A stretch of DNA of 59,829 bases, filler included, from Globobulimina sp. (lineage: Eukaryota), in the NCBI GenBank assembly GCA_003354225.1. It is 12 parts of 12 records of this genome, joined end to end, with 100 filler letters (N's around TTAATTAATTAA, not from the genome) between each part and the next. Parts side by side here need not be neighbours in the genome. Positions count along the whole stretch, not along the records: positions 34,975 to 39,867 come from PIVH01000862.1; 11 more parts are not named here. One strand, given 5' to 3'. Both the position numbers and the translations under genes were made by a program. The first letter of the stretch is position 1, and each line of letters opens with the position of its first letter. This document shows, one piece after another, positions 1 to 59,829 of this stretch. Below the pieces are notes generated by a model. That model saw nothing but the letters and a program-made list of their open reading frames with translations, had not been told where the DNA came from and searched no databases.

Positions 1-26735: not shown

Positions 26736-27626
26736 ATGTTCCTAGCACTTGTCATTGTATTTGTCCTACAAATCAAAATTTTTAATATCAACGCAAGTGC
26801 AGTGGTTATGAAACAGGCACAAGCAACATTTGCGTATGATACTGGTTATTGGGTATTAAACTCAAATCGTTACATTGATGGCTATTTCTATCTTTTTTAT
26901 CCATCCACACAGAAATTTTACAGAAATCAAGGTCTAAGCCGAAATCATGAACATTATGAAATTGATCCAAATCATCCATTGTTTCCATTGGAAATTGAAC
27001 CATTGGTAAAAGAGAAGTTAATGGGAATGCACGGACCAAAAACTGCATTTATGATTAATTTCAAAAATGAACCAAATTATACTGCTGACTCGGACAAACT
27101 CCATGGGTTTTGGATATTAAATCCATTGCAAGAGCTGATCGGACACAATTATTATATCTATGTTCCAGTAACAGGGCAATATTTTTTAATAATTAATGAT
27201 GAATCAGACGTTCTACAAAGAAGAGCCATCGAAGTCTATCAAGAATTGGTGCCATTTGAAACGGAACAATTTACTTCAAATCCAGAACATGTACAAAGGC
27301 GGTTTATCTCCAAAAAAATACCGCAAGTTCCAGGATTTTTCTTAGATGCCTATCAGAGAGGTATCTGGCTTCTAAACCCGTATGACAGGCAGCAATATGG
27401 CTATTCAATGAGAACAAAAACGTTTTTCAGAATGGAAAATTTTGGAGAAATGGCAGACTGTCTCAATGCAGAGGACTCGAGATCATTAGCACTAAATATT
27501 GATAGAGACAGAATTCCATTCATAATTACGGATGAAATATTCGAGAAATTGCAAAAAAGGCCAAACCCCATAAACCCAATAAACATCTTAACACGGAAAT
27601 GCTTGTTATTAACAAGAAATAACTAA
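26736..27626 (+). CDS. Putative secreted protein with three internal aromatic repeats
   Basis: Signal-like MFLALVIVFVLQIKIFNINASA. Repeats GYWVLN, GFWILN and GIWLLN are about 85 aa apart. Confidence 0.65.
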   Translation: MFLALVIVFVLQIKIFNINASAVVMKQAQATFAYDTGYWVLNSNRYIDGYFYLFYPSTQKFYRNQGLSRNHEHYEIDPNHPLFPLEIEPLVKEKLMGMHGPKTAFMINFKNEPNYTADSDKLHGFWILNPLQELIGHNYYIYVPVTGQYFLIINDESDVLQRRAIEVYQELVPFETEQFTSNPEHVQRRFISKKIPQVPGFFLDAYQRGIWLLNPYDRQQYGYSMRTKTFFRMENFGEMADCLNAEDSRSLALNIDRDRIPFIITDEIFEKLQKRPNPINPINILTRKCLLLTRNN

Positions 27627-27691
27627 ACAAATTAAATGTCATTTCCTATGCATTTGAAATTATTTTGAATTAATAGCTTTCATATTACTTG

Positions 27692-28162
27692 TTAGTATCC
27701 GATAAGTTTTACAAATGCAAGGGTTATTATGCAGAAGATGCATAGTACAGTGGTAATGTAATAGATTTCAGTGTATGTCTGAAGTAAATACAGCCGTATT
27801 AATGTTTGAGGTATGGTGGAAAAGAGAATATGATGTTTAGTTGCTTTATATAAATTTATTGTAATTCCTACACTTCTAAACATTTGGACTAATTCATACA
27901 ATGGACTTAAACCCCAGAAATATAATAACATCGCTGTGTGACCACATTGATTTTTCATTCTTTCACGCCTATTTCCAAATCGTTTACCATCCCTTGCTGT
28001 GTATAATGATGCAAATGTACCATACATAATTAAGCATAAAATACCAATAAATGCTCCTCCACAATCCTCAAAAGTTTCATATACAAATTGATCAATTAAA
28101 GTGTACCATGTCAATGATAATTCTAAAACACATATAATCGATAAAAACTCTAACACAGCCAT
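27692..28162 (-). CDS. Short XK-related (Xkr)-like membrane protein
   Basis: Several TM segments. HHILFSTIPQTLIRLYLL resembles the Xkr ESAPQLxLQ motif. Only 156 aa. Confidence 0.4.
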   Translation of the reverse strand: MAVLEFLSIICVLELSLTWYTLIDQFVYETFEDCGGAFIGILCLIMYGTFASLYTARDGKRFGNRRERMKNQCGHTAMLLYFWGLSPLYELVQMFRSVGITINLYKATKHHILFSTIPQTLIRLYLLQTYTEIYYITTVLCIFCIITLAFVKLIGY

Positions 28163-28286
28163 TAATTATTTAACTAAAGTAACATTAATTTACAAACAGT
28201 TTTCCTTCAAACTCACCTCCTTCAACAATCATGGCACTGCCATATTTTGAATAAAACCGTGATAATCGATCAAAAAAAGTAACTCC

Positions 28287-28841
28287 ATGGCTACGCGTTC
28301 CGTATTACAGTCACCAGACAATGATGATAGCAACGATCGTTCAATTTGGATAATAATTACAATTATGTTATGTTTGGTTGTCATAATAATATGTACTGTT
28401 GGCATTGTAATGTATTACAAGAGACAACAAAGAATTGAAATGATAATTAATAACAAAATTAAAAATATTAATACAAATAATATGAAAAGTATAAATAGTA
28501 ACATTGATACAAATGGTACCAAATTAAATGAAACGGAAACCATTAAAACCAGAAAAACATCAATTTTAATTGATAGATATCAAGCAATTGAAACACATAT
28601 TTATCAGCAAACTTCAACGGATACAAGCGATGATTCGAGTGCTACGCCGTTTGACTTTGAAAACAACCAAACAAAAGAGAATAAATTGAAAATTGTGATA
28701 AATGATAAAGTATGTCCAATGGGAGGATTACCATCATTACAATCGGAAGCAAATGCAACTCCGTCAACAATATCAACTCAATCAAAGAATTCAATAATTC
28801 AACGAAATACAAACCATAATAAACAAATTTCCATTGTTTAA
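28287..28841 (+). CDS. Single-pass membrane protein
   Basis: TM IWIIITIMLCLVVIIICTVGIVMYY followed by KR and a low-complexity tail. Confidence 0.6.
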   Translation: MATRSVLQSPDNDDSNDRSIWIIITIMLCLVVIIICTVGIVMYYKRQQRIEMIINNKIKNINTNNMKSINSNIDTNGTKLNETETIKTRKTSILIDRYQAIETHIYQQTSTDTSDDSSATPFDFENNQTKENKLKIVINDKVCPMGGLPSLQSEANATPSTISTQSKNSIIQRNTNHNKQISIV

Positions 28842-29151
28842 AAACTTATACATTATATATCATATTTAATCACTAGCGTTTTTTTCTATGTTTTTGTGGT
28901 AATATTCTGCTTATTTATGTTTTCAATTAGAAGCTTTAACTTAAGATTAAATCGGGGAAAATCAGATCTAAATGATTGGTTGACAGAATAATTGAACAAA
29001 TAACTTATTGTTCCGTTCAATGGTAATTGTGACGATGCGGCACAATGGTAATTGTAAATTGTAAACCACACAATAGAACAGTACCAAGTTCATACGTACA
29101 TTCCGGATGTAAGTTTTTTTGCTCCAGTTGCGGTAAATCCACTTTCCGATC

Positions 29152-29881
29152 ATGTCAGATTTACCATTATCAAAACGCTTCACCGCAGATGTAGGCGCAG
29201 CGCTTGGTGCTGGTTTTGCATTATCATGGTTAATAACCCCGATGGATGCAGCAGTCACCGAGAATATGAGCGGTAAAGCCACAATGGGCAAATCATTGCA
29301 AAGTAGTTTTAAACAAATTCTAACTCGGCCTCATCGCTATATACGTCGTCCAGAATATGGCATCATATTTGGTGTATACTCCATGACCTATTTAGCCAAA
29401 AACACAACCGATTCATATTGCTCATTTAAGCAAATGTCAAACGAACAAACTGCATTTATTAAATTTTGGACTGTGTTAGGTATATTTTCCCAAATATTTT
29501 CAAGAAATTTCTTTTCATATTAATTGGTTTTATTTTGTTTGCACTTTAATATGCTTAGCTGTCAATGGCTCATTATGTGTATTTTGGAGAGATCCGCAAT
29601 TTGCGAAAATATTTGCCACCAAACCTCCGACGGCAGTGCCAATGATAAGTTATTTTTTCTGGGTAATGCGAGATGTGGTGCATACAATGGGTGCAGTGGT
29701 GGCGCCGGATTATGTGGAACGGAGGTTTTCATTGACTCCGGAACAATGGAGATATTGTCAGCTATCCTTCCCACTGTTGATACAAACCTTAACTACGCCG
29801 TGTCATTTGATGGGATTGGACTTTTACAACATTAAAGAGTCGACATTGGGAGCACGGATAGGACGCACTGCGAGCAAATAC
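29152..29881 (+). CDS. Mitochondrial carrier/sideroflexin-like membrane protein, 2 exons, 3'-partial
   Basis: Intron 29480-29558 (GT..AG) joins the frames. ITPMDAAVTENMSG..ILTRPH..YSMTYLAKN, WRDPQFAKIF and QTLTTPCHLMGLDFYN recall a fungal/protist carrier-like family (from memory). Confidence 0.6.
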
Positions 29882-29981
29882 NNNNNNNNNNNNNNNNNNN
29901 NNNNNNNNNNNNNNNNNNNNNNNNNTTAATTAATTAANNNNNNNNNNNNNNNNNNNNNNNNNNNNNNNNNNNNNNNNNNNN

Positions 29982-32900
29982 GAAGGATCATTGTAGATCA
30001 TGGTTTTGCATTTCTTCGCATTAAAATTATATGCCCAATTTGTGCTATGTTGTTCGCATATTTTTAGCAGCGCAGCCAGGTTCTCGATCGAGTTGGCAGT
30101 TAGGACCACATCGTCAGCATAGAAGATGCAGGCGATTAGTAAGTTTGGATCGGGAGAAGTTGCGCCTTTTTGCGAGAGTTGCAGCTGATCAATCATGTCA
30201 TTTATGAACGCAGCGAATAGGATAGGGCTGAGGACAGAGCCCTGCAACACTCCATTATGCAGTTGAAAGAGTTCGGTTATAAATGGAACATCCCGTATTG
30301 CCGAATGCGAATTGTTATAAATTGCCTGAATGATTTTGCAGATATTTACGGGAATTTGGAAATTGGAGTGTAGTTTGTAAAATAGTCCTTTACGCCACAC
30401 TGTATCGAATGCTTTTCTTATGTCGAGAGAGGCGCAGTAGAGGGGTTTGTTTTGTATGGTGGCGGTTTGTGATATTAGGTGCAGTGTACCTATTTGTTCA
30501 GGGACGCCTCTTTTCGCTCGATTTCCGCCTTGGAGTATATGTAGGTTTCGTCTGAAGCCGTGCTGGATGTTCATATTCCAAAGAACCAGTCGTTCATATG
30601 CCTTAAAGATTAGTGGCAATAATGTGATGGGTCTGTACTGATTTGGGGTGTCACCATCAGGGGTTTTAAGAATGGAAATGACTGACCCCAGGCGACAATA
30701 ATAGGGTATGATATATGTTGCATTCCAGACATTGTACATATTACACAGGAGTTTATTTACCAGGTCTCCATTCAATTTGAGATGCTGTGACTTGATGCCA
30801 TCATATCCCGGGGCGGAGTGGGCATTTGCAAACTGTAAGGCCATCTCAACTGAGGAATATTTCAGATAGGGATCAATGTCGTTATTATTTTGTGTATCGG
30901 ATGGCGTTGCGTTTTGTGCATTGTCTGGAGATTCAGGGATGTGGCCCGGTGTGATACATAGCAGATCATCGGTGATTACATCATTATCATCATCAGTTTG
31001 AATGTTGTTCGCGAGTTTATATTCTATTTCGAACATATCATCCTGTTCATTGCCACTATTTTTGGCAAAGTCTGGGTCAAATTGAGGAACACCTTCGATA
31101 TGGTTAGGATGTACCCACGGTTCAGGATCATTATTATGGCTTTCTAGTGGTGGCGGTGCAGGGGATGGGATGTCATTTACTGTGCCGTTCTCATCTGGTT
31201 TGGAAGGGATGAAATTCAAAGTGTTATGGATGTAATTATTCAAATCAGCGTTAAATTGATTTATTTTGTTTATATTGGGGTTTGTTGTGGGATCTGCAAT
31301 GGGACCATTGATTCGAGCAAAGAAATCTGCTAAGGCTGCATTCTTGGGGACCAGCTGATTGTTATATTTTAGGAAAGGTTCATCTTCTAAGTAATCGAGG
31401 CTGCGGTTCATGGATTTGTAGCGTTTTAGTTTCTGGCAATGGCTCAGATTACTGAAGTGTATCGTGTTACGTCTCAGATTATCAATTTTATCCTGTTCAT
31501 AAATTTTCCGTGCATCGGTCATTATCTGTTTTCCCTGCGTGTATTCATTATTTGTGTTATTAAGGCAATTTTGCTTGATGTTCAAATCTAATCTTTTAAT
31601 GGAGGATTCTGACCATTTATTCATAGATTCAAAATCTGAAACACCAAAGGTTTTGATGGTGGCCAGATGTAAGGTGTACATTGTGCAGAGCGAGGTGATA
31701 TTGGAGATGAATTTACGGTCATTGGGGCTCGTGTAGTACTGCGTACCGTCGCTAAACTTTTTAATGTGACGTAGTCGGTCTGCTATTATCTGACGGTGTA
31801 TCTCCTTCAGACTTTCTTTGGGGTCATAGCCTCTTAATACAAAGTGTTGATCCGCGTATGAAACGTTGCATTGTGTGTTTTTCAGGGCAAATATGACCGG
31901 TCTATGATCTGTGAAAATCGGGTTAGTGTCGACTTTGAGTGTTTCAATGGCTGTCAATTTATCAGTCATTACATAATCTATTATGGAGCCTCCTGCGTGT
32001 GCAGTATCTTTGGAGAGGCAGGTCAGAAAATGTGGAGCAAATATGGGGTTGGCAATGCGGAGATTGGTTATATTTAACAGGGATTTCATGTGCGGATAAT
32101 GTGAATTTGTATTATGATCAGTTGTTTGCGAGCCAAGTCTGGCGTTGAAGTCGCCTATTACAAATAAGTTGTTACATTTGGTTTTGAATCGTTGAATGTC
32201 CTCTGTTAAGGTATTGTAGAACTTTGTGCTGCGATTTGACAGATTTGATCTGTATGGACGTATATAATTTACCGATAGATAGGTGGGTTTGGTTTGTCTT
32301 TCAAATGTTATGGATAGCCAAATAGTGTTCATTCCTCTGGTTTTCTGTATGTAGTTTATTTTGTTTTTGAGGTGTCTTTTTTTGTAGATCATAATTCCTC
32401 CAACGTGGGAATAATTGTTGGTGTGCATTGGGGCTTTGTGCGCAATCAGGGAGTAACCAGGGAGGTTCCAGTCTGGTCGTTTTATGCATCTGGTGTCAAT
32501 TAGGCAAATGAGGTCAAGTTTGTGCTGCACTACTAATTGTTGCATGTATGGATGGACAATTTGTGACTTATACTTTGCATTGCCGTTAATATTCATGAAG
32601 CCAATTGTTAGGTTTTTGAGGGAGATTTTTGTGGCGATTATGGGTTCAATCGATGGCGCGTACATTTGTAGGAAGGGAAATTTTTGAATGATGTTTGGTA
32701 GATCCTCTGTTTTGAAGAGCTGGTCACTGAGATGCGATTGTATGGTTTTATGGACGAGATATTTTTTATACTTTCTTAGGTTGGGATGGGATGTTTGGTG
32801 GGTATTTATTGCGTATTTGAAGAGTTGGTTTAAGGAGATTATTGCGTTGTTTTTCATGTTATTGATGTGGTTGGATCGGTTTATTCTGTACAAATTTGTG

Positions 32901-33394
32901 CAATTGTAACGCTGTATGGATTCCCAATGGGAGATGATCTCGCTGGCCTCATTTGTGTCAGGCACAGACCAACGGATGTGATATTTGCAGTGTTTGATGG
33001 ATTGTTGGATTATGGCATCTCCCTCAATGTACTTGAAGTCAGTTATAAAATCATGGATTTGTTTTATGACTGCCGGATCTCTGTGATACGCATGGATCTG
33101 CTCACAAGGTATTTCTTCAATGTCATTGTTAGAATAGGGGATTTTCTTGAAACGGAGTGGTATATTTTTGGGAAACGTGTGAATAATATGGTACTTTATG
33201 GGATTGAATCGGTGCACTGGCATTCTGAGAGTGACCCAACGGAGAGATTTGTGCATTATAATTCGGATATATTTGAAATATCCTCTGATCGAATGTTGAT
33301 TTTTTTCAATATATTTGTAGAGGATTTGTGTGTGCTTTTCTTCAACGGTACTGATCATATAACCAGTACTATAACGTTGTTTATCTGTCATCAT
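29982..33394 (-). mobile_element. Non-LTR retrotransposon (LINE) ORF2: APE endonuclease + RT, 3'-partial
   Basis: APE motifs GFMNING, VIGDFNA, SIIDYV, TDHRPV. RT motifs APGYDGI, YRPITLL, DIRKAFDTV, GVLQGSVLSPILF, FYADD, FNAKKC. Confidence 0.93.
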
Positions 33395-33642
33395 TTAAAT
33401 AGGACGTTTGTACGTAAATATTTGATTTATTGGTGTTTTTATTGCTGCAGAGAGCACTGAATTGAAATTCAGAATAATTAAAGTTTGCGTACAATAAATT
33501 CAAACTAGATGAATTAATAAGGGATAATAGAGGGGAAAAATAATACAGGGGAAAAGCACGCAAAATAGAGGGCAATATGTATAAAAAAGTAAAAAAAAGA
33601 ACTAGAAGAAAACAGCTAATGTTTTCATATCGTCGGATATTA

Positions 33643-34874
33643 TCAGAAATCCGCTGTAATTCGAGAATAGCCATCGGCATTGTTGTTGTTATTGTTTCCA
33701 CCACGTTTTGGCACGGACGCGGTGATTGTATATCGAATTTCCTTCATAAATAATGGCCCAGTCTTGAACGAATACCGTTTCATTAAAAATGCATCCAATT
33801 TTCCTCTACAGACGGCCACGTCGTATGCTTTCATCCCGTCCAATGCCTCCGATTTTTCTTCCTTCAATTCCACCAATTCATGAAAAAATAAATCATCCAA
33901 TGTGATATTTCCAATCATTTGCATCACTTTCTTGTCCGATCTCCAATCCATGATTTGCTTATTCGTCAACGAATACGGATCGCCTCCAAATATCTTGCTG
34001 ATAATCACATTTTGCTCAAACATGATTTTGCTGGCATGCACAGGCGATCCCGACGTAAATGCCAATGCTTGCGAGCCATCTCTTTCATTTCTTTTCCTGT
34101 CACGCCACGCAAGGCAGGTATTATGCGATGTGGTATAAGTATGTCCACAGCGTTTGCAATATTTCAAGCCATGGATACCACGTAATTCTTCTTTCTCTGC
34201 GATTGATTTATTTTTATTGATATTATCCAAGATTCTGTCCTGGACTTTTCTTTTCGCCTCAAATCCGATACATTTCATACCGCCACATTTTGGATTCATT
34301 ACGCTGTGCCATGAACAATATTCTAATATCGATTTTAATACAAAGTACACATTGGACGGGGATGCTTCAGTAATATTTATGACCCCGGCAGACGTATTGA
34401 TTTTGTTGTTCTGCACTAATAATGCAATCTCGTGCATGAATCCATTCGTTTCATCCGGATCGACACCAATCAAAAATAATTTGTTTGCATTCATGATCGT
34501 GGCGCAGCGAACATGCTGGTCGCAATCGCCTTTGTTTGGATCCATATAGCGATCCAATACCACATTGTCCTCAGTCAATGTTAATAATTCGCATAATTTA
34601 CCGATTTTATTCTCAAAATCAAACGGAAATGCTCTAACGGGGTGCGAGAAATGCGGGTCTTGAAATTTCTGATTCAATGCATAGCTCCAGACCGAAGTGT
34701 TTGTGATTAACTCTTCGGACACGACAGAATTGCTCATTTTCAATACAAATGCATCATCGCAGAGGGGCGGAATTCGTAGTAATGCACAAACACCGCCAAT
34801 ATCAATGTCAGTGTAAAAGTCACCAATGTAATCGCGGGAGATGCTGGCTGCACCGTACAGGGTATTCTTCACTT
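33643..34874 (-). CDS. 5'-partial ORF upstream of LINE ORF2 (possible ORF1 or unrelated host gene)
   Basis: About 410 aa, same strand, ending about 250 bp before ORF2. Contains CKRCGHTYTTSHNTC, an atypical knuckle. Confidence 0.4.
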
Positions 34875-35003
34875 NNNNNNNNNNNNNNNNNNNNNNNNNN
34901 NNNNNNNNNNNNNNNNNNTTAATTAATTAANNNNNNNNNNNNNNNNNNNNNNNNNNNNNNNNNNNNNNNNNNNNCATATCTATATATATATATATGATAT
35001 GAT

Positions 35004-35133
35004 GTGAACTGACTAAGTTTCAATGTCAACACTTTGACAATGGCTGCTTTACGTTAGCCGAAAGCTCAGTGATAAACACTTTTAGATCAAACTAATACGT
35101 ACTATAATCTAATCATTTTATTAACAAATAAAT
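35004..35133 (+). repeat. PLE pseudo-LTR, left copy
   Basis: Matches 39351-39480 with 2 mismatches in 130 bp. Confidence 0.95.
35030..35071 (+). ncRNA. Minimal type I hammerhead ribozyme, U3-A8 core variant (left copy)
   Basis: CACT-TTGACAA-T-GGCTG..TAGCC-GAAA-GC-TC-AGTG: stem I CACT/AGTG, stem II GGCTG/TAGCC, minimal palindromic stem III. Predicted cleavage after C35067. Confidence 0.75.
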
Positions 35134-35144
35134 TCAAGTCCTTT

Positions 35145-38100
35145 ATGGATCGAATGTGCAGTATTAGGACCAACCGATTTGGAAATCATGTGCGAACGTT
35201 CTCGAGTTTATTCCTTAGAAATCGAGTTCGTGTCATGCAGTCATGTATGGTCTCCAATTTTAGAGCGTTGCCTCATCGGTCGACATCGTCATCATTTATT
35301 CAATCTCATTCATCAGAAAACACCACAAATAGCGATTTCAACTTAAAACAACATGGATTATATTTTAGTGCAAGCATGAATTTCAACAAAGACGTCTGGC
35401 AATTTTATAAATTATATCGCGACTTAGCTCGTAAAGTCTTATGGAAATCGCACCATATCGATCATTACAACATTTGTGTATTACACTACAGAGATCCCTT
35501 CAAATTGTTGTTAAAAATCAAAGAAACTGTAATATCCACAAATAAGTCGAAAAAATCTCATGCTGCGATATTGCGTAGAACCTCCATACAATTAATAAAA
35601 AAGGAAAAGGCAGCTTTGAGAGAGAGAAATTGTGAGAATTTAAGCCAAATGAGACAATTATGGAAGAATTTAAACATAATTACCCCACATTCCGTACTAA
35701 CAAAATTAGCGAACGTAGCGGAATTGCAGTTATTCCATGAAATGGTAAGTATTGACCGCTTGGTCAAGAAGAGAATGAACAAATTATTTCAGTACACACC
35801 AGCTACGTTTTGGAAGAATTGGATTGAAAATCAACATCAATCCGATATAAATAGCTATAATTACAGCGAGCGAGGCAGCATTAAGAGAGTCAATGCAAAT
35901 GAGTTAGATTACAGCGCTGGAATTTGGAATAGAACGCGAAGCATTGATACAGACGAAGAGGAGCATGAAAGTGAAGAGAAACAATTGATGTTATCAGAAA
36001 ATGAGGTAACTACAGAAAATGTGCCGTATTGCTCGTATACCGATAGCTTTACAATTGATACAGAGACAACATTGCGTATTTTAGACGAATCGATACGAAA
36101 TAAAAAGCCGTCGAGTCAACGGAAAGTATTCCGTTTACAACAAGTTTTTCAACAATGTAAGAAAAGGAGAGCGTAGAAGAAAGGAAGTAGACGGAAACAG
36201 AGACATTTTGAGAAACAAAGAAGTAAATACAATGCATTTAGAAATAAGTTAGCACGCAAACGAAAAGATGCGATTTTGCGTAAAAAATGCAAAATATTGT
36301 TAAAAGAAGAAGCCTTAAAGTTGGCGCCGAAGCAAATCCTACCAAAAACAGACGAAAATATCAAAATTCATCCGGGTTTTGAAGATTTAGTAGCAAGGAG
36401 CCGGAATTTCGTAGTAAATCCCCGATTTTTCGATTTTAATAATATTTTTACGGGAATATTCAAATTAAAAAATTGCTGCAGATCATGGTATTATAATATT
36501 TATAATAAATTTGATTACAGCAAGAAAAAAGGAGAGGAAAAGGAAGAGAAAATTGAGCAAAAAGAGCGAATTTACGACGAAGAGGATTGGAGCGATTGGA
36601 AACCGTATTTGGTAAACACCAAAGAACGAAGATATCATTGTAAGAGCTCAGGAAATATAAAATTGGAAGCATTCCTGCACGAATTTGAGATGACATTATA
36701 TGATGAATGCATACATAATCAGGCATCAATAAAATATAAATTAAATTTAACAGATTTAGAAGAAGAGGCATATATGGACTGTATCGAAGAAAATCAGAAA
36801 CACAGCGACCCAAATCGTAAAGTTATGGTGAAGGAAGACAAGGGGTCGTTGTATATGGTGACAACAGCAGAGGTTTTGAATAATTTGGTATTGCAAACTC
36901 TGCCAAAATTAGGTTTTGAAGCAGCAAATAATTACAATTGGGAATTAGAGACTGATTTTTTGACAGAATTATTGTCGAAATGGGTGGATTTGGGAGAATT
37001 GAAAGAAAAGTGGTTTACAGCATTACAGCCACAATTTCCGACGAAATTCCATTATCGCGACGCAAATTTATATGCATTATGGAAGACGCACAAAAGTAAG
37101 CCGTCACTACGTTTAATTTCATCGTTCGTAGGGACGTTCTGGGAGGCAACGGATAAATTTATTGATTATGCAATTACGCCAATGTGGAACGCTGAATTAC
37201 AGAAAGGATTTTTATTGAAGGATACCAAAGATTTATTGATCAGAATCATCAAATTCAATGAAAATAAAAAGATTCAATGGGCCATCAAAGATAGAAAGGA
37301 TTTCATTGTATGGTCCTTTGACGTGGTAAAATTGTATCCGCCTATATTACATGAACAAGGATTGAAAAGCATGGACCATAAATTTAATCGATACAGAGAC
37401 TTATTACCATTACACCCGTCAAAAGAGTGCATTTTGGAGCTACTAAACGAAGCATTGAGGCGTGGCGTGGTAGTATGGAATGGTACACATTTTATTAAAC
37501 AAAGAGGATGCGGAATGGGTAGAAGTTGGGCCTGTCGCTATGCAGATTTAGCTATAGCGGATTATGACGATTTACTAAGTGATTGGGGGTGGGTACAAAG
37601 ACAATGTGCGCTTGAAATATTAATGCAGGGCAGATTCAGAGATGATTATTTTGGAGCGGGCTGCGGAGATATATTTGATTTGAAATGCATATTATTTGGG
37701 ATGAATAGCATGAATAAGTCGATCCAATTTACATTGGACTACGAGTTTGTAGACCGAGACGTGGATTTAAATGGGAAATATCTTGAAATATTAGATACGA
37801 AATTTTTGGTGCAGCGAAAATTGAAAACGTTCGACGACATAGAATTTATGGGTTGGGACATTGCGGTGGATGTACACTCAAAGGATACGGACACTCATTG
37901 TACTTTGGAGAACGATTCGTGTCATGTCCGACACCAAAAACGCGGTACAATCTCATCGACGGCATTAAGAATACGCAGTATCTGTGATGAGCAATTCATT
38001 GATAATCAATTTAGAAATTATTATAATAACGCCGGTAAAATTTATAAAAACATTGGAAACTTGGCATTGATTTTAAAAAGTATCAAAAAAGAATATACCG

Positions 38101-39077
38101 GCGAAGTGCTGCACTTTTTAGGCTTAGACGGCACGGATTGCTATGAATTAAATAACGGGAATCCGCTATTTTTAATGGAAACATTTGTGTTAAAACAATT
38201 AAAAGGAGAAAATCGATTTGTTATTGAAGCAAAACTATGCAAAGAAGAAATATATTATCAAACGCAATTTTGTGCGATTACGCATGGAATGAACAGTGGC
38301 AAAGACGCCAATAATACGGGGACGTTTACCAGAGATTTTACGAAAAAGATAGACGAAGAATTAATTGAATTGGAAGCAAATATGAGAGCAAAAGAAGTGG
38401 CAAAGATTACTCGCATTTTAGATAAAGAAAAATCAAAGGAATTGAAAGAAATTGAAAAACTAAAAAATGAGTTACATTTTTACTCATTAATGTACAACAA
38501 GAAAAATAAAGAAAATACAGCGGCGTTATCAAATATTAATTTATCGAAAATATCAGAAAACGAAGCAGCGGATGACATTGATTGGAATTTATTTTATAAT
38601 ACAGATGATTTAAACCCGTCTATATTTGCGGAGGAAGAGAGTTATTTATCCCGCATAAATTCGACAATTAACCAAAACTTAGTTTATTTATCACAGCAAG
38701 TTTTAGAGAACGACGGCGAGATACCGCCAAATCTGATAAATCAAACGATAAATCTAGGAAACTGCATCGATGATAAAAATGAATTACAAAGAAAATTAGA
38801 TGCAAAATTATCATTACTTTCATTAAACAGAGACGAAATTAGCAGTTTAGAATTGGAGCCAGCAGCGTTGGAAAAAGAGTTAGTGATTCTACACGAAAAT
38901 GACACAAACTTAGATTTGGATTTAACGTTCAACGCAGTCCAAACAGGAGAGGACGTATTAGATCTATGGGACGACGACATGGATAGCAGTAAGATACAGA
39001 ACACATTCCATTTGATAGTAAGTGGAAGCAATGGGAGAAAGACGTATTATTCAATGAAAGCGATAAAGATCAATTAG
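35145..39077 (+). CDS. PLE polyprotein: basic N-terminal region, RT, partial GIY-YIG C-terminus, acidic tail; one in-frame TAG at 36174-36176
   Basis: ORFs 35145-36176 and 36276-39077 are in the same frame and 36177-36275 is open, so only one TAG separates them. Confidence 0.8.
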
Positions 39078-39350
39078 AGCCGTTCGCATCGATGTTATAA
39101 TTGGATTAGTAATTAATTGGCTTGTTACATTATATTATATTCATGTTGTGTTATTTTGATTGATTGTTATGTGAATTTACAATATATTCAGTTATTATTT
39201 CAATTTTGGTTTCGGATTTATTTTTTATTTTTATTTTTATTGAAATAATCTTATTTAAAGAATTAATTTGTTATATATCTATATATTTGTTTCACGTGTG
39301 TTTTGTTTATGGTGTGTTGATTGTTTATCTTTTGTAGTTTTTTGTTTATT

Positions 39351-39480
39351 GTGAACTAACTAAGTTTCAATTTCAACACTTTGACAATGGCTGCTTTACG
39401 TTAGCCGAAAGCTCAGTGATAAACACTTTTAGATCAAACTAATACGTACTATAATCTAATCATTTTATTAACAAATAAAT
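39351..39480 (+). repeat. PLE pseudo-LTR, right copy
   Basis: Direct repeat of 35004-35133. Confidence 0.95.
39377..39418 (+). ncRNA. Minimal type I hammerhead ribozyme, U3-A8 core variant (right copy)
   Basis: Core identical to 35030-35071. Confidence 0.75.
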
Positions 39481-39867
39481 ATATATATGATATGATCACA
39501 CGACTACATATATCCGTACATAGAAATTTTGATCATATATATATATATGATCACACGACCACATATATCTGTGCATAGAAATTTTGATCATATCTATATA
39601 TATATGATATGATCACACGACTACATATATCCGTACATAGAAATTTTGATCATATCTATATATATATGATCGCACGACCACATATATCTGTGCATAGAAA
39701 TTTTGATCATATCTATATATATGATCACACGACCACATATATCTGTGCATAGAAATTTTGATCATATATATATATATATATGATATGATCACACGACTAC
39801 ATATATCCGTACATAGAAATTTTGATCATATCTATATATATGATCACACGACCACATATATCTGTGC
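39481..39867 (+). repeat. Tandem satellite, about 52-60-bp units of two variants
   Basis: Units (AT)n-GATATGATCACACGACTACATATATCCGTACATAGAAATTTTGATC and (AT)n-GATCACACGACCACATATATCTGTGCATAGAAATTTTGATC, about 7 copies. The same sequence is at 34975-35003. Confidence 0.95.
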
Positions 39868-39967
39868 NNNNNNNNNNNNNNNNNNNNNNNNNNNNNNNNN
39901 NNNNNNNNNNNTTAATTAATTAANNNNNNNNNNNNNNNNNNNNNNNNNNNNNNNNNNNNNNNNNNNN

Positions 39968-40225
39968 GTGGGCTTTGCAGTTTGATTTATTGTGGGCTTT
40001 GCAGTTGGATTTATTGTGGGCGTTGCAGTTGGATTTATTGTGGGCTTTGCAGTTGGATTTATTGTGGGCGTTGCAGTTGGATTTATTGTGGGCTTTGCAG
40101 TTGGATTTATTGTTATCTATCCAATGCTATCTCTCTCTTTAATTTCTGATAATTTTATTGTTGGTGTTTCTGACATTGTTGGCGAAGCAGTTGGATGCAT
40201 TGTTGGCGAAGCAGTTGGATTCATT
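39968..40225 (-). repeat. 24-bp minisatellite encoding PT-type repeats (PTAKPTIN) on the minus strand
   Basis: GGATTTATTGTGGGCTTTGCAGTT units, plus a unique flank shared with 42171-42222. Confidence 0.85.
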
Positions 40226-40279
40226 TTGAACTTAAGTTTTTATTTTTAACTTAATTAACAAACTCGCAAAAACTGAGTG

Positions 40280-41767
40280 ATGACGAGACGAAGTGCGCGT
40301 TTAAATCCCAGCAGACAACAAGAAGAATTGTCATATGCTAATGTCGTCGATTTATTTTTTCAAGGCAACGGAGAAATATTATTCAATGACTTTGTGGAAC
40401 CGAATAAATCATTGCACGAATTCCTGTGCATTTATAATGAAAAATGTCGAAACAAAAGAACAGATTTAATGGGTGCTGTTTTATGCCAATATTGTGATGT
40501 GAGCGATATGAAAGGTTTAGCTGCATTATCGACAAAGGAAGTATTTGCAATTATTGAGGATGAAACAGCGGGAGATGCTGAATTTGTTGGCAAATCAGTT
40601 GAATATATTTTAAATGATAATGCATTATTCGTGAAAGATATACGAGATATTTTTATTCATATCATATCAGTACATGAGGAAGATATGCATTGGTTGTCGG
40701 AAATAACTGGTTCCGGTGGCTCAGGAAGAGGAAGAGGCAGAGGAAGAGGAAGAGGCAGAGGTATAGGTGGAGTGAGTGGTAGAGGGATAGGCAGAGGGAG
40801 AGGGAGAGGCAGAGGCAGAGGTCGCAGAGGCAGGGGTCGACCAAAAGGACGAAGGAACAGAACAAACACAGCCGCAGAAAATGATATTGTCTACGATGAT
40901 GTGAATGATTATGACGAAGATCAAGCACAGAATGTTTTGAACACATGGAAGAAAGGAAAAGCTGTACCATTGGTGTATATTCATGATTTTGAGTTTTATA
41001 AACATGTTAAAGGTCTTCATTTGAGAGCTATTGAGAAAAGAGTATGTTTTGAATCTACTAACTTTGTATAGAGCTATTGTTTGTTTGTACAGTTCAATTC
41101 GATGTGTGTAAATTGCAACATTGTCGGTGGTTATTTTTATTACGATTTACGGCAGTTAGGTAAGGATGAGCCAGAAGTATTTATTGTATTATCACCTCAT
41201 TTCCATGAACCAAGAAACGTTGATGTGGTTTGTATTTACATTGTAATAAACAAAGAAACATAATTGTCATTTTTGTTTGCATATACACAGAAAGAAATAA
41301 CTAAATGGTTCAATTCACAGATGGTTGGTACAGTTGCCACTCGGTATGCTTTGAATGTACCAAATACAGTAATCCCAGATGGATGGAGTAATATGGTTAC
41401 TGAAGACGTCAATATGAATGCAAATGTCATTGAAACAAGTGGTTTGGATGTAAATGAGAGTGATGATGATAATGATAATAAAGAGAATACAAATAACAAG
41501 AATGAAATCAATACTAAGTTAATTGGTGATTTATTGTGTTTTTTATATAAAGCCGGTGGACAATTTTGGGGCAAAGCTGGCGAAAATATTGTTGGACGTC
41601 ATTTAGGTTATGATAATCGTTCTTCATTGTGGGATTTTTTGGAAAGGACAGAACCAGATATTTCAGGCAGACATCCTCGCGATGATCGTATACCAAAAAT
41701 GCCTGCTATTAATATGCTCAAATCAATACCAAAACCTGTGGCATTACAAACTGACAATATTGATTGA
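40280..41767 (+). CDS. RG/RGG-repeat hypothetical protein, 3 exons, about 457 aa
   Basis: Exons 40280-41041, 41093-41227 and 41291-41767, joined by phase-0 GT..AG introns. GRGRGRG tract at about 40720-40855. Confidence 0.7.
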
Positions 41768-41835
41768 TATATAACTTGATATATAACTTAATATATAAAA
41801 CAAATTGATTTTTAAACTGTTTTTTTTTTAATTTA

Positions 41836-42222
41836 AACTGCTTCGCCAACAATGAATCCAACTGCAAAACCAACTATAAATCAGACTGCATTGACAACAA
41901 TAAATCCAACTGCAATGCCAACAAATGTTGGATTTATTGTGGGCGATGCAGTCGGATTTATTGTGGGCGATGCAGTTGGATTTATTGTTGGCTTTGCAGT
42001 TGGATTTATTGTTGGCTTTGCAGTTGGATTAATTGTTGGCTTTGCAGTTGGATTAATTGTTTGCTTTGCAGTTGGATTAATTGTTGGCTTTGCAGTTGGA
42101 TTAATTGTTGGCTTTGCAGTTGGATTTATTGTTGGCTTTGCAGTTGGATTAATTGTTGGCTTTGCAGTTGGATTTATTGTGATCCATCCAATGCTATCTT
42201 TCTCTTTAATTTCTGATAATTT
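41836..42222. repeat. Second PT-type 24-bp minisatellite block with an internal inversion at about 41925
   Basis: 41836-41925 is in the opposite orientation to 41926-42222. Confidence 0.8.
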
Positions 42223-42468
42223 CTGATTTGATCCATTTTTTTCTCCAGGATGGTATGTTTATATAGTATGTGGCCGGTATACAACGACCGAACAAATCAC
42301 ATAAATATATCACATACGCTCTAGGATTTGGTGTGTTTATTGTAGGTACGGAGGCATTGATTGGTTTGGATTGTAGACGATGCAGGTGAAGCATGGTGCC
42401 ATCTGCGAAATAAATGCCAAGCATGCTGGTCTATACGAACCCATGGCTAGCAATTAAAGCGGCGTTGT

Positions 42469-42521
42469 GATTATGAAAATCGTCAGCCTGATTATGAAAA
42501 TCGTCAGCCTGATTATGAAAA
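42469..42521 (+). repeat. 21-bp tandem repeat, about 2.5 copies
   Basis: GATTATGAAAATCGTCAGCCT units. Confidence 0.85.
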
Positions 42522-42775
42522 CAAATTAATGCGGCGATTTGACAATGGCAGCTAGTTAAATTAATCAGAGATGAGCTTCGGTAGCTGCTTAATTAATGAC
42601 TGCACAAAAGATGTATTAAAGGATTTAAATCAGAAATTATATATATAAGTTTGGTTACTTTTTTCTTTTGCTTTTGAATATTATTAATATTTTGCTTTTT
42701 TCTTTTACTTTTTTTTTTTACTTTTTTCTTTTACTTTTTAATTTACTTTGAAACTACGATGAGGATGATAATGAT

Positions 42776-44859
42776 ATGGATGGCATTATAGACAAGATTG
42801 AGAATAAAGTGCGTGTACAGTTATTGTCACTGTGTTTTGACAAAATGGAGTATTTTGTAGGCAATGTAACCGATTCAATGTCATTGGTTTATAATAGCTG
42901 TAAACAAGCAAATAAATGGATAATTGAGCCAAGAATAGATTTTATAGATATTAATCGCAACGGAATATATAAAGCGCCATTTAATGTCGATTTTTTTTAT
43001 TCCCTCTTAAGAATTCCTTTTATTTTATTTCAATTTGAAAGGATATTTGCCATTTTGCAGTTTATTCAATCGCAACAATATATAAATAAAACACTTACAT
43101 TGAAACCTAATAATTACAAAACATATATGCATTTGGACTCATTCCTAATCAAAATACCCTCACTCATCTTATCCAAAATCATGTATCAGGAAAGAATAAG
43201 TGTGCCATATAATGGTTTATTTGAACACGTTGGACAAGAATTACTTAGAACCATTTACTGCACATCGTCAACATTATTATTATTAGATACAAAGGACACA
43301 AATATGATAAGTATGACCAGCAATTTAATGAATAATTCGCTCAAAATATTTCGGAAAACACTTGAATCGAACCAGATTATGCATTATTTTGCTCCATCAC
43401 AGTTTAGAAAGAGTTATTGGAGACCTTCCCGATTTTATAATATATCGATAAATGACATCGATACACAAACATTGCCTAATAACTATTATAAATTCATAGC
43501 TCAGTCCGTGATTGGACGCAATATCAATGAATATATCGCTACGTTGCTATATCCACTCAGAAATAATGAAAAATCTATGCAGATATCCGATAAATATTTA
43601 TTTTCCATTCAAAATAATTTGTTTTCATCCATATGGTATTATAATTATGCAAAAAAAAATGATTTGAAATACGGCAAAAATAAGTTGTTTTTTGATTGTA
43701 ATAATATTATAAATTGGATGCAAATGGATAAAATCTTAAATTTGTCGCTCAAAAATATACAAAACATCACCAAAGCGTTAGATGCTGCGACCAAAATATT
43801 AAACATATCCACTGATTATTCATTTTTTGAGTTTTATAGACAAAGTACAAATTATTTGTCCATGACACCAACACTTAGCCGCAGGCGGTCTTTGTTAAAA
43901 ACATTATCTGTAAACAAAGAAAAAGACGAAAAAAAGGAAGAAAAAGAGAATAAATTGTTGGGCCTACAATGGTCAAATACAGAATTTGAACAATTAAACA
44001 GCGAAACACAATCATTAATTTGTAGGTTTATACGTAATGTCGAATACGAGTTCGAATATCCACCCATTTTAATCGCTATTATTGATCCATTTTTTATTTT
44101 GCGAAATGAAGAAAACAAACATGACATTTACCAGAAATTAACATTTGAATTGTTGTACGATTTGGGAAATATTGTATTGAATGTTGTTATCAGTCTAAGT
44201 GTGGCGACGAGTTGTTATCAGTCCAAGTCTCCAAATAAAGTAAAACATCCATACGAAAAGCTGCAGGGAATGAAAAAAGTATTATTTTATAAAAAATGTC
44301 TAACATCGAATAAATATTTAAGTGATAAATGCAAATTGCACCGATTGTATAAACATATCATTGCAAAAAACGATGAGTTTTCATCGGAATTGCTTGCTGC
44401 ATTTATGCTGAGTATCATCGGTGCAATTTATTTGGATTCAAATTTAAACAAATTAGAACAAGAAGCAATAATTGACACAACAAAAACAAATAATAATGGC
44501 ATCCAACTGGAAAATGTGTGGAATTTTGTTGAACGATTTCTTCCCGAAGTTGTGTTGGAAGACGATATTCAAAATGTTGTCCATTCGTTGCGTAGAAAGA
44601 ATCGGAACCAGCACAAAGCGAATAATAGGAACCATAATTATCATCCAACACAGCGACAACATAATAATATAAAAAATAGCTATAACTTACAACATTTACC
44701 TACAAATTGTATACGATCCACTCAAATATTACCAAATCAGAAACGTTTGAAAACACCAAGGGTCGGAATGAGAAACGGATTTAAATTACATACGAATGGC
44801 TATATAAAACGAGGAAATACCGGTAAAGTCTTCAGGTACTGGAAATCTTCGTCCTACAC
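42776..44859 (+). CDS. Dicer-like protein with tandem degenerate RNase III domains, 3'-partial
   Basis: Connector-helix-like FFYSLLRIPFILFQFERI. IIIa-like YNGLFEHVGQELL..KFIAQSVIG. IIIb-like YQKLTFELLYDLGNIVL..LTSNKYL..LLAAFMLSIIGAIYLDS..VWNFV. Confidence 0.7.
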
Positions 44860-45440
44860 NNNNNNNNNNNNNNNNNNNNNNNNNNNNNNNNNNNNNNNNN
44901 NNNTTAATTAATTAANNNNNNNNNNNNNNNNNNNNNNNNNNNNNNNNNNNNNNNNNNNNTTTTAAATGCTTTCATATTGAATTTATTTTGTTTTTTAAAA
45001 CCTTCTGAGTGTAATTTTTGAAGATTTTTTACTTTTAACGCAATGTTAGGATCGATTTCTGATATTTAAGTGTTCTAAAAACAGATGAGATTGACAAAGA
45101 TTTAAATTTTTAAAATATAAAACAACACAATTATGTAATTTTTTATATGATACATATTAATTACACAATATTTAGATAAACAGCTGAAGAAACAGCCGAA
45201 TTAAAGTCATACAATTTTAGTAATTAAACATGGCATTGCTTGGCCTTTAAATATTAGAATTTTATTTAATTTTATTATCATAATTTGAGAATGAATCGCA
45301 AATCATTTTAATACATCATTGTGAATATTATTATTAATGAAATGGAATAAAATGGATTGAAAATATAATATTTAATATAATGCGTAGGAATGATATGGAA
45401 TTTACTTACAAATTAATGAGTATTCATAATGGAAATATAG

Positions 45441-48400
45441 TCATTTTAAGTCACATTTGCAAAGTTGATGATCTTTGCCTGGGTGGAATGCGCAAGTATG
45501 CTCTCTATGACATATTTTATTTGCTGCATTCTTACAGTAACCGTAGGCGTTATAAAATGAGCAGAGTTTACCAGACACTTTAAATTCCAACCCCTTTTTT
45601 GCCATAATATCTATACAAATTTTATTTGCGTGATACAGGGATTTATTTCTGTTTTTGTTGGGCGGTCTGCGGTTATTTCTATTATTTTGATGATTGTTTC
45701 GTTGCTGAGTGTTATTCCAATTATGCTTATGATTAAATTGCCAGTTATTGTCATAATTGGTGTTGTTATTAAAGTTCTGGTTGTTGTTATTTAAGTTATT
45801 CGAATAGTTATTTTGCGCATTTGTTGTTGGGAAATCTGTGGGGTACGAAGTTGGAATTTGTGTTGGTTTCGGTGTGGGAGTGCTCATTTTATGGTATTTA
45901 TCAGAATCAAATGATATAAATTCTGATGATAAGAGAGAACATAATGAAGTATTTGCATATAAACTGGATTTTGCCTGCATAAAATTTGAAGAGAATACCA
46001 CAAAATATGATTGATTTGAAGTTATTGCATGTTTAAAGCCTGTATTTAACCAAATATACAGGGAAGGCGGTGATATTTTGTTATTTTTAATTTGAATCAA
46101 TACTAATTCGGCACATTTACTTAAATCAAATGATTTGTAGGCACAGAAGGTGCGTATTGTTCGATGTAGTAATATCTCTTTATTATTTACAGGTATTTTC
46201 GTGTTTAAGTTATCTGTTATTTGTTTGATAAATTTTATAATATATTTAATAATATTAAATGCATTCCATTTGTTTTTAAATAATGCTTTCAATTCAGATG
46301 TAGCCGATTTATGATCAATGTTTTTAATCTCTGGATTTAAGTATTTCATTATTTTATATGCTAAGTCGTAAAATGTGAATGAATCATATACAAAACCGCA
46401 AATAAATAATATTAATTCAATTTTAATTGACGATTTATCAGATTTGGATATTATTGACTGTAATTTGCAGGAGTTTGAGGGTGAAAATATTTTTATTAAT
46501 TTCGATATATTGTAATTTGAATCTATTAAATGTTAATAGAATTAAATAAATAATGGTTTTAAATGAATACCAATTATTTTTATAATTTAAATACCTCATT
46601 GGCAATAAATTTAATTTTTAAAGAAAGATAACCATTAAATAACCCATTACCACATTGGCGGATGTTATTAGAATGGCATGTTGTTTGAATATATAATGTT
46701 ATAAAATGTATACAAACAAACAAAACAAACAATCGTAAGAAGTGGGGTCCGCCCACAGACTCAGCGCCAGAAAGTAACGTAAGAAGTGCACTAATTTTGT
46801 AACATAGAAAGAAACAAAGTATGTACACTACATAATACCTTCCAGCTCTTTTACAATATCTTCACCTGTTTTTCGCTTTCCTTGTTCAGTAAATGTTTCA
46901 TTTATTAATGTATTTAACATCTCAATATTTTTATTTTTCTCCTTTTTTAGTGCTAAATCGATCATACAAAGGACCGGATCCTGCTTCTTTTCTTTATCTA
47001 CACCAAAGCCAATGATATTATTCGTATTAACGTATTGGATGCATTCAAGGGTATTAGGATCGTCATTGTCATAATCAAATACAGGTTTTTTCGAATATTG
47101 TCTTCTATCTTCACTTTTTTTATGTGATTTGAATTTCTCATTTATCTCTTTTGTCATATCCTGTCTCAAAACCTGTAAATCTTCGATTGTTATTGGTTGG
47201 ATATTAGTCTTTGGATTACTTTGTGGGAATCGACTATGCGTTGCTGGCTGATATGTAACAGCTGATTTGATTGGATTTGGTGCTAAGGCCGTGATTGTAC
47301 GGCGTCTTTTTGATGGAGGGAGTGTTGGGACTGTTGGATTACTAATTCTTTTTATGGTTTCTTGCGGAGAGTAATCATTGATAAATTCTTGGGGAATTAC
47401 CCTATTTATAAGTGACGGTATATATTTTCTTAAATTTATTAGATTTTCATTGTAATCAATGATTTTTGCCTGGAATAAATTTTTTTTTATTGTATTACGC
47501 ATACTTTCGTATATATTTGCAAATATATTTTCAGGTATTGCAGCAAATTGGATTATAAACGATTTAATTGGAGTATGCGGCGGAGAATCGACTGAAAAAT
47601 TGAACATTATGACATTCGCAATGATTGCTGAGATTACATTGGAACGTTTTACTTGTGATTGATATGCGGGATCTGTATTTAATTTATGTTTTTCATTTTG
47701 TAGCGAGATCATAAAATTATCAAAATTTATATTATGTAAGTTATTATCACCGAATTTTTGGACATTTAACATATTGATAATGTTCGCTGAGTCTTGGGAG
47801 AGATTATCTAAATTTATTTGTGGTAATAGCGTGATATCCGGTGAGTTTCCTTTCGAATTACTTATCGGAATCGGACTTGGATGGAAACTGTGAGTATTTG
47901 TTTTCGATTTTGATGCCTTATCTTTTTCGAGCATATGGCTAAATGTTAAAGCATATGATGGAGATAAATTTGTGGGGAGAGAGTAAGTGAGGCCGTTATA
48001 TAAATTGTTCAAAATATTTGGGTCATCATTTAATTCATCTTCAGCGATTTCGATATTTTCACCATTTTTATTAGAATCGCTCATAATATCGTGATCAATA
48101 TATGTTAACCAGTCAAATTTTCGGACATTATTATATCCCTTGAACTGATTTGATATTTTGAACTGATCGAATTTATTTTGTTTGAATTCTGAACAACACA
48201 GATAAACTAAATCGGAAATACTGCGGACATCGACGGAATTGTTTGATTTTGCCCTTTTTGAGGTAATTAACAGGAATAATTTCAATGACTCAATAGGTGT
48301 ACGGGCTGAGGTTGCGAGGAAGTAAATAAAATTATTTTGTATTTGGGCGAAATTTACTAATAAAGCTATTTCATATTTATTGAAATATAATTCTGGTTTT

Positions 48401-48723
48401 GACGATTCTGAATTTTTGAGATTATTTTTGGCAAAATTAATGCGCCATTTCTTGTTATTCAAGATTTGAATATCCTGTGGTTTTATGATGGTAATGTAAT
48501 TTTCAATATTAATATCACTATATTTGAAGCGTTGAGAATCATCGGGTGCTTGTTTTTGTTCTTTTTCTTGTTTTTGACTATGTTTGGTTTTGTTTTCTGA
48601 ATTTATGTATTTTGTGATTAATTTTTGTTTTTTATTTTTACGTTTTCTTAATGCAACTTGATTTGAATCAATATCCATATTGCAATTTGATTGGAATTGA
48701 TTTGTTTTATGCTGTTTAGGCAC
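45441..48723 (-). mobile_element. Gag-like region of a DIRS/Ngaro-type YR retroelement (two ORFs, possibly spliced)
   Basis: The 46349-45441 ORF ends CSFYNAYGYC..C..EHTCAFH..DHQLCKC after an N/R-rich tract, like Ngaro/DIRS ORF1 ends. The 48723-46828 ORF is low complexity. A YR gene lies upstream on the same strand. Confidence 0.5.
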
Positions 48724-49212
48724 GCGAGTTTATTTATATGTTTGTGAATTTAGTTTTGTATTAAGGTTTGTGATAAGTTTTAGGTGTTCTTATTTTTGCA
48801 GAGTCTAGGCTATGGAGCAAGAGAAAGCAAATAAGTTTAGAAGTTTTTCAAAGATATTTAAAAATACACACTTCTTGCACACTAAACACAAACTCAAAAT
48901 AACCAGATCATCTGCACTACGTTTGATGATATGATGTATTTCAAGTTTGTTGACGCGATGACCACAGAATTATTATCGAGCAAACGGGGAGAAGTAATCA
49001 ATTTAAATTATATTTAACAAATTGCAAATTGGATTACAGAACCAATCAACAATTATTATTATATGGCACAATACGCCATAATAATTAACATAAACCCCCC
49101 GTTTCCCGTAGGTTTGCATTTTTTGTTCCAAAAACCTGTGGCCGTTAAAGGAATTTTGGAACGAGCGACGTGGATAAAAAATGCTGTATATTTGAAGTAA
49201 TATTAATTAATA

Positions 49213-49850
49213 TTACCAGTTTTTATAATTTATTTTTGTGGCCCATGGGTCATATACTAAGCCCTCATTATTAACAAATGCATCTTTATGGACGTATGGA
49301 GAATGGATTAGTTCTCTAACAAATGTAATAAAATCCTCATCTTCGTATCGCATATATCTGTATGATACATGTGGTAAGTTTGCAGGTTTCCAGCCTACAA
49401 ATTTTAATATTTTTGGATGAGGGATGCGGTTATTATTTGCCAATGAGGCTCCACCAATTCTGAATGCATAGGAGGTATACCTGGACGCTTCAGTTAATTT
49501 ATTTAATTTATTTATTTCTTTTGTAATGGCTGAGAACATTTTAGTTGTCACAGCCACATTATTTGTAAACCTAAAGACATTTGAATTTGGCGTTAATGGA
49601 AAATGCGGATTATTGGCGGCAAACTGTTTCTGTCGCACTAAGAATATTTTTAATAGTAAATATGGGTTGAAATAGTTACACGGACATTTCTTGTCTGTGC
49701 CGCGAATATATTTGTTTCCACAACGCGAGTCGCCGAGAATTACTTTTTTTATTACTTTTCTATATTTTTGATTTTTGTATGATAATATATATAATTTAAA
49801 ATATGATTTCCTTTTATCTTTCTTATCTTTTATGTGCCGAATATGTTTTA
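49213..49850 (-). mobile_element. Tyrosine recombinase C-terminus (DIRS/Ngaro-type), 5'-partial, probable frameshift near 49790
   Basis: YTSYAFRIGGAS..PHPKILKFVGW..SYRYM matches the YR HSFRIG..GRW..Y box. Upstream SYKNQ and CPC..NPY motifs. The frame changes between SYFKLY and ILSYKNQ. Confidence 0.75.
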
Positions 49851-50004
49851 NNNNNNNNNNNNNNNNNNNNNNNNNNNNNNNNNNNNNNNNNNNNTTAATT
49901 AATTAANNNNNNNNNNNNNNNNNNNNNNNNNNNNNNNNNNNNNNNNNNNNTAAAGAAAAAAAAAACAAAAAAGAAATATTTATACAATATAGAAATTAAA
50001 TATT

Positions 50005-53000
50005 TTATTCAGCAAAATTAAACGATTTTGGATTAATACCATTATTATGTTGTTTGTTTTCATCATCAATATCTTTGATAGCACTGGCAATCGCATTAAT
50101 TAATGCATTGTCATTCTCATTTTCATCATTCTCATCCTCGCCATCATCAGTTTCTGATCTTTCATTTCCATCCTTAAATGTATTTATTTTCAAATCATCA
50201 AAATCTTCAAAATTAATACTATTCCCATCATTACTGATATCAATACTCGATCGTGACTGTGAAACATACGATAATGTGTCATTCGTATCATTTGACTCTT
50301 CAATGCCATCACTATTCAAATCAAAAGAGAATACATTTGATTCTTCTTCCTCTTCATCTCCTTCTTGAATAACATCAGTTTTATAATCAAAAATATTGCC
50401 AGCCGCCACTCTCATCATTGCCAACTCCGCCGAACTAAACATGTCACCATTTTCAGTCACAGTGACACTCAAATCTGTATACGATATTTGTCGGCCATGT
50501 TGCGATTCGATATCATGAATAATAACAGACTCATTCTCATCGTCATTAAAAGATTCCATTTGTTCATCGTCATAATTATCAATTGTGTCACAAATTATTT
50601 GTTGCTCCTCTTCATTCTCGTCAATTGCGCGCATTTTACCTGATTTAGTGTCAATGCGTAAGAATAAATCATCGTTGCATAAATAACCAAAAACGTCCAA
50701 TGTGCGATCGGGATGAACAATATAATTATAATACGAATCAGCATCACTTGTACGGGTCATACTGGTCATACTCTTATCGGGCACATGTTTTCTTTCATTT
50801 ATATGTATGTCCTCTCTTTTATTCGTACAACAACATACTTTATGCACTAATAAACAGACATTTTTTATGCTTATTTTCATGTGCAAATTATACGAAAACA
50901 TCCATATTTTAATCCAGGTTGTAATATACACCCAAAATGGTTGAAATATGAATAAAAATATGATAATTGATACCGTGCTATAAATTAACCATTTAACAGA
51001 AGCAGAATGCGTTTCACTTAATTTATGATTCAATTCATTTATTGCTGTGTATGATAATTGTGATTCAATCAGTAACTTATTATTATTCTGCCAACATTCG
51101 TGCTGATATTTTGACTCTAAATGTTGCGTATTTTTTGTATTTATTCCTGCAGAATATTTCAAATCAAATTGTAATGAGAATAATATTGCTACAGTCGAAA
51201 CAAAACAGGTCCACATTATCAATAAAAACCAAGCTATACTTTTACAAAAATGTGGCAACGGATATAATGAATTTAACAAAGTAACGCGAACATCGTCCAC
51301 TAACTGCAACCTATGAACATTTGAGTTTGCTTTCCGTAGCTCTTCGACTGCAATGTCTAATGTTGATATTTTCTCATTGATCGAATTCCTTTTTAATCGC
51401 TGTAATGACTGTGCATATTTTTCATTTAAGTTACTTTGTTCATATTTTATGATTCTATCTTGATGCGAATCTCGTAAGTAATCCAATATTGACTCATCAT
51501 CCAACTCATCTGTCAGCGAATGCATTTTCTTTAATTCAGTTTCTTCAGAAAGACATACACGTTTTCGCACCGTTTTTGGCTGCGATTTTACAAATAATTC
51601 TTGCAAACAATACACCGGAAATAAACTAAATATGGAAGCAAATAATATCAGCTGCAATGCGATGTTATTTACAATATTAAAATGGTTTTTATTTATCTCA
51701 TTGTCTAAGTTTAAACCATAATACACTGACATTAACGCAAATACATTGCATAAATACATAAACAACAAACCAATCCTTGTCCGCACGGATATATTCGTAC
51801 CCGATGGATGCAAGAAAATTGATAAAAATAAATGAACATTAGCGATATATACAAAATATAATTTAGAATGTAATTTGAATAAATTACATAGCGATATGGT
51901 GCTGGATAGCTTACATATTCCGGAGCCAATAAATGTATTTATATCAATGTGCTTTTTGGTTAAATATTTTTCAATGTATAATATCTCTTTACCTGCGATA
52001 TCATTCTTCATTCTTTCATTTCTTTTTTTAATAAATATCACGTCTTCGTATGCCAAAATTGGTCGATTTATGGTCTTATCCACCCATTTTAAACCGGATA
52101 GAAATATTATAGTTATTAGTAAAATGCCAATGGTAATCCATACAATGTAATGTTTGTGAAAGTTTTGTGAAGAAATCTCGCGCCAATTCCACGCTGCAAT
52201 GACACTCGGAATCAAAATAAATTCATCTTGGAATATTCTATGCGTTCCCAAACCTGTACAGCCACAAGTTATTGAATCATTATTTATATCATACACAAAA
52301 CAATTATTATCTGACCATTCATCAAAGGAATTATTCCAGATTTTACATGCTGGGAATAATGTGTTTTCATATAATTTATAATCATTATCATTGAAATTGG
52401 TGTTATGAAAAGTAATTAGATATGGCTCACATTGACTTGTTTTTTGATATGAATTGATTGGTAAATGACTATCTTTTCCATATAAATTGACAGAAATTGT
52501 ATTATTAAATTGTATCAAACTACAATCAATGACAGCATTTTGTGTATTAATCACCGTAGGAATGGTAACAAATTCATTTTGAAATCCACATTTTATGCTG
52601 TTATTCGCATCAAAATGAGTGGCAAACTTCTGTGCTAACACATGTTTTTCAGCCATCTCATGAGTAAATATTTCGCCAGGATACGAATCTAATAATGCTA
52701 AATAAGACGCATGCAATGCATTCTCCACCAACACAGAGTTTAAATTATGAATATATCCCGCCTCTGCATCCAATGTCGATACATACCGTTCTAAATTTTG
52801 TATCAATCGAAGCAATTCTACAGCCATTGCATATAAATCCATATGTTCAGTATTAGCTGTCTCAATATTGTCTATCTCATCCAGTGCATTTATATGATGA
52901 ATAGCATGAACATCAACATAATCTCTCGCCAAATGCAATACATTATTTGTATATTTATAAGTTAACATATTCAATGCATTAAATCCAATATATCCCTCAC

Positions 53001-54693
53001 TATTTGTTGCTGCTATTAACATAGATATTTCCTGCAACTTATCCTGTAATGAAGTAGTATCACTCGCTTTGAATAAACCATCAAATAATTTATCTGTAAT
53101 CTGCATATAAAATGTATACAAAGGATCAGTTGATTTAAGCACTGTAAACACTGCGCGTATGGTGGAAAATATCGACACAACATCAATTTTATTATCTATT
53201 CCCGTGTCAATAACCTCAGCTATCTCATCACTCAAAGCATTAATATCGCTAACATTTAGCTCAGGAAACTGCAAAATGACATCATAACAAGACACTGCCA
53301 ATGCTGTATCTTGAACCAACACAGTGATCACAGTATCGCCAGCTCCACCAATTGCCATTTCTAATGGATTGGGTACAAACTCGTTGATTACGGGAACATT
53401 GCCATATAATACATTATATCGCAGTTCTTTGTCACCCCCAACAAATGAATCCCAACCTGTACAATCTACGCTGTATTTCCTCCGTAAACGTAAACTACCA
53501 TTGCCATCATGATATATTTCACATTGACCACCTGAAGGCCCACTATGTGTTATCAACAAAATATTTGCAGATTTAACCGCTATTTCATCATTCACCACAA
53601 CATTTAATTTCAACTTATATTCATTTCCTGGTTGAAACACATGATGAAATTTCTTCTGTTTATCAGGACAATATCCCGCATGCTCTGTGCGTATCGATGC
53701 AATAATAACATAACAACTGAATACATCATACACTATTCCATCAATAATAAGCGAACCAGTCTTCGTATTATAAAACGTAATATCACTCTGTTGATCGTAG
53801 TATTCATTCAATGATATATACTGTTCCCCGTTTTGTAGCAACCATTCAAAGTGCTCTCCTAACTCCTTATCATTCAGTTTTACCTCAGATTTTACATACA
53901 CTTGCATTGATATTTCCAGTCTCGCATAAACATCATTGATCAGCACAGCATCGTCATACTCACTGGTATCGAATATGACAATTTTATACGTTGAAACAAT
54001 GCTCGTTGTGGAATAAAAAGAGGTTGGATTGGTGGTAGGAGTCGATGTTGGCGACATAGTACAGCCAGCCATGGATATAGAATAATGATACGAACTGTAA
54101 TCACATTGATAGCCAGCTTTATAAAATCCAGCTTTGTACCAATACCAATATTTATCTGCTGTATAGTCCACGTATTCATCGTCATTATATACGTTGACAC
54201 AGTCCATATGATTCACGCTGTTACTGGCTATAATCTGTAAATAATAATAACTGCCTGCTCTCAATGCAACGGTTAATCTCAATGGATTATCGACAGTGTA
54301 TATGGGTTCATATCCATTTGAGTCATGTATATTTGTCACATCATCTAATGAGTAAAGAATAATTATACCGTCAAAATACGATGAATGAGTTGCATCAATT
54401 GTCACATTGATATATTTGTCATCTGCACCATATTCATGTGGGATTTGTAGCAAATAATAATGACCATCATCACCCCACAAATTACGGGTTTGTCTATCAA
54501 TTAATTCGTAGTTACTATCAATGACATCACCGCATGATATTACTCCCAATACCGGTGTGTATGGGAAATGAGTGGCCGTTGCCAGTGATCCATCAGAACA
54601 TTTGCAAGTAGCTTCACAGGTTGACTTATCATGACATGATGTACTCGATCTATCGGCTGTATAGTATGTGGTGACATTGTCAAGACAACGCAA
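50005..54693 (-). CDS. Polycystin-1/REJ-like membrane protein with GPS motif, probably 5'-partial
   Basis: REJ-like PSGGQCEI..YSVDCTGW..LRYN. GPS PACKIWNNSFDEWSDNNC..ITCGCTGLGT. PKD1-like TM block HLFLSIF..SVRTRIGLLF..LPHFCKSIAW..KWL..FIFQP. PT linker and acidic tail. Confidence 0.8.
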   Translation of the reverse strand: MRCLDNVTTYYTADRSSTSCHDKSTCEATCKCSDGSLATATHFPYTPVLGVISCGDVIDSNYELIDRQTRNLWGDDGHYYLLQIPHEYGADDKYINVTIDATHSSYFDGIIILYSLDDVTNIHDSNGYEPIYTVDNPLRLTVALRAGSYYYLQIIASNSVNHMDCVNVYNDDEYVDYTADKYWYWYKAGFYKAGYQCDYSSYHYSISMAGCTMSPTSTPTTNPTSFYSTTSIVSTYKIVIFDTSEYDDAVLINDVYARLEISMQVYVKSEVKLNDKELGEHFEWLLQNGEQYISLNEYYDQQSDITFYNTKTGSLIIDGIVYDVFSCYVIIASIRTEHAGYCPDKQKKFHHVFQPGNEYKLKLNVVVNDEIAVKSANILLITHSGPSGGQCEIYHDGNGSLRLRRKYSVDCTGWDSFVGGDKELRYNVLYGNVPVINEFVPNPLEMAIGGAGDTVITVLVQDTALAVSCYDVILQFPELNVSDINALSDEIAEVIDTGIDNKIDVVSIFSTIRAVFTVLKSTDPLYTFYMQITDKLFDGLFKASDTTSLQDKLQEISMLIAATNSEGYIGFNALNMLTYKYTNNVLHLARDYVDVHAIHHINALDEIDNIETANTEHMDLYAMAVELLRLIQNLERYVSTLDAEAGYIHNLNSVLVENALHASYLALLDSYPGEIFTHEMAEKHVLAQKFATHFDANNSIKCGFQNEFVTIPTVINTQNAVIDCSLIQFNNTISVNLYGKDSHLPINSYQKTSQCEPYLITFHNTNFNDNDYKLYENTLFPACKIWNNSFDEWSDNNCFVYDINNDSITCGCTGLGTHRIFQDEFILIPSVIAAWNWREISSQNFHKHYIVWITIGILLITIIFLSGLKWVDKTINRPILAYEDVIFIKKRNERMKNDIAGKEILYIEKYLTKKHIDINTFIGSGICKLSSTISLCNLFKLHSKLYFVYIANVHLFLSIFLHPSGTNISVRTRIGLLFMYLCNVFALMSVYYGLNLDNEINKNHFNIVNNIALQLILFASIFSLFPVYCLQELFVKSQPKTVRKRVCLSEETELKKMHSLTDELDDESILDYLRDSHQDRIIKYEQSNLNEKYAQSLQRLKRNSINEKISTLDIAVEELRKANSNVHRLQLVDDVRVTLLNSLYPLPHFCKSIAWFLLIMWTCFVSTVAILFSLQFDLKYSAGINTKNTQHLESKYQHECWQNNNKLLIESQLSYTAINELNHKLSETHSASVKWLIYSTVSIIIFLFIFQPFWVYITTWIKIWMFSYNLHMKISIKNVCLLVHKVCCCTNKREDIHINERKHVPDKSMTSMTRTSDADSYYNYIVHPDRTLDVFGYLCNDDLFLRIDTKSGKMRAIDENEEEQQIICDTIDNYDDEQMESFNDDENESVIIHDIESQHGRQISYTDLSVTVTENGDMFSSAELAMMRVAAGNIFDYKTDVIQEGDEEEEESNVFSFDLNSDGIEESNDTNDTLSYVSQSRSSIDISNDGNSINFEDFDDLKINTFKDGNERSETDDGEDENDENENDNALINAIASAIKDIDDENKQHNNGINPKSFNFAE

Positions 54694-55111
54694 TTAAAGT
54701 TTTGACTCTCTCCAAAACTTCATGCAACATTTTACAAACCTGCACTCAACGGATGTTTACATAAATATTTATACGGATCACATTGATAGTTCGTATCCAA
54801 CGCAATAGACACCTTCCTATCATCCGGCAACAATGTAAAANNNNNNNNNNNNNNNNNNNNNNNNNNNNNNNNNNNNNNNNNNNNTTAATTAATTAANNNN
54901 NNNNNNNNNNNNNNNNNNNNNNNNNNNNNNNNNNNNNNNNATGGCGCCGATGATCATGGCCACCGTATCGCCGGTGGACACGTTCTCGCGGCCCTGGCGC
55001 AGATCAAAAAAGCCGTTCAAAACCAAAAGTATCCTAACTTCCAGGAATGCTTAACAACCATTCTGCACAACCTTTTTGCCAATGTGTGAAAGGCAAACTT
55101 ATTGCCTGGAC

Positions 55112-58100
55112 TTATTGACATCCTGCATCCTGGCAGTGAGCCAGACTATTCACTATTGAAAAGACTGGGATAAATAGCTGACAGTGAGACTTTGTAATCT
55201 GTTTATTCAACGTAATGATTTGATAAATGGTATGGTTTACGATATGCGCTGGGATCAATAAATGAGGCGGGATCAGCACCATTTCGCTCACTTTGTTAAT
55301 AATATCTTGTATGGTGGTGCTATCCGGCAACTTGAATGAATATTTTATACATTTACGAAATGGACATCGAAAGTGTACTAAAATGTGAATGAATTTACTG
55401 TCCACAATGGGTATCGGTAAGGACAGCATTTGATAAGTATCAAACTTATGATTTTGTCGATTGCAGCGTAAACAAGTCGTAGTCGATCGATACTGTCCCA
55501 TAAATAAATCTACAATCACAGATTGATCTGTTTTGGTAAATATATCCCATGCCTCATTCGCCACGATTTCATCCCTCCGACCTGCACTGTCACCGCATTG
55601 CAGCCCTTTCGGTTTGACACGAATCCGATTCAAATCCTGATGTATGCCCTGCAACAAAAATTGCAACGCCTCTTGGCTGTCATGCTGCAGATTCCCTTCG
55701 AACATTGGGTTTAATTCTTGTATCAATGCGCGTAGATTGCGGGGTGAATGAATGGAATATGGTTTGCTGGCATATAAAGCACGGAGGAGGGCTCCAAATG
55801 CGATGGGAACGCGGCCATTATTCCCCAGGAAGTTATCCATATTGATCTCGTTTATGAAGACATTGGATAATAAGTACTGTTGGAATGGCAACGAATGCGA
55901 CAGACATTGTACTGCCGCGTTTAAAAAACAAGTGTTTCCCAGATTTTGCAGTCCGATCACGCGGTGCGATAATCTGTTTTCATCGAAATTAATGTCTGGT
56001 TTATTTTCTATATCCTCCTCATCAGAATTTGTCTGCTCTTTTTCTTCCTGCTCAGCTTCGCCGTTTTGCTGCGTATCTGTCATTTTTTCATCTTCCTCTT
56101 CATCGTCAGACGATTCTTCGTTGCTTGTTTTCGATATTTTGACACCTTCCCACTGTCCGTTTGCTTGTTGTACTTCTAAATAAATATAATTATTACTTTT
56201 TAAGTCCGTATCTCCGATCAATTCGTCGCCATCCAACAACACCGGCGGTTTGCTTTTGGGTACGCGGGAAACATATTTTTTCTTTTTCTTCTTTTTTTTA
56301 CTTTTTTTCTTGCCTTTGCCGCCAAATAATTTCGAGATTTTACCATTTGCGTTTTTTTTCATTTTCACAAATTGTTCGTACGATGGGGAGGTATTTAATA
56401 TTTTTATTTTCATCCTATTATGAGGCTGAATCACCAGCGATCGCTCATTGTGTAACCACCAAAACCGCAATTTATGTGCATCGATTTCGTTCTCCTGCGC
56501 ATGCATTGAGATTATTAATGGATCGTATTTTAATATAATTTGTTTTATATAATGCAACGAGGTTTGTGCTGATATAAATATCTCCCATTGATAATAATTA
56601 CCATTATAAATATGATCCATTTTATGTGTAAATGTGCTGTGTTTACTTGCTTTATTCATATTAAATATGGACGATGCTCTCCGTTGCAGCTCAGGTATAA
56701 CCTGACCTTGTTTTGCTTCTGCTGCTTTATAATCTCTTTCTAATTTCAGATTTTCTAAAATCTCTCTTTGTTTATCTAACAATTCCGGCGAGCTCTTTGT
56801 ATGAATGTATAACCGCATTGGATATACCTCTAAATACGATATATTTGCCTTGGTTGCCGCATCGTAATTGCCTATAATACTCCGTCTGATACCTGGTCCG
56901 CCGCCATACCATTTCAATAACACCTTCCATATGGCGGGGGCCACACAAATATAATCTGCACAGCCATTTAAATCGGGTTTTAAGATGAATTCATCATTGG
57001 CGTATTTTAAGATTAATGCTGTATTATCAATGGGGCCCAATGGATCTGCATATTTATGCTCCTCTTCATTGCGTGATATGTCCGCCACTCTGCCATCATA
57101 TTTATACGTTGCTTTTATATTTACTTTCTGGCACCATTCATTCCACCAAATACTCGCTATTACGTAATAGTGATCGCCATATTCCTCAAAAGCAGGCTGT
57201 TTATATTCATTTAATATGGCATTTAAGTCATGGAACAGCGACGATATTATCTCAAATTCTAACGATATTTGCTTTGGTAAGGGATTAATACCAAATTCAA
57301 TCAATGCATATCTATGAAAACCATCACACACAATATCTATGTCCATATCGCCAATTATTTCATTAATTCGGTCTACCTCCACATCGGTCCGTCGTTTCAT
57401 AATAACGCTCAATGTGTTTATTATATCATTGATGGTGATATTTCCATCGTTATCCGCATCTATTATCTATGTATAATATAATATATTTATGTGCATATCC
57501 TCGCACATTGTGAATAAGCATAGTACCATACCTTGAACACAAGATCCATAGAAACCGGATCAGTGATATACAACTCAAATATGCTTGAAAATTGCTCAAA
57601 AGTCAAGAAATATCCACAATTACATTCATAGATTTCCTGTGTGTTATACCAGGCGGAGTACATTTTAATAACCTCCGATACAGAAACTGTTATTTTAATT
57701 ATGTTTTTATCATTGCATAAAATATACACACTTAAATTCAAACATATGACGTAACATTTTGACTGTTGTACAGTTGCATAGATATAATCATTATCAGTGC
57801 ATAAATATCCATATTTTGCATGCAATTGCAATTGCAATGATTCATCGCAATCAACATTAATATACAAATCCTGCCATGTTTTCATAAATGTTTCAGGCAA
57901 TGGTCGAATGGGTGGCGGTGGAAACGTATTACATAGCCATGAAATAAATGGATTGCTGTCAATATCATATTGTTTGCTCCATTCATAAAAATGTTCAAAA
58001 GTGACTGCTTTCTCTCGCAACTCATCCAATTCATCCATGGATTTCTTATTTTCATCATGCTCTATATTTTCATTAGTTTTGTGTTCATTTAATAACTGCG

Positions 58101-58941
58101 CCTTTTCATCGGTTTTGTCGCTTTGCGTCTCACTTTTTTTGGCTGCAATGTCCTGCATTTTAGATTCAATTAATTCGTCCAAATCAAACTCAAAGTCAAT
58201 TGATTTATTTTCTGTTATTTGTGCAGCTGAATTTGAAGGCGAATTGGATGTGTCCTTAATATCAGAATGTGTCATGTCATTATCATTGGAGGGCAATTCG
58301 AAAGTGAATAGATCGAATAATAACTGATCCACTGTTTTATTGAAAAAATTAGTATCTAATTTTAATAAAATGTTTAAGATTTGCTCCATATCAAAATATG
58401 ATAATTTGGTGTTGACTTTGTATTCAATATCAAACATTCTCCAAAATAACAATAACTTCTCTTTGTGTGTGCCATGAATGATAATTGTCATTCCAATCAG
58501 AAATTGTTCAAAAGTTATTGTAAACGATAAAAACGGTGGTTTTCCCACTTTTGCTGTTGCTTTTTTCTTCTTTTTCTTCTTTTTTTGGTCATCCGATTTG
58601 TCATTATCAGTGTTGTTATTTTTATGTTCATTTATTGGCGGTTTTGGTTTTATGGCTGAATTGGTTCTATATTTTGCACCGATTTTTATGTTGCGTTTGT
58701 AATTATATTTCAATGTATCATCAACGATTTGGAGTTGGAATATAACAAATAAGCGTTCCATTAATTCTTTTGGTATGAAGGGGAATGCAAAATTCATAAA
58801 TGCAGATTTCGACATGCGACCTTTGTCTTGAATTCTGGCATATGTCTCGAATGTTTGTTTCATATTTTCTAAATCTGTTGTATTCCATCTTGAGATTGCT
58901 TCCTCTTTGTCTAATATTGGTGGGGCGATTTTGTTTCCCAT
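55112..58941 (-). CDS. USP32: USP32-like ubiquitin-specific protease (EF-hands, DUSP, USP Cys box), spliced, truncated before the His box
   Basis: MGNK myristoylation-type start and a recoverin-like EF-hand region. Intron 57531-57467 restores DADNDGNITIND in frame. DUSP YYVIASIWWNEW..GPIDN..WYGGGP. GLQNLGNTCFLNAAVQCL, QHDSQE, HQDLNR. Confidence 0.85.
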
Positions 58942-59054
58942 TCTTAAATTGGATCGTGTCTGGACTGATTATTATAAAATTCAAATGAAGTGACTTGTCA
59001 GTGGCGCAGACACCATTAGGAAAAAATAAATCAGCCAAAAATAAAAACCAGCTT

Positions 59055-59425
<371 letters not shown>

Positions 59426-59829
59426 ATGAATTATTTGTGGCGTTGTTTATGACAAAGGCGAATGTCGCATTTTGCCTTAATACCAAATAATAATCATAAA
59501 AATCATAAAATCAATCTACATTCAATTAATCATCGCGGCGCAAAGGATTTATACAAATTTATAAATAAAAGATGGGAAGATTACTGCGCAAGGAAAATTG
59601 TCATTCATTGTGACCGATTTTCTTGTCTGTGTGTTTTGTCTATGTTAATCAAAAAATGTTAACATTTTTATGTGTTTGTGTAATATACAGAACGTTCCAC
59701 TGTAAACCAGACGTCCGGTTTACCTTCTAAACTTTTACATTTGCGTTTGAACCCATGTAGTACGGTTTACACTGACATTTTGTATCTCCATTTCCCAACA
59801 AAAATAAAAATACAATTACAAGAATTGTT

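Follow-up and report, generated by a model that had tools for sequence, protein, structure and literature searches.

A Minimal Type-I Hammerhead Motif with a U3-A8 Core Pair in the Pseudo-LTRs of a Penelope-Like Element

Can a short RNA motif that departs from the consensus hammerhead core at two positions still be a ribozyme, and does it serve the retroelement that carries it? The question is raised by one contig (positions 34975–39867) within a window of 59,829 bases, the whole stretch of DNA analyzed, which is made of 12 unrelated contigs of 4,889–4,901 bp, sorted by size and separated by N44-TTAATTAATTAA-N44 linkers. A preliminary description of this DNA had recognized, in each pseudo-LTR of a Penelope-like element (PLE), a minimal type-I hammerhead, and had regarded its U3-A8 core pair as compensatory, its activity as dependent on two copies, and its host as a protist. 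The element, the motif, its relatives, and its possible function are taken in turn below.

The Element and Its Insertion Site

Repeat search delimits the element by two direct repeats on the + strand. The upstream pseudo-LTR (35003–35133) corresponds to the 3′-terminal 131 bp of the element, and the downstream one (39350–39480, also 131 bp) is that 3′ end itself; the repeat length had earlier been given as 130. The two copies are 98% identical, lie 4,347 nt apart from start to start, and flank a PLE of about 4.3 kb. Two open reading frames were predicted on the + strand: ORF1 (35145–36176), coding for 343 aa, and ORF2 (36276–39077), coding for a Penelope-type reverse transcriptase (RT) of 933 aa with its core at residues 180–585 or thereabouts. 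No Pfam family is found in either ORF, and neither RVT_1 nor GIY-YIG is detected in ORF2. An exhaustive phmmer search with ORF2 returned 606 homologs at E ≤ 1e-3. Among 18 of these scanned with Pfam (E ≤ 0.01, with some RVT_1 and GIY-YIG scores below the curated cut-offs), 8 contain RVT_1, 6 contain GIY-YIG, and 5 contain both, the RT preceding the endonuclease; the other domain-level outcome, neither RVT_1 nor GIY-YIG, is found in 9 of the 18, the closest matches to ORF2 among them. In an alignment of 24 sequences the RT catalytic aspartates, D456 and D457, are invariant, and the DKG and thumb blocks are present (most motif names follow the description in PMC8557442). Because ORF2 has the catalytic DD and the DKG and thumb blocks, and because its homologs pair an RT with GIY-YIG, the element is, to judge from its sequence, a Penelope-like element with pseudo-LTRs.

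This copy looks defective in its coding sequence, on account of an in-frame TAG and of the missing N-terminal half of GIY-YIG. The TAG (36174–36176) is the single stop that separates ORF1 from ORF2, both of which are in the same frame. Residues 95–204 of ORF1 resemble the N-terminus of P0004, a relative with a single ORF of 1,675 aa, and the match is weak but co-linear (31% identity, E 0.003). The stop could be a nonsense mutation, a site of programmed read-through, or a peculiarity of the genetic code. As for the endonuclease, residues 604–700 of ORF2 match only the C-terminal half of the GIY-YIG region of the relatives, and about 287 residues present in the latter, the GIY/YIG half included, are absent. 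The thumb and the endonuclease block are separated by 18 residues in ORF2 versus 305 in P0043, and the intervening part contains the GIY/YIG half in P0043, P0005, P0009, P0015, and P0035. Hence, the complete GIY-YIG endonuclease that is a trait of the EN+ clades is not found in ORF2, and this copy is, on its predicted protein, probably endonuclease-dead and would need mobilization in trans. The in-frame gap of about 287 residues maps to 37998–38090 of the window (ORF2 residues 575–604, approximately), where the linker and the GIY/YIG half have been lost and the C-terminal half kept. The Protein Atlas gave no lead for ORF1 (score 0.77); for the tail of ORF2 it pointed toward clusters with HTH_animal plus GIY-YIG, with a score of 0.81 that is below the 0.9 line and counts as a lead only.

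We considered and rejected a telomere-attached, endonuclease-deficient PLE of the Athena/Coprina type, since the 3′ end lacks reverse-complement telomeric repeats, the element is inserted within a satellite and flanked by an apparent target duplication, and a remnant of the endonuclease survives.

The satellite is found on both sides of the element. By repeat comparison, the 5′ flank (34975–35002) contains a (TA)n satellite, and the 3′ flank (39481–39867) is a tandem satellite with (TA)n, of 6.6 copies and a period of about 55–60 nt. The target-site duplication of 16–17 bp (34987–35003, repeated at 39480–39496) is an apparent one, since the contig has 28 nt of 5′ flank and this flank is repetitive in its own right. 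The (TA)n satellite appears to be the insertion target of the PLE. It is extremely abundant in run X1, the sole run matching the contig, where the summed contig depth is 5e4–8e4 in the bins of the 3′ satellite versus 8–58 inside the element. The satellite (39481–39867 and 34975–35002) is the only part present in runs X2 and X3.

The family itself looks young, given that 179 of 958 aligned X1 contigs are at least 99% alike, that the pseudo-LTRs are 98% identical, and that the two ribozyme motifs are identical. Many diverged copies are seen in runs X1–X3. The 40 best-supported differences in these runs, which are accompanied by 662 others, include none within the ribozyme motif. One X1 contig (depth 6.4, shorter side 35 nt) skips 63 bases between the ribozyme and the body of the element (window 35073–35137), and may be a variant of the family that lacks the 3′ "tail."

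The Motif in the Two Pseudo-LTRs

The 42-nt motif occurs exactly twice in the window, at 35030–35071 and 39377–39418, on the + strand and without mismatches, as the preliminary description had it. The upstream copy was delimited by sequence parse, descriptor, and covariance model. Helix I (CACU/AGUG, 4 bp) is formed by 35030–35033 with 35068–35071. It is followed by the core UUGACAA (U3 to A9, 35034–35040), by an extra U at 35041, and by helix II (GGCUG/UAGCC, 5 bp, with an 8-nt loop), which pairs 35042–35046 with 35055–35059. Then come GAA (G12-A13-A14, 35060–35062), the palindromic AGCU (A15.1-G-C-U16.1, 35063–35066), and C17 at 35067, and the predicted cut separates 35067 from 35068. The downstream copy, found by the same means, is identical, with its predicted cut between 39414 and 39415. 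The helices and the core had been parsed correctly before, down to the predicted bond after C35067 and C39414.

All the positions that define the hammerhead core are present, and the positions that vary are all ones at which ribozymes tolerate variation. In both copies U4-G5-A6, A9, and G12-A13-A14 are intact. A15.1 and U16.1 are present (A35063 and U35066), and the cleavage-site base H17 is C35067, not G. Positions 3 and 8 form a Watson-Crick pair, U3-A8, which is not the consensus C-G but is isosteric with it. The motif also has the four extra hallmarks listed for minimal hammerheads of PLEs. Those given for the family in PMC4209133 include an extra nucleotide after position 9, a G10.1-C11.1 pair, and a palindromic helix III; here, U35041 stands between A9 and G10.1, helix II opens with G10.1-C11.1, and helix III is only the palindromic AGCU. 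Because A15.1 and U16.1 enclose only G and C, a lone copy cannot close helix III over the 2-nt gap. The helix can form only between copies, as had been proposed. The weak points of the motif are a helix I of only 4 bp and the absence of loop–loop tertiary contacts.

Chance is excluded as the source of such a pair of motifs. None of 100 dinucleotide shuffles gave two matches to the 42-nt string. A descriptor of minimal hammerheads written from published rules finds only these two sites on both strands of the 59.8-kb window; its strict version has no match among 400 random sequences of 58.7 kb drawn from a first-order Markov model, and 4 of the 400 match a relaxed version. The descriptor was composed after the motif had already been seen, so that the figures for random matches are generous, although the gap is wide.

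Searches with existing models were silent. Rfam reports no hammerhead in the window at its gathering score, and none at E ≤ 10 on the contig or on 111 nt. It equally misses the motifs of related elements (see following), which have a canonical core, and for this reason its silence is uninformative and the U3-A8 pair cannot be the sole cause of the miss: the Rfam models do not cover minimal hammerheads without helix III. As had been expected, CUGANGA descriptors miss the motif; so does Rfam, which does no better with a canonical core. Since neither approach recovers such motifs, they are under-annotated.

A covariance search, also suggested earlier, was run with a model made only from the three relatives with a canonical core. 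Both window sites rank first, over their full length, with 15.1 bits; this is a weak score, corresponding to a rough E of ~0.1, with background matches of up to 11.5 bits elsewhere in the window and up to 12.6 bits in the related loci. Minimum free energy (MFE) folding of the 42 nt forms helices I and II, and the folding energies of the motifs do not differ from those of shuffled sequences (z from −0.62 to +0.11). For the dimer, nearest-neighbor energies are −15.7 kcal/mol for the double hammerhead, −14.4 for two monomers, and −21.9 for the predicted optimum, which is another fold. Folding energies are uninformative for a motif of 36–42 nt that depends on tertiary contacts.

Related Loci and the 3/8 Pair

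A metagenome scan, with alignment of the closest RTs, yielded five related loci (L001–L005); there were none among viral_contigs or genome_contigs. The loci were searched with a general type-I descriptor that accepts any Watson-Crick pair at 3/8, leaves the extra base optional, and permits helix III to be a palindrome or a hairpin. It has a single match in L002, one in L003, and one in L004, and the two window sites are likewise its sole matches in the window. The chance expectation is 0.073 matches per 20.9 kb (22 of 300 random sets had a match). L001 and L005 have no hammerhead by either the descriptor or the covariance model. L005 is only 1,380 bp long, and in L001 the RT match starts at base 1155, so that the region upstream of ORF1 is probably off the contig.

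In L002–L004 the motif precedes ORF1 on the coding strand. It occupies 609–644 in L003, where ORF1 starts at 721, 77 nt downstream of the end of the motif; in the window it ends at 35071 and the ATG of ORF1 is at 35145. The RT of L003, the sole locus compared, is 27% identical to that of the window. The motif of the relatives reads ACU, CUGA(C/U)GA, A, GCUU(U), loop, (G)AAGC, GAA, AGCU, U, AGU, with a helix I of 3 bp and a helix II of 4–5 bp. Invariant between the window and the relatives are U4-G5-A6, A9, G12-A13-A14, AGCU, and three pairs of helix I. Positions 3 and 8 are U-A in the window and C-G in L002–L004, and in helix II the sequence differs but the pairing, with G10.1-C11.1, is retained. 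The variable positions are N7 (C or U), H17 (C in the window, U in the relatives), the extra base (U in the window, A in the relatives), and loop 2.

A motif shared by elements with RTs only 27% identical has been kept over a long divergence, in which 3/8 and most of helix II changed with their pairing preserved. As far as the aligned sequences go, this pattern of variation is the one expected of a hammerhead under selection. It stems from two lineages only, and the 3/8 covariation counts as a single event, because L002–L004 are nearly identical to each other; in a sequence-based alignment, moreover, part of the helix II difference corresponds to a 4-nt indel and a register shift and not to paired substitutions. 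Both the compensatory nature of U3-A8 and the conservation of stems and core, for which a check in related copies had been proposed, are borne out by these loci: the former by C3-G8 at the same place in related elements, the latter by L002–L004, three of the five.

The contigs of L002, L003, and L004 end as they begin, over 127, 219, and 117 nt, respectively. Their units are 4,943, 4,744, and 4,929 bp long. This suggests head-to-tail tandem arrays assembled as circles. These loci have two ORFs, in different frames in L003. The ORF1 of the relatives is ~600 aa long, with aspartate-rich repeats in L002 and L004.

The U3-A8 variant itself is already published, and the novelty that the preliminary description implied for it does not hold. 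In the account of Perreault et al. (2011, PMC3088659), C3/G8 covary to U3/A8 in several natural hammerheads, and cores with covarying 3/8 positions had already been proven active in vitro; these variants have the same compensatory change as the window motif, and that account does not describe them as PLE-borne. Cervera and de la Peña (2014, PMC4209133) describe minimal hammerheads of Schistosoma mansoni PLEs with U3-A8 in place of C3-G8, and give ~1,300 matches to a descriptor built on this core. The supplements of such papers may list further cases. The work on the PLE of the lizard Anolis (PMC11167929) reports that C3G or G8C abolishes cleavage and that the double mutant partly restores it. 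What the present comparison provides is a clean natural switch from C-G to U-A at the 3/8 tertiary pair between related retroelements, with the catalytic bases all fixed, and this supports the view that the tiny motifs of PLEs are kept for ribozyme function.

Possible Function, Rival Readings, and Host

The motif is very probably a genuine PLE hammerhead. The fuller statement, namely, a genuine minimal type-I hammerhead that also cleaves in vivo, is one toward which we lean. In this reading, the isosteric U3-A8 stands in for the C3-G8 tertiary pair of a catalytic core that is otherwise intact. Two copies, brought by one read-through transcript across both pseudo-LTRs or by two transcripts, would associate into a double hammerhead in which helix II forms within each copy, the palindromic AGCU segments pair as a helix III of 4 bp, and the strands of helix I are swapped. 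Each active site would then cut after C17 (C35067 and C39414), and both cuts together would release a unit-length RNA of 4,347 nt, whose first base, bearing a 5′-OH, would lie 77 nt ahead of the ORF1 ATG and whose 3′ end would be a 2′,3′-cyclic phosphate. We infer dimer formation, cleavage, and any role in the element's cycle; a role in RNA processing has been proposed for PLE hammerheads in PMC4209133 and PMC8557442.

The alternative that survives best is a true hammerhead by descent that is functionally idle, a hitch-hiker or relic with little or no cleavage in vivo. The motif would then persist as a part of the pseudo-LTR kept for RT or RNP binding, as a promoter or transcription start, or for recognition of the 3′ end. 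Such a reading has precedents. Minimal PLE hammerheads are described as cleaving poorly in vitro (PMC4209133). In the Anolis element, the one PLE tested biochemically, ribozyme mutants left insertion in vitro unchanged and none of the RNA-seq reads had an end at the site, according to PMC11167929. By the account in PMC8557442, canonical hammerheads are missing from Naiad and from most Chlamys PLEs, which thrive nonetheless, and hammerheads may simply parasitize PLEs. The present copy, with its in-frame TAG and without half of its endonuclease, looks defective, and its upstream repeat was reverse-transcribed uncut: since the upstream pseudo-LTR was copied into DNA together with the bases 5′ of the cut site, either the template RNA was uncut there or template switching made the repeat. 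The variation between lineages, however, fits catalysis and not protein binding. The catalytic bases are invariant, positions 3 and 8 changed in concert, helix II stayed paired and retained G10.1-C11.1, and the changes fall at N7, H17, and loop 2, all this between RTs only 27% identical. We thus regard an idle motif as unlikely, though it deserves to be taken seriously.

It is far less probable that the conserved feature is some other structure resembling a hammerhead, be it a set of competing hairpins or a signal at the DNA level such as the palindromic AGCT. Alternative folds can indeed be drawn. The MFE structure of the upstream 131-nt repeat pairs UGUCAA (35024–35029) with UUGACA of the core (35034–35039), and that of L002–L004 is a 7-bp hairpin, AAGCUUU/AAAGCUU, and not the hammerhead fold. 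But these two hairpins have nothing in common and neither is conserved from one lineage to the other, a G-to-T change at 39372 disrupts the window hairpin in the downstream copy, and the hammerhead is the only fold common to all four distinct sequences. The 6-bp UGUCAA/UUGACA hairpin (35024–35039) would sequester the catalytic core, and its downstream counterpart (39371–39386) is broken; it may be a copy-specific off-state or a product of chance. Finally, a chance resemblance in an AT-rich repeat, to which the shortness of the motif, a descriptor composed after the fact, and a covariance-model E of only ~0.1 lend some color, is hardly credible and effectively refuted by the 0 of 400 random sequences that match the strict descriptor, by the same architecture at the same place in three of five related loci where 0.073 matches per 20.9 kb were expected, and by a location like that of published PLE hammerheads, which are described in pseudo-LTRs (PMC4209133) and near the 3′ ends of elements (PMC8557442).

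The genuine PLE hammerhead that we favor can be set beside several known systems. The closest are the Cercyon-type PLEs of S. mansoni, in which, as here, a minimal type-I hammerhead in the pseudo-LTRs has U3-A8 and is missed by the standard descriptor (PMC4209133). Compared with the text description of those elements, the present one differs in its apparent foraminiferal host and in a divergent RT undetected by RVT_1. The minimal and dimeric hammerheads found in EN+ PLEs of metazoans (Penelope/Poseidon, Neptune, Nematis), along with the double hammerheads in satellites of newt and Schistosoma, share with the window motif the type-I topology, a helix III of 1–2 bp with a palindromic cap that makes two copies necessary, and a position near the 3′ end of the element on the sense strand. 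Unlike them, the window motif has a U-A core pair, a 4-bp helix I, and no loop–loop tertiary contacts. The endonuclease-deficient telomeric PLEs of protists and fungi (Athena, Coprina) resemble it in being PLE-associated and in that some of their hosts are protists. Their hammerheads, however, are said to be stable as monomers, to have a long helix III, and to adjoin reverse-complement telomeric repeats (PMC4209133, PMC8557442), whereas the window motif has a minimal helix III of the dimer type, is not accompanied by telomeric repeats, and sits in an element inserted in a (TA)n satellite.

The placement of the host in a protist lineage agrees with the homologs of two genes. The closest named homolog of the RT is P0002, a protein of the foraminifer Bolivina argentea in EukProt, with 42–44% identity, and P0152, a member of the P0006 cluster (P0006 itself being 57% identical), is also from B. 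argentea. On another contig, a ubiquitin hydrolase of the DUSP-UCH type has its best named homolog in the foraminifer Nonionella stella (57% identity); its identity to named proteins of plants, animals, fungi, and other protists is 21–45%, over 14–46% of the query. As the element is, moreover, embedded in the satellite that predominates in run X1, the host is likely a foraminifer or a closely related rhizarian. A literature search brought up no paper on foraminiferal PLEs, and neither Reticulomyxa nor foraminifera appear in the main text of PMC8557442. According to that text, of 2021, canonical EN+ PLEs had until then been confined to animals, and PMC4209133 describes the PLE hammerheads of protists as monomer-stable with a long helix III.

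One may ask whether the element represents a lineage of foraminiferal (rhizarian) PLEs not described before, with a C-terminal GIY-YIG and a dimer-type minimal hammerhead of the kind described until now for animal PLEs, in which a recently amplified family fixed U3-A8 and distant relatives have C3-G8. We hold this as a tentative proposal, possible but short of probable. If it is true, PLEs with a C-terminal endonuclease and minimal hammerheads extend beyond Metazoa, and the two lineages amount to a natural experiment in which the 3/8 pair was selected for pairing in vivo. With a foraminiferal host, the range of dimer-type minimal hammerheads and of PLEs with a C-terminal endonuclease would come to include a protist supergroup, which would be a modest extension. 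It is the host, and not the U3-A8 variant, that may be new; existing knowledge of how hammerheads or PLEs work is left unchanged.

Other contigs of the window carry Pfam-matched genes. These are a Ty3/gypsy-type pol with RVT_1, RNase H, and integrase (1–3543), a LINE with AP endonuclease and RT (29982–33394), a Schlafen AlbA_2 protein (10270–11286), and a REJ-domain protein (50005–54693). A further frame of 1,616 aa (5050–9898) has the N-terminal part of an Hsp70 at its end, preceded by ~1,400 residues without a Pfam match.
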